Positions 1 through 64,000 of a DNA stretch of 64,000 bases are shown one piece after another. Under the pieces are notes generated by a model. The model was not told the DNA's origin, ran no database searches, and saw nothing but the letters and a program-made list of their open reading frames with translations. Source of the stretch: an uncultured Acidobacteriota bacterium (GTDB taxonomy: Bacteria > Acidobacteriota > Vicinamibacteria > Vicinamibacterales > SCN-69-37); NCBI GenBank assembly GCA_963752045.1, contig CAVVWN010000005.1, forward strand, positions 46,607 to 110,606. Direction: 5' to 3'. Within the stretch, counting starts at the first letter, position 1. Each line of letters opens with the position of its first letter. Both the position numbers and the translations under genes were made by a program.

Positions 1-1129
1 CCGAGTATCCGCGCTGGTTGGGCGCGACCGCCCGGTAGCCCGCGCCGCCGAGCGCCTCGAGCTGCAGACGGAACGCATCGGCGGTCTGCGGGAACCCGTG
101 CAGCAGCAGCACCAGCTTCCCGTCCGACGGCCCCGCCGCCAGCGCGTCGAAGACGAAGTCGCCGACGCGAATCTCGGTTGACGTCACGTCGGCACGCGGG
201 GGCAGCGCCGGCACCGGCGCGTCGCCGGGCGGCAGCGGCCCAATCTGACGAAGCACCAGGCGCGCCGGCTCATCGCCGCGCCACACGCCGTCGAGCGTGT
301 CGACGAACACCGACTGCCCGTCGGACGCGGCGGCGATGCCGTTCGGGTAGGCGAGCGTGGCCTGCCCGACCGGCCCGTCGGTCAGTCCGGGCTCGCCGGT
401 TCCAGCCCAGCGCGCGAACGACCCGTTGAGCGTGACGCGCACGACCTCGTGCGACTCGATACGCGACACGTAGAGCGCGCCGGCCGCGTACGCGATGTGC
501 GCGTTGCCTCGGCCGGAGAGCGTGGTCAGCACCGCTACCTCGCCGCCCGCGTCGACGCGAAGCACGTGCGGGTTGTTGAAGTTCACGACGTACAGCGCGC
601 CGTCGGGGCCCCGAGTGATGCCGTTCGGGCACGCGAAGAGCGGTCCGGCTGCCAGCGTGCGCACGACACCGTCGGCCGACACCACCGACAGCGAGTTGCC
701 CTGGCAGTTGCAGACGACCAGTTCGCCGGCCGCGTCGATCGTCAGGCCGACGGGCCCCTCGAGCCCCTCGGCAACAATCGACATGGCGCCGTCAGCATCG
801 AACGCGAGCACACGGCCGCCGACGAAACTGGCCTGCAGAAGCCGCCCCTCTGCGTCGACGGTGTTTCCGGAGCTACCCTGTATCTGGTCGCTCACGAGGA
901 TGGTCCGTCCGTCGGGTCCCACGCGCCAGACGTGCCGGTCGAAGTTCGAGACATGCACCGCACCGTCCGGACCCACGGCCACTCCACCGAGTCGACCGTT
1001 CGAGGTGAGTGGCATCGATGTCGTGATCGTGCGGACCGTGGCCGGCTCCCCGGTCAGGTCGGCGTTCTGAATCGGCTCCGACGTACAGCCTGTCGCCAGC
1101 ACGACGACGAACCCGATGACGATTCGCAT
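1..1129 (-). CDS. Lipoprotein: NHL/SGL-type beta-propeller fused to an alpha/beta-hydrolase domain (3' end runs off the window)
   Basis: Not in the ORF track because it is open to the window edge. My translation of the minus strand from ATG 1129-1127 gives [19 protein letters not shown] (lipobox). Several GPDG..V.N blade-like repeats follow, then [39 protein letters not shown] (HGFP start of an epoxide-hydrolase-like fold). Confidence 0.6.
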
Positions 1130-1247
1130 GACGCTATTCTGACGACGCCCAAGGCGTGACGTCCAGGCGATTCGGCGACGCGCGTGAAGTGTTACGCTTT
1201 CGGACACCCAACACGCTGGTGTTCGGCGACGATTTCCGGAGGTCGGT

Positions 1248-1679
1248 ATGAGCCCGGGTTCGATGAGTGACGACACGACTCGACGTCTGGTGCGTGCGGG
1301 CGTGACGCTCTGCGCGTTGAGCATGGCCGCCGTCGGATTGGCACTGCTGTTTGCGCCCGACGAAGCGGGCCGCGCGCTCGTCGGGCGCGAGCTTGGCGCT
1401 CCGCTGGGTCAGCTTCTTGGCGCAGCCCTGCTCGGATCCGCAGCCATGAACTGGACGGCGCGCGGGTCGGTGCTCGGAGGCATCTACGGCCGGGCCATCG
1501 TCGCGGGCAATCAGGCCCACCTGACCATTGGTGCGCTCGTACTGGTGAAGCACGGGCTCGAGGCCGGCGGCTCAGTCGCCTACTGGGTCCTGACCGGCGT
1601 CTACCTGCTGGGCGCGGGTCTGTTCACGTATCTGACCTTCTTCAGTTCTGGAATACAGGGCCGGCCCGCTCAGGGCTGA
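1248..1679 (+). CDS. Hypothetical small integral membrane protein (about 4 TM helices)
   Basis: 143-aa ORF with hydrophobic stretches [39 protein letters not shown] and [20 protein letters not shown]. No family recognised. Confidence 0.45.
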
Positions 1680-2419
1680 GCGGCGCGAGTTCGTGCTTCT
1701 TGTCGGCGGTCGACGAACTGTCCGCGAAGACAGCGAAGTCACGTGACGAGGCTCCCACCTGCCCGTTCGAGTAGTACCCCACGCTCCGGCATCCAATCGC
1801 CCCATCGTCCCGCTGATGCTGCCAGATGATCCAGACGCCGCCTTTGTTCAGGCTGACGACGGTGTCGAATGCCGCTTCGAGCGTGAGCGCCCGGTGCATG
1901 GCGAGCTCGAGCGAGGGGAGCGGTGAGGCGGGCTGCGCGATGGCGTCGCCGCCCAGCATCGAAATCTGTCCTCCCGGCACCGGCGGCGGGTCGCCGCTCG
2001 CCAGCCACGCCAGCATCACGAGCAGACGCGGCATGTCGCTGACCAGGCGTGCCGGCTCGAGCGTCAACCTGCGTGCGATTCGGCCGCACTCGAGATTCCG
2101 CCGCTTCGATTCCGACCACGCCCGACCGCCAGGTGACGGAGTAGTCGGGATGGTGGGCGGTGAGCGCAGTCAAGATGGTGTCGAGCGGCGTCGCTCGCTC
2201 GGCTGTGGCCGCGATGGCGACCGGATTCACCTGACTTGGATTCTCGGTTGTGACCAGCCCGGCGGGGACGCCGAGGGGGGCAAGCGCGAGCGCCAGCGCG
2301 AGCGGACCGCGGTCGGCGGCAGCCATCAGCGCCTCGGGTACGCGAGTATCGGCCTGCCGCCGGGGCGCCAAGCCCGCAAGCATGCCGGCGCAGAGCAACA
2401 CGGCCAGGAACCCGCGCAT
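1642..2419 (-). CDS. Hypothetical secreted protein read in two overlapping frames (possible frameshift near 2075, or two overlapping genes)
   Basis: ORF 1739..2419 begins with the signal peptide MRGFLAVLLCAGMLAGLA. It turns into Arg/Ala junk after about 2075. Sensible sequence continues in the frame of ORF 1642..2067 (ARRLTLEPARLVSDMPRLLVMLAWLASG...GVWIIWQHQRDDG). The frame change has the sign of a 1-nt insertion. Confidence 0.3.
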
Positions 2420-2472
2420 GTGTTGACTTAGACACCGACCCGCGTCGGGCGGCGCCTGCGCGGCGGCCGACG

Positions 2473-2768
2473 TCAGAGCAACGCGGCCATGGCGACAGAG
2501 AACGAGCGCAGGTCCTCGACGTCTGCCTCGAGTACGTCGAAGACGCGGTCGTAGTCGACCTGCCAGTACACATGCACCAGAAGGTTGCGGAACCGCGCCA
2601 TTCGCTGGAGGCGCTCGGAGAGTGCCTCGGGGACGAGACCAGCACCGGCGAGGCCGGCGAAGCAGCCCGCGTAATCTTCAGGCACCCGCTTCAGATGGCG
2701 CCCAGGCGATCGAGTGCCTGCGCGATTTCAGCGCAGCGCCCGCGCACGACGTCAGCATCGAGGGTCAC
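2473..2768 (-). pseudogene. HepT/DUF86 HEPN-type toxin, apparently frameshifted and internally shortened
   Basis: The C-terminal 70 aa carry the HEPN Rx4H motif (MARFRNLLVHVYW). A 25-aa N-terminal piece, VTLDADVVRGRCAEIAQALDRLGAI, starts at GTG 2768-2766, overlapping the MNT stop (GTGA), and terminates at TGA 2693-2691. The whole locus has only about 98 codons. The helix that normally lies between these two parts in DUF86 proteins is absent. Confidence 0.6.
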
Positions 2769-3175
2769 CCGGCAAACGCCTCGCGGGTCGCCCGCCGGAG
2801 CAGGGGGGCGCGGTCGTGATACTCGCGCGCGGTGCGCTCCATCAGGTCTGCAAGGCATATTTCGTCGCGGACCGCCACCGGTCGGCCGCGCAACGCGTGA
2901 AACAGGAACGGCACCGGTGCGTCGTTGAGCCGGCGGACATCAACCGGCAGGCCCAGGGCGTCGGACAACGATGCGCCGAGGTCGAGGTCGACGCGACCGC
3001 CCGAAGGGCCGGTCGTCCAGACGCCGACATCGACGTCTCGAAAGCCCTCGCCGTCCAGAAACGACCCGAAGATCGCGCCGAACACCACGTCGGGCCGCTC
3101 GGCCAGAACCCGCTCGATTCTGGCGATCACCTGTTCCCGGGCCGCGGCGTCCAGCCGGTGGATCGTGGACATCAC
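2765..3175 (-). CDS. MNT-type nucleotidyltransferase (antitoxin partner of HepT)
   Basis: 136-aa ORF with the minimal NTase signature FGSFLDGEGFRDVDVGVW (GS...D.D). It lies immediately upstream of the HEPN gene, with a 4-nt overlap. Confidence 0.8.
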   Translation of the reverse strand: MMSTIHRLDAAAREQVIARIERVLAERPDVVFGAIFGSFLDGEGFRDVDVGVWTTGPSGGRVDLDLGASLSDALGLPVDVRRLNDAPVPFLFHALRGRPVAVRDEICLADLMERTAREYHDRAPLLRRATREAFAG

Positions 3176-3304
3176 CGCGATTGTACCCTCGGGACGCTGA
3201 CCCCAACGGCGTGACCGTCACCACGCGCTCACGTGCCGCGCTGCGGCTCTGGCCATCGGCACCTGGCGTATTGCACATGAAAATTATGAAGAGTAGTATT
3301 TCAG

Positions 3305-3679
3305 ATGATGTCACCTCTCGTCCTTCAGGACCCGGCGCCGGACGCCGTGCTCGCCAAGGCCGTGCTGTCGGCCGCGTCGAGGCTGGACGTGCGGCAGCGG
3401 GAGCTTGCTGAGGTCATCGGCTCGAGCGAGGCGTCGATTTCGCGGCTCGCGCGCGGACGCGGCATCGATCCCGTCAGCAAGGAAGGCGAGCTGGCGCTGC
3501 TGTTCCTTCGCGTCTATCGCAGTCTCGACGCGCTGGTCGGTGGTGACGATGGTCGGGCTCGTACGTGGTTGCACGCCGAGAATGCGCACCTCGGCGGGGT
3601 GCCGGTCGAGCGCCTGAAGAGCGTGCAGGGGCTGGTGGATGTCGTCGAGTATCTGGACGGCATGCGCGGGCGCATCTAG
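3305..3679 (+). CDS. Xre-like antitoxin with DUF2384 (MbcA/ParS-type) toxin-binding domain
   Basis: 124-aa ORF with an HTH-like ELAEVIGSSEASISRLARG and the C-terminal W...LGG.P..L....G...V..L..M pattern typical of partners of RES toxins. An AT-rich promoter-like tract lies at 3240-3304. Confidence 0.7.
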   Translation: MMSPLVLQDPAPDAVLAKAVLSAASRLDVRQRELAEVIGSSEASISRLARGRGIDPVSKEGELALLFLRVYRSLDALVGGDDGRARTWLHAENAHLGGVPVERLKSVQGLVDVVEYLDGMRGRI

Positions 3680-4394
3680 GCTGCGCCCGCTTCGACTCTC
3701 GCCCTGGCGGGCGGTCGAGGCGCAGCACCTCGTGTCGACGCGCAAGCTCGTCGACTCGGTTGAGGAACAGGCGGTCCTCGAGGAGCTGATCGAGGCGTCA
3801 AAGCCTCCGCAGAGAGCCGCAGACCACCAGCACGTCCTCCTCTCGACGCCGTTCCGGTATCCACCCCTTGCGCACGGCTCGCGTTTCGGCGGCCGGTTCG
3901 AGCCCGGTCTCTGGTACGGCTCCGAGGATCAGCGCGCGCTCTTCGCCGAGGTCGCCTACTACCGCCTGCTCTTTCTCGAGGGCACCGCCGCGGACCTCGG
4001 TACGGTGACGACCTGGCACACGGCGTTCACCGTGCGCCTCAGCACCGGGCGCGGCGTCGATCTGGTGGAATCACCCTTCGCCGCGCACCGGGATGCCATC
4101 GCTTCGCCGACGAGCTACATGAGGAGCCAGGCGCTTGGGCGGGCCATGCGCGAGGATGGCGTCGAAGCCTTCCGATACCCGTCAGCCCGGGATCGTCAGG
4201 GCGGGGTGAACATCGGCGTCTTCACCCCTTCGGTCTTTGGCGCCGCGCGACCGCGTCGTCTGCAGACCTGGCATGCGACGTCGACGCGCGCGGCTGTCGA
4301 GCTCGTGCGGCACGACTACACGGGCGCGGCGACGTTCATTTTCCGACGTGACGAGTTCGTCGTGGACGGGCGGCTGCCGTCTCCCGCGATCTGA
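3639..4394 (+). CDS. RES-domain toxin (MbcT/ParT-like)
   Basis: The R-E-S signature is spread over GSRFGGRFEPGLWYGS, ALFAEVAYY and YPSARDRQGGVNIGVF. It overlaps the end of the Xre gene; an alternative start at CTG 3681 is possible. Confidence 0.8.
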   Translation: MSSSIWTACAGASRLRPLRLSPWRAVEAQHLVSTRKLVDSVEEQAVLEELIEASKPPQRAADHQHVLLSTPFRYPPLAHGSRFGGRFEPGLWYGSEDQRALFAEVAYYRLLFLEGTAADLGTVTTWHTAFTVRLSTGRGVDLVESPFAAHRDAIASPTSYMRSQALGRAMREDGVEAFRYPSARDRQGGVNIGVFTPSVFGAARPRRLQTWHATSTRAAVELVRHDYTGAATFIFRRDEFVVDGRLPSPAI

Positions 4395-4425
4395 CGGCCG
4401 GGCGGCCGCCCGGCAGACGCGGCGA

Positions 4426-4701
4426 TCAGCCGCCCCCGACCTTTCGCGGCGTTCGGGTGCGGGGGACGAAGCCGCGTGATGTCCGCGCCTTCCAGGGCTG
4501 TTCTGTCTGGGGCTTCGGTGCCCGCGCCGGGGTCGTTGGAGCGGGTTCCGGCGGCGCGGCCGCCGCCTCGGCAGCGGCCTTGGCGCGGGCTTCGGCAGCG
4601 GCCGCCTCGTCCTTCGCGAGGCAACACTGCTTGTACTTGCGGCCCGAGCCGCAGTGGCAGGGCTCGTTGCGGCCGGGGAGCGTTCGGGTCGGGTCAGTCA
4701 T
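4426..4701 (-). CDS. Small SEC-C motif protein
   Basis: The N-terminal NEPCHCGSGRKYKQCC is the SecA C-terminal type zinc motif. The rest is an Ala/Pro-rich disordered tail. Confidence 0.65.
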   Translation of the reverse strand: MTDPTRTLPGRNEPCHCGSGRKYKQCCLAKDEAAAAEARAKAAAEAAAAPPEPAPTTPARAPKPQTEQPWKARTSRGFVPRTRTPRKVGGG

Positions 4702-4740
4702 CGAAGACAGTGTACCGTGAGGCCGTCCCGCCCGCGCGTC

Positions 4741-5208
4741 CTACCGGGTGGACTGCCGGCGAAGTCCCTCGGTGACGACGGAGATACGGAGGCCCGCGCC
4801 GGTCGCTTCGTCGATGATCGCGATGATGTCGCCGTAACGGGCGGTTGCCGGGCCCATGATGAACACGGTCCGGTCGGTGCGGCCCGCGAACAGCCCGGTG
4901 AGCTTCTCGCGAAGCGCCGACAGTTCCACGGGTTCCTGGTTCACGGTGAGCTCGAGGCTCTCGGACAGTTCCACCACGATCTGGGTCGTCGGGGGCGGCG
5001 TGCTCGTCGTCCTCGACTCGAGCGGCAGGTTGATGTCCATGCCCTTCTGGGTGAGCGGCAGGGCGGCCATGAAGATGATGAGCAGCACGAGCAGCACGTC
5101 GATGAGCGGCGTGACGTTCATGTCCGACGATGGCGGGGCAAGCTCACGCCTGACCCGCAATTCGTCGTCTTCATCGTGCTTGTCGTGGTGCCGATGTTCC
5201 TTGACCAT
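4741..5208 (-). CDS. exbD: ExbD/TolR biopolymer transport protein (orphan; no exbB/tonB adjacent)
   Basis: MNVTPLIDVLLVLLIIFMAALPL single TM followed by a periplasmic domain (LELTVNQEPVELSAL...RTVFIMGPATARYGDII). This is the typical ExbD layout. Confidence 0.8.
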   Translation of the reverse strand: MVKEHRHHDKHDEDDELRVRRELAPPSSDMNVTPLIDVLLVLLIIFMAALPLTQKGMDINLPLESRTTSTPPPTTQIVVELSESLELTVNQEPVELSALREKLTGLFAGRTDRTVFIMGPATARYGDIIAIIDEATGAGLRISVVTEGLRRQSTR

Positions 5209-5333
5209 GGGGTCCAGCCATCATAGCGCAGGGGCCGCCGTTGACACCGCGCGGCCGGATTCGGAAGCTACAATCGGCCAGCCCTGAACCGCGGAGGTTC
5301 GGTTGTGCCGTCCACGCCCCGCAAGGAGGTCCG

Positions 5334-6344
5334 ATGATGACGCGATTGTTCTGGCTCGCCGCGGCGGCCGCGTTTGCCTGCGCGGCGGTCGGGGTAACGG
5401 CCGCCGAGCAGCCTGGCCCCCAGGCGAACCCGCTGTGGCACGAACAGAAGATCAGGAACTACCTCCCCCACATGACCTGGCCGGAGGTGGCCGACCTGCT
5501 GACCCGGTCCGACATCGTGCTGATTCCCGTGGCTTCGATCGAGCAGCACGGTCTGCACGCGCCCATGGGCAACGACTTCTATCTCGGGATCGAAACCTCG
5601 AAGCTCATCGCCCAGCGCACCGACGTGCTCGTGGCGCCGCTCCTGATGGTGGGGCAGTCGCCGTACCACACGGGGTTCCCCGGGTCGGTGACACTCTCGG
5701 GCGAGACAATCCAGCGCGTGTACTTCGAGGCCGCGCAGAGTTTCATCCAGCAGGGCTTCCGGCGCTTCATCTTCTACAACAGCCACACCGGCAACACGGC
5801 GATCACCAACTTCGTCGTCGATCGCATCAATCAGGAAACCGAGGCTGTGGCCGTCGAGCTCGGCGAGGGCGTCAGTGCCATGCGGTCGTCCGGCGGCGGC
5901 CGAGGCGCAGGTGGCGGAGCGCGCGGACTGGGCGGAGCGGCAGCCGGCGCCGGCGAGGGTCAGGCGCCGGAGCGAGCCTTCGACCGACACGGCGGCGTGG
6001 GGGAAACCGCGCGCGGCCTGTACCTGTTCCCGACCCTCGTCGACATTTCGAAGGCCGAGACCGCCACACTCACGTTTCCGCCGAGACTCGAAGCGCTTCT
6101 CCCGCTCGTCAAGGCAGGCGATCCGGTGGCGACGCTGATCTTCCTGAAGGAAGCCTTGAAGCACGAGGCCACCGGGAAGGGATCGTCGGCGGCCGAGATG
6201 TCGTCCACCGGCAGCTGGAGCGAGCGCAACCCGGCCGAGGCCACGGCCGAAGCGGGGCGGCGCCAGACCGAGTCGTTCGTCGACGCGGCAGTCGCGTTCA
6301 TCGACCGCTGGAAGCAACTGCAGTCCACAGGCCCGGGCCGGTAG
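5334..6344 (+). CDS. Creatininase-family amidohydrolase with signal peptide and a Gly/Arg-rich insert
   Basis: AAGGAGG at 5323-5329 precedes ATG 5334, which opens MMTRLFWLAAAAAFACAAVGVTAAEQ. The creatininase motif is PVASIEQHGLHAPMGNDFY. A low-complexity SSGGGRGAGGGARGLGGAAAGAGEGQ lies at 5886-5963. Confidence 0.7.
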   Translation: MMTRLFWLAAAAAFACAAVGVTAAEQPGPQANPLWHEQKIRNYLPHMTWPEVADLLTRSDIVLIPVASIEQHGLHAPMGNDFYLGIETSKLIAQRTDVLVAPLLMVGQSPYHTGFPGSVTLSGETIQRVYFEAAQSFIQQGFRRFIFYNSHTGNTAITNFVVDRINQETEAVAVELGEGVSAMRSSGGGRGAGGGARGLGGAAAGAGEGQAPERAFDRHGGVGETARGLYLFPTLVDISKAETATLTFPPRLEALLPLVKAGDPVATLIFLKEALKHEATGKGSSAAEMSSTGSWSERNPAEATAEAGRRQTESFVDAAVAFIDRWKQLQSTGPGR

Positions 6345-6346
6345 GC

Positions 6347-6970
6347 GTGCCTGCCGTGCCCGAGTCCCTCGATCTGGTGTCGGCGTTCGGGTCGATCGAC
6401 ATCTATCTGTTCGATCAGTTGCTTCGTCGCCGGATCGCGCCCGGCATGCGCGTATTCGACGCCGGGTGCGGGCACGGACGCAACCTCGTCCATCTGCTGC
6501 AGGCCGGCTACGACGTGTGCGCCGTCGACACGGATCCTGCCGCGATCGAGGCGGTGCGACGGCTGGCCGCGTCACTTGCGCCGTCGCTCTCGCCCGACAA
6601 CTTCCGCGCCGAGCGGCTCGACGCGCACAGCTTCGCCGACGGTTCGGCCGACGTCGTCATCAGCAGTGCCGTGCTGCACTTCGCGCGCGACGACGACGAG
6701 TTCGGCGCGATGCTCCTCGGAAGCTGGCGCGTCCTGGCACCGGGCGGCCTGTTCTTCTGTCGGCTGGCTTCGTCGATTGGCATTGAAGGCGAAGTTCGCC
6801 GGATCTCCGGGCGCCGTTACGCGCTCCCCGACGGATCCGAGCGTTACCTCGTCGATGAGGACCTGCTGCTCTCGTGGACGAGGCGGCTGGGCGGACAGCT
6901 GGCCGACCCGATCAAGACGACCGTAGTCCAGCACCAGCGCGCGATGACGACGTGGGCACTAATTCACTAA
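6347..6970 (+). CDS. Class I SAM-dependent methyltransferase
   Basis: This is the tail of ORF 5303..6970. GTG 6347 lies 3 nt after the upstream stop. Motif I is RVFDAGCGHGRNLVHL, followed by DVVISSAVLHF and LAPGGLFF. Confidence 0.7.
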   Translation: MPAVPESLDLVSAFGSIDIYLFDQLLRRRIAPGMRVFDAGCGHGRNLVHLLQAGYDVCAVDTDPAAIEAVRRLAASLAPSLSPDNFRAERLDAHSFADGSADVVISSAVLHFARDDDEFGAMLLGSWRVLAPGGLFFCRLASSIGIEGEVRRISGRRYALPDGSERYLVDEDLLLSWTRRLGGQLADPIKTTVVQHQRAMTTWALIH

Positions 6971-7000
6971 TTCACTAATTCACTAATTCGCCAATTCGCC
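6957..7000. repeat. AT-rich 8-bp microsatellite: (CACTAATT)x4 + CGCCAATT + CGCC
   Basis: Read directly. Four perfect units lie at 6957-6988, followed by one degenerate unit. The array spans the stop codon (TAA 6968-6970) of the upstream methyltransferase and ends at the stop of the convergent gene (7000-7002). Confidence 0.9.
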
Positions 7001-7698
7001 TACCGGCTCTGGCCCAGAATCAGCCGGTTCTTCGGCGTGATCGCGGCCGGGATTCGCTGGGTCCTCACGTCGTAGCCGTGTTCCCGGAGCCGAATCGCGC
7101 GCACGACGTCGATGGCGAGCGGCGGGTCGAGCCATCCCGACAGGCCGCCCGTGTCACACGTGTCGACGTCGTGGCAGCAGGGCAGCACGGCAACACGCGC
7201 GCGCGCGGCGGCGGCGCGTTCCAGGATTCGGTCCGTGAGCGCCCCGCATGCGTGGCACGACACGACGACGTCGCCTTTCTCCAGGGGAACATCGTCCACC
7301 CCGCCTGACACGAATGAGACGCGGCCGGAGAGGCGCGGCCAGGCCGCGACGAGCACGTCGTGAACCCGGGCCGCCGACGGGGGGTGGACCTCGTCGACGG
7401 CGAGCGCCTCGGGCGAGGAGTCGTCGAGGAGCAGCATCACGTGGGCCAGCAGACCGTGGCCCGCGCAGAGGTCCATCACGCGGCCACCGCGGAAGAGACG
7501 CCGCGCGCGCCGCGCGACCTCCCAGGCCTCGTAAAGCTCCTTGCGGGGCAGGCAGCCGGCCTCGCAGGCCGCGCGGCCGATCCGGTCGAAGAGCGAGCCG
7601 CCCGGAAAGCGCCCGAGGTCGTGCCGGGTGAGGCGACCGCGTGAGCCTCGAGAGAAGGTGCGACGAGTGACGTCGTGCGGCATCGCCGCCGCGATCAT
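7000..7698 (-). CDS. Putative SAM-dependent methyltransferase-like protein
   Basis: 232-aa ORF with VMDLCAGHGLLAHVML (motif I-like) and VVSCHACGALTD...VLPCCHD. The family is not firmly recognised. Confidence 0.5.
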   Translation of the reverse strand: MIAAAMPHDVTRRTFSRGSRGRLTRHDLGRFPGGSLFDRIGRAACEAGCLPRKELYEAWEVARRARRLFRGGRVMDLCAGHGLLAHVMLLLDDSSPEALAVDEVHPPSAARVHDVLVAAWPRLSGRVSFVSGGVDDVPLEKGDVVVSCHACGALTDRILERAAAARARVAVLPCCHDVDTCDTGGLSGWLDPPLAIDVVRAIRLREHGYDVRTQRIPAAITPKNRLILGQSR

Positions 7699-7727
7699 AC
7701 GGTGTAGTATCCGGATTCACACGTCCC

Positions 7728-9128
7728 ATGCCGTCGCCCGCACCCGGCCCTCGCGCCACGCACGTCAATCCCATCGTCGTCCTGCTGGGCATCCTGCTGC
7801 TGGCCACGGCGCTCACGTATCTGGTGGACTCGGGACGCTACGAGCGCGACGGCCGGCTGGTCGTGCCCGGCACGTACCAGACCCTCGAGAAGGATCGCTC
7901 GCTCGTCAACCTGTTCCGTCTGACGCCGGCCGAGGCCGGCGACCTCGTGCGGCCGGTCAGCTTCGCCGGCACGGCCCTCGCGATTCCTGCCGGTCTCGAA
8001 CGGATGGCTTCGCTCATCTTCATGGTGCTCATCATCGGCGGCATGTTCGGGATCGTGACGCACACGGGCGCGATTGACGCCGGCCTCGAGAAGCTCCTGG
8101 CGAGCGCGCGCGGCAACGTCTATGTGCTCGTGCCGGCGCTGATGACGGCGTTCGCGGCGGGCAGCACGTTCCTCGGCCTGGCGTCCGAGTACCTGCTCAT
8201 CATCCCGGTGATGGTCGTCATGGCGCGGCGGCTCGGCCTGTCGAGTGTCGTCGGGCTGGCCATCGTCACGGTGCCGGTCAAGGCGGGGTACCTCTCGTCG
8301 GTGACCAATCCGATTCCGCTCACCATCGCGCAGCCGCTCGTCGGCCTGCCGGTGTTCAGCGGCGCCGGCCTTCGGCTGGCCTTCTTCGCCGCCTTCCTCG
8401 TCGTCAGTATCGCGTTCGTGCTCGTGATGATCCGCCGCGAGGGATTCGACCCGGCGGCCGAGCCGCCCGTGTTCGACCATCGGGAGCTCTCGCGACGCCA
8501 CACGTTCGTGCTCGCCGTCCTCACGGCCGGTATCGCGCTGCTCGTCGTGGCGTCGAGCTCCTGGGGCTGGGAGAACGCGCAGCTCTCGGCGTACTACATC
8601 GCGCTCAGCATCGCCGTTGCCGCGGCCGGTCGGCTCGGCCCGAGTGAAGCCGCCGAGGCGTTCGTCGGCGGCATGAAGAAGATCCTGATGGCCAGCATGC
8701 TCATCGGCGTGGCGTCGGCCGTGGCAGTCGTGCTCGAACGGGGCCTGATCCTCGACTCGATCGTGCATTCCCTGACGGCGCTCATCGGCGGCGGCGGCGC
8801 GTTTCTCTCGGCCACGGGCATGTTCGTGGCGCAGCTCGTTCTCGACTTCCTGATTCCGTCGACGTCAGGGCAGGCCGCCGTGAGCATGCCCATCATGGGG
8901 CCGCTCGGCCAGCTCACCGGTGTGTCGGCCCAGATGACGGTGACGGCGTTTCTCTTCGGCAACGGCATCACGAACCTGCTGACACCGACCTCGGGCACAC
9001 TTCTCGCCTACCTTGCCACCGCCGAAGTGGGCTGGACCGAGTGGGCGCGGTTCGTCTTCCGCTTGTGGCTCATCTACATCGCGTTGGCCATCGTGCTCAT
9101 CGGCGTGGCCATCGGCCTGGGTTTCTGA
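7728..9128 (+). CDS. YfcC / DcuC-like (C4-dicarboxylate anaerobic carrier family) membrane transporter
   Basis: 466-aa polytopic membrane protein. The N-terminus NPIVVLLGILLLATALTYLVDSGRYERDG is typical of YfcC-family proteins. Confidence 0.6.
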   Translation: MPSPAPGPRATHVNPIVVLLGILLLATALTYLVDSGRYERDGRLVVPGTYQTLEKDRSLVNLFRLTPAEAGDLVRPVSFAGTALAIPAGLERMASLIFMVLIIGGMFGIVTHTGAIDAGLEKLLASARGNVYVLVPALMTAFAAGSTFLGLASEYLLIIPVMVVMARRLGLSSVVGLAIVTVPVKAGYLSSVTNPIPLTIAQPLVGLPVFSGAGLRLAFFAAFLVVSIAFVLVMIRREGFDPAAEPPVFDHRELSRRHTFVLAVLTAGIALLVVASSSWGWENAQLSAYYIALSIAVAAAGRLGPSEAAEAFVGGMKKILMASMLIGVASAVAVVLERGLILDSIVHSLTALIGGGGAFLSATGMFVAQLVLDFLIPSTSGQAAVSMPIMGPLGQLTGVSAQMTVTAFLFGNGITNLLTPTSGTLLAYLATAEVGWTEWARFVFRLWLIYIALAIVLIGVAIGLGF

Positions 9129-9220
9129 GCGCGCCGAAACGCCCGCGAGCATCGGCGCAGGATGAAAAGCGCTGGACCTCGCTGCTGCATGGATCAATCA
9201 TGAACGTTCAGGAGGAACGA

Positions 9221-9421
9221 ATGGCCATCCACAAGGTGATCGAGGTGATTTCGCAGTCTGACAAGAGCTGGGAAGACGCAGCGCAGGCTGCCGTGACCGA
9301 TGCAGCCAAGACCGTCAAGGGCATCAAGTCGATTTACATCGAGAATTTCGAAGCGGTCGTGTCGAAGAACAAGATCACGCAGTACCGCGTGAACGGCAAG
9401 ATCACGTTCGAAGTGAGCTAG
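9221..9421 (+). CDS. Dodecin-family small flavin-binding protein
   Basis: GGAGG at 9211-9215 precedes ATG 9221. The 66-aa product is MAIHKVIEVISQSDKSWEDAAQAAVTDAAKTVKGIKSIYIENFEAVV..ITQYRVNGKITFEV, which matches the dodecin pattern. Confidence 0.7.
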   Translation: MAIHKVIEVISQSDKSWEDAAQAAVTDAAKTVKGIKSIYIENFEAVVSKNKITQYRVNGKITFEVS

Positions 9422-9456
9422 CCGTTTCCGTGTCGGTGTAGCCGGCCGGAAACGGC
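9421..9456. terminator. Stem-loop between convergent genes (candidate bidirectional terminator)
   Basis: GCCGTTTCCG (9421-9430) pairs with CGGAAACGGC (9447-9456) across a 16-nt loop, directly after the dodecin stop. There is no U-tract, as is usual in high-GC genomes. Confidence 0.5.
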
Positions 9457-9491
9457 TCAAGCGGTGTCGGTCTGAGCGCCCTGAACGGCGT

Positions 9492-12174
9492 TCATTCGCG
9501 GAGCGCGGCTGCCGGGTCGGCCGCGAGCGCGCGGCGGGCCGGCAGCCACGTCGCCAGGAGCGCGACCGCACCCAGCAACGCCGCCGCTGCCCCGAAGCTC
9601 GCCGGATCCAGCGGCCCGATGCCGAAGAGCATCGAGTCGAGGCCCCGGGCCGCCAGGACCGCCACGACGAGGCCGAGCGCGAGGCCCGCACCGACGAGCC
9701 GAAGCGACTGACCCAGCACGAGCCCCATCACCGCGCCGCGCGTGGCGCCGAGCGCCACGCGTACGCTGATTTCCTGCGCCCGCAGCCCCACCACGAACGC
9801 CAGCAGCCCGTGCAGGCCGAGCGAGGTCAGCAGCAGTGCGCCAACGGCGAACACCACCAGCGCCGATGCCGCCATCCTCTGGCCGATGAAGGAGTTGGCC
9901 ACAAGCTGGCGCATCGGGGCCGCGTCGAAGACCGCCACCGATGGCTCGACCTCCGCGACGGCCGTCCGCGCGGCGGCGATGAGCGAGGCCGGGTCGCCGT
10001 CGGTGCGCACCGCGAAGGTCACGAGCGTTCGCGCATCGCGGGCGTAGTGCGCGTAGATCTCCGGTGTCGGCGCGTCCTCGAGCGCCCAGTGCTGCACGTC
10101 CTCGACGACGCCGACGATGGTCGCCGCCGAGAACGGGCCGCGGTCGTCGAGCCGTACCGTGCGGCCGAGCGCAGACTGTTCACCCAGATGCGCGCGAACG
10201 AACGCGCGATTCACGAGCACGCCGGCCGGGTCGTTCGTGCCGTCGGCGCGGGTCAGCGCGCGGCCACTCACGACGCCAACGCCGAGCGCGTCCAGGTACT
10301 CGTCGCTGACCAGCCTGAATCCGGCCGTGACGGGCTGATTGTCCGGCATGGTCACGCCGTCGATCGTCATCGCCACCGTTTCGTTGCTCGTGCTGAACGG
10401 CAGCGTGTTGACGACGCCGGCCGCGGTCACGCCGGGAAGCGTCCTGTACCCGTTCGAGGATGCGGTCGTACGTGCGCTCGCGATCGACCGCGTCGGGAAA
10501 GCGCGTCGACGGCAGCGACAGGCTGAAGGCCAGCACGCGGTCCTTGTCGAATCCCGGGTCTGCCGTCGAGAGGTTGAACGCCGTGCGGGCGAGCAGCACC
10601 GTGGCGACGAGCAACGCGACCGAGACCGCCAGCTCGCCGACGATGAGCGCGCTGCGCAGGCGCTGACGACCCGGATCGGTCACGCCGCGGCCGCCCGCAC
10701 GAAGAAGTCCCTCGTGATTCGGTCGGACCGATCGCCAGGCCGGCACCAGCCCGAAAACGACCACCGTCGAAATGGAGACGATCGCCGTGAACGCGAGCGC
10801 CGTTCCGTCGAGCCGAATGAGGTCGACGCCCGGCAGCACGCGCGTGACGAACTCCGGCATGGCTCCGCGGAGGCCCTCGAGCGCGAACCAGGCGAGCCAG
10901 GCCCCAATGGCACCGCCCGTGGCCGCGAGCAGCACGCTCTCGACGATCAGCTGGCGAATCACGCGCCAGCGGCTCGCGCCGAGCGCCGACCGAAGCGCAA
11001 TCTCCCGGCCGCGCGAGAGCCCGCGTGCCAGTTGCAGGTTCGCGGCGTTCGTGCAGGCCACGAGCAGCAGGAGCACGACGGCCACGGCCAGTACGGCGAA
11101 CGCCGGGCCGCCCTGCTCGGTGCCGAGTTGTCCCATCGGCGTCAGCCGGACGCCACGTCCGGCATTCGTGTCCGGTGATCGCTCGGCGATCTGGGCCATG
11201 ACCGTGGCGGCCGCCGTCTGTGCCTCGTCGAGCGTCGCGTCGGGCGCGAGCCGGCCGATCGCGACGACGGTGGGTGAGCGATCGCGCGCGGCCGGCGTCC
11301 ACTCCGGCGTCACGACGAGCGGGGTCCACAGGTCGCCCTTGAAGTTGAAGACGGGAAACTCGAAGGTGGCAGGCATCACACCGGCCACCGTGTGGTTCGC
11401 GCCGTTGATGTCGATCGTTCGTCCGACGATGCCCGGGTCGCCGCCGAAGCGCCGCATCCACAGGCCATGGCTCAGGACGGCGATGTGGTCGCCCGCCGCC
11501 TCGACGTCCGCGCCCGTGAACGTACGGCCGAGGGCCGCGTCCACGCCGAGGAGGTCGAACGTGTTGGGTGTCACCCGGTAGGCCTGCACGCGCTCGGGCG
11601 CCGCGCCGCCCGCGAGCGTCGCGCTGAGGCCCCTGTACACGGCCACGTCGTCGAGCGACGGCACACGTGCGGCCAGGTCGGCCGCATCGACGTAACGCAG
11701 GTTGAACCGCATCTCGTCCGCCTGCGTGTCCCAGCCGAGCAGAAACACGACCCGTCCGGGATCGGCGTAGGGAAGCGGGCGCAGCACGAGCGCGTTGATG
11801 AGGCCGAACACGGTGGTGGTGGCCGCGATCCCCAGAGCGAGCGTGGCGGCCACCGAGAGCGAGAAGCCTGGTCGCTCCCGCAACTGCCGCGCTCCGTACC
11901 GCAGGTCCTGCAGCCACCCGGACGTGACCGCGCGCGACGACGGGGCGGCGTCGAGACGGGACGGGGCCCGGGATTCGGGCCGCCAGCACGCGGCAATCGA
12001 CGCGCAGGCCAGGCGCCAGTAACGCGCGCGGGCCCGAAGACGGCCGAGCGTGCGGACATCCCGTTCGAACGACTCGTTGAGATCGCCCGTGATGACCTCG
12101 GCCGTGTCGGAGCCGAGCCACAGCCGAAGCAGCCACGCGGCCAGGGCCGGAGGAGTCGGCGGGCGGCCGGTCAT
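9492..12174 (-). CDS. ADOP-type duplicated MacB-like ABC permease (FtsX x2), one frameshift as sequenced near 10441
   Basis: ORF 10180..12174 carries the N-terminal cytoplasmic tail, TM1, MacB periplasmic domain and FtsX motif, and runs to ...YDRILERVQ. ORF 9492..10430 continues LPGVTAAGVVNTLPFS... to the second FtsX domain. The junction reads CAG [G] ACG CTT CCC. The start overlaps the PadR stop (ATGA at 12171-12174). Confidence 0.8.
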
Positions 12175-12500
12175 GACAGCGACCTCAGTCTGGGGTTGAG
12201 TCGCTTGCCGAGGCGCGCCAGTTGATGCTGGGCCTCTCGCACCGCGGCCGCGCCGGGCGGATCGAGGCTGAAGTACTTCTTGCGCTTGCCGCCCCGTTCG
12301 GGAGTCGGGTCGCCGAAACGGGAGCTGACGTAGCCGCGCCGCTCGAGCCTCGTGAGCGCCGTGTAGATCGCGCCCGGCGACACGGAGCGACCGGTCGCGT
12401 CCTCGAGGAACGACCGGACGGACGCCGTGTAGGCCTCGTCGCCCAGATGGGCGAGGGCGAGCAGCAGGAGGTGCTCGAAGGGACCGAGGTAGCTGGCCAT
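12171..12500 (-). CDS. PadR-family transcriptional regulator (pair 1)
   Basis: LGPFEHLLLLALAHLGDEAYTASVRSFLED...GAIYTALTRLERRGYV is a PadR winged helix. ATG at 12500-12498 is preferred over the TTG at 12509. An AT-rich tract at 12501-12535 lies upstream. Confidence 0.8.
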   Translation of the reverse strand: MASYLGPFEHLLLLALAHLGDEAYTASVRSFLEDATGRSVSPGAIYTALTRLERRGYVSSRFGDPTPERGGKRKKYFSLDPPGAAAVREAQHQLARLGKRLNPRLRSLS

Positions 12501-12545
12501 AATATTCAAACTGTAGGTAAAATACGACCGGCGGTCAACCGAAGT

Positions 12546-13268
12546 TCAGCGGAGGCCGGGGACGCCGGGGAGGCCGGGCTCGCCGAGAAGCTGCGGCAGT
12601 CGCCCGACGAGCGCCCTCTTGCCGTCGCTCGTGACGGGCTTGTCGCCGAGGTACACGTCGAACAGCGCCCAGCAGAGCGCGCGCGAGTGGATCGCGGCCT
12701 GCGGCGCGCCGGCGACCGTCGTCATGAGCCGGCCATCGGGGTCGCACGAGAAGACGATCTCGGTGCCCTTCGCCACTTCGTCCAGGTTGAAGTAGGAGCG
12801 GAACGAGGCGAGGGCGGCTTCGCCGCCCGGCATGGCCCGCTCGGCCGCCGCGCGTCGGACACGTGGCGTGAGCGCGTCGTCGAACGAGTCGGCGACGTCC
12901 TTGCCGCCGACGTCGCGCGTCATCACGAGGCGCAGGGTCATGGCGGCGTCGAAGTCGAGCAGCCGGCGATACACGGTCTCGTCCCTGGCGAGTCGGTCGG
13001 CCGCGATGCCGCGGAAGCGGGCGAGCGCGGATCGGGCGGCTTCCGCGTCGACGTACAGCCCGAATGCGTAGACCTTGATCCGAAAGATGGTCTTCGTGCG
13101 GATGGCCGTGCCGGCGAGCTCGTGGATTCCGGTCGACCCGGGCGGGATTATCGACGTCGGGAACGCGACGCGGCTCGATGGCTCCAGCACGACGTCGGCG
13201 GGTGTTCCCTGGACAGCGAGAAATACCGCCAGGGTCAGCAACGAGAGACGAACACAGCCGATCGGCAC
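12546..13268 (-). CDS. Secreted chalcone-isomerase-like family protein
   Basis: Signal peptide MPIGCVRLSLLTLAVFLAVQG, then RIKVYAFGLYVD and later VFSCDPDGRL...ALCWALFDVYLG, resembling the bacterial chalcone-isomerase-like fold family. Confidence 0.55.
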   Translation of the reverse strand: MPIGCVRLSLLTLAVFLAVQGTPADVVLEPSSRVAFPTSIIPPGSTGIHELAGTAIRTKTIFRIKVYAFGLYVDAEAARSALARFRGIAADRLARDETVYRRLLDFDAAMTLRLVMTRDVGGKDVADSFDDALTPRVRRAAAERAMPGGEAALASFRSYFNLDEVAKGTEIVFSCDPDGRLMTTVAGAPQAAIHSRALCWALFDVYLGDKPVTSDGKRALVGRLPQLLGEPGLPGVPGLR

Positions 13269-14024
13269 GGCGACCTCCAGCAGGGCCAGCTATGTCCATC
13301 ATCGCTCCGGTTGCGGTCTGATGTCCTGATGAGAGCCTGAATCGTGCTGAGGATCGGGGGGCTGGAGATCGAGCCGAGCTGCGCCGCGCCCGGAGCCCTC
13401 ACCTGGGGCGAGGACTCCGGGCCGAGGGCAGCCTAACCCGGTGGCGTGTCCCCGGTGGCGCAGCCGGGTTCCTGGGCGAGATGCCAGCAGGTAGATGCTG
13501 GCCGCCCTGCACGAGCGTCGTGGACGGGCAGGTGGCGATAGCTCGCTGCCTGCATCGTCGGCGAGGAAGTAGCGCCGGCCGTCGGCGGCTGGCATACCAG
13601 TTCGCGTGCGGATGATGTGGGATGATCTGCGATGATGCCGGAGCTTTCTTCGTAGCCTGGCGTCAGGGCAACTCGCATCGGCGCGCCGCTGATGAACCGG
13701 TTAGCGTAATCGACGACTCGACGATCTGGACCGCCGTGCCACCGGTAGGCCGGGTCATGGGTCGTCCTTTGCGCGAGGTCGCGATGAGCGCGGTGCCACG
13801 TCCGCGATCGGTTCGCTACAGCGCGATGTCGAGCGGCTGCAGCGCGGCTTCGCACGAGCCCCTCCGTCGGCCTGATTCCGTCATCCGGCGCTCGTGGCCG
13901 CCTGCGCCGACGAGGTCTCGCGACTGCGTCGGTGCCCGACAAGTCCCAGCGATGGCACCGCCGGTGTCGGACGGCGAGCGTCGATCGTCGCCGACGAGCC
14001 GTTCGATGCGGGCCGCGCGTCTCG

Positions 14025-14790
14025 CTAGGCTGCCTCGAGCGTCAGCTTTGTAGCGAGACGGGCCGTCTGGTCGTGCTGCCGCTCACGGTGTCCACCGGTC
14101 GTGACGAAGTAGAACACGCGCGGGTCCTGCGTGTGCCCAGTGTGCCGTCCTTCTGGGCCGTGGCGAACTCGGATCAGCGGCCGAGGTTCCGACTTTCGCG
14201 TCGTGCAAGGTCGCGCCGCTGCCGGTTGCCCCTGACTGACGTCGGTGAGGACGAAGTCCCCGTTGATGGGACCGCTGTTCTCGAACGGCGTGCTGTCGAC
14301 CGTGACGCCGAAGAGCGCTGTCCGCCGGATGCAGGCCGGCCATCTCGACCGGGTTGCCCCAGGACGTGCTTCGTGCCGACGGTAGAGACCTAGACGCTGT
14401 CGCCCGGGCGTGACATTCTGGTCGTCGACGGCCCCATCCCGCACGCGCGTCGCGTTGTCCCCGCGCGTTGCACGGCGTGCGCGACGATGTTTTCCACGAG
14501 AACCTGCCGGTGTAGGGCAGCTTGCGACGAACGTGCCCTTGTATGGGCCGGTCACGATGCGGGCGAACGAACGTCCTTCGTCGCCGGTCTCTTCGCCGCT
14601 CGTGAAGATGCGATCGGCGAAGCCCTTGCCGGTGGCGGGGTTGTAGAACGCGCCCGGCGCGGGCAGGTCGGCCGAGCAGAGACGGCCGATCTGCGACGCC
14701 GAGGTGCCGTTGGCCAGATCGTAGCCATCCGTGATGGGATTCCAGGCGTACACCTGCTGAATCAGGTCCTCTCCCCACTTCACCGCAGCG
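14025..14790 (-). pseudogene. 5'-truncated, multiply frameshifted remnant of a secreted beta-propeller protein (PhoX/DUF839-like?)
   Basis: Recognisable pieces lie in different frames: [87 protein letters not shown], then LPYTGRFSW(E)NIVAH, then LFGVTVDSTPFENSGPINGDFVLTDVSQGQ, then DPRVFYFVTTGG. No signal peptide or start is present. The family assignment is weak. Confidence 0.3.
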
Positions 14791-14806
14791 TGTGAGATGC
14801 ACGCCG

Positions 14807-15359
14807 ACCGGGACGATCGCCGCACGCGTCGAAGAGACGGCCGAGCTGCGCGGCATCACGGAGCTTCTCGCCCGGAAGCCGAGCGCACTTTCGGGCGGCC
14901 AGCGCCAGCGCGTCGCGATCGGTCGCGCCATCATCAGGCGCCGATCGCTCTTCCTGCTCGACGAGCCACTCTCCAACCTCGACGCGCAGCTCCGCGCTCG
15001 CATGCGCGTCGAGCTGGCGGAGCTGTTCGCCCGGCTCGGCACCGACGTGCTCTACGTCACGCACGATCAGGTGGAGGCGATGACGCTGGGGCACCGGATC
15101 GCGCTCATCCGGGCGCGGACGCGCCGAGCAGGTGAGCACGTCCGCAGAGCTGTACGAGCGGCCCGCGACGACGTTCGCCGCGACGTTCATCGGCACGCCA
15201 CCGATGAATCTGCTCGACGTCGAGGCGCTGGGCGGTCACGTGCCGATGCTCGAGGGCGTGCCGCCGGGTGCGGCGACCGTCGGCGTGCGGGAGATCAGGA
15301 CGTCCGCCGGCGTCGGCGTTCGTGCCGTCGCCGAGAGGCACTATAGGAAGGGCGATTGA
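14807..15359 (+). pseudogene. 5'-truncated remnant of a MalK/UgpC-type sugar ABC transporter ATPase (Walker A half missing, one frameshift near 15110)
   Basis: It starts mid-domain: [94 protein letters not shown] (signature, Walker B, H-loop). It continues in the next frame with [33 protein letters not shown]. Confidence 0.7.
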
Positions 15360-15593
15360 CGAACACGCGACCATGCCGCAAACGTACTGGCAAAACGAGG
15401 TGACTCGGACGCGACACCGAGATGTCGATTACATTTCGTGAAGGGATGCATAATCAGCGTCACATTCCTGTGATGGAGGGCTGTTCATGCTGCGTCGACA
15501 CCTGCTTGTCACCGTTCTGACCGCGCTCATCGTCGCGGCCGTCGCCGTCCTGTCTGCCGGCCGCAACCTCCGCAGCAGGCGCCTCGGTTCAAG

Positions 15594-16412
15594 GTGCTCA
15601 TCTCGGTCGACATGGAAGGCGTGGCCGGCGTCGTCACGAGCGACCAGCTCGGCCCGGCCGGGTTCGAGTACGGGCGGTTTCGCGAGTTCATGACGCGGGA
15701 GGCGCTTGCGGCCGTGGAGGCCGCGCGCGCGGCCGGCGCGACCGAGATCGTCGTGGCCGATGCCCACGGCAACGGCGAGAACCTGCTCATCGAGGCGTTT
15801 CCGCCCGACGTGCGCATCATCCGGTCGTGGCCCCGGAAGCTCAGCATGGTCGCCGGCGTCGACGATGGCGTCGACGCGCTCGTGTTCATCGGCTATCACG
15901 CCGGCACGAACAACCCCACCGGCGTGCGCGCCCACACGTTCTCGAGCGCGACTCTCACGCGGGTGGCGCTCAACGGCGCGAACGTGACCGAAGGCTCGTG
16001 GAACGCGGCGATTGCCGGAGAGTTCGGCGTACCCGTCGTCATGATCTCGGGTGACGATGCGGCGATTGCCGAGGTGCGCGGGACGGTGGGGAACATCGAG
16101 GCGGCCGAGACGAAGCGAAACCTCGGCTTTCACTCGGCGAACACGCTCACGCCGCAGGCGGCCGCTTCGCTCATCCGGCAACGCGTCGAAGCCGGCCTCA
16201 GGCGGCGCACGGAGATGAAACCGTACCGCGTCAACGGTCCGGTGACGGTCGACGTGTCGTTCAAGAACTACATGCCGGCCGAAGTGCTCGCCTACCTGCC
16301 GATGTTCGAGCGCACGGATTCACATTCGGTCCGCTTCCGCGCGAAGGACATGGCGGAAGCCTCCGCGATCATGGAGTTCATCACGGAGTACCGGGCGGAT
16401 ATCACGCCGTAG
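15594..16412 (+). CDS. M55-family D-aminopeptidase (DppA-like)
   Basis: VLISVDMEGVAGV...VVADAHGNG...FIGYHAG...VVMISGDD is the typical DppA/M55 pattern. GGAGGG (15475-15480) + ATG 15487 opens a signal peptide, MLRRHLLVTVLTALIVAAVAVLSAG, in another frame. The true start may therefore be 15487, with a frame break near 15556-15590. Confidence 0.75.
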   Translation: MLISVDMEGVAGVVTSDQLGPAGFEYGRFREFMTREALAAVEAARAAGATEIVVADAHGNGENLLIEAFPPDVRIIRSWPRKLSMVAGVDDGVDALVFIGYHAGTNNPTGVRAHTFSSATLTRVALNGANVTEGSWNAAIAGEFGVPVVMISGDDAAIAEVRGTVGNIEAAETKRNLGFHSANTLTPQAAASLIRQRVEAGLRRRTEMKPYRVNGPVTVDVSFKNYMPAEVLAYLPMFERTDSHSVRFRAKDMAEASAIMEFITEYRADITP

Positions 16413-16414
16413 GA

Positions 16415-16566
16415 CGTCAGGTGCGACGGGGTGCGTCAGGTGCGACGGGGTGCGTCAGGTGCGTCAGGGTGCGTCGGGGTGCGGCCAAAGAGCACCCGGT
16501 CGCACCCAGTCGCACCCGACGCACCTGACGCACCCGACGCACCTGACGCACCCCGTCGCACCCGAC
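16415..16566. repeat. ~150-bp imperfect palindrome built from 9-10-bp units (GGTGCGWCR / YGWCGCACC)
   Basis: Read directly. The outer arms GTCAGGTGCGACGGGGTGCGTCAGGTGCG (from 16416) and CGCACCTGACGCACCCCGTCGCACCCGAC (to 16566) are complementary with one mismatch. The inner arms continue with a few mismatches. The centre is near 16485-16493. It lies between the convergent dppA-like gene and the small secreted-protein gene. Confidence 0.85.
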
Positions 16567-16570
16567 CGGG

Positions 16571-16996
16571 CTACTTGTCTTTGATCCTCGTCGCTGACCA
16601 GGGAATGAGGTTGCCCTGGATGTCGATGGCGCCCGACATGTTGCCGTCTTCCTGGAGCGTGCCCTTGAACCAGATTTCGTTCGTGCCGTCAGGGCTCACC
16701 GCGAACCAGAGCACGCCTTCGGCGATCTCGCCGTAGATGTTCGACGTGCCCATCTCGCTCGTGATCGATCCGGAGACCTTGTTCGGTTCCTTCTCGTCGA
16801 GGGCGATGGTCACCGTGGCCGCCATGGACCCGTTGGGCGACTGCAGCGACAGGTTCCACTTGCCGGCATAGGACGGCTTGGCGGTCTCCTCGGTCTTCTG
16901 CTCGGGCTTCGGCTTGGCCGGATCCTGGGCTGCAGCCGCGGCCGGCAGGCCGACGACCAGCGCGAGCGCGGCGGTGATGGCGAGAAACTTCTTCAT
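16571..16996 (-). CDS. Small secreted protein of unknown function
   Basis: Strong SD (GAGGAGG) sits before ATG 16996-16994. Signal peptide MKKFLAITAALALVVGLPAAAAAQ is followed by a beta-rich body. GC content looks lower than its surroundings. It is flanked on both sides by GCACCCGNC repeat arrays. Confidence 0.65.
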   Translation of the reverse strand: MKKFLAITAALALVVGLPAAAAAQDPAKPKPEQKTEETAKPSYAGKWNLSLQSPNGSMAATVTIALDEKEPNKVSGSITSEMGTSNIYGEIAEGVLWFAVSPDGTNEIWFKGTLQEDGNMSGAIDIQGNLIPWSATRIKDK

Positions 16997-17064
16997 GGCG
17001 CCTCCTCAAGCGCGCCCGCGAGGGCCGGGCGTCGCCAAATCATAAGCCCAAATCCGCACCTTGG

Positions 17065-17126
17065 CGCACCCGCCGCACCCGCGCCCCCGCCGCACCCGAC
17101 GCACCCGACGCACCCGCCGCACCCGT
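17065..17126. repeat. Tandem array of seven 9-bp units CGCACCCGN (one degenerate)
   Basis: Read directly: CGCACCCGC x2, GCCCCCGC, CGCACCCGA x2, CGCACCCGC, CGCACCCGT. It lies between the guaA stop (TCA 17126-17128) and the start of the small secreted-protein gene. The minus strand reads as GGG tracts spaced by 6 nt. Confidence 0.85.
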
Positions 17127-18955
17127 CATTCCCACTCAATCGTTCCCGGCGGTTTGGTGGTCAGGTCGAGCACGAGGCCGGAGACGCCGGGCAGCGCGAG
17201 GATTGGGTCGCGGATCTCGTCGACGAGCGCCCGGGGCAGCTCGGCCGGTCGCGCCGTCATCCCGCGCTCGGAGAGCACCGGCCGGAGTATGACCAGTTCC
17301 TCGCCGTGGCCGTCGATGCGGAGCGGCAGCATGACGGTGGGGAACTGCCAGATGGCGCGCATGAGCCCGTGACGCTCGACGGCGGCCATCACGATCGCGT
17401 CGGCCTCGCGGAGCAGGTCGAGCCTGGCGCGCGTCATGCCGGCGGCGACGGGTTCGGCGCGGTGAATCCCCCTGCCGGACAGATCGATCACGCAGCGGTT
17501 CACGCCTTTGATGCGCCCGTAGATCTGTGATGCCAGCGAGACGAGCGTCGCGTGCGGCGCCTCGCCGACGAGCGCAACCGGCTGCTCGTAGGTCCGCAGA
17601 TCCGCCTTCACGCCCACCGAGCGGACCGGCAGCAGCCGCCCTTCGAGGCCGGAGCCGCGAAGCTCGGCGTCGATCTGCGGCTGCACGCGTTCGGGGTCGT
17701 GGCCGTCGGGCACGCGGCCGTCCGAGCAGAGCAGGCGCACGCCGAGGCCGGGCCCGGGGAAGGGATGCCGCCAGACGAGCGCCTCGGCCACGCCGAGCGC
17801 CTCGGCCATCTCGCGCACCTCCACTTTGTACAGATCGCTGATCGGCTCCACGATCCTGCCGGCCCGGATCATCTCTTCGATGACGGGCACGCGATTGTGA
17901 TGCGTCTTGATCGTATCGGCCCGTCGCGTGCCGCCGGTCTCGATGGTGTCGGGGTAAATCGTGCCCTGCGCGAGCAGCATGTCGCCCAGGTCGAGCCGAC
18001 GCATTTCGTCTTCGAAGACCTGGATGAACGTGTCGCCGATTCGCCGCCGCTTGGCTTCCGGGTCGACCACGCCATCGAGCGCCGCGAGGAACCGGTCCGA
18101 CGCGTCCACGAAGTGGAGGTTGCGGCCGAGCCCGTGTTCTTCGAACTCGGCGACGACGTCGCGCGATTCGTTCTTGCGCATGAGTCCGTTGTCGATGTGC
18201 AGCAGGTAGAGCTGGTCCTGGCCGAGCGCCCGGCCGAGCAGGCGCGCGCACACGGTCGAGTCCACGCCGCCCGACGCCAGCAGAAACACCTTCCGTCTGC
18301 CGACCTGTTTCTGGATGGCCTCCACCTGCTCGTCCACATGCCGCGCCATCGTCCAGTCGCCCCTGCAGCCGCAGACGTCGATGACGAAGTTGCGGATCAT
18401 CGCCTCGCCGTACTCCGTGTCGTCCACCTCGGGGTGGTACTGGAAGCCGTAGCGCCGCCGCCGCTCGTCGGCGATCGCCGCGAACCGGTGCGGCGCGCCG
18501 TCGTGGTCGTACGAGACGCCCACCTCGCGGAAGCCCTCGCCGACGGCGACGACCGTGTCCTGATGGCTCATCCACACGGTCTGGTCCCGCGGCAGGCCCG
18601 CGAACACCGGCGTGTCGGCGCCCGTCACCTCGAGCCGCGCCGGCCCGTACTCGCTGCGGCAGTGCTGGACGATGCCGCCGTAGTGTTTGGCGATTTCCTG
18701 ATGACCGAAGCAGAACCCGAGAATCGGCAGGTCGAGGTCGAGGATCGCGCGGTTGAATCCGCCTTCGCCGTCCGAGGCGAGCGACGGGCTTCCCGAGAGG
18801 ATGATGCCCTTGAAACCGGCAAACGCGTCCACGGGATCCTCCGGCTGCAGGATCTCCGCAAGGACGTGCTGGCGTCGGACCTTGGTCGCGATGAGGTGGG
18901 CGTACTGACCGCCGAAATCGACGACGGCGATGCGATCGTGGGCGGGGTGGGTCAT
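17126..18955 (-). CDS. guaA: GMP synthase (glutamine-hydrolysing)
   Basis: 609-aa ORF. GATase part: IAVVDFGGQYAHLIA, GFCFGHQ. ATP-PPase P-loop: FLLASGGVDSTVCARLL. Canonical C-terminal end: KPPGTIEWE. Confidence 0.95.
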   Translation of the reverse strand: MTHPAHDRIAVVDFGGQYAHLIATKVRRQHVLAEILQPEDPVDAFAGFKGIILSGSPSLASDGEGGFNRAILDLDLPILGFCFGHQEIAKHYGGIVQHCRSEYGPARLEVTGADTPVFAGLPRDQTVWMSHQDTVVAVGEGFREVGVSYDHDGAPHRFAAIADERRRRYGFQYHPEVDDTEYGEAMIRNFVIDVCGCRGDWTMARHVDEQVEAIQKQVGRRKVFLLASGGVDSTVCARLLGRALGQDQLYLLHIDNGLMRKNESRDVVAEFEEHGLGRNLHFVDASDRFLAALDGVVDPEAKRRRIGDTFIQVFEDEMRRLDLGDMLLAQGTIYPDTIETGGTRRADTIKTHHNRVPVIEEMIRAGRIVEPISDLYKVEVREMAEALGVAEALVWRHPFPGPGLGVRLLCSDGRVPDGHDPERVQPQIDAELRGSGLEGRLLPVRSVGVKADLRTYEQPVALVGEAPHATLVSLASQIYGRIKGVNRCVIDLSGRGIHRAEPVAAGMTRARLDLLREADAIVMAAVERHGLMRAIWQFPTVMLPLRIDGHGEELVILRPVLSERGMTARPAELPRALVDEIRDPILALPGVSGLVLDLTTKPPGTIEWE

Positions 18956-19051
18956 CCGGAGCGTGGCCTCGGGACGAGATACTAGCAGCTTCTTCCCAAC
19001 GTCCGGCCCGATGGCGTACTATGCGGACTTCACCAAGGAGACGTTGACAAC

Positions 19052-19660
19052 ATGCATCGGGCAGTTCCGTGCCTCGTCGCCGCCGCCGCGCTCTTCGTCG
19101 CGGCCGGTCCCGGCGCCCGCGCGGCCGGCCAGTCGGCAAGCGCCGGCCAGGCGCCGGCCGTCAACAAGGCCGACATCGACTTCATGTCGGGCATGATTCC
19201 GCATCACGCACAGGCCGTGCTGATTGCCGGATGGGCGCCGACCCACGGCGCAAGAAGTGACGTCCGGATCCTCTGCGAACGGATCGTCGTCGGCCAGAAG
19301 GACGAGATCGCGTTGATGCAGACCTGGCTCAGCGATCGCGGCCTGCCGGTGCCCGCGGCCGACGCCACCCATCACGTCATGAAGATGGGCGACATGGAGC
19401 ACAAGATGCTCATGCCGGGCATGCTGTCGGAGGCCGAGCTCGCCCAGCTCGACAAGGCGCGCGGGCCGGAGTTCGACCGGCTGTTCCTGACGTTCATGAT
19501 CAGGCACCACGAAGGCGCCATCAAGATGGTGGACGACCTGTTCGAGTCGTACGGCGGCGCGCAGGATGAAACCGTATTCAGGCTGGCGTCGGACATCTAC
19601 GCCGACCAGCAGACCGAGGTTGCCCGGATGCACGTGATGCTCTCCGGAGGGGGATTCTGA
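19052..19660 (+). CDS. Secreted DUF305-family (ferritin-like four-helix) protein
   Basis: A signal peptide is followed by a duplicated DUF305 signature: DIDFMSGMIPHHAQAV and FDRLFLTFMIRHHEGAIKM. Confidence 0.75.
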   Translation: MHRAVPCLVAAAALFVAAGPGARAAGQSASAGQAPAVNKADIDFMSGMIPHHAQAVLIAGWAPTHGARSDVRILCERIVVGQKDEIALMQTWLSDRGLPVPAADATHHVMKMGDMEHKMLMPGMLSEAELAQLDKARGPEFDRLFLTFMIRHHEGAIKMVDDLFESYGGAQDETVFRLASDIYADQQTEVARMHVMLSGGGF

Positions 19661-19662
19661 CC

Positions 19663-21804
19663 ATGACGTCTCGCATCGTCGGCCGGCACGCCGGCCTGTT
19701 CCTGTCACTGCCACTCGCCGCGGGCCTGCTCGTCGCCGCGTGCGCGCCGAAGTCGGCGACCCCTGAAGCCCCGGCGACACCTGAAGCCCCGGCGGCACCT
19801 GCGGCACCGGCGGCACCTGCCGCACCCGCCGCACCCGCCGCACCCGCCGCACCCGCCGCACCCGTCGCACCCGTCGCACCCGCCGCACCCGACGCACCCG
19901 CCGCTGCCCAGCCCGAGCAGGCCGGCGGCCGCGGGGGTCGTGGCACGCCGCCGCCCCCACCGCCACCCGTGCCGGCCGTGATGCCGGCGCCCGTGCAGCC
20001 GATCGTCTCCATGACGGCGCCCACGCCCGATCCGCGCGTCGGTCTCCGCGCCGGCTACTGGGACGCGGCACAGGCCGCCTGGAACCTCAGGCTCGTGTCG
20101 ACGACGCCGCCGGCCGAGGGGTTCATCGGCGTGACCAACTCGGACCTGGCCTTCAAGGACAACTACGTCATCCAGGGCAACTACAACGGGTTCCAGATCT
20201 TCGACGTGTCGAACCCGTCGAAGCCCGTGCTCGTGCGCGCCTACCTCTGCCCGGCCTCGCAGAGCGACGTCTCGGTCTACAGGAACCTGCTGTTCGTGTC
20301 GGGCGAAGGCCTGGGCGGGCGCACCGACTGCGGCACCCAGGGCGTGCCCGAGCCGGTGAGCGCCGAGCGCCTGCGCGGCATCCGTATCTTCGACATCTCC
20401 GACATTCGCAATCCGAAGTACGTGGCCAACGTGCAGACGTGCCGCGGCTCGCACACGCACACGGTCGTGAGCGATCCGCAGGACCCGGAGAGCGTCTACA
20501 TCTACGTGTCGGGATCGTCGCGCGTCCGTTCGCCCGAGGAACTGCCCGGATGCCTCGACGCGCCGCAGGACGATCCGAACACCGCGCTCTTCCGGATCGA
20601 AGTGATCAAGGTTCCGCTGGCCGCGCCCGAACAGGCGGCCATCGTCAACTCGCCCCGCATCTTCGAGAACCTGGCGCCGGCGCCGCGCAATCCCGAGCGC
20701 GACGCGGCGGGCCGGGCCGGCGGCGCTCGTGCCGGCGGCGCGGCCGCGGGCGCGGCGACGGGCGCGGCGGCGGCCGGAGCCGTTGCGGGTGGTGCGGCGG
20801 CCGGAGGGGCCGCCGGAGGTGCGGCAGCCGCCGGTGGCCGCGGTGGCGGTCGCGGGCGCGGCGGGCCGCCGACCGGCCCGAATCAGTGCCACGACATCAC
20901 CGTGTATCCAGAGGCCGGGCTGGCCGGCGGCGCGTGCGGCGGGTACGGCCTGCTGCTCGACATCCGCGAAGTGGCCTATCCGATTCGCATCGACGCGGCG
21001 GCCGACATGAACATGTCGTTCTGGCATTCGGCGACGTTCAGCAACGACGGCACGAAGGTGCTCTTCACCGACGAGTGGGGCGGCGGATCCGCGCCGCGCT
21101 GCCGTGAGACCGACAAGCCCGAGTGGGGCGCCAACGCGATCTTCACCATCGAAGACAACAAGCTCGTGTTCCACAGCTACTACAAGATCCCGGCGCCGCA
21201 GACCTCGGAGGAGAACTGCGTCGCGCACAACGGCTCGCTCATTCCCATTCCGGGGCGCGAAGTGATGGTGCAGGGCTGGTACCAGGGCGGCATCTCGGTG
21301 TTCGACTGGACGGACCCGAAGCGCCCGTTCGAGATCGCGTACTTCGACCGCGGGCCGCTCAACGGCGAGCGGCTGCAGAGTGCGGGTTCCTGGTCGGTGT
21401 ACTGGTACAACGGCCTGATCTACAGCTCCGAGATCGCGCGCGGCCTCGACATCTACGACCTCCTGCCGAGCGGCCTCGTGACGCAGAACGAGATCGACGC
21501 CGCCAAGACCGTGCGCTTCGACATCGTCAACGCGCAGGAGCAGCGGCGGTTCACGTGGCCGCCGAGCTTCGCCCTGGCGCGCGCCTACCTCGATCAACTG
21601 GAGCGGTCGAGTGGACTGGCGGCGGCTCGCATCGCGGCCGCGCGCACGGAGCTTTCGGCCGCCGAGCGGCTGACCGGTGAGCCGCGGCAGGCGGCACTCG
21701 CCCGGCTCGCCGACGCGCTCACGCGCGACGTGACCGGCGCGGGCGACCAGGAAAAGGCGCGCATGCTGGCCGAGGCCGTCCGCGATCTCTCGACCGCCCG
21801 CTGA
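19663..21804 (+). CDS. LVIVD-repeat beta-propeller lipoprotein with (PAA)n linker and Gly/Ala/Arg-rich insert
   Basis: The ATG lies 2 nt after the DUF305 stop. Lipobox LLVAACAPK. The (APA)n run is encoded by 9-bp repeats. LVIVD-like blades include NYVIQGNYNGFQIFDVSNPSKP, NLLFVSGEG, IRIFDISDIRNPKYV and GLIYSSEIARGLDIYDL. The low-complexity GGARAGGAAAG...GGRGGGRGRGG lies at about 20704-20872. Confidence 0.65.
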   Translation: MTSRIVGRHAGLFLSLPLAAGLLVAACAPKSATPEAPATPEAPAAPAAPAAPAAPAAPAAPAAPAAPVAPVAPAAPDAPAAAQPEQAGGRGGRGTPPPPPPPVPAVMPAPVQPIVSMTAPTPDPRVGLRAGYWDAAQAAWNLRLVSTTPPAEGFIGVTNSDLAFKDNYVIQGNYNGFQIFDVSNPSKPVLVRAYLCPASQSDVSVYRNLLFVSGEGLGGRTDCGTQGVPEPVSAERLRGIRIFDISDIRNPKYVANVQTCRGSHTHTVVSDPQDPESVYIYVSGSSRVRSPEELPGCLDAPQDDPNTALFRIEVIKVPLAAPEQAAIVNSPRIFENLAPAPRNPERDAAGRAGGARAGGAAAGAATGAAAAGAVAGGAAAGGAAGGAAAAGGRGGGRGRGGPPTGPNQCHDITVYPEAGLAGGACGGYGLLLDIREVAYPIRIDAAADMNMSFWHSATFSNDGTKVLFTDEWGGGSAPRCRETDKPEWGANAIFTIEDNKLVFHSYYKIPAPQTSEENCVAHNGSLIPIPGREVMVQGWYQGGISVFDWTDPKRPFEIAYFDRGPLNGERLQSAGSWSVYWYNGLIYSSEIARGLDIYDLLPSGLVTQNEIDAAKTVRFDIVNAQEQRRFTWPPSFALARAYLDQLERSSGLAAARIAAARTELSAAERLTGEPRQAALARLADALTRDVTGAGDQEKARMLAEAVRDLSTAR
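19794..19901 (+). repeat. In-frame tandem 9-bp repeat (CGCACCCGC and variants, about 12 units) encoding (A-P-A)n
   Basis: Read directly. Nine clean units lie at 19821-19901, preceded by degenerate CGGCACCTG units. The unit and polarity are the same as in the intergenic arrays at 16496-16566 and 17065-17126. Confidence 0.85.
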
Positions 21805-21828
21805 ACCTCTGCAGGGCGGACTGAAGTT

Positions 21829-21863
21829 CTGTAGGGCGGACTGAAGTTCAGTCCGCCCTACAG
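21829..21863. terminator. Perfect hairpin CTGTAGGGCGGACTGAA-G-TTCAGTCCGCCCTACAG after the LVIVD gene, preceded by a direct copy of the left arm (21811-21830)
   Basis: Read directly. The stop is TGA 21802-21804. The GTAGGGCGGACT core recurs at 23199-23210. Confidence 0.6.
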
Positions 21864-21986
21864 GTGTCACCCGCCCACATTCTCGTAATTGCCAGCCGGC
21901 CGTCATTCGGCGGCCGGCGACGGGCCATGCGCCGGCCGGCCCGGCCCGTGTGGCACGGCTGTTGGATGGCCTGTCGCTGGACTCCG

Positions 21987-23198
21987 ATGTCACGCCCCTG
22001 CCGCCTCGCCGTCATCGTGCTCGCGCTGGCTCTTGGCGCAGGCTGCTCGACGAGCGCGCCAACGGCGCCGTCGGCGCCGGCACCCGCGCAAAGCCAGACA
22101 CCGCTCAGCATCACGACCCATCCCCAGAGCCAGACCGTCGATTCGGGCAGCACGGCCACGCTGACCGTGGCGGCCGCGGGTACGGCGCCCATGACCTATC
22201 AGTGGTTCATCGGCGCGACCGGGACGACCACGCTGCCGATTTCCGGAGCGACGGCCGCGAGCTACACGACGCCGGCGCTCACGCAGACGACAAGCTACTG
22301 GGTGCGCGTGTCGGATCCAGGTGGTTCGACCGACTCGGCTACGGCGATCGTGACGGTGACACCGCCGCCAGACGCGCCGCCTCCCGGGCCGTCGCCTCCG
22401 CCCGAACCGCCACCTCCGCCACCACCGGATCCTCCGGCGCCGCCGCCTCCGTCTCCGCCCCCTCCACCGGCGCCGCCGCCCCCGTCACCGCCGCCGGCGA
22501 CCGCGCCGGCGATCACGCTGCAACCGGAAAGCCGGTCCGTGACCGCGGGACAGTCGGCGACGCTCAGTGTTGGCGCGAGCGGCACGGCGCCGCTCGCCTA
22601 TCAGTGGTTCGTCGGCGCGAGCGGCACCACGTCATCACCCATTGGCGGCGCCACGTCGGCGAGTTACACGACGCCGGCGCTCACCCAGACGACCAGTTAC
22701 TGGGTGCGCGTGTCGAACAGCGCGGGCACGGCCGATTCGGCCACCGCCACGATCACGGTAGCGGCCGACGAGTCCGGCGCCGCGCTCGAGGATGATGTGC
22801 TGGTGCTCGTCAATCAGTACCGGGCGGCCGGAGCAACGTGCGGCGGGACCTTCTACGGCCCCGTTCCCGCGCTCGTGATGAACGCCCAGCTGAGGTCCGC
22901 CGCGCGCGGCCACAGCCAGGACATGGCGGCGAACAACTACTTCTCTCACACCAGCCTCGACGGCCGCACGTTCGATCAGCGGATTCGCGACGCGGGCTAC
23001 AGCGGCGCCTTCCCCTGGGGCGAGAACATCGCCGCCGGCCAGGCCACGCCGCAGCAGGTCGTCGACGGCTGGATGGCGAGCCCGGGCCACTGCACCAACA
23101 TCATGTCTGCCGGGTATAAGGTGATAGGCGTGGGATACGGCTTCAGCACCGGCTCGACCTACCGGCACTACTGGACGCAGGACTTCGGCGGGTCGTAA
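21987..23198 (+). CDS. Lipoprotein: Ig-like domain - polyproline linker - Ig-like domain - CAP/SCP (PR-1-like) domain
   Basis: MSRPCRLAVIVLALALGAGCS carries the lipobox (M42 of ORF 21864..23198). The duplicated module is TYQWF.GA.GTT..PI.GAT.ASYTTPALTQTTSYWVRVS. The linker is about 50 aa of Pro-rich sequence. The CAP motifs are GHSQDMAANNYFSHTS, GENIAAGQ and WMASPGHCTNIM. Confidence 0.75.
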   Translation: MSRPCRLAVIVLALALGAGCSTSAPTAPSAPAPAQSQTPLSITTHPQSQTVDSGSTATLTVAAAGTAPMTYQWFIGATGTTTLPISGATAASYTTPALTQTTSYWVRVSDPGGSTDSATAIVTVTPPPDAPPPGPSPPPEPPPPPPPDPPAPPPPSPPPPPAPPPPSPPPATAPAITLQPESRSVTAGQSATLSVGASGTAPLAYQWFVGASGTTSSPIGGATSASYTTPALTQTTSYWVRVSNSAGTADSATATITVAADESGAALEDDVLVLVNQYRAAGATCGGTFYGPVPALVMNAQLRSAARGHSQDMAANNYFSHTSLDGRTFDQRIRDAGYSGAFPWGENIAAGQATPQQVVDGWMASPGHCTNIMSAGYKVIGVGYGFSTGSTYRHYWTQDFGGS

Positions 23199-23209
23199 GT
23201 AGGGCGGAC

Positions 23210-25927
23210 TTGACGCGACACCGAACACTTGCCATCGCTCTCGCCGCCGGCGGTCTCCTCGTGCTGCCGGTCCTGCCCGTCGCGCAGAGCCGACCGGCGC
23301 TCACCGAAGCCCTGCTGGCGCCGTTCGAATACCGGAACCTTGGCCCTTTCCGCATGGGCGCGCGCACGTCGGACGTCGCCGTGCCGACAACGCCCGAGCG
23401 CGAGCACCTCTACACCTTCTACGTGGGCTTCTGGACCGGCGGCCTGTGGAAGACGACCAATAACGGCACGACGTTCGAGCCGGTGTTCGACGGGCAGCGC
23501 AAGCTCGCGATAGGCGACGTCACGGTTGCGCCATCTGACGCGAACGTCGTCTGGGTCGGCACGGGCGACGCGTTCACGTCGCGCAGTTCGTACGCGGGCG
23601 ACGGTGTCTACAAGTCCACCGACGCCGGCGCCACCTGGCGGAACATGGGCCTGCGCGACTCGCACCACATCGCGCGCATCGCCATCCACCCGACCAACCC
23701 CGACATCGTCTACGTGGCCGTGATGGGGCATCTCTATTCGACCAACGAGGAGCGCGGAGTCTTCAAGACGACCGACGGCGGGCGCACGTGGGAGAAGTCG
23801 CTCTACATCAGCGAGAAGGTCGGCGCGATCGATCTGGTCATGGACCCGCAGAATCCAGCCGTGCTCTACGCGGCGGCGTACGACAAGGAGCGGCTGCCGT
23901 GGCAGATGGTCAACGGCGGGCCCGGGAGCGGCATCTACAAGACGACGGATGCCGGCGCGACGTGGACGAAGCTCGGCGGCGGCCTGCCCAGCGGGCGCAT
24001 TGGCCGCATCGGCCTCGACATCTTTCTCGGCAACACGAACGTCCTCTACGCCGTCGTCGAGAACCAGAACCCGCGACCGCCGGGTGCCGACCCGACCGTG
24101 ACGTGGGGCGGCGAAGTCTATCGCACCGACGACGCGGGGCTGACGTGGCGGAAGATGAACGCCGACGACTTCGACGTGAGCCCCAAGGGGCCGTACTACT
24201 TCAGCCAGATCCGCGTGAATCCCGGCAACGACCTCGAGATCTTCGTTACGCAGGACGGCTATAGGCGCTCGCTCGACGGCGGGCGCACCTGGGACGCACC
24301 GCGCGTCTTTCCGCGCATGTTCGGCGACTATCGCACGCTCTGGATCGACCCTGGCAATCCGAAGCGGATGATCGCCGGCAGCGACGCCAGCGTGGCCATC
24401 ACCTACGACGGCGGCGAGACGAGCGACCACATCGACCACATCCCGGTCGGCGAGATCTATGCCGTGGGCGTGGACATGGAGGATCCCTACAACATCTACG
24501 GCGGTCTGCAGGACCACGAGCACTGGAAGGGGCCGTCGAACGGGCCGCTCGGCCGCGTGACGCCATGGGACTGGCTGGCCGTCGGCGACAACGACGGCAT
24601 GTTCACCCAGGTGGACCCGACCGACAGCCGCTGGCTCTACACGACCAGGCAGTACGGCGGGCACGTGCGCGTCGACCAGCAGCTCGGGTACGAGACCAAC
24701 ATCCAGCCGCAGCGGCCGGCTGGCGCCCAGCCGTACCGGTTCATCTGGTGCACGCCGCTGCACATTTCACCGCACGACAGCCGCGTGATCTACGCCGGGG
24801 CCGAAGTGCTGCTGCGATCGACGGACCGGGGCGACACGTGGGCCGAGATCAGCCCGGACCTCAGCACGCACCCGGCCGATCGGATCATGCCGCAGTCGGA
24901 AGGCGGCGTGCCCGGCGGCATCCCGTGGTTCGCGATCTCGTCGATCGCCGAGTCGCCGCTCGCGCGTGGCGTCATCTGGGCCGGCACGAGCGACGGCAAC
25001 GTGCAGATGACGCAGGACGATGGCGCGACCTGGACGGACATGACGCCGAAACTCGCCGCCGTAGGCGGCCGGGCCGACGCCTACGTCAGCCGCGTCCGCG
25101 CGTCGTCGCACGTGGCCGGCCGGGCGTACGTGGCCAAGCACGGCTACAAGTTCGACGACTTCGCGCCGTACCTGTTCGTCACCGACGACTTCGGGGCCAC
25201 GTGGCGGTCGATTGTGGGCAATCTGCCGAACGAGCCGGTCAACGTCGTGCTCGAGGACCCGCGAAATCCTGACTTGCTCTACGTCGGCAACGACACGGGC
25301 GTCTTCGTGTCCATCACGCGTGGCACGTCGTGGGTGAAGATGAACAACAACATGCCGAACGTGCCCGTGCACGATCTGGTCGTGCACACGCGCGAGCACG
25401 ACCTGGTGGTGGGCTCGTACGGCCGGGGCTTCTGGGTGACGAACGTGGCCGCGCTCCAGGAGCTCACGCCGGCCGTGCTGGCCAGGGACGCGCATCTCTT
25501 CTCGATGAAGCCCGGCGTGCAGAGGGTGACGCACGTGTTCGGCGCCAACGACTACCTCTTCGCCCAGCGGCACCACCAGACGCCGAACGAGCCGAACGGC
25601 ATGCTGATCCGGTACTACCTGAAAGCGGCAGGCCGGTCGCCGGCCGCCGTGCGAATCACTGCCGCTGACGGCGCCGAGGTGGCGACCTTGCGCGGCGATG
25701 CCAATGCGGGCATCAACACCGTCGTGTGGAACATGCGACGTGGCGGCGGCCGTGGCGGGCGCGGCGGCGGCACCGGCCGGGGCGGGCCGACCGTGCTCGA
25801 GTCGCTGCTGCCGCTCGGCCTCTACACGGTCCACGTCACCATCGACGGCCGGACTCTCACCGGGGCTGCCCAAATCGTGAAGACGCAGGGCTGGTCGATT
25901 GGGCTGACGCCGGTCACGATCCGGTGA
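23210..25927 (+). CDS. Secreted BNR/Asp-box, sortilin(VPS10)-like repeat protein (often annotated glycosyl hydrolase)
   Basis: TTG start with a signal peptide. Repeated S.D.G.TW Asp-boxes are present (KSTDAGATWRN, KTTDGGRTWEK, KTTDAGATWTK, RTDDAGLTWRK, SLDGGRTWD, STDRGDTWAE, TQDDGATWTD). An RGG box RRGGGRGGRGGGTGRGG lies near the C-terminus. Confidence 0.75.
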   Translation: MTRHRTLAIALAAGGLLVLPVLPVAQSRPALTEALLAPFEYRNLGPFRMGARTSDVAVPTTPEREHLYTFYVGFWTGGLWKTTNNGTTFEPVFDGQRKLAIGDVTVAPSDANVVWVGTGDAFTSRSSYAGDGVYKSTDAGATWRNMGLRDSHHIARIAIHPTNPDIVYVAVMGHLYSTNEERGVFKTTDGGRTWEKSLYISEKVGAIDLVMDPQNPAVLYAAAYDKERLPWQMVNGGPGSGIYKTTDAGATWTKLGGGLPSGRIGRIGLDIFLGNTNVLYAVVENQNPRPPGADPTVTWGGEVYRTDDAGLTWRKMNADDFDVSPKGPYYFSQIRVNPGNDLEIFVTQDGYRRSLDGGRTWDAPRVFPRMFGDYRTLWIDPGNPKRMIAGSDASVAITYDGGETSDHIDHIPVGEIYAVGVDMEDPYNIYGGLQDHEHWKGPSNGPLGRVTPWDWLAVGDNDGMFTQVDPTDSRWLYTTRQYGGHVRVDQQLGYETNIQPQRPAGAQPYRFIWCTPLHISPHDSRVIYAGAEVLLRSTDRGDTWAEISPDLSTHPADRIMPQSEGGVPGGIPWFAISSIAESPLARGVIWAGTSDGNVQMTQDDGATWTDMTPKLAAVGGRADAYVSRVRASSHVAGRAYVAKHGYKFDDFAPYLFVTDDFGATWRSIVGNLPNEPVNVVLEDPRNPDLLYVGNDTGVFVSITRGTSWVKMNNNMPNVPVHDLVVHTREHDLVVGSYGRGFWVTNVAALQELTPAVLARDAHLFSMKPGVQRVTHVFGANDYLFAQRHHQTPNEPNGMLIRYYLKAAGRSPAAVRITAADGAEVATLRGDANAGINTVVWNMRRGGGRGGRGGGTGRGGPTVLESLLPLGLYTVHVTIDGRTLTGAAQIVKTQGWSIGLTPVTIR

Positions 25928-27769
25928 CTACCTCACACGCGACATCCGGACGATCGGCACCGGCGGCGTGAGGCGTTGCGCCTCGACCTTCTGCTGCTGA
26001 ATCGTCCGCACGACGTCGAGGCCGAACACGACCCTGCCGAACGCCGCGCCGCCCTGGCCATCGTCGAAGCGCAGGCCGCCGAAGTCGAGCGATGGCTGGT
26101 CGTCGAGCAGGATGAAGAAATCGGACGTCGCCGAGTCCGGCGCGCCTCGTGCCATCGAAACCGTGCCGGCGAGATGGCGCAGTCCGGTCACGCTCGTGCG
26201 CTCGAGTGGGACGGGCGGGAGGCTCTCGGCTCGTCGTGCCGGGTTGATGCCGCCCTGGATGATCTCCATCATCGGCCGGTTCGGCGGCGCGGGCGTGTAG
26301 TTGTCGGGCCGCGTCGCGCGATGGAATCGCCCGCCGTCGTACATGCCGGCATCGACGTACGTCAGGAAGTTCGCGGCGGTGAGGGGCGCCCGCTCGGCGC
26401 TGACCGCGATGTCGATCTCGCCGTGCGGCGTCTCCATGTGCACGAGCACCTCACCCGATCGCAGCGGGCGTCGCGGATGCGCCGACTGAACGTCCACGCG
26501 TCTGACGATCTCGCCGTCGCGCACGACGAGGCGCACGTCATGGAGCGCCTCGATATCCTCGTCGGGACGGCCGGCGACGATGATGAGGTCGGCGAGCTTG
26601 CCGGGTTCGAGCGTGCCAAGGTCGTGCTCGAGGCCGAGCGCGCGCGCGCCGTTCCGCGTGGCCATCACGACAAGTTCGGCGGGCGTGAAGCCGGCCGTGG
26701 CGAGCAGAGTCATCTCGGCGACGGGCATCTCGCTGCCACGCTGGTACGGATGGTCGGTGCCAATGGCGATGATGCCGCCCATCTGGTGGAACCGGCGAAG
26801 CGTTGGCGCCACAGTGGCGCCGCGCGCCGTGCCCCAGATGTTGGCGGTGGACGTGAAGATCATGCCGGCGTCGGCCGCTCGCCGAAGCAGCTCGTCGGGC
26901 ACCGGGTGAATGGGCGTGTGCGCCACGGCGTCGAGCCCGGCATCCAGTGCCGCTTCGAGCTCCCCGGGATTGCTCACGTGCGCGCGCACGCGCACGCCGC
27001 GCGCATGGGCCGCGTCGGCAATCGCCTTCAGCTCTTCGGGTGAGAGCGTCGGCCAGCCCGGCTCGCGATAGTCGGTCTGAAAACCGGTCTCGATGGCGAC
27101 CTTGATCAAATCGACACCGTCGAGCTCGATGAGCCGCGCGACTTTCAGCGCGGCGTCCTCCGGGCCGGTCACCTCCCACGCGATCATCGCGGCGTCGGCT
27201 TCGCGGCGCGTAGTCGGATATCCGCCCGGCACGGTGAGGATGGGACCCGCCAGGAACAGTCGCGGCGCGTGAGGCAACGCGGCAACGAGCGCGCGCGACG
27301 CGCGCGTCGTGTGTCGAATCGATCCGGTGTCCACCATCGTCGTCACCCCCGCCTCGACCCAGGGCGTGACGATGTCCTCGCCGCGCGCGAAGCGGTTCGT
27401 CAGGGTGGGGAAGAGATGGACGTGGCTGTCGATGACGCCCGGCATGACCGTGCCTCCTGCCGCGTCGATACGCACGGCCCCGAGCGGGATCTCAACCGAT
27501 CCGGCCGGACCAACGGCGGAAATGCGGTTGCCCTCGACGACCACGACGCCTCGTTCGAGCGCCGGTCCGCCGGCGCCGTCGAGAACGCGGCCGTTGACGA
27601 TGGCCAGGGCGCCACCGCGCGCGCCGGCCGATGGGGGAAGCCCCGGCGAGCCCTGCTGGCCGGATTCGGACCGACTCGCGCCGGGCCTGGCGTCATTCAG
27701 TGCGTGGATCGAAGGCAGGGCAAGCGGGAGCGCCGCCCCGAAAAGGAGAGCCGCCGCGGTGTTTCGCAT
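25928..27769 (-). CDS. Secreted amidohydrolase fused to a C-terminal cyclophilin-type peptidyl-prolyl isomerase domain
   Basis: Signal peptide first, then the amidohydrolase part: PGVIDSHVHLF, HVSNPGE, AVAHTP, IGTDHP. The cyclophilin part follows: GEIDIAVSAERAPLTAANFLTYV..GMYDGGRFHRA...IIQGG...GTVSMARG.PDSATSDFFILL. Confidence 0.7.
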   Translation of the reverse strand: MRNTAAALLFGAALPLALPSIHALNDARPGASRSESGQQGSPGLPPSAGARGGALAIVNGRVLDGAGGPALERGVVVVEGNRISAVGPAGSVEIPLGAVRIDAAGGTVMPGVIDSHVHLFPTLTNRFARGEDIVTPWVEAGVTTMVDTGSIRHTTRASRALVAALPHAPRLFLAGPILTVPGGYPTTRREADAAMIAWEVTGPEDAALKVARLIELDGVDLIKVAIETGFQTDYREPGWPTLSPEELKAIADAAHARGVRVRAHVSNPGELEAALDAGLDAVAHTPIHPVPDELLRRAADAGMIFTSTANIWGTARGATVAPTLRRFHQMGGIIAIGTDHPYQRGSEMPVAEMTLLATAGFTPAELVVMATRNGARALGLEHDLGTLEPGKLADLIIVAGRPDEDIEALHDVRLVVRDGEIVRRVDVQSAHPRRPLRSGEVLVHMETPHGEIDIAVSAERAPLTAANFLTYVDAGMYDGGRFHRATRPDNYTPAPPNRPMMEIIQGGINPARRAESLPPVPLERTSVTGLRHLAGTVSMARGAPDSATSDFFILLDDQPSLDFGGLRFDDGQGGAAFGRVVFGLDVVRTIQQQKVEAQRLTPPVPIVRMSRVR

Positions 27770-27809
27770 GCGGAGATGCTACCCGGTTTGGCAGGGAAGC
27801 GGGGCCCTG

Positions 27810-28124
27810 TCACGTGGCGCGGGCGAGCCGGATCGCATCGCGAATCCGGCGAACTGACGGCCAGCCCATCGGCTGGGGACCCTCGAAGTACACCCGGCAG
27901 CCGTGGAACGAGCGGCTGCCCTCGGCCGGAGGCCCCTCCACGTCCACGCCATCCAGCAGGATCGTCGGCGACCCCCGAAACGCCGGGGCGCTCCTGTGGC
28001 CTGGATACACCTTGATCATCTCGACCTCGGCCACGACGCGCTCGAGCGCCAGGGCTTCGAGCAGGTTGTCGAGGGCGTGGGAGTACGACGGGCACCCGTC
28101 CGTGTACAGGACCTGGACCGTCAT
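27810..28124 (-). CDS. Small thioredoxin-fold-like protein co-transcribed with the MerR regulator
   Basis: MTVQVLYTDGCPSYSHALDNLLEAL...SPTILLDGVDVEG resembles glutaredoxin/DUF2703-like small proteins, though only one Cys of a CxxC is present. Its ATG overlaps the MerR stop (ATGA at 28121-28124). The function call is weak. Confidence 0.45.
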   Translation of the reverse strand: MTVQVLYTDGCPSYSHALDNLLEALALERVVAEVEMIKVYPGHRSAPAFRGSPTILLDGVDVEGPPAEGSRSFHGCRVYFEGPQPMGWPSVRRIRDAIRLARAT

Positions 28125-28621
28125 CGCGAACCGCCGCGGGCCGCCAGTCGGTGTGCCGGCGTGAGCGAGCGGCGCGGGCGCGACGGCCGCCCTTTCCCGG
28201 CCGTCCGCTCGTGGTCCACCGCGGCGCACGTGTCACCTTCGGTCGCCTCAGGCGACGCATCGCAGTCACGCAGGGCCTTTTCGAGCGCCCTGCGGCAGGA
28301 CTGCAGCCGGCCAATCTGTTCGTTCGTCGCGTCGAGCTTCGCCGCGAGCAGAGCGCGCACGCGCCGGCATCGGTCTTTGCCGGTGGAGCCCGCGGAGACG
28401 AGGCTCGCGATTTCGCGGATCGTCAGGCCGAGGTCCTGCGCCCTCCGGATGAACCCGAGCCGCTCGATCGCGCCGGCCTGGTAGACACGGAAGCCGCCCT
28501 CGGTGCGTGCGGGCGGATCGATCAGGCGTTCCCGTTCGTAGAAGCGCAACGTATCCGGCGTGGTTCCGGTCAGGGCGGCGAGCTCGCCGATGCGGTGTAC
28601 CGTCTTGCGTCTACCGGTCAT
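28121..28621 (-). CDS. MerR-family transcriptional regulator
   Basis: From M34 of ORF 28121..28720: HRIGELAALTGTTPDTLRFYERERLIDPPARTEGGFRVY is the MerR HTH. A coiled coil and a Cys-containing tail (RDCDASPEATEGDTCAAV) follow. Confidence 0.8.
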   Translation of the reverse strand: MTGRRKTVHRIGELAALTGTTPDTLRFYERERLIDPPARTEGGFRVYQAGAIERLGFIRRAQDLGLTIREIASLVSAGSTGKDRCRRVRALLAAKLDATNEQIGRLQSCRRALEKALRDCDASPEATEGDTCAAVDHERTAGKGRPSRPRRSLTPAHRLAARGGSR

Positions 28622-28649
28622 TCCAGTCGTCTTCCCTCTGAACCTGCGA

Positions 28650-28681
28650 AGCATCGCTCCTGGTGTGCACTCAAGAGTCAA
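28650..28681 (-). promoter_or_regulatory. Candidate MerR-type promoter: TTGACT - 20-nt spacer with GTGCAC-centred imperfect dyad - GATGCT
   Basis: The minus strand reads TTGACTcttgagtgcacaccaggagcGATGCT, about 28 nt upstream of the MerR ATG. Over-long spacers are characteristic of MerR-regulated promoters. The match is weak and by eye only. Confidence 0.3.
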
Positions 28682-28748
28682 TGCCCTGGACCAGCGTTCA
28701 TGACGGAATGCGTCAAGCACCCGCGGACCGGCTCACCGGCGCGCGGGG

Positions 28749-32729
<3,981 letters not shown>

Positions 32730-32738
32730 GGATCGGGC

Positions 32739-33635
32739 GTGAAGGAGATCCCGCCACCTCCCCACGCCTGGCTCCGGGCGAACGCGCGCCACCACGCTGT
32801 GACCACGGCCGACGACGTGCAGTTGCATGTCGTCGAAGCCGGTTCCGGCCGGCCGATGCTCTTCCTGCACGGCTTTCCGGATTTCTGGTTCGCCTGGCGT
32901 CATCAGATGGAAGCACTCGCCCCTGCCGGCTTTCGTGTCATCGCACCCGACATGCGCGGTTTCAATCTCTCCGGCAAGCCGCCTGGCGTCGCACGTTATC
33001 GTCCGAGCGTACTCGGCGACGATGTCGAGGCCGTCGTCCGGCACTTCTCGCTCGGTGACGTGACCCTCGTTGCGCACGACTGGGGGGCCGTAGTGGCCTG
33101 GCACGTCGCGATGCGGCGTCCTGACTGGCTGCGCCGCCTGGCCATCCTGAACACGCCGCACCCGGTGACGTATCTGCGACGGGTACGGACCCTCGATCAG
33201 TTGCTGCGGAGCTGGTACATCTTCTACTTCCAGCTGCCGTGGATTCCGGAATGGCAGCTGCGTCTCGGGAACGCCGCCACGCTGCGGAACATCCTTCATC
33301 GCGATCCCGAACGGCCGGAGGCGTTCTCGCCGGAGGAGGTTGAGTATGACGTCGAAGCACAACTGCAGCCGGGGGCGCTCACCGGTGCGCTCAACTGTTA
33401 CCGCGCCGCGTTTCGCACCGGCGTTGCCAACTTTCGCGGCACGCCCGTTCGCGTGGACGTCCCCACGCTCGTCCTCTGGGGCGATGCCGACAGATATCTC
33501 GGTCCTGAACTGGCCGATCCGCCTCCGGATCTGGTTCCGACGGTCACAGTCCGGCACTTTCCCGGCGCGAGCCATTGGCTGATGGTCGATCGGGCCGACG
33601 AGGTCAATCGGGCGCTCGCCGCGCACGCCGACTGA
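32739..33635 (+). CDS. Alpha/beta hydrolase, epoxide-hydrolase-like
   Basis: GTG start. Motifs are MLFLHGFPDFWFAWRHQ (HGFP oxyanion motif), LVAHDWGAVVAW (nucleophile Asp) and the C-terminal GASHWLM. Confidence 0.8.
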   Translation: MKEIPPPPHAWLRANARHHAVTTADDVQLHVVEAGSGRPMLFLHGFPDFWFAWRHQMEALAPAGFRVIAPDMRGFNLSGKPPGVARYRPSVLGDDVEAVVRHFSLGDVTLVAHDWGAVVAWHVAMRRPDWLRRLAILNTPHPVTYLRRVRTLDQLLRSWYIFYFQLPWIPEWQLRLGNAATLRNILHRDPERPEAFSPEEVEYDVEAQLQPGALTGALNCYRAAFRTGVANFRGTPVRVDVPTLVLWGDADRYLGPELADPPPDLVPTVTVRHFPGASHWLMVDRADEVNRALAAHAD

Positions 33636-33674
33636 GCCGGTAGCCTCGCGGTGGCGCGAGTCGCCGCGCGCGGT

Positions 33675-34847
33675 TCACGCTGGTGGCAGTCTCCGCCGTT
33701 CGGCCCGGCCCGACTCGTCTACGTGGACGAACGGCCGCCCGTCGCGCGACGGATCTCCGAACGCGCCCGAGTTGAAGTACCCGTCGACCTCGGCTTCCTC
33801 GTGCGTGTGGCCGAAACACACCACATCGGCCCCCGTCACGTTCCGCACGACGGCGGCGCCCGCGCCAAGCGCCTCGGCCATGCGGTTGCCGTAGCGGTTC
33901 CTGCCGCCGCGGGCCGAGAGCGCCAGGTAGCCAACGGCCGGCAAGGCAAGAGAGACCCCGACGAGCGGATTCGCCAGGGCGCCGATGAGCGCGCCGCCGC
34001 CGGCCGCCGCTGCGGCCGTGATGCGGTCGAAATAGAGCCGCATGAACGTCCGGCCGAACCGCGTGTGTGTCGGAATCGGTCTTTCGTCGAGCAGCGTGTC
34101 GAGCAGGGCACGCGCCACGCCCGTGCTGTCCGCCTGCAGGGCCACTGCGGCCTCGCCCTGTTCCCGTTCCGGACCCAGCCGCGATCGCTGTGCGGTTTCG
34201 GCATTGATGCCGGCGAGCACCAGGAGGTACTCGCCCACGAATCCCGGTGCGCGAAACCCGAGCCTGCCGAGTGCGTCGCGCAGGTTCTCGAGCGGCGTGG
34301 CTTCCTCCCGGTCGAGCATGCCGACGTCCGGGTGCCGCGCGAGAAACCGGCGGACGATGGCCACGCCGACCGGCTCGGAGCGGTAGCCCGGCGGCGCGAG
34401 CGGGTGGGCGGGCGCGTTGTCGGGTCGGTGCACGTGTCCGTGCTCGATGTGCACGCCATCACGCCGGATGAACCACGGCTCCACGGCGAGTGGCGCATCG
34501 GCCTGACAGTCGAGCCGTGCGTTGAGCGCGTCGCGCACGCCGCGACGCTGCACGTCGGCATCGTGGTTGCCGGCTACGAGCGTCACCCGATCGCCCCGGC
34601 TCACGTGGGCGGCAAGAGCCCGACGGAGGCTGACGTGCGGATCGATCGTGGACGCCACGGAGTCCGCCGGGTCGACGTCGCGACAATCCCAGGACAGGTT
34701 GAACGTGTCGCCGTTCAGGACGACCTCGTGTCCCGGATGTCGCGCGATCAGACGCGCCAGATCGCTGGCGATCTCACCGGACGGGCGATGGCCGAGGTGC
34801 ACGTCGCTCAGGATGACAAGCGGCCTCTCCACGGGCGCTACTTTCAC
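33675..34847 (-). CDS. Calcineurin-like metallophosphoesterase (LpxH-like N-terminus) with extended C-terminal region
   Basis: LVILSDVHLGH, VLNGDTFN, LVAGNHD, and later CFGHTHE. An intact 390-aa ORF. Confidence 0.7.
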   Translation of the reverse strand: MKVAPVERPLVILSDVHLGHRPSGEIASDLARLIARHPGHEVVLNGDTFNLSWDCRDVDPADSVASTIDPHVSLRRALAAHVSRGDRVTLVAGNHDADVQRRGVRDALNARLDCQADAPLAVEPWFIRRDGVHIEHGHVHRPDNAPAHPLAPPGYRSEPVGVAIVRRFLARHPDVGMLDREEATPLENLRDALGRLGFRAPGFVGEYLLVLAGINAETAQRSRLGPEREQGEAAVALQADSTGVARALLDTLLDERPIPTHTRFGRTFMRLYFDRITAAAAAGGGALIGALANPLVGVSLALPAVGYLALSARGGRNRYGNRMAEALGAGAAVVRNVTGADVVCFGHTHEEAEVDGYFNSGAFGDPSRDGRPFVHVDESGRAERRRLPPA

Positions 34848-34973
34848 AGACCCGGCCGGTCGCGCGCAATGGCGATGTCCGCGTGCCGGCGCCCTCGCGT
34901 GGCCCGTGTCCGGATCCGGCTCTGGATTCCGTAGATCAAGGCAAGCACCACCGAATCAGCGGACAGGAGTGTC

Positions 34974-40327
<5,354 letters not shown>

Positions 40328-40467
40328 CGAGCCTCGCACTCGACTTCCCGTCCTGGCCCCTTCGACTCCACGAGAGTCGGATCCGCCGATCGGCGCGCGT
40401 GATGAATGGCCTCCTGCGACACATACAGGCCATACAATGGACGCTTCATTCGAGGAGGGTCCGCGGG

Positions 40468-41064
40468 GTGTCGACCGGTTCGGTCACAGAGATGCTCCTG
40501 GCCTGCCGACAGGGCACGCCCGGCGCATTCGATCGGCTTCTGGAACTGGTCTATCCGGAGCTGCGGCGCGTGGCCCGCGCGCAGCTCAGGCATGGTCGCC
40601 CCGACGCGCCGGTGCTCGACACGACGGCGCTCGTGCACGAGGCCTACCTGAAGCTCTGCGACCAGACACGGGTCGAAGCGCGCGACCGTGGTCACTTCAT
40701 GGCCATCGCGGCGAGAGCGATGCGACAGATCATCGTCGACCACGCGCGGGCGCGGAGCGCCAGCAAGCGTGGTGCGGGCGCGGTGCACGTGCCCCTGGGC
40801 GAGCACGACGTGGCCATCGACGCTCAGGCTGATCGCGTGCTCGCGATCGGGGACGCCCTCGAGCGTCTCGGTCAGGAAGACGCGCGCCTGCTGCAGATCG
40901 TCGAGTGCCGTTTCTTCGCGGGCTACGGAGAAGAGGAAACCGCGACGGCCCTCGGCGTGTCCTCGCGGACCGTGAGGCGTGACTGGCTTCGGGCCAAGGC
41001 CTGGCTTCGCTCGGCGCTCGACGGTCACGCCGCGCCCGGGTCGGCGCACGACGGAGCGGATTGA
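40468..41064 (+). CDS. ECF-type sigma-70 factor (PF07638/TIGR02999-like, kinase-associated type), pair 1
   Basis: GGAGG at 40454-40458 precedes GTG 40468. Motifs are VTEMLLACRQGTPGAFDRLLELVYPELRRVARAQL, ALVHEAYLKL and the region 4 HTH EETATALGVSSRTVRRDWLRAKAWL. It ends 3 nt before the kinase ATG. Confidence 0.8.
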   Translation: MSTGSVTEMLLACRQGTPGAFDRLLELVYPELRRVARAQLRHGRPDAPVLDTTALVHEAYLKLCDQTRVEARDRGHFMAIAARAMRQIIVDHARARSASKRGAGAVHVPLGEHDVAIDAQADRVLAIGDALERLGQEDARLLQIVECRFFAGYGEEETATALGVSSRTVRRDWLRAKAWLRSALDGHAAPGSAHDGAD

Positions 41065-41067
41065 CCG

Positions 41068-43782
41068 ATGCCGGGCCGTGTCGACCTCGACGTCGTGCTC
41101 CTTGACGCGGTCGAACGTCCGAAGGCCGAGCGCGCGGCCTTTGTTGCCACGCACTGCGGGGATGATCGCGAAGCCCTGGCCGAGCTCTCGCGCCTCCTCC
41201 GGGAGCTCGACGACGACGATCCCTTCGTTCGGCCCGGAGGCGCGTTCGAGGGCGCGTTCGGTGACGACCTGGCGGTCGCCCTTGCGCGAGCGGAAGGGCT
41301 CTCACTCGGCGAGCGCCTCGGGCCCTACCAGATCGTCGAAGAGATCGGGCGAGGCGGCATGGCCGTCGTCTACCTGGCCGAGCGTGCCGACGGGGACTTT
41401 GGCCGCCAGGTCGCCATCAAGGTCGTCAAGCGGGGCATCGACACCGATGAAGTGCTGACGCGCTTTCGCCAGGAGCGCCAGATTCTGGCCTCGCTCGCGC
41501 ACCCCGGCATCGCGACGCTCCTCGACGGCGGCGAGACGCCGGACGGACGGCCGTACCTGGCGATGGAGTGGGTGCCGGGTGAGCCGATCGACCGGTACGC
41601 GGATCGGCTCGGCCTCGACGTTGATGCGCGCGTCGATCTGCTGGCAGCGGTGGCTTCGGCCGTACAGCACGCGCACCGGCGTCTGGTCGTCCATCGTGAC
41701 CTCAAACCGTCCAATATCCTGGTGACCGACGAAGGCAGTGTGAAGCTGCTCGACTTCGGCATCGCGAAGCTGCTCGATCCGGAGGTCGAGTACGCCGCGC
41801 CGCCCACGGCGACCGCGTGGCGCGTGATGACACCCGACTACGCCAGTCCGGAGCAGGTGCGTCGCGAGCCGATCACGACCGCCTCCGACGTCTATCAGCT
41901 CGGGCTGGTGCTGTTCGAGTTGCTGACCGGCGCGCGCGCGCAGTCGCTCGATGGGTTGTCGCCGGCTGATGTCGAACACGTGGTGTGCGTGCAGCAGCCG
42001 CCGCGGGCGAGCGTGGCCGCCGGCCGGGAGGGCAAGTCGCGCCACTGGGTGCGACAGCTCGAAGGCGATCTCGACAAGATCGTACTGACGGCTCTACAGA
42101 AGGAACCCGAGCGGCGGTATGGGTCGGTCGATGCGCTGATCGACGACCTGCAGCGCTATCGCCGAGGGCTGCCCGTCGGGGCCCGTGGTGACTCGTTTGG
42201 CTACCTGGCGGGGAAGTTCCTGAAGCGTCATCGAACGGCGATGGCTACCGGCGCCGCCGTCGTCATTGCCGTGGCGGCCATCGTCGGCTACTACAGCGCG
42301 CGGCTGGCCTCCGAGCGCGACCGCGCGCGTACCGAAGCGGCGACAGCGACGCGCGTCGCCGACTTCGTGTCGGGCCTGTTCCGCGACGCGGACCCGAACG
42401 TCACGCCCGATCCGGACGTTACGGCTCGAGAGCTCCTCAAACGCGGTGCCGAACGCGTCGACGACGAGCTGGCGGCCGAACCCGAAGTGCAGGCCCGCTT
42501 GATGACCACCATCGGGCAGAGCTATCGGTCGATCGGGCTTCTGCCCGACGCGATCGACCTCCACGAGCGCGCGCTCGCCACTCGGCGTGAGCATCTCGGG
42601 CCGAATCATCCCGATGTGGCCGAAAGCCTGACGAATCTGGCCGGCGCGCTCTACTTCGCGGGCCGGTACGCCGATGCACGGCAGCACTTCGAAGAGGCCC
42701 TCCGCATTCAGGACTCGATACCGGACGCGCGGCCGGAGATGCTCTCGGACACGTTGAACGGTCTCGGTCTGGCCCTGCGACGGGAAGGCCGGCTGGATTT
42801 GGCCGCCGAGGCCCTCGAGCGCGCCCTGGTTCTGCGGGAACAGGCTCTCGGGGCCGACCATCCGCGGAACGCAACGATCCTCAATAACCTCGGCCTCGTC
42901 TACCTGTCGTCCAGCCGCCCCGAGCGGGCCGGCGAGCTGTTCTCGCGGGCGGCCGAGCTGCATGCCAGGGGCTTCGGACCCGACAGTCCGCTGGTGGCCG
43001 GCAGCCTGATGAATGCGGGCGACGCGCTCAGCCGGGTCGGTCGCTATGAGGAAGCGCTCGACAAGATCCGGCAGGCCGCGGCCATACAAGAACGGTCGCT
43101 TGGACCTCAGCACCGCGACACCGCGACGACGTTCAATACGATGGCCTCCGTCCTCTGGGACATGGACCGCTACGACGAGTCGATCGCGCTCTACGAGCGG
43201 GCCGAAGAGGCCTACCGGGTATCGCTCGGGCCGGACCATCCCTATGTGGCCTATCCGGTGCAGAACATCGGCGGCATCCATGAGGAGACCGGCGACTACA
43301 CGCGCGCGCTGGCGCAGTACGAGCGCGCGCTGGCCATTCGCACCGCGGCCTTTGGCGCGGTGCATCGCGACGTCGCGCAGACGCTCGAGAAGATCGGCAC
43401 CCTGCGCGTCCTGATGGCTGACTGCGCATCGGCCGTGCCGGTGCTCGAGCGAGCGATCGCGATGACGCAGGAGACCACCAAGCCGCTGGCGACCGGCTGG
43501 ATCGCCACCTCGAAGTCTGGCCTTGGTGCCTGCGCTGCAGAGGGCGGGCGGTTCGAGGAGGCCGAGGGGCTGCTGCTCGACGCGCACGGCATCCAACTCG
43601 AGCTTGATGCCGACGATCCGGATACCCGCCTGACTGCCACGCGTCTCGCCGGGCTCTACGAGAGATGGGGCAAACCGGCCGAGGCCGCCAAGTACAGAGA
43701 ACCCAGAGTTACGTCGGCCCCGGGGGCGCGGTCTGAACCAGGCCTTCGTCCTGCGGGTGCTCGAGAAGGCCTGCGTCGCTGA
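41068..43782 (+). CDS. Ser/Thr protein kinase - TM - TPR sensor protein, pair 1
   Basis: Kinase motifs are GRGGMAVVY, VAIKVV, HRDLKPSNILV, DFGIAK and TPDYASPEQ. One TM is AMATGAAVVIAVAAIVGYY. It is followed by about 10 TPR-like units of the LGPxHPxVA type. Confidence 0.9.
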   Translation: MPGRVDLDVVLLDAVERPKAERAAFVATHCGDDREALAELSRLLRELDDDDPFVRPGGAFEGAFGDDLAVALARAEGLSLGERLGPYQIVEEIGRGGMAVVYLAERADGDFGRQVAIKVVKRGIDTDEVLTRFRQERQILASLAHPGIATLLDGGETPDGRPYLAMEWVPGEPIDRYADRLGLDVDARVDLLAAVASAVQHAHRRLVVHRDLKPSNILVTDEGSVKLLDFGIAKLLDPEVEYAAPPTATAWRVMTPDYASPEQVRREPITTASDVYQLGLVLFELLTGARAQSLDGLSPADVEHVVCVQQPPRASVAAGREGKSRHWVRQLEGDLDKIVLTALQKEPERRYGSVDALIDDLQRYRRGLPVGARGDSFGYLAGKFLKRHRTAMATGAAVVIAVAAIVGYYSARLASERDRARTEAATATRVADFVSGLFRDADPNVTPDPDVTARELLKRGAERVDDELAAEPEVQARLMTTIGQSYRSIGLLPDAIDLHERALATRREHLGPNHPDVAESLTNLAGALYFAGRYADARQHFEEALRIQDSIPDARPEMLSDTLNGLGLALRREGRLDLAAEALERALVLREQALGADHPRNATILNNLGLVYLSSSRPERAGELFSRAAELHARGFGPDSPLVAGSLMNAGDALSRVGRYEEALDKIRQAAAIQERSLGPQHRDTATTFNTMASVLWDMDRYDESIALYERAEEAYRVSLGPDHPYVAYPVQNIGGIHEETGDYTRALAQYERALAIRTAAFGAVHRDVAQTLEKIGTLRVLMADCASAVPVLERAIAMTQETTKPLATGWIATSKSGLGACAAEGGRFEEAEGLLLDAHGIQLELDADDPDTRLTATRLAGLYERWGKPAEAAKYREPRVTSAPGARSEPGLRPAGAREGLRR

Positions 43783-43852
43783 TGGGCGCGTCCAGGGGCG
43801 CCGCGCGCCTGGCGGCCGACGCCGCGGTCGCGCTTCTTACCGGATGCTTCAG

Positions 43853-46486
43853 CTAGTCCTGCCGAAGCGCCGTGAGCGGATCGACGTGCGAGGCTCGCCA
43901 GGCGGGGCCGAGCGCAGCCGCCACCACAACAACGACCAGCAGCAGGCCGGCGGTGGCAAACGCCGCTCCGTCGGTCGCCGACGTCTGAAACAGCAGGCTC
44001 CCAATCGCGCGGCCGCTCGCGGCCGCCACGGCCGCGCCGAGCACGATACCGACGGCGGCGACCCGCAGCGCGTCGGCGACGACCATTCGCGCGATGTCGG
44101 CCGGGCGCGCGCCGAGCGCCATGCGCACGCCGTGCGCGGGCGTTTCACGCGCCGCCTTGTGCGACAGGACGCCGTACAGCCCGACGAGCGCGAAGACAGC
44201 CGCCGCCGCGGCGAGCGCGACGAGCAGCGTCGTGAGCGTTCGGCGCTGAGCCCGCGCATCCCGCACCGACAGCGACATCGGCTCGATGCGTGGCAGCGGC
44301 AGGCTCGGTTCGAGCTCCCAGATGGCGCGCCTGACGTCGGGCACGACGGCCGCCTCGTCCAGGCTGCTCCGGACGAAGATCGTCAGGGCAAAGACCTGCG
44401 GGAACTGCGGGTAGTGCCAGTAGATGGTCGGGGCGACCGGCGCCTCCGGATCCTGCCCGACGACGTCGCCGACCACGCCGACCACTTCGGCTGTGAGCGG
44501 CGGCCCCCAGTTGAGCATCGTGATGGACCGGCCGACGACCCGGTCGTCCGGAAAGTACCGGCGCGCGAGCGTCTCGCTCACGACCATCACCGGGCGCGAC
44601 GCCGCGCGATCGTCCGGCGTGAAGGTGCGGCCCGCGCGCAGGGGAATGCCGAGGGTGTCGAACAGTCCGGCATCCACGATACGGATGTCGGCGAGCGGCT
44701 CCCGGCCTTCCTCGGCGGGCTCGCCGACGACGACGAAGCTCGTGGCCGCGCCTCCGGCAAGCGGCGCCGTCGTCGACAGGCCCGTTGACTGGACGCCGGG
44801 GATGGCTTCGAGCCGGCGGAGCAGCGGATCGAGCACCGCGACGTAGGCGTCGCCGTTCGACGGATCGGACACGCGGCTCGAGGGGAGCGACAGGTCGACA
44901 CGGACGAGGCCGTCGGTCGAGAAGCCCAGCGGGACGGAGGTGGCCTGGACGGCGCTCCGCACGACGAGCGTCGCGACGACGAGCAGCGCGAACGTCAGCG
45001 CGAGCTGCCCGGCCGCGAGCAGACGGCCGGGAGCGCTGGAGGCCTTCGGCTGGCGGGACCCGCCGACCACGCGCCAGCCGTGGAGCCGGTCCAGACCGGC
45101 CGTTCGGATGACCGGCCAGAGTCCGAAGCCGACGCCGCTGACGAGTGCCACGCCGAGCCCGAGTGCCGCGACCCGCCAGTCAAAGGCGATGTCGGCGGCG
45201 CGGGGCATGTCGGGCGGCAGCCACGCCGGCAGACTCCCGACGACGATCCACGACGCGAGCAGGCCGAGGACGCCGGCGACGAGCGCCAGCGCAATCGACT
45301 CGGTCAGCAGGAGCCGGGCCAGGCGTCCTCGGCTCGCGCCGAGTGCCGCGCGCACGGCGAACTCGCGCTCGCGGCCCGTGGCCCGCGAGAGTTGCACCTG
45401 CGCCACGTTCGTCGCCAGCACGACGAGGAGCAGGACGGCGGCGACGAGCGACATCCAGAGCGCGGCACGCACAGGGGCCACGACGCGGTCGAGCAATGAC
45501 TCGGTACGAAGGTCGAGGTCGGGGTCCGCGTCAGGCTGTGCAGTGTTGATGGCGGACGCGATCGTCCCGAGCTCGGCCGTCGTGGATTCGTGCGTTGCAT
45601 CCGGCGTGAGGCGGCCGATGACCTCGAGCAGATGCGCGCGGCGGTTGGCGTCGAGACCGCTGTCACCCGCGGTGAGCGGCGTCCAGACTTCGGTGCCGAG
45701 CGGGAACGCCGCGCCCTCGGGCAGCACGCCCACGACCTGCAACGGCTGGCCGTTGAGCTGAATCGTGCGCCCGACCACGGCCGGGTCGCCTCCGAACCGC
45801 CGGTGCCAGAGGCCGCTCGCGATCACGACGACGTTGTCGCGGCCGGCATGGTCGTCGTCGGGCGTGAGGAGCCGGCCGGTTTCGGGCGCGACGCCGAGGG
45901 CAGAGAAGAACGCGCCCGACACGAGCGCGCCACGCAGGCGCTCGGGCACGCCCTCACCCGTCAGGTTGGCGAACCAGAAGCGCGACGCGGCGACGTCGGA
46001 GAGGGACTGGAGCCGCGCGTCGAGATCGAGAAACGTGGCGTACGTGACGTTCGACAGCCGCGGCGCGTCGGGATGCACCTCGCCGACGCGAACGAGCCTC
46101 GCCGCGTCCGGCACGGGCATGGGCCTGAGCAGGACCGCGTCGACAACGGCGAACGTCGTCGTCACGCCGGCGATCCCGGCGCACATCGTGGCGACGAGCA
46201 CGGCGAAGAGCGCGGGCGACCTGCGCCAGCCGCGCGCGGCCTGACGCAGGTCGTCGCGGGTGGCGGCCCATTGCTCGCGGCGAGCGAAGGCGAGCAGGCC
46301 GCCGATCGACTCGGTCCACAGCCGGCTCGTCGCGGCGGCTCCCGCCGGGGCGCGTTCGTCGTGCTCGAGCATGAAGACGTCCTCCATCTCGCGCCCGTAG
46401 TCGCGCCGGGTCTCGAAGGGGAGCAGGGCGAGCAGACGCCGGAACCAGCGTCGAGCGGATGACTCGCGTCGGAAGGTCATCGGCAC
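43853..46486 (-). CDS. ADOP-type duplicated MacB-like ABC permease (intact), pair 2
   Basis: 877-aa ORF with the same architecture as 9492..12174: N-terminal tail RRLLALLPFETRRDYGREMEDVF, two MacB/FtsX halves. An alternative ATG lies at 46480-46478. Confidence 0.85.
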   Translation of the reverse strand: MPMTFRRESSARRWFRRLLALLPFETRRDYGREMEDVFMLEHDERAPAGAAATSRLWTESIGGLLAFARREQWAATRDDLRQAARGWRRSPALFAVLVATMCAGIAGVTTTFAVVDAVLLRPMPVPDAARLVRVGEVHPDAPRLSNVTYATFLDLDARLQSLSDVAASRFWFANLTGEGVPERLRGALVSGAFFSALGVAPETGRLLTPDDDHAGRDNVVVIASGLWHRRFGGDPAVVGRTIQLNGQPLQVVGVLPEGAAFPLGTEVWTPLTAGDSGLDANRRAHLLEVIGRLTPDATHESTTAELGTIASAINTAQPDADPDLDLRTESLLDRVVAPVRAALWMSLVAAVLLLVVLATNVAQVQLSRATGREREFAVRAALGASRGRLARLLLTESIALALVAGVLGLLASWIVVGSLPAWLPPDMPRAADIAFDWRVAALGLGVALVSGVGFGLWPVIRTAGLDRLHGWRVVGGSRQPKASSAPGRLLAAGQLALTFALLVVATLVVRSAVQATSVPLGFSTDGLVRVDLSLPSSRVSDPSNGDAYVAVLDPLLRRLEAIPGVQSTGLSTTAPLAGGAATSFVVVGEPAEEGREPLADIRIVDAGLFDTLGIPLRAGRTFTPDDRAASRPVMVVSETLARRYFPDDRVVGRSITMLNWGPPLTAEVVGVVGDVVGQDPEAPVAPTIYWHYPQFPQVFALTIFVRSSLDEAAVVPDVRRAIWELEPSLPLPRIEPMSLSVRDARAQRRTLTTLLVALAAAAAVFALVGLYGVLSHKAARETPAHGVRMALGARPADIARMVVADALRVAAVGIVLGAAVAAASGRAIGSLLFQTSATDGAAFATAGLLLVVVVVAAALGPAWRASHVDPLTALRQD

Positions 46487-46487
46487 C

Positions 46488-46895
46488 TCACGCGCGGCCA
46501 GGCTTCGGCAGCAGATTCGCCGATCGGGCCATGGCGACGGCGCCCTCCATCCGGCGGGCTTCCGCCCGCGCCACGGCGGCGCCGTCCTTCGTGATGCGGT
46601 AGTAGCGCCGGCGCTCGTCGTCGAGCGCCGGGTCGGGCCGTTCGTCCGACTCGGCGATGAGGTCGTCCTGCTCGAGCCGCTTGAGCACGGCGTAGAGCGT
46701 GCCGACGTTGAGGTTCACGGCGCCGCCGCTCCTGCGCGTGACGTCCTTGAGAATCGCGTAGCCGTGCTTTTCGCCGGCCGCGAGCGCGACGAGCACGTGG
46801 AACACGGCCGGTGTCAGCGGAAGGTACGACTCAGGCTGTCGTACTGGCATAGGAGCACTATATCTGCAACAGGAGTAGTCGGCAAGTGGGCGCAT
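46488..46895 (-). CDS. PadR-family transcriptional regulator, pair 2
   Basis: LTPAVFHVLVALAAGEKHGYAILKDV...GTLYAVLKRLEQDDLI. The alternative start is MPVRQPE at 46850-46848. The stop lies 1 nt before the ADOP start. Confidence 0.8.
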   Translation of the reverse strand: MRPLADYSCCRYSAPMPVRQPESYLPLTPAVFHVLVALAAGEKHGYAILKDVTRRSGGAVNLNVGTLYAVLKRLEQDDLIAESDERPDPALDDERRRYYRITKDGAAVARAEARRMEGAVAMARSANLLPKPGRA

Positions 46896-47000
46896 TCGAA
46901 CACGTCGACGCGGCCGGCGGCTCGACGGTACGGTACCCGGCTTTCTCAGGGGTGAGCCATGAGACTCGGATCGTTCGTCGCAGGGACCTGCAATGCCGCG
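46890..47000 (+). repeat. Copy 1 of a ~110-bp direct repeat (relic of the M23 peptidase 5' region: upstream sequence + first 14 codons)
   Basis: GCGCATTCGAACACGTCGAC...TTTCTCAGGGGTGAGCCATGAGACTCGGATCGTTCGTCGCAGGGACCTGCAATGCCGCG matches 51645-51798 apart from a 5-nt and a ~49-nt indel and a few substitutions (aligned by eye). The mini-ORF MRLGSFVAGTCNAALVF... stops after 25 codons. Confidence 0.8.
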
Positions 47001-47007
47001 CTGGTGT

Positions 47008-47967
47008 TCATCGAGAGCCGCCGCCGCTGCGGATGATCACGTCGTCCTCGCTCGGCAGCAGCCACAGCGCAGCGATGCGCCACTCGCCGGCGGCGCGGGT
47101 GACGATCCACGTCGCGCGCGCATAGCGGACCGGCAGTCGCGTATCGGCGGACGAAGCGCGGTCTCCGGTGGCCGTGATGTTGAGCAGGACGACATCGGGC
47201 GCGATCGGGCGCATCTCGTCGATGATGAGCAGCGCGCGATACGGCCGGGGCTCGGAAAGGTACGCGCCCCACCAGTCTTCGATCGCTCGCCGGCCACGGA
47301 TCGCCGGCAGGTTGCGCAGGACGATCTCGGCGTCGTCGCGGTAGAAGGCGCTGACGGCGGCCGGGTCGAGGCTGTTGAGCGCATCCTCGTACGAGGCGAC
47401 GAACGCGCGCACGTCGGGCTTGAGGCGATCCGCGGCCTCGACGGTGTCGTTGAGCGTCACGCGATCCTGCTCCGTGGGCAGCCCACGCATCGCCGCGATG
47501 AGCCAGTTGTCGCCCTGACGTTGCCACAACCAGGCGCCGCGAAATCGCCGCGTGGTGAGCTCCTGTCCGCGGCTGTCGCGGCCTCCGGTCGTCGTCGCGA
47601 CGGTCATCACCGCGACACCGGCCGCCACGAACCGGATCGGGCTCACGTCGAGCGTCAGGTGCCGCTCGGGCTCCTGCTGGGCGAAGTACGCCTGCCACTG
47701 GGCGCGAATCTCCTCCGGTCCATGCGCCGCGGGCTGGTTGCCCATCACGGAGTCGGCGTCTTCAGTGAAGAAGACCGCGAGTCCCGCAGCATCGTGGGCG
47801 TTCCAGACGTTCACGTAGGCATCGATGCGCGCACGGATCGCGTCGGCGTCGCCATTCTGTGCCGCAGTCATGGGGAGCGGGTGAGCAGCGACCAGGATCA
47901 CGGCAAGGGTCGACTCCGCCGCGACGCGGGAGGCACGAACGATAGCGATCAAGGCTGGATTCGACAT
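47008..47967 (-). CDS. Secreted protein with two SnoaL/DUF4440-like (NTF2-fold) domains
   Basis: Two similar halves: DADAIRARIDAYVNVWNAHDAAGLAVFFTEDA...WLWQRQGDNWLIAA and VRAFVASYEDALNSLDPAAVSAFYRDDA...TWIVTRAAGEWRIAA. Confidence 0.5.
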   Translation of the reverse strand: MSNPALIAIVRASRVAAESTLAVILVAAHPLPMTAAQNGDADAIRARIDAYVNVWNAHDAAGLAVFFTEDADSVMGNQPAAHGPEEIRAQWQAYFAQQEPERHLTLDVSPIRFVAAGVAVMTVATTTGGRDSRGQELTTRRFRGAWLWQRQGDNWLIAAMRGLPTEQDRVTLNDTVEAADRLKPDVRAFVASYEDALNSLDPAAVSAFYRDDAEIVLRNLPAIRGRRAIEDWWGAYLSEPRPYRALLIIDEMRPIAPDVVLLNITATGDRASSADTRLPVRYARATWIVTRAAGEWRIAALWLLPSEDDVIIRSGGGSR

Positions 47968-47977
47968 CTCTACCTCC

Positions 47978-49381
47978 TCAGTCCGAGGCGCCGCCGCTCC
48001 GGTCCAGGATCTGCAGGATGCCGTCGGTCTTCATGAGTGCCTCGATGTCGGCCACCGTCCGCGGGACGCCGATCGACAGCACTTCGTGCCCGCTCTCGGT
48101 GATGGCGACGGTATCCTCGATGCGAATGCCGATTTCCTCGTCACGCCGGAACAGCTGGATGTCGCAGGCGAACACGAAGCCCGGCTGCAGCACCTCATCC
48201 GCGCCGGCGAACGTGCCCATCACATCATGGGTCGCCAGTCCGATGGAGTGGTTGTAGCCGCCCAGGCGCACGATGCCGGCGAAGTCCTGCGCGAAGCGGT
48301 CGAACCCCCGTGCCTTGATGAGGGCGTCCACCCTCTGGCCGACCTGCCCGAGCGTCACGCCGGGGCGGTAGCTCTCGATTGCCACATCGTGTACCGCGAG
48401 GGCCGCCTCGTACAGTTCCTTCTGTCTGGGCGAAAACGTCCCGGACGCCGGAAACGTCGTGGAGATGTCCACGTGGTAGTTCTCGTAGTCCGGGGCGGCG
48501 TCGAGAATGATGAAGTCGCCGTCGTTGAGCACCCGATCGTACTGGTGATAGTGCCCGTACGCGTGGTTCTTGCCCGACATGATGATCGTGTAATACGCCA
48601 GCCCCCGCGCACCGGCTCGGGCCGACACGAAGTCGAACACCGCCGCCAGTGCCTTTTCCGACACGCCTGGCCGCGTCGACTGGATGAGCGCCTTGTGCGC
48701 CTGGACGCCGAGCTGGGCCACCCGGCGCATGATGTCGATCTCCGCCTGGGATTTGAACTTGCGGAGGTTCCAGACGATTGGGGAACTGTCGCGAACCTCG
48801 ACCTGCGGAAAACGCTCGCGCAGCTGTTTCACGAACTGGAGCTCACGCGTGAGCCGGCCGTCCCACATGTTGAGCGTCATCGACTGCTGCAGCGCGTTGA
48901 ACTTCTCGTTGCTGTTCTCGGGCCCGATTTCCTCAGGCTTGAACATGGTGAACAGGGGCTGGTTGCGCCGGGCGATGCCGGCCAGGAAGCTGCTGAACTG
49001 CTCGGCCGGCAGCGCGCGCTCGATGCCCGTATATGCCACCGGATTCCGGATGAGGTCGAGCGGAATCGCCTGGCCGTCTGCCGTGGTTTCGGTCATGGTG
49101 AAGAACAGCACGCTCTCCTTGCGCATGCCGTCCACCACGAGAACGGCGTCCGGCATCTCGACGCCGCTCATGTAGAAGAAGTCATGGCCCTGCCGGAATG
49201 CCACGTCGCTTGACGGCGTCTGCGCGCCGAGAAAGACGGCCGTGCCGTCCCCAATCGCCGCCATCAGCCGGGCGCGCCGGGCCGCGTACTCTTCCTTGTT
49301 GAACAGGTCGGCGGTGCGCGCGGGGGCCGCCACAAGCGCGACTCCCGCCGCCAGCGCCACCAGCCACAGGCGTCCTCTCAT
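47978..49381 (-). CDS. Secreted M24-family Xaa-Pro aminopeptidase
   Basis: From M109 of ORF 47978..49705: signal peptide MRGRLWLVALAAGVALVAAPA, creatinase-like N-domain, and pita-bread residues (ILDAAPDYENYHVDISTTF, HSIGLATHD, IRIEDTV). Its ATG overlaps the M1 peptidase stop (ATGA). Confidence 0.8.
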   Translation of the reverse strand: MRGRLWLVALAAGVALVAAPARTADLFNKEEYAARRARLMAAIGDGTAVFLGAQTPSSDVAFRQGHDFFYMSGVEMPDAVLVVDGMRKESVLFFTMTETTADGQAIPLDLIRNPVAYTGIERALPAEQFSSFLAGIARRNQPLFTMFKPEEIGPENSNEKFNALQQSMTLNMWDGRLTRELQFVKQLRERFPQVEVRDSSPIVWNLRKFKSQAEIDIMRRVAQLGVQAHKALIQSTRPGVSEKALAAVFDFVSARAGARGLAYYTIIMSGKNHAYGHYHQYDRVLNDGDFIILDAAPDYENYHVDISTTFPASGTFSPRQKELYEAALAVHDVAIESYRPGVTLGQVGQRVDALIKARGFDRFAQDFAGIVRLGGYNHSIGLATHDVMGTFAGADEVLQPGFVFACDIQLFRRDEEIGIRIEDTVAITESGHEVLSIGVPRTVADIEALMKTDGILQILDRSGGASD

Positions 49382-51079
49382 CGCATGCCTCCTGTCGATG
49401 CCGGGTGACCGGCCGTGCGGGTGACGGTCCAGGTGGCGAGCAGGCGGGTCCCGGGATCGATGATCATCTCGACCACGTCCTTGCCTGCCGGCAGGTCGGA
49501 CCGGGCTTGTGCACGCATCGCGTCCCCGCCCGCCAGCGTGACTGTTGTCACATCGCTCGTGCTGCCGTCCGCGAACCTGAACGCCACGTCCACCTCCAGC
49601 TCGAACCGGTACGTCGGCTGGGTCTGGGTCAGATCCAGGTGCACGGTCCTTCCCTGGACCGACCATGAGGCGTCGACGTGTGGCATGCCGCCCTGGAACA
49701 GCCACTGCGTGAAGAAGCCCCCGAGCGACTGGCCGGAGGCCTCCTCGAGGTGCCGGACGAAGTCGGGAGTCCGCGCGTTCCGGTCCTTGTACTCGGCGTA
49801 GTACGACCTGACACCCGCGTTGAACGCCTCGGCGCCGATCTTCTCGCGCAACATGTGGAGGGTCCAGGCGCCCTTCTGGTACATCATCGGCCCGGAGACG
49901 TTGTTGACGTCTTCGACGAGCGGCCGGACAATCTGGAAATCGTAGTCCTTCTTGTAGAAGTCCACGACCCGGTTGCGGGCGTCCTTCAGGCCCGCGACGA
50001 AATCGTCATGCCCGTAGGCATGTTCCCGGTACAGCAGCGTGTAGTAGGTGGCGAATCCTTCACTGAGCCATACGTCGTTCCAGTCCGATTCGGTGACCGC
50101 GTTGCCGAACCACTGGTGGGCGATCTCATGGACGATCACGTGCTGCCAGCGCCTGGACCGATCGCCCGTGACCGAGGTCTCCGAATAGGCGATCGCCGAC
50201 GCGGCCTCCATGCCGCCGCTCGTGGCGGTGGAGACGATGTTCGCCAGCTTCTCGTACCAGGTACGGCCCGATGAGGTTCGAGTAATAGTCCAGGACCTTC
50301 CAGGTGGGTTCCGCGAAGTCGTGGAAACCGGCATCGCGGTCCTGGCGGGGCACCCAGGTCTGGATGGACTTGCCGTCGAATTCGCCGACGTACTGCACGG
50401 CGAAGTCCGCCACGCCCAGCATGAAGAGCCAGGGAGCGATCGGCACCGAGTTCTTCCAGTGTGACAGGGTCGTGCCATCACCCTGGCTGGTCTCTTCCAC
50501 CAGCACGCCGTTCGACACCACCAGGTAGTGGGCGGGCGCAATCACGATCATCTCGCTGGTAGCCTTGTCCGAGGGATGGTCCACCGCCGGCAGCCAGTTC
50601 CGGACCCGTGACGACCAGTTGTCGCTGAAGAAGGCGCGGTCACCGTGCCTGTTGGGGCCAACCTTCAGACCTGCGGCCGGAATCCCGCTGTAGGTCACGG
50701 TGACCCTCACCCGTTCGAATGCCTGGCTCACGCGCCCCAGGTCGATGAACACCTGATCGCGCTCGTGCCGAAACGCCAGCGGCCGGCCATCCATCGTCAC
50801 GCCGTGCACCGTCATGCCCTTGCCGCCCAGCGCCTCGGACTGTTTGATCAGGTCCAGCCGCAACTCGCGCTGCCCGGCGGTCACGAACCGAGCGTCGATG
50901 GTCGCGGCGCCGGAAATACTGTCGGACTGATCCGACAGTCTCAGCTCGAACGCGTAATTGAGGATGTCAATCCCGGCGTTCTTCGGATAACTGTCCCGAT
51001 AGTTTCCCGGGACCGACTGGGCCGACGCCACCTGCGCCAGCAGGAGCGTGATGACGATCGCAAGACACCTGCGCAGCAT
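49378..51079 (-). CDS. Secreted M1-family aminopeptidase (aminopeptidase N-like), one frameshift as sequenced near 50260
   Basis: The N-part is in ORF 50126..51439, from MLRRCLAIVITLLLAQVASAQ to ..VLDYYSNLIGPY. The C-part is in ORF 49378..50541: YEKLANIV...GGMEAASAIAY...HEIAHQWFGNAVTESDWNDVWLSEGFATYY (GxMEN-like + HEXXH-X18-E). Confidence 0.85.
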
Positions 51080-51154
51080 GGTGACCACTATACGGCCTGC
51101 CGAGGCCGGCCGGAACCGGGTGCGGCAGGCAAACCACGACCCTTGACGCCGATC

Positions 51155-51585
51155 GGGCCTCACCTGACGCGGATACGGGACAACCTCGCCGATTCGCCGG
51201 CACACGCGGCGGTGTTCGGGCGGATGCGCGAAGCCCTCGACGCTCACCAGCGGGAGACTCGCGACGTCGGCTTGCTGCCGGAGTACGCGCTGCATCAAGG
51301 ACCGGCACCGACGCCCTACGGTTTGCGCACGGACCGTCGCGCCTACGACTTCGAGCGCGTCTTCGCGATGGCAGCCTCGTGGCTGACGCCAATCCCGTCG
51401 AGCGAGGTGAGTTCGTTGCGCTGCTGGCGGCCTACTCACTCAACCAGGTGCCGAACCTGCCGGGCGACATCCGGGCCGAGGTGCACGCGCTGCCGGCGAC
51501 ACCACCCGACGATGGACGCAGGCTCCGCAGTCGAGAGGACTACCTGCCGCGCTTGAAGGCGGCCATTCAGCAGGACGTGCGCTGA
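51155..51585 (+). pseudogene. 3' remnant of a sulfatase-like gene (5' part missing, one frame break near 51375)
   Basis: LTRIRDNLADSPAHAAVFGRMREALDAHQRETRDVGLLPE resembles the C-terminal ..NLA.dP.....l..L...L..w....D.. tail of arylsulfatases. It continues in another frame (ADANPVERGEFVALLAAYSL...). There is no N-terminal catalytic part. The assignment is weak. Confidence 0.4.
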
Positions 51586-51644
51586 CCGTTGGTCCGGCTA
51601 CCGGACGATCTCCGACGACCAGTTCGTCATGACGTGGATCCGCT

Positions 51645-51798
51645 GCGCATTCGAACACGTCGACCGGCGGCTCGACGGTGCGGTACCCGACCCGCACTTG
51701 CGCGTACCTCAATAGGGGTGGGTACGCACACCTGCCCGGTTTCTCAGGGGTGAGCCATGAAACTCGGATCGTTCGTCGTGGGGACCTGCATCGCCGCG
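51645..51798 (+). repeat. Copy 2 of the ~110-bp direct repeat (functional 5' region and first codons of the M23 peptidase gene), with a ~49-nt insert carrying a small hairpin
   Basis: See copy 1. The extra segment at about 51690-51738 contains GCGTACC...GGTACGC. Confidence 0.8.
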
Positions 51799-52470
51799 TC
51801 GGCCTTCGGTGGCGCCTGCGCCGGCGGCCTGACCGCGCCCGACGGGACCGGAGCCGTCACCACGCAGCCACAGACGCAGGCTGCGTGTCTGGAGGGCGCA
51901 ACCTTCGTCGCACCGGCTGAATCTCCGTACGTCCTGCCCTGGGCTGCGGGGCAGAGCTTCGTGGTGGGACAGGGCTACTGCACGCCGCCGCCGCGGAGCC
52001 ACCACTTGCGCTACGCCTACGACTTTCTGATGCCCGTCGGTACCGAGATTCGCAACGTACGAGCCGGCCTGGTCGTCGAGCTGCGCGAGCACTTCGCCGA
52101 CGACGATCGGGTCGGCGGACACGAGAACATGGTGTCGTTGCGTCACGGCGACGGGACGATCTCGATCTACATGCACCTGCGACACGAGGGCGTGGCGGTG
52201 GAGATGGGCCAGCAGGTTCCACAAGGTGCTCTTCTCGGGTGGTCGGGCGCGACGGGCGACCCCGCCGGGATTCCACACCTGCATTTCCAGGTGTGCCTGC
52301 GAAGCGGCATGTGCTCCTACACGACGCAGGAGATCACGCTGCCGGTCACTTTCAGCAACGCGCAGGGGCCATCCGGGCCCACCGGCGGGCTGATCGAAGG
52401 GGAGCGCTATGCCGCCGATCGCGGTGTCGAGCCGGGCTGCACGTCAATCGTGGACTGCGGGAACGGGTGA
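51757..52470 (+). CDS. M23-family (LytM/lysostaphin-like) metallopeptidase lipoprotein
   Basis: MKLGSFVVGTCIAASAFGGACAGG carries the lipobox. The M23 motifs are HHLRYAYDF (HxxxD) and GIPHLHFQV (HxH). Confidence 0.75.
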   Translation: MKLGSFVVGTCIAASAFGGACAGGLTAPDGTGAVTTQPQTQAACLEGATFVAPAESPYVLPWAAGQSFVVGQGYCTPPPRSHHLRYAYDFLMPVGTEIRNVRAGLVVELREHFADDDRVGGHENMVSLRHGDGTISIYMHLRHEGVAVEMGQQVPQGALLGWSGATGDPAGIPHLHFQVCLRSGMCSYTTQEITLPVTFSNAQGPSGPTGGLIEGERYAADRGVEPGCTSIVDCGNG

Positions 52471-52473
52471 CCG

Positions 52474-53124
52474 ATGTCGGCCGCCGCCGCTCACTGTGCC
52501 AGAATGGCCGCTGACAGGAAGGCGTTCGTGCCAGCCGATCCCACCGGTCGCCTCACCGGGATCGTGGCGGCCTTCGAGGCCGATGCCACACGAGCCGGCG
52601 TCCCCGCCGACGAGCTGTTCCCGATCGTCTACGAGGAACTGCGACGGCTGGCCGGCGCGTTCATGGCGCGCGAGGCGGCCGGACACACGCTGCAACCCAC
52701 CGCCCTCGTCCACGAGGCCTACCTCAAGCTCGCCCGAGAGACCCGCGCGCGTTTTTCCGGCCGAGCCCATTTTCTTGCCGTAGGCGCCCAGGTGATGCGC
52801 CGGTTGCTCATCGATCACGCCCGACGCCGAGGGTCGGTCAAGCGCGGTCTCGGCTGGCAGCGCGTGACCCTGGGCCGCGCGGGCGATCCGCTCATGCCCG
52901 AAGCCATGGGGCCGGAGGAGCTGCTCGGCCTCGACGCGGCGCTCGAGCGGCTGGCCCGGCTCGACGAGCGTCAAGCCCGCATCGTCACCCTCCGGTTCTT
53001 CGGCGGACTCACGACGGCGGAAACGGCCGAGGCCGTGGGCGTCTCGACGCGCACGGTCGAGGCCGACTGGCGACACGCGCGCGCCTGGCTGCGCGTGGAG
53101 CTGTCGGGGAGCGCGGCGCCGTGA
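52474..53124 (+). CDS. ECF-type sigma-70 factor (PF07638/TIGR02999-like, kinase-associated type), pair 2
   Basis: ELFPIVYEELRRLAGAFMAREAAGHTLQPTALVHEAYLKL and the region 4 HTH TAETAEAVGVSTRTVEADWRHARAWL. It starts 3 nt after the M23 stop. Its stop overlaps the kinase GTG (GTGA at 53121-53124). Confidence 0.8.
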   Translation: MSAAAAHCARMAADRKAFVPADPTGRLTGIVAAFEADATRAGVPADELFPIVYEELRRLAGAFMAREAAGHTLQPTALVHEAYLKLARETRARFSGRAHFLAVGAQVMRRLLIDHARRRGSVKRGLGWQRVTLGRAGDPLMPEAMGPEELLGLDAALERLARLDERQARIVTLRFFGGLTTAETAEAVGVSTRTVEADWRHARAWLRVELSGSAAP

Positions 53125-56100
53125 GTCGCAACCGCCACGCCCGAGTGAAGGCGCTGTTCCTCGCCGCGTGCGAGCGACCGGCGAGCGAGCGTCACGCCTT
53201 CCTCGACGAGGCGTGCGCCGGCGACCTCGACCTGCGCCGCGCGGTCGACCAGCTCGTCGAAGCTGACGAGGCGGTCGGACCGCACCGTGACGACGAACCG
53301 GACGCCATTGCGGGATACCGCCTCGTACGCAAGGTCGGCGAAGGCGGGATGGGGGAGGTCTGGGAGGCCGAGCAGCTCGAGCCCGTCCGCCGGCGCGTCG
53401 CCGTGAAGTTCCTGCGGTACGGCCTGGCCACGCGGGAGGCTGCCTTGCGGTTCGAATCCGAACGCCAGGCGATGGCGCGCATGGACCATCCCTGCATCGC
53501 CCGGGTGTTCGATGCCGGCACCACCCGGAGCGGCCGCCCGTACTTCGCCATGGAATTCGTCGAGGGCGAGCCCATCGACGCCTACTGCGCTGGACGCGAG
53601 CTCGACGTCCGAGACCGGCTGTGGCTCTTTGCGCAGGTGTGCGACGGCGTGCAGCACGCTCACGTCAAGGGAGTCATACACCGCGACCTGAAACCCTCGA
53701 ACGTCCTCGTCACGCGGCTGGCGGACCGCGCCGTTCCGAAGATCATCGACTTCGGAGTGGCAAAGGCCCTCGACGAGCGCCTCACCGACGGCACGCTGCT
53801 CACCGCGCACGGGCAATGGCTCGGCACGCCCGAGTACATGAGTCCGGAGCAGGCCGGGCTGTCGGCCTTCGACGTGGATGCCCGGACTGACGTGTACTCG
53901 CTCGGGTGCATTCTCTATGAGTTGCTCTGCGGAGCGCCGCCGTACGACAGCCGCGTGCTGCGCGCCGCCGGCTTGGACGAAATGCGGCGGATGATCCGCG
54001 AAGAGGACCCACCTGCGCCGAGTGCCCGCGTCGGTGCGCGCGGCGACGTTCGGAGCACGGTTGCCGTGGGTCGGCGAACCGACAGTCGCACGCTTCGGAA
54101 GCAGCTCCGCGGTGACCTGGACTGGATCGCCATGACAGCGCTCGAGAAGGACCGGCGGCGACGCTACGGGTCACCCGCGGAGCTGGCAGCCGACATCCGC
54201 CGACACCTCCGGTACGAACCCGTCACGGCCGGCTCGCCGGGCCATGCCTACCGAATCGGCAAGTTCTGCCGCCGTCACCGGACCGGCGTCGTCGCCTCCG
54301 CCGTCGTGTTCCTCGCGCTCGTCGGCGGTCTGGCGGTTGCCTCGATGGGACTCGTGCAGGCGCGGGCATCCGAGCGGCTCGCCAGCCGGCAGGTCGATCT
54401 GCTCGTGGCCATGCTGAACGGGTTCGACAGCGGCGGACCCGCGTCGGCCGCAGCCAGCCCGCGCGGCCAGCTCGACGCGATGTCCGAGCGCATCGACCGG
54501 GAGCTCGTCGACCAGCCCGTGGTTCGAGCGCGGCTCAAGACGACGCTCGGGCGCGTGCGGACGAACCTCGGTCACTTCCCGGAAGCGCAGGCGCTGCTTC
54601 AGGAAGCGCTGGTACTGCGCGAAACGCATCTGGGGCCGAACGCGCCCGAGACGGCCGAGACGCTCACGGCCCTGGGCATCCTCGCCAACGAACTGGGAGA
54701 GTACCGGGCCTGCGAGCGCTACTTCAGTCGCGCACTCGAGATCGACGAGCGCGCGTTCGGCCCTGAGCATCCCGTCACGGCCACGAGCCTCACCTACCTC
54801 GCGTACGCCCGATGGCGTCTCGGGGAATTCGAGGCCGCGGCCGCAGGCTTCGATCGGTCGCTGGCGATCCGGGAGCGCACGCTCGGTCGCGACCACGAGG
54901 CCGTGGCCGAGACGCTGTATCTGCAGGCCGTGCTTCTGGCCGACACGGGGAAGCTCGAACCGGCCGCAGCCGGGGCGAGGCGATCGCTCGACATCCGCGA
55001 GCGAAGCCTGGGGCCGGACGGCCTCGCGACCGGCTGGTCGGCCAGCCTGCTCGGCACGATCCTGCTGGATCTCGACTCCCCGGCCGCGGCCATCCCCGTG
55101 CTCGAACGGGCGCTGTCGATCGTCGAGCGGCGCCAGGGACCGGATCACGTCGGCGTAGCCGAACCGCTCATCAGCCTGGGATGGGCGCTTCTTCGTGAAG
55201 AGGACGTCGCGGTCGCCGAAGCGCGTTTCGCCCGCGCGCTGGACGTGATTGGTCGCACGGTTGGCGACGCGCATCCCCGTGCGGCCGACGCGCTCGATGG
55301 GCTCGGGCATCTCGCGCTCACAGACGGCGATCATCGGCTCGCGCGCCGGTACTTCGAGAGGAGCCTGACGATTCGCGAGCGCGCGCTGGGCGCAGCGCAT
55401 CCGCATGTGGCGAGGAGCCTGCTCGGGCTGAGCGATGCCGCCTCGGCCGAAGGCGATGCCGAAGAGGCGGCCGCGTTGCGTGAGCGGCGCGCAGCCATTC
55501 TCGGACAGAGCCGTTCGTCCGAGGCGCGACAGGTCGAGGTTGACTACGTCGTGCGGATTGTCCTGGCCGACCAGGGTCTGGTCCGCGTTCGTGCCGAGGT
55601 CTCTCGAGAGGCGGCGGGTGAGAACCGTACTCTGGAAATGCGCTTTCGAGACGTGCGCCGGGTGCCGGGTGCCGTGCGGACGTTTCGCGCCGCAGCCGAC
55701 GGGCGTGCGCTGGAGGTTCAGCAGCAGGCCGAACGTGAGGATGACGTCCGCACGATCGTGCTCGATGAATCTTCCGGCGCGGTGAGGCTCGAATACACGC
55801 TGGACCCGACCTTCTTCCCGCCGGGATCGGGCTCGACCGACCCGGCAGACGCCCGGGCGCGCGTCGGCGAAGACTTCGCCGTCCTGAGGACGTCGCGTCT
55901 TCTGCCGGCGTTCGACGGCCATGCGTTTGCGGCCAGGGTCACGTTCGACCTGCCGGATGGCTGGATCGCGGCGACGCCATGGGTCCCGGATGGCGATGGC
56001 TTCCGGCTGTCGTCCGACGACCATGCCGCGGTCGATTACGTGGGGCTCGGACCGTTCGCGATCCGCGACGTCGTTACCGGAAACACTGCTTTCCGAGTCG

Positions 56101-56843
56101 CAGTTCCTCACGACATGGCGGGGTGGGGCGCGGCGGAAGCCGCGGCCATCGTCCGCTATTACCTGGCGCTTGCCGGCAACTCCCAGTGGCTCGCGAGCGG
56201 GCCGCGTTCGATGATCGTCGTGCCCGCCGGATTCATGCGCGGGGGAGCAGCCGGGCGTCGATCGATCGTCCAGGGACCGTCTCCGATCACGCTTGCCCAC
56301 GAGGTCTTTCACTGGTGGATGCACGCCGATCTGGTTCGTCCCGAGGCCGCGTGGTTCAGCGAGGGTGTCACCAACTACTACGGCATCAAGGCGGCACGAC
56401 AGGCGTCGTTGATCGCCGAGAGCGACCTGCGCGCCTGTCTCGCCGATCTTGCGGCGGAGATGACGTTCCTCGAGTCGGACGGGCCGCGAAGTCTGGCAAG
56501 CGCATCACTGGACTACGCGCGAAACAGCCGGGCCCGGCGGCTCGTCTACGCCAAAGGCACGCTCTTGGCCCTTCTCCTGGACCGGGAGCTGGCCGGGCAG
56601 GGTCACACGCTGGACGACACGATGGCCGCCATCCTGTCGGAGGATCGCCGCGGACTGACCAACGCGGACCTGCGCGCGCTCTTCGCACGGGAGTCCGGAC
56701 CCCGCGCAACCGCGCTTTTCGACGCTCACGTCACGGGTGGCGGCGCGCTGCCGGATCTCGGTCTGGAATCGGGCACCGGTAGCAGCGGCTGCGCGCGATA
56801 CGACGGCGCCGATCCGGGCAGCCGGCCGTCATACCGGCACTGA
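53121..56843 (+). CDS. Ser/Thr protein kinase - TM - TPR array - M1/M61-like gluzincin peptidase domain (1240 aa)
   Basis: The kinase spans about 53316-54215 (GEGGMGEVW, VAVKFL, HRDLKPSNVLV, DFGVAK, GTPEYMSPEQ). The TM helix GVVASAVVFLALVGGLAVASMGLV lies at 54285-54356. TPR-like LGPxHP units follow. From about 55530 comes a beta-rich segment, then HEVFHWW at 56298, with WFSEGVTNYY placing a Glu 17 residues after the second His. Confidence 0.85.
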   Translation: MSRNRHARVKALFLAACERPASERHAFLDEACAGDLDLRRAVDQLVEADEAVGPHRDDEPDAIAGYRLVRKVGEGGMGEVWEAEQLEPVRRRVAVKFLRYGLATREAALRFESERQAMARMDHPCIARVFDAGTTRSGRPYFAMEFVEGEPIDAYCAGRELDVRDRLWLFAQVCDGVQHAHVKGVIHRDLKPSNVLVTRLADRAVPKIIDFGVAKALDERLTDGTLLTAHGQWLGTPEYMSPEQAGLSAFDVDARTDVYSLGCILYELLCGAPPYDSRVLRAAGLDEMRRMIREEDPPAPSARVGARGDVRSTVAVGRRTDSRTLRKQLRGDLDWIAMTALEKDRRRRYGSPAELAADIRRHLRYEPVTAGSPGHAYRIGKFCRRHRTGVVASAVVFLALVGGLAVASMGLVQARASERLASRQVDLLVAMLNGFDSGGPASAAASPRGQLDAMSERIDRELVDQPVVRARLKTTLGRVRTNLGHFPEAQALLQEALVLRETHLGPNAPETAETLTALGILANELGEYRACERYFSRALEIDERAFGPEHPVTATSLTYLAYARWRLGEFEAAAAGFDRSLAIRERTLGRDHEAVAETLYLQAVLLADTGKLEPAAAGARRSLDIRERSLGPDGLATGWSASLLGTILLDLDSPAAAIPVLERALSIVERRQGPDHVGVAEPLISLGWALLREEDVAVAEARFARALDVIGRTVGDAHPRAADALDGLGHLALTDGDHRLARRYFERSLTIRERALGAAHPHVARSLLGLSDAASAEGDAEEAAALRERRAAILGQSRSSEARQVEVDYVVRIVLADQGLVRVRAEVSREAAGENRTLEMRFRDVRRVPGAVRTFRAAADGRALEVQQQAEREDDVRTIVLDESSGAVRLEYTLDPTFFPPGSGSTDPADARARVGEDFAVLRTSRLLPAFDGHAFAARVTFDLPDGWIAATPWVPDGDGFRLSSDDHAAVDYVGLGPFAIRDVVTGNTAFRVAVPHDMAGWGAAEAAAIVRYYLALAGNSQWLASGPRSMIVVPAGFMRGGAAGRRSIVQGPSPITLAHEVFHWWMHADLVRPEAAWFSEGVTNYYGIKAARQASLIAESDLRACLADLAAEMTFLESDGPRSLASASLDYARNSRARRLVYAKGTLLALLLDRELAGQGHTLDDTMAAILSEDRRGLTNADLRALFARESGPRATALFDAHVTGGGALPDLGLESGTGSSGCARYDGADPGSRPSYRH

Positions 56844-56977
56844 TGCCCGCTCTCCGAGGCCGGACCTGACGGGTTTCACACCTCGAATCCGCAGCGGCGC
56901 ATCAGCGCGCCGAGCCGCGAGAGGGACCCGCACGTCGGCCGGCGTACCCGGGGACCGGCCGACCGCGCTGGATCGGA

Positions 56978-58520
56978 CTACCGCACGACCTCGAAATCGC
57001 CGGGCTTCCAGGTCTTGTCGAACCAGGGCTCGAGCGGACCGTACAGCCGCAGCAGGACGTTGTAGCTCTTGCCCGGCATGGTCTGGATCCAGTTGCCCTC
57101 GTGGCCCGCGGGGGCCTCCGGTCCGAACCACATCGGTGAAGGAGCCGTCGCTGTTGGGCTGTACCGACGGGTTGTTGCTGTCGAGGCCGGCCAGCTTCTG
57201 GTCGGTTTCCAGCATGGATCGGTGCTGCCCCGAGTAGACCATGAACGACCAGAAGTTGTTCACGGGTACCGGGCCGGGCAGCGTGACCGAGTAGGTCTTG
57301 CCTCCATCGAGGTAGTTGCCCTCCGCGTCCTGCGCAGCGAACCCATAGACCGAGCCAGTGCCCACCTGTGGCGCGGCCATGGCCGGCGTGATGCCCGTCG
57401 CGAGGTAATGGAAGAAGATGCGGTCGTCGAGCACACGCTCGCCGTCGTCGAGGAACTCGTGGCTCCCGCCGGCGAAGGGCGACGACCACTTGCGGTCGGG
57501 ATAGATGTACACGCTCTCTTTGCGTGGCGAAAACGTGAGCGCGCGGGCCGTGGCATTACCAACCGCGACCGCTTCGGTCAGGATCGTCCGCATCCGGGCG
57601 TCGGGACTGAAGGGCTGGCCCTTCTTGATGCCGATCGCCGCGAACAACCCGACGAGCTCCGGATCGAACGCGTCGGCGGGCTCGTGCTGAATCACGGCGT
57701 TGAGCTCCTCGAAGAACTCGAAGTTGTTCGCATGGATGGTGTTGAACTGCTTGCCCGACAGATTGACGAACCGTTGCTCAGGCGGACTCGCCGCCTGCGC
57801 CAGCGGATACATGCGGAACCCCGCCTTGAGCGCGCCGACGGTTCGGGCGAAGTCGCCATCGGCGACGAAGGCGCGAAAGAACATCAGATTGCGATAGGTC
57901 GGCGTGCGCGCGACGAAATACCCCTCGGGGATCGGGCCGTCGTAGTCCCGGTGCACGAAAAGGTACTTCCCGCCCTGGCCCTTGTCAGGACCGGTCACGC
58001 CGATATCGACCACCCAGCGGAAATAGGCGTCGTCGACGGGCCCAAGCACGCCCGGCGGGACCTCGGCGACGACCGGCCCGTCTCTGACGTCGACTTCCGT
58101 CATGTTGTAGATCGTGGTCGAGTTTGCCGTCAGGAAGAGCGAGCGGGCATCCATCAGGTCCTCGAAGATGCCGAGGTCGCCCGGCTCGAGGCCGGCTTTC
58201 TTGAGGCCTTCGAGCCCCGCGTAGACGGATGCCGCGGGTATGCCATTGAGGAAGGCCTCCGCGCCCCGCGAGAAGTCGAGGAAGTCGTAGACCTTCTCCA
58301 CGGTGGCCTGGCTGGGCATGCCGTCGAAGAACTCGAGGTCGCCCAGCCGTTCGGTGGACACACGGTCAGGCGTCGTGACGGATTCCGGCACGACGGCCGC
58401 GAACGTCGGTTGGCCCGTCGGTACACGCGTTTCACTCCCGCAGGCCGACAGCGCGGTCACTGCCAGAACGGCCACGCCGAGCCGGCGCGGAATACCGCCC
58501 AATATCACCAGGTTCTTCAC
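56978..58520 (-). CDS. DUF1254/DUF1214-family lipoprotein, one frameshift as sequenced near 57134
   Basis: AAAGGAGAG precedes GTG 58520, which opens VKNLVILGGIPRRLGVAVLAVTALSACG. The body shows the typical pattern (YFRWVVDIG, GGKYLF, FWSFMVYS). After ..NSDGSFT the sequence continues one frame over as MWFGPEAPAGHEGNWIQTMPGKSYNVLLRLYGPLEPWFDKTWKPGDFEVVR, ending at stop 56980-56978. Confidence 0.6.
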
Positions 58521-58686
58521 GTTCTCTCCTTTTGGAATCCCGCACACGCGACTCGCAGGCGAGTAGGAGGCAACCCGAGTCACGCCCGGTCGCCTCTCGA
58601 GGCTTCGACAGGTATCAGCTTACCGCTTACTGCCTGCTGAGCGGGCGGCGACGGGTGGAACGCCCCTCAGGGCGCTCTTCTACGAC

Positions 58687-59134
58687 CTACGACAAGGAGG
58701 CGAGCGGTCGTGTGCGGCGCGCGATTTCCGACCGCACGATGGTCCTGCCGATCGGGCGCCATGGCGATTCCCGCGAACTTGAGGTGCTGGAAGGCGAACG
58801 GGATGCCGATGATCGTGAGGACACACGCAAGCGCGGACAGGATGTGCAGGACCGCCAGCCACCAGCCGGCGAGCACGAACCAGATCACGTTGCCGACCGT
58901 CCCCGCATGGCCGGTTCCGATGTCCTCGCGGCCGTAGAGATCGTCGCGGCGGACGGCTTCACGCCCGAACGGCCAGAAGTGGAATCGTCCCAGCACGAAG
59001 CAGGCCCTGCCCCACGGAATGCCCACGAGCGACATGTACGCCAGCAGGCCCACCAGCCACCAGGCGAGGCCCGTCACGAGACCGCCGAGAAGCAGCCAGA
59101 TGATGTTGCCGAGGAGGTTGAGAAGATTGCGCAT
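58687..59134 (-). CDS. YccF-family (DUF307) inner membrane protein, one frameshift as sequenced near 58754
   Basis: The duplicated YccF motif is NIIWLLLGGL...SLVGIPWG and NVIWFVLAGWW...LTIIGIPFAFQHLKFAGIAMAP. After MAP the next frame gives IGRTIVRSEIARR.., ending at stop 58689-58687 (junction CCC [G] ATC GGC). Confidence 0.75.
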
Positions 59135-59249
59135 CCCGGGTGCCCACGCGCCGGTGCCGCCCGACTACTGATTTGACGGGCCTCTGCCCGAAGTGGTTCT
59201 CTGCGGGCGACGTCCGCCGCTGCTCGCAAACCGCGCCCGCGGGTGTCGT

Positions 59250-59657
59250 TTATCGTCCCGGCTGCACCACGACGAGGCCGGCCTCGCTCGCGGCTCGTGC
59301 CAGCCGGTCGTCGTAGGTGATGAACGCCTCGGGGTCGTCGCCGATCGATAGCGCCGTTGCCAGGTGCAGCGCGTCCAGCGTTCTCAGACCTGTCGGCTCG
59401 GTCGTGTTCGCGAGCCGAAGGACCGGCTCGTCCAATCGTATGAGCGTCGCGGCGGCCAGCACGGCTTCGGCGCGCCGGTGAACGCTCTCGGGGGCCGCCA
59501 CGCGGCGGAGCGCGCGCCGGCACTCCACGCCGGCGAGCACGCTCGACACGCGATCCGGCCACGCCTGGAGCGCCCGGAACAGATCGTCGCTTTCGCGTTC
59601 CGGCAGGACGAGCTTCATGAGCGCCGACGAATCGAGGTAGACGGGGCGGTAGCTCAT
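59250..59657 (-). CDS. PIN-domain toxin (VapC-like)
   Basis: VYLDSSALMKLVL (first acidic residue), LAGVECRRAL, RTLDALHLATAL and FITYDDRLARAA give the PIN acidic quartet pattern. It overlaps the antitoxin gene by 4 nt. Confidence 0.7.
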   Translation of the reverse strand: MSYRPVYLDSSALMKLVLPERESDDLFRALQAWPDRVSSVLAGVECRRALRRVAAPESVHRRAEAVLAAATLIRLDEPVLRLANTTEPTGLRTLDALHLATALSIGDDPEAFITYDDRLARAASEAGLVVVQPGR

Positions 59658-59983
59658 ACGGCGTCGCCTCGGCTGTCGTCGAGGGCCTGCTGCACCCGAC
59701 TGGCCAGGTCGGCGGGAATGTCCGCGGGCAGCGCGGGGAGGTCTCGCAGGTCTCGCGTGGCGGCCACGGCGCGGCCCGACGCAACGAGGCGCTCGGCGAG
59801 GGTGGCGGATTCGGAGAGCGGCGCGAGAATCGCCACCGGCCTGCCGCGGTCCGTCACGCGCAGCGTCTCACCTTTGACCACGCGGGCCAGATACACGCTG
59901 AAGTACTGACGCAATTCGCGCACGCCGACATGGTCGGAGGGCGGGCCTTTCCGCTTGCTCGGTCGAGCAGTCATGTAGCACAT
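59654..59983 (-). CDS. Phd/YefM-type antitoxin
   Basis: VGVRELRQYFSVYLARVVKGETLRVTDRGRPVAILAPL is the typical Phd/YefM N-terminal domain. The start may be MTARPS at 59974. Confidence 0.65.
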   Translation of the reverse strand: MCYMTARPSKRKGPPSDHVGVRELRQYFSVYLARVVKGETLRVTDRGRPVAILAPLSESATLAERLVASGRAVAATRDLRDLPALPADIPADLASRVQQALDDSRGDAV

Positions 59984-60096
59984 GGTAGCACCTGCGCAGC
60001 TCCGCGACCCGGCAGGACGCCACGGGCCAACCGCCTTTGTTGCGTCGGCGCACTCTTAAGGTGTTCGATATGGGCCAGCCCGTCCCTGGAGGTCCC

Positions 60097-63000
60097 ATGT
60101 CCCTGCGCCCCCGCTCGTCCTTCGCGCTCATTCTTCTTGCAGCCTGTGCGGCCACCGGTTCGCTCGCCGCTCAGGGCCGCGGAGGCGGCGCGGGCGGGCC
60201 GCAGCAGACCCAGCCGGTCGGCGGCCCGCGCTTCGAGTACGTCGGACCGACGAGCGCCGGACGCATTTCAGCAGCGGCGGCCGTGACCGGCGCGCCGGGC
60301 GTGTATTACGCCGGCGCCGCGTCGGGCGGCGTGTGGAAGTCCATCGACGGCGGCGCCACCTGGAAGCCGACGTTCGACAACGAGACGTCGCAGGCGATTG
60401 GCGCGCTCGCCGTCGCGCCGTCCAATCCGAACGTCGTCTGGGCCGGCACGGGCGAGGCGTGGGCCGTGCGCGACATGGACATGATGGGCGACGGCATCTA
60501 CAAGTCCACCGATGCCGGCGAGACGTGGACGCGCATGGGTCTCGAAGACACCGGCCGCATCGGCACCATCGTCATTCATCCCGCCAACGAGAACGTCGTG
60601 CTGGCGTGCGCGCTCGGCCGCGCGACCGGCCCGCAGAAGGAACGCGGCGTGTTCCGTACCGAAGACGGCGGGCGCACCTGGCAGCAGGTGCTGTTCGTGA
60701 ACGAAGACACCGGCTGCTCGGGGCTGCAGATGTCACATCAGGACCCGAACGTCGTCATTGCGAGCACCTGGGAGATGTACCTGCAGACGCACATCCTCGA
60801 GAGCGGCGGCATGGGCAGCGGCGTCTACCTCTCGCGCGACGGCGGTCGCACGTTCTCGAAGGTCACGGCCGGACTGCCGCGATCGCCGTACGGCAAGACG
60901 GACGTCGCGATTGCGCCGTCGAACGGCAACCGGATGTACGCGCTCATCCAGACCGGCGCCGACGGCGTGAAGGGCATGCCATCGGAAGCGCAGGGTTCGC
61001 TGTGGCGATCGGATGACGCCGGCCGCTCGTGGCAGAACGTCAGCTGGGACCGGCGCCTCATCGGCCGCGCCGGCTACTACATCCGCGTGCGCGTCGCGCC
61101 CGACGATCCCGATCACGTGCTCGTCGCCAACAGCACGCTGTGGGAATCACGCGATGGCGGAAAGATCTTCACGCGCGGCCCAGGCGGCTGCGGCGACTGC
61201 CACGACATCTGGTGGGACACCAACCCCGCCTTTGCCGGCCACTTCATGATCACGGGCGACGGCGGCATGGGGATCTACGGGTCGCCCCGCAATCCAACCG
61301 GGAACACGAGCGTGTCGCTGCCGATCGGGCAGATGTATCGCGTGACCGTCGACCAGCGCAATCCGTACTGGGTCTACGGCAGCCGGCAGGACGACGGCAG
61401 CATGCGGATCGCGAGCAACCGGCCGATCGTGCCGGAGGAAGTGCCGTCGTATGCGCCCCCGCCTCCGCCACCGGCTGAAGCCGGCGGCATCGGACGAGGG
61501 GGGCGGGGCGGCGGTCGCGGTGGTGGCGGAGGTCGTGGCGGGCGCGGGGGCGCGCCGGCCGGGCCGCCGCAGGAGAGCATGCCGTCCTGCGAGTCGGGCT
61601 ACACGTATCCCGAGCCGGGCAACCACCACTTCGTGTGGGGCACCTGCTACGCGGCGCACGTCGCCACGTTCGACGACATTTCCGGTGAGCGCCGCTCGGT
61701 GAGTCCGTGGATGCACACGCTCGACTCCGATCCGGTCGGCCTCAAGTACCGGTGTCAGTGGTCGCCGCCGCTCGCCATCGACTGGTTCGATGGCTCCGTG
61801 TACTTCGGCTGCCAGGTGGTGTTCCGCACGCGCAATCGGGGCCAGACCTGGGACGTGATCAGCCCGGACCTGTCGACCGGCGACCCCGAGCGCATTCGAT
61901 TCTCGGGCGGCGTCGTCGGCGACAACCTCGGCCAGTTCTATGGCGCGGTGATCTCGGCAATCGCGCCGTCGCGGCACGAGCAGGGCGTGCTCTGGGTCGG
62001 CACGAACGACGGCAAGGTCTGGATCTCGCGCGACGCCGGCCGCACCTGGACCGATCTCACCGTGAACGTCCACATGCCGCCGTGGGGCATCGTCCGCCGC
62101 ATCGACGCGTCACATCACGACCCGGGCACGGCCTACATGGCTGTCGACTACCACCTCGTCGACCAGCGCGACCCGTACCTGTTCAAGACGACGGATTACG
62201 GTCGCACCTGGGCGCGCATCGACGCCACGCTGCCCAAGGGGCACCCGCTCGACTACACGCTCTCGATCGCCGAGAACCCGAATCGGCGGGGGATGCTCTT
62301 TGCCGGCACCGGACACGCGTTCTTCTATTCGACCGACGACGGCGCCAGCTGGACGCAGTTCAAGGACAAGCTGCCGGCGGCGCCCGTGACCTGGATCGAA
62401 GTGCCGAAGAACGCGCCCGAGGTGGCCGTGGCGACCTACGGCCGCGGGCTGTGGATCCTGCGCGACGTCTGGCAGCTCGAGCAGCCGGACGTGGCGGCGC
62501 AGGCGGCCGACCTGCAGCTCTACAAGCCGCGGCCGGCCACGCGGTCGGGGAGCGGCGGTTCCGCGACGTTCGTGTTCTCGCTGCGGACGGCGCCGACGGC
62601 GCCGATCGTGGTGGAGATCCTGGACGCTGGCGGGACCGTCATCAGTTCTCGCGAAGTGCGCGGCCGGGCCGGCATGAACGAGACGTCATGGAACCTGCTG
62701 CATGCGCCGCCGGATCAGCCCGTGCTGCGTTCGATTCCGCCGGACAACCCGCACATCTGGGACGCCGGCCGCTGGGAAGGCCGCGAGCGCCCGGTGATTC
62801 ACTGGGGCCTTGGCGCCGCGACGTGGCAGCCGCGCGCGGCGCCCGGCAGGTACACGGTCCGCATGACACTCGACGGCCGGCAGTACTCGCAGCCGTTCGA
62901 GGTGTGGCGCGACGTCACGCTGTCGTCCACCGACGACGACCTGGTGGCCGGCACGACGCTCCAGCTCGACGTCGTCTCGGCCATCAACGACGTCGTCGAC

Positions 63001-63409
63001 AAGATCAACCGGATCGAGATCATGCGGGCGCAGGTGGAGGATCTGCGGGCGGCCCACGGATCGAACCGCGAGCTCGACGCAGGCGCTTGCCGGCATCTAC
63101 CAGCGGATGTACGAGACGGAGCTTCACTACCTCTCGAAGACCGAGATGCACAGCGACGACAAGTGGTACGTCGAGAAGTACAAGCTCTATCTCAACCTGG
63201 TGTGGCTGCTCGCCGAGATTGGCGGCGGCGGGGGAGACGTGGCCGGAGGCGCGGCGTACCGGCCGACGGATGCGGCCGTGGCGGTCTTCGGCGACCTGCG
63301 GCAGCAGATGCGGACGGCACAGGCCGACTTCGATCGGCTCATGCGCGACGTCGCGACGTTCAACCAGGCGCAGAGCGGCCGTCTGCCGGCGATTTCGGAC
63401 CGGAAGTAG
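60097..63409 (+). CDS. Secreted BNR/Asp-box sortilin(VPS10)-like repeat protein, paralogue of 23210..25927, one frameshift as sequenced near 63080
   Basis: GGAGG precedes ATG 60097, which opens MSLRPRSSFALILLAACAATGSLAAQ. Asp-boxes are KSIDGGATWKP, KSTDAGETWTR, RTEDGGRTWQQ, SRDGGRTFSK, RSDDAGRSWQN, SRDGGKIF, TRNRGQTWD, SRDAGRTWTD, TTDYGRTWAR and STDDGASWTQ. A PPPPPP + GGIGRGGRGGGRGGGGGRGGRGG insert is present. The C-terminus continues in ORF 63107..63409 (junction GAC GCA [G] GCG CTT GCC). Confidence 0.75.
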
Positions 63410-63449
63410 GACCATCCGTGACGTCCGGCCGGCATGGTATTCTCATGCC

Positions 63450-63704
63450 ATGAGAACCACCATTGACAAGGCAGGCCGCGTGGTCATTCCGGCGGGCGTG
63501 CGCGAGCGCGCCGGTTTCACCCCGGGCACCCAGCTCGAGATCAGCGTGGACGAGTTCGGTATCCGCCTCGAGCGTCGCGCCCCGGGGCCCCGGCTGATGC
63601 GGGTCGGCCGGCGGCTGGTCGCGCGGCCCACGGTCAAGCCGGCGAGCCGTCCCGCCGTGAACGTCGCCGAGCTGGTGGAAGAAGAGAGGAATCGCTGGCC
63701 GTGA
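63450..63704 (+). CDS. AbrB/MazE/SpoVT-type antitoxin (VapB-like)
   Basis: MRTTIDKAGRVVIPAGVRERAGFTPGTQLEISVDEFGIRLE is a swapped-hairpin barrel motif. This is the tail of ORF 61707..63704. Confidence 0.7.
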   Translation: MRTTIDKAGRVVIPAGVRERAGFTPGTQLEISVDEFGIRLERRAPGPRLMRVGRRLVARPTVKPASRPAVNVAELVEEERNRWP

Positions 63705-64000
63705 GTGTCTTCCTGGACACGAGCGTCCTGCTCGCCGGCCTCATCGACTTCGGGCCGCAGAGCGCGCCGGCGCAGTCGCTGCTGCACGGCATCGCCGAGG
63801 GAACGATTGAGAAGCCGGCGACGGCCTGGCACTGTTGCCTGGAGTTCTTCTCGGTGGCGACGCGGCTCCCGCCCGAGTACCGGCTGACTCCGGCCGAAGC
63901 GGAGCAACTGCTGGCCGGCGAGGTCTTCCCGCGAATCGACGTGCACGCGCTCCCGGCCAGCCGGCGCGCGACGATGTTGCACGAGGCGGTTCAGGACCGC
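63701..64000 (+). CDS. PIN-domain toxin (VapC-like), 3' end runs off the window
   Basis: My translation from GTG 63701 (GTGA overlap with the antitoxin stop) gives VSVFLDTSVLLAGLIDFGPQSAPAQSLLHGIAEG...WHCCLEFFSVATRL... It is open to the window end and is not in the ORF track. Confidence 0.6.
   Translation, partial: MSVFLDTSVLLAGLIDFGPQSAPAQSLLHGIAEGTIEKPATAWHCCLEFFSVATRLPPEYRLTPAEAEQLLAGEVFPRIDVHALPASRRATMLHEAVQDR

Follow-up and report, generated by a model that had tools for sequence, protein, structure and literature searches.

Locus architecture

We analyzed a 64,000-nucleotide stretch of a metagenomic contig from an uncultured Acidobacteriota bacterium (hereafter the window; positions refer to the window and features lie on the forward strand unless stated otherwise). 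Three genes follow one another at the locus studied here. An ORF at 51757–52470 encodes an M23 metallopeptidase of 237 aa (PF01551, E = 3.8e-16), and an ECF sigma factor gene occupies 52474–53124 (216 aa as the longest ORF, with the true start possibly at a downstream Met or Val; PF07638, E = 2e-52). The third gene, at 53121–56843, is a fusion ORF of 1240 aa in which a Hanks kinase, a transmembrane (TM) helix, a TPR array and an M61-like peptidase are joined. The M23 stop codon (TGA, 52468–52470) is separated from the sigma ATG at 52474 by 3 nt, and the sigma TGA and the kinase GTG share 4 nt (GTGA, 53121–53124). An initial annotation of this DNA had described the three genes as tightly coupled, and both the coupling and the junction coordinates were confirmed base by base.

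A scan of the M23-sigma-kinase operon for sigma-70 promoters found none, terminator-like matches there were at chance level only, and an Rfam scan of the 47–60 kb part of the window gave no matches. A second, ordinary ECF and kinase-TPR pair lies at 40300–43782; it shares the sigma-kinase overlap and the kinase/TM/TPR plan of the studied pair and lacks a peptidase. The window also contains the M1 peptidase gene that had been called bona fide in the initial annotation; the gene is present, but a frameshift near 50.2 kb splits it. Because the contig belongs to a metagenome-assembled genome (MAG) and both genes flanking the fusion locus, M1 peptidase and DUF1254/DUF1214, are frameshifted, the sequence quality is imperfect.

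The M23 protein begins with a hydrophobic segment that is a probable signal peptide, scores 59.5 bits against the Peptidase_M23 cutoff of 28.7, and has a legible HxH motif (PHLHFQV). None of the named NCBIfam M23 equivalogs, including MepM and ShyA, reached its cutoff. The C-terminal part of the M23 gene is also found upstream of the sigma gene in locus L001, which carries the closest relative of the kinase. At the loci of kinase relatives with ~70% identity, a divergent OMP beta-barrel gene replaces M23, and no ECF or kinase gene lay beside M23 relatives elsewhere, at 10 metagenomic M23 loci. The M23-sigma adjacency was found only in the window lineage and its closest relative, which is without the fusion. 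A place for M23 as a conserved operon member is therefore unsupported by the 10 metagenomic loci and the ~70% kinase relatives, and we suggest that M23 is a co-transcribed neighbor that would have been gained earlier in the lineage and does not define the module.

The sigma factor and kinase resemble ECF43-type signaling pairs

The sigma factor consists of sigma2 and sigma4 only and is of the group-4 type, with a Sigma70_r4_2 match in addition to PF07638 and a TIGR02999 score of 198 bits (cutoff 126). Where the acidic DAED/DxxD would stand in sigma2.2, the protein has LQPTALVHEAY (52690–52722) with the uncharged, Thr-containing QPTA, and Thr76, encoded at 52699–52701, is the predicted phospho-acceptor. 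Thr76 is invariant across seven aligned sigma factors of the group. The corresponding consensus in ECF43-type sigma factors is QTTA (PMC13147305), the motif in EcfP is STTA (PMC8999054), and the EcfK counterpart is QATE (PMC13147305, PMC8999054). The QPTA motif in sigma2.2 supports the earlier assignment of the protein as an ECF43-type, kinase-linked sigma factor (PMC13147305, PMC8999054). No anti-sigma gene lies beside the sigma gene, and a domain scan of the M23 and kinase neighbors gave no anti-sigma match; the same sigma-kinase arrangement recurs in five relatives. Based on the Pfam and TIGRFAM matches and the sigma2.2 motif, rather than on ECF group HMMs, we suggest that the protein is a sigma factor of the kinase-linked, phospho-activated ECF43-like kind. 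Further kinase-linked ECF groups are ECF59-62, 217, 267 and 283 (PMC7826278).

The kinase catalytic domain (53316–53981; PF00069, E = 6e-39; Pfam envelope aa 66–287) has all of the catalytic motifs attributed to it initially: GEGGMGEV, VAVK (aa 93–96), HRDLKPSN (187–194), DFG (210–212) and SPE. The single TM helix that had been placed at 54285–54356 (aa ~389–412) proved to be the sole 19-aa segment of the protein with KD > 1.6, with a peak of 2.44. Its N-terminal flank has five K/R residues and a net charge of +5, the C-terminal flank has a net charge of +1, and these charges favor an N-in/C-out orientation with the kinase in the cytoplasm. A topology check drawing on the single TM helix, the flank charges and the exported stand-alone homologs likewise predicts that the C-terminal region is extracytoplasmic, as first proposed. 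The TPR array that follows (aa ~468–795; 54522–55505; TPR_12 E = 3e-55, TPR_10 E = 6e-34), predicted to be periplasmic, is made of TPR_10/TPR_12-type units. The LGPxHP-type array of the initial annotation is thus real, but it has seven units at a spacing of exactly 42 aa and not about ten.

Two characterized systems offer a comparison, EcfP-PknT of Vibrio parahaemolyticus and EcfK-PknS of Xanthomonas citri, in which an ECF gene likewise lies beside that of a bitopic Ser/Thr kinase, an anti-sigma is absent, and the sigma2.2 motif is uncharged and includes a conserved Thr (QPTA in the window pair). The TPR region of PknS, an ECF43-linked kinase, is periplasmic (PMC13147305) and has three TPRs, whereas the window kinase has seven 42-aa units. 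Unlike either known kinase, the window kinase ends in an M61-like peptidase and has an M23 gene upstream. Judging from the family, the window kinase would be a bitopic Hanks-type kinase with a cytoplasmic catalytic domain and a periplasmic TPR array; upon activation it would phosphorylate Thr76 of the translationally coupled ECF sigma, and the phosphate would supply the negative charge for binding core RNA polymerase, switching the regulon on. Experimental work on EcfP/PknT and EcfK/PknS supports this sigma mechanism (PMC13147305, PMC8999054).

The C-terminal domain is an M61-type gluzincin

Residues 806–1227 of the fusion (55536–56801) form an M61-like gluzincin domain with an N-terminal beta-sandwich and a thermolysin-like catalytic domain. 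PF05299 (Peptidase_M61) passed its gathering score of 22 by a small margin (24.9 bits with the isolated domain, 22.5 with the full-length protein), while Peptidase_M61_N (PF17899; 15.1 bits against 23) and Peptidase_M1 (PF01433; 11.3 bits against 27.7, E = 0.26) fell short, and the GXMEN motif is absent. The AF2 model of the domain has a pLDDT of 92.8 and a pTM of 0.91. Its top PDB matches in Foldseek were 7xyo, 4fgm and 8j9c, all M61 structures (E 4e-22 to 8e-20, TM 0.62–0.67), on which the N-domain fold still superposes, and M1 enzymes ranked after them (TM ~0.45). The zinc-binding and catalytic motif HEVFH (aa 1060–1064: H1060, E1061, H1064; 56298–56312) is invariant in 47 sequences. Glu1081 in WFSEG (56361–56363), 17 residues past the second His, is the predicted third zinc ligand; it is invariant (E281 in domain numbering) and lines up with WF.EG in 7xyo and 4fgm in a profile-to-PDB alignment. 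The initial annotation had read HEXXH...E as a gluzincin signature with likenesses to both M1 and M61, and the Pfam score, the AF2 fold and the invariant H/E/H/E in 47 aligned members bear out this reading and place it in the M61 type. A coincidental HEXXH is ruled out by the family invariance, the Pfam score and the fold match. Based on these comparisons and the structural model, we conclude that the C-terminal domain is a genuine M61-type gluzincin.

The fusion domain shares with the M61 structures the beta-sandwich, the thermolysin-like domain, HEXXH and a Glu ~17 residues further on in WF.EG.T.Y, but it is only 15–20% identical to them, has no PDZ match in a domain scan (PDZ is not universal in M61) and carries GGAAG in place of GGLEH. 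In a profile-to-PDB alignment with 4fgm, GGAAG (56241–56255) is the counterpart of M61 GGLEH and M1 GXMEN minus the Glu. The motif runs throughout the stand-alone subfamily as well as the fusion domain, with G241, G242 and G245 invariant and A243 and A244 at least 90% conserved. In M1 enzymes, the Glu of the GXMEN-type motif binds the free N-terminus of the substrate. Since the fused domain lacks this anchoring Glu, aminopeptidase-like trimming is doubtful and the enzyme is probably an endo- or oligopeptidase rather than a classical aminopeptidase; MfuP of Myxococcus fulvus is reported as an M61 endopeptidase (review, PMC10885120). The fusion domain keeps 74 of the 75 family-conserved positions with no rate acceleration; with these positions and the catalytic residues retained, it has most likely stayed active as a periplasmic metallopeptidase.

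The relatives of the domain that were found (P0001–P0071) are all stand-alone "hypothetical proteins" of ~450 aa from Gemmatimonadota, Acidobacteriota, Rhodothermales, Chloroflexota and others, with 40–62% identity across the whole domain. HEXXH...E, GGAAG, a Cys pair and a C-terminal GxSGCAR are common to these proteins and the fusion domain. An N-terminal signal peptide or anchor, lipobox-like and anchor sequences among them, was present in 41/44 stand-alone homologs, which are separate genes; in contrast, the fusion domain has no signal peptide, lipobox or signal anchor of its own. When the neighbors of the stand-alone peptidase were examined as a clue to its substrate, synteny was found to be sub-lineage-specific only. 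An ECF, kinase or M23 gene was near the stand-alone peptidase at 0/25 loci, and a Rosetta-stone link between the peptidase and ECF/kinase pairs was rejected on this count. The longer, distant M61-like proteins that were scanned contain no kinase domains, and their additional domains are PDZ (in P0255, P0284 and P0321), Big, AhpC/TSA, FlgD_ig and TSP3.

An identical protein in the database, P0074, is the sole member of its cluster and comes from one 371-kb contig of one MAG. When collections derived from ~15 billion proteins were searched, no second kinase-peptidase fusion emerged, which agrees with the initial view that the architecture was undescribed. A literature search on kinase-metallopeptidase sensor fusions yielded nothing relevant; outside its scope lay Iyer et al. 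2020, who reportedly surveyed the ectodomains of ECF43-linked kinases.

The peptidase was inserted into an existing kinase gene

The closest relative of the kinase, P0075 of L001, is a complete protein of 803 aa with 80% identity in which the peptidase is absent. It is collinear with the fusion kinase, its stop falls three residues past the last aligned residue, and its locus has the same 4-nt sigma/kinase overlap. More distant relatives (P0076–P0084; ~915 aa, ~70% identity) share the overlap and the kinase/TM/TPR plan and also lack the peptidase; they have a ~110-aa C-terminal TPR cap that is absent from the window/L001 lineage. Nucleotide homology to L001 (81%) stops at 55501 and restarts at 56876, and the segment inserted relative to L001 (55502–56875) codes for a short linker followed by the M61-like peptidase in its mature form, stop codon included. 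On the reverse strand at 56876–56919, starting 33 nt past the fusion stop, lies a 44-nt remnant of the 3′ end, with the stop codon, of the gene that in L001 is located after the kinase and convergent with it. This remnant is 79.5% identical to L001 3209–3252 (E ~ 1e-6), is the best match in the window, was equaled in score by 0/200 shuffles, and constitutes the right-hand syntenic flank. The kinase and peptidase homologies lie just 24 nt apart, no signal-peptide coding sequence occurs at this junction in any frame, and codon usage is continuous over it. Because the P0075 stop coincides with the peptidase boundary and the 44-nt remnant lies downstream, we conclude that the fusion is a ~1.35-kb in-situ insertion and not an assembly chimera.

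The sequence comparison shows that a ~1.35-kb segment entered in frame, in one lineage, ~ten codons before the original kinase stop. The insert encodes an M61-like zinc peptidase of a kind that normally stands alone and is exported or membrane-anchored; it comprises the mature part and its own stop, and the peptidase would in effect have traded its N-terminal membrane anchor for a receptor kinase. An origin by read-through or frameshift was rejected given the 24 nt between the homology blocks and the absence of a signal-peptide remnant. Fusion of formerly adjacent genes was likewise rejected, as the gene after the kinase varies among four relatives and is never the peptidase.

We also considered whether the 1240-aa ORF is an artefact of long-read metagenome assembly, produced by a chimeric join, by collapse or mis-polishing of the region, or by an indel error. 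The fusion is known from one contig in one MAG with both flanking genes frameshifted, and related MAGs show contig names in the Flye style and tblastn matches that come out split, which suggests indel errors. However, an indel cannot make an ORF of this kind when a 24-nt gap separates the homologies and signal-peptide sequence occurs in no frame. A chimera would not lead back to the original locus, but here the ancestral downstream gene recurs with its 3′ end; this right flank and the continuous codon usage make chimeric assembly unlikely. In addition, 3.7 kb remain open in sequence of 69% GC, and overall we judge an artefact highly improbable.

Possible functions of the fused peptidase

The explanation that we favor, with middling confidence, is an ordinary ECF43-type signaling pair that underwent a real, lineage-specific gene fusion in which the peptidase is tethered and sensing is secondary. 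The enzyme would keep its own job while attached to the receptor; if substrate binding influences the kinase at all, that would be a secondary effect. Judged from one sequence, the fusion is most likely recent and close to neutral, although the in-frame join at exact domain boundaries and the fully conserved peptidase would fit equally well with selection for a working sensor-enzyme chimera. Because the fusion was found in only one MAG, we regard it as a real curiosity, a known sigma/kinase module in a form peculiar to one lineage, rather than as a new conserved signaling system. The initial annotation had proposed a coherent module of M23, sigma factor and kinase-peptidase; this proposal is unsupported, given the singleton status of the fusion, the M23-sigma-kinase set without a peptidase in L001, the OMP barrel in place of M23 in the ~70% relatives, and the 0/25 peptidase loci near ECF, kinase or M23 genes.

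It is possible, though in our judgment somewhat unlikely, that the peptidase is itself the sensor, so that binding or cleavage of periplasmic peptides (e.g. envelope- or peptidoglycan-derived, possibly produced by M23) would reshape or oligomerize the TPR-peptidase ectodomain and lead through the kinase to sigma phosphorylation. The peptidase shares its side of the membrane with the TPR sensor, is fused in frame and precisely at domain boundaries, and has an intact active site; M23 is co-oriented at a 3-nt gap with a probable signal peptide; and receptor Ser/Thr kinases as a rule have ectodomains that bind ligands and favor dimerization (PMC13147305). Against this, the fusion occurs once, neither the peptidase family (0/25 loci) nor M23 relatives (0/10) occur near ECF/kinase modules, L001 carries M23-sigma-kinase minus the peptidase, and the catalytic residues are retained at an unchanged evolutionary rate. 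Enzyme-derived domains that truly act as sensors have often lost catalytic residues. A sensor role of the peptidase is thus possible but unsupported, and the idea that M23 releases peptides that the tethered peptidase senses is pure conjecture. Doubtful, too, is a receptor Ser/Thr kinase whose input domain is a membrane-distal zinc peptidase with catalytic activity, in which peptide occupancy or turnover, on substrates possibly made by M23, would be converted to ECF sigma phosphorylation; if true, such a "protease-receptor kinase" would be new to bacterial Hanks kinases and ECF signaling. A further alternative is that the insertion disabled the receptor, or is disabling it, because the ~110-aa C-terminal TPR cap had already been lost in the window/L001 lineage, and that the gene is heading toward a pseudogene like its two frameshifted neighbors. 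The second ECF and kinase-TPR pair in the window points to redundancy. Yet the 1240 codons, the kinase motifs and the conserved peptidase positions are all intact, and long-read indel errors explain the neighboring frameshifts at least as well, which leaves decay improbable.

The PASTA receptor kinases (PknB/StkP/PrkC) offer a further comparison. These are also bitopic Hanks kinases with an ectodomain borrowed from envelope enzymes, and PASTA ectodomains bind envelope-derived ligands (cf. PMC13147305). PASTA, however, is a conserved, widespread, non-catalytic sensor, whereas the window module is a complete enzyme with one occurrence and putative signaling. Its main value at present is as a well-documented case, in a single occurrence, of domain accretion at a receptor C-terminus prone to remodeling. 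If functional, the fusion would be a natural experiment in which an ECF43-type sigma/kinase switch was rewired with an enzymatic ectodomain. A ready-made control is available, as the L001 receptor is the same receptor minus the peptidase, and contrasting the two could help to show how ectodomains control kinase-TPR receptors of the acidobacterial type, which are very abundant but poorly understood. The fusion also draws attention to a widespread exported M61-like subfamily with GGAAG for GGLEH, a conserved Cys pair and a C-terminal GxSGCAR.

Architecture of the operon and its receptor kinase

Three open reading frames on the + strand of the window encode an M23 peptidase (51757-52470), an ECF sigma factor (52474-53124) and a kinase fusion protein of 1240 aa (53121-56843), with coordinates identical to those of the initial annotation. 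The junctions are also as described there, with the M23 TGA at 52468-52470 followed by the sigma ATG at 52474, and with the sigma TGA and kinase GTG overlapping in the GTGA at 53121-53124. Profile searches matched the first protein to Peptidase_M23 (E=4e-16) and the second to Sigma70_ECF (PF07638, E=2e-52) and TIGR02999. A divergent intergenic region of ~650 nt (51110-51756) lies between the likely start of an M1 gene (MLRRCLAIV..., ~51109) and the M23 start; it gave neither an Rfam match nor a sigma-70-like promoter match and might contain the operon's ECF-dependent promoter.

The full set of kinase catalytic motifs was located in the 1240-aa protein, and a profile search found Pkinase (aa 66-287), a TPR_10/TPR_12 array and Peptidase_M61. 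About ten LGPxHP-type units had been estimated for the array; we count seven, spaced by exactly 42 residues. One segment is strongly hydrophobic (aa ~389-412; no other 19-residue window exceeds KD 1.6), and it is flanked by five K/R on the N-side versus a net charge of +1 on the C-side. This single segment and its flanking charges would place the kinase domain inside and everything past aa 412, including the peptidase part, outside the cytoplasm, in agreement with the topology first proposed.

Judged by every feature examined (Pfam and TIGRFAM matches, gene adjacency and the sigma2.2 motif), the locus belongs with the known ECF43-like sigma/kinase pairs. ECF43 sigma factors have the acidic DAED/DxxD motif swapped for an uncharged Thr motif (QTTA consensus, STTA in EcfP, QATE in EcfK), and phosphorylation of the motif Thr by the neighboring Hanks kinase leads to core RNA polymerase binding, as shown for EcfP/PknT and EcfK/PknS; the TPR region of PknS is periplasmic (PMC13147305, PMC8999054, PMC7826278). 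Compared with these pairs, the window sigma factor has its Thr in an uncharged QPTA motif (sigma2.2, LQPTALVHEAY), and this Thr76 is invariant in seven sigma factors of the group. From the motif and these precedents we infer that an ECF43-type phospho-switch operates here too, in which the Hanks kinase would phosphorylate Thr76 of the adjoining sigma factor and thereby promote its binding to core RNA polymerase. A second, ordinary pair of an ECF sigma factor (PF07638, sigma2.2 LDTTALVHEAY) and a 904-aa kinase-TPR protein, without a peptidase, is found at 40300-43782 (+), and the ECF/kinase module is thus multi-copy in this genome.

The C-terminal domain is an M61-type gluzincin

Searched on their own, the last 440 aa scored 24.9 bits against Peptidase_M61, which is marginal and above the gathering score of 22, and the M61_N (E=0.023) and M1 (E=0.26) profiles were sub-threshold. 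Homologues of the domain numbered 73 in a word-indexed search across 5.8 billion protein clusters; phmmer, run exhaustively against 1.84 billion representatives, gave 526 matches at E<=1e-3, including 37 at E<=1e-30. Close relatives are all ~440-475 aa long and mostly annotated as hypothetical, and in neither search did any of them carry a kinase. All 47 aligned members share, without exception, the His-Glu-His of HEXXH and the Glu 17 residues further on. From this alignment AlphaFold2 gave a model of very high confidence (pLDDT 92.8, pTM 0.91), and its best PDB matches are the M61 structures 7xyo, 4fgm and 8j9c (E 4e-22 to 8e-20, TM 0.62-0.67), followed by M1 aminopeptidases (TM ~0.45). Given the invariant motif, the model and the fold matches, we conclude that HEXXH is not coincidental and that the domain, initially described as M1/M61-like, is an M61-type gluzincin.

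The fused peptidase is missing the PDZ domain that is a feature of M61. The conserved GGAAG of the peptidase family aligns with GGLEH of 4fgm. GGLEH is the counterpart of the M1 motif GXMEN, in which the Glu holds the free amino terminus of the substrate. Since GGAAG lacks this Glu, classical aminopeptidase activity of the fused domain seems doubtful. MfuP of Myxococcus fulvus, an M61 member, has been reported as an endopeptidase (PMC10885120), and 7xyo, the top fold match, derives from the same organism. Within the M61 fold group, the fused domain falls in an uncharacterised subfamily that departs from M61 in the GGLEH Glu and in its M61_N score.

With conserved columns set without the sequence under test, the fused domain retains 74 of 75 conserved positions (stand-alone median 97%). 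The fused domain is on average no more distant from 39 outgroup members (0.594) than the free-standing relatives closest to it are (0.597-0.625). By these measures the domain seems to be an intact enzyme rather than a degenerate pseudo-enzyme, as would be expected if purifying selection has continued or if the fusion is very recent.

Just two cysteines occur in the peptidase domain, Cys1106 (56436-56438) and Cys1224 (56790-56792), each conserved in at least 90% of the family, and one of them sits within the C-terminal motif LPDLGLGxxxGxSGCAR. A disulfide between tail and catalytic domain is plausible and would suit a periplasmic location. Many Acidobacteriota-type stand-alone peptidases (among P0018-P0060) have a conserved N-terminal signal-anchor and, directly after it, WRxxHPPxPGPLP, where no cleavage site is obvious. 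Others in the same set show L(A/S)GC sequences resembling a lipobox; there seem to be two different ways in which the family is attached to the membrane.

Origin of the fusion

The database copy of the window protein (P0074) is a singleton cluster on one 371-kb contig and the sole protein covering the full query. No other instance of the kinase-TM-TPR-M61 architecture was found in the sequence collections searched, nor did a search of full-text literature, with the ectodomain survey of Iyer et al. 2020 outside its scope, return anything relevant; the architecture appears to be unreported.

The closest kinase relative, P0075, is 80% identical to the window kinase; its gene on locus L001 is complete, encodes 803 aa and ends in a stop codon of its own. 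Collinearity of the two proteins extends from residue 1 to at most 3 residues before the P0075 stop, where P0075 ends in ...RREAILSRAPQAGLD* and the window protein reads ...RRAAILGQSRSSEARQVEVDYVVRIV.... In stand-alone peptidases, the conserved V.Y.VRI start comes after a signal peptide, lipobox or signal anchor that takes up 30-50 residues. In the window only eight codons lie between this start and the end of kinase homology, so that neither a lost stop codon nor an indel can account for the reading frame.

At the DNA level, L001 is 81% identical to the window from 52336 to 55501. Homology resumes at 56876-56919 (79.5% over 44 nt, E~1e-6), the best match anywhere in the window, with a score reached by 0 of 200 shuffled queries; this block corresponds to the 3′ end and stop codon of a gene that in L001 runs convergent to the kinase, starting 11 nt downstream of it. 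Because L001 homology is found on both flanks, the peptidase-coding DNA at 55502-56875 is, as judged from synteny, an insertion of ~1.35 kb. Kinase relatives of ~70% identity have an additional 110-aa C-terminal TPR cap that is absent from the window/L001 lineage, indicating that the receptor C-terminus has been remodelled repeatedly.

The highest identity to the catalytic half of the fused domain (66% over 43% of the query) is that of P0065, a 415-aa protein on a 4.2-kb JGI metagenome contig. Its M61-like C-terminus (...GHSGCARYLPGS) continues directly into a class B metallo-beta-lactamase domain (PF00753), and it may be a further C-terminal fusion of this family or a gene-calling artefact.

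Genomic context and interpretation

The initial annotation proposed that the M23 peptidase, the sigma factor and the kinase-tethered peptidase form one peptide-sensing module. At none of 24 loci from GTDB representative genomes, nor at the closest metagenomic locus, does a gene for an ECF sigma factor, a kinase or an M23 peptidase lie within 6 kb of the stand-alone peptidase; neighbors were conserved within sub-lineages only. Longer, distant M61-like proteins carry PDZ, Big, AhpC/TSA, FlgD-Ig or TSP3 modules, and none of those scanned has a kinase module. Among the window, L001 and the loci of the ~70% relatives (L002, L004, L005 and L006), M23 stands immediately upstream of the sigma gene in just the first two, and since L001 has M23, sigma and kinase without the peptidase, M23 adjacency is not tied to the fusion. 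No ECF or kinase gene was present at the ten metagenomic loci that carry M23 relatives, two of which have 72-74% identity. The survey does not support the proposed module, and no pre-existing functional link of the peptidase with ECF, kinase or M23 genes was found in the loci examined.

The four ~70% loci have just the sigma-kinase pair in common with the window, with variable downstream genes. In place of the window's M23, a divergent gene for a 214-aa OMP beta-barrel is conserved upstream of their ECF sigma (L002 6554-7198, L004 6553-7197, L005 2522-3166, L006 5261-5905, all -) and is the stronger candidate for conserved membership of this sigma family's regulon.

We favor, with about even confidence, the reading that the domain is an active periplasmic metallopeptidase that would have traded its own N-terminal anchor for a receptor kinase in a recent, near-neutral event. 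A true sensor role, as initially hypothesized, is possible and less probable: the domain looks intact and is predicted to lie outside the cytoplasm, set against a fusion that is a singleton and a peptidase family found apart from these genes. The fusion is a single occurrence, and the comparisons made gave no sign of selection or of a functional link.

That the gene is decaying is unlikely; both flanking genes are frameshifted, and the domain itself keeps nearly all conserved positions. The same frameshifts show that contig quality is imperfect, and an artefact is similarly unlikely: a chimeric assembly join would not give both flanks syntenic to L001, and codon usage is continuous over the junction (RSCU correlation 0.84, inside the range between other window genes).

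Neighboring genes

The M1 aminopeptidase used for comparison in the initial annotation is present upstream (49378-51439, -; Peptidase_M1_N and Peptidase_M1) with its HEIAHQWFGN, but a frameshift near 50200-50230, after ...LIGPY and before WYEKLANIV..., breaks it into two overlapping ORFs, and it is either a pseudogene or a long-read assembly indel error. A frameshift near 57090 also affects the DUF1254/DUF1214 gene (56978-58583, -); the true C-terminus, ...WFDKTWKPGDFEVVR*, lies in a different frame with the stop at 56978-56980, versus 56829 for the mechanical ORF. At L021, L022 and L024 (long-read MFD Acidobacteriota MAGs), tblastn matches to stand-alone peptidases are split or shortened, suggesting frameshift errors there too, which bears on the trust placed in single-contig ORF structures from MFD long-read MAGs.

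Four metallopeptidase families occur within 9 kb (47978-56843): an M24 Xaa-Pro aminopeptidase (47978-49330, -), M1 (-), M23 (+) and the M61-like domain (+). Two small ORFs of 135 aa and 109 aa with a 4-nt overlap (59250-59983, -) look like a putative toxin-antitoxin pair, in which a small antitoxin-like protein is followed by a PIN-like one.
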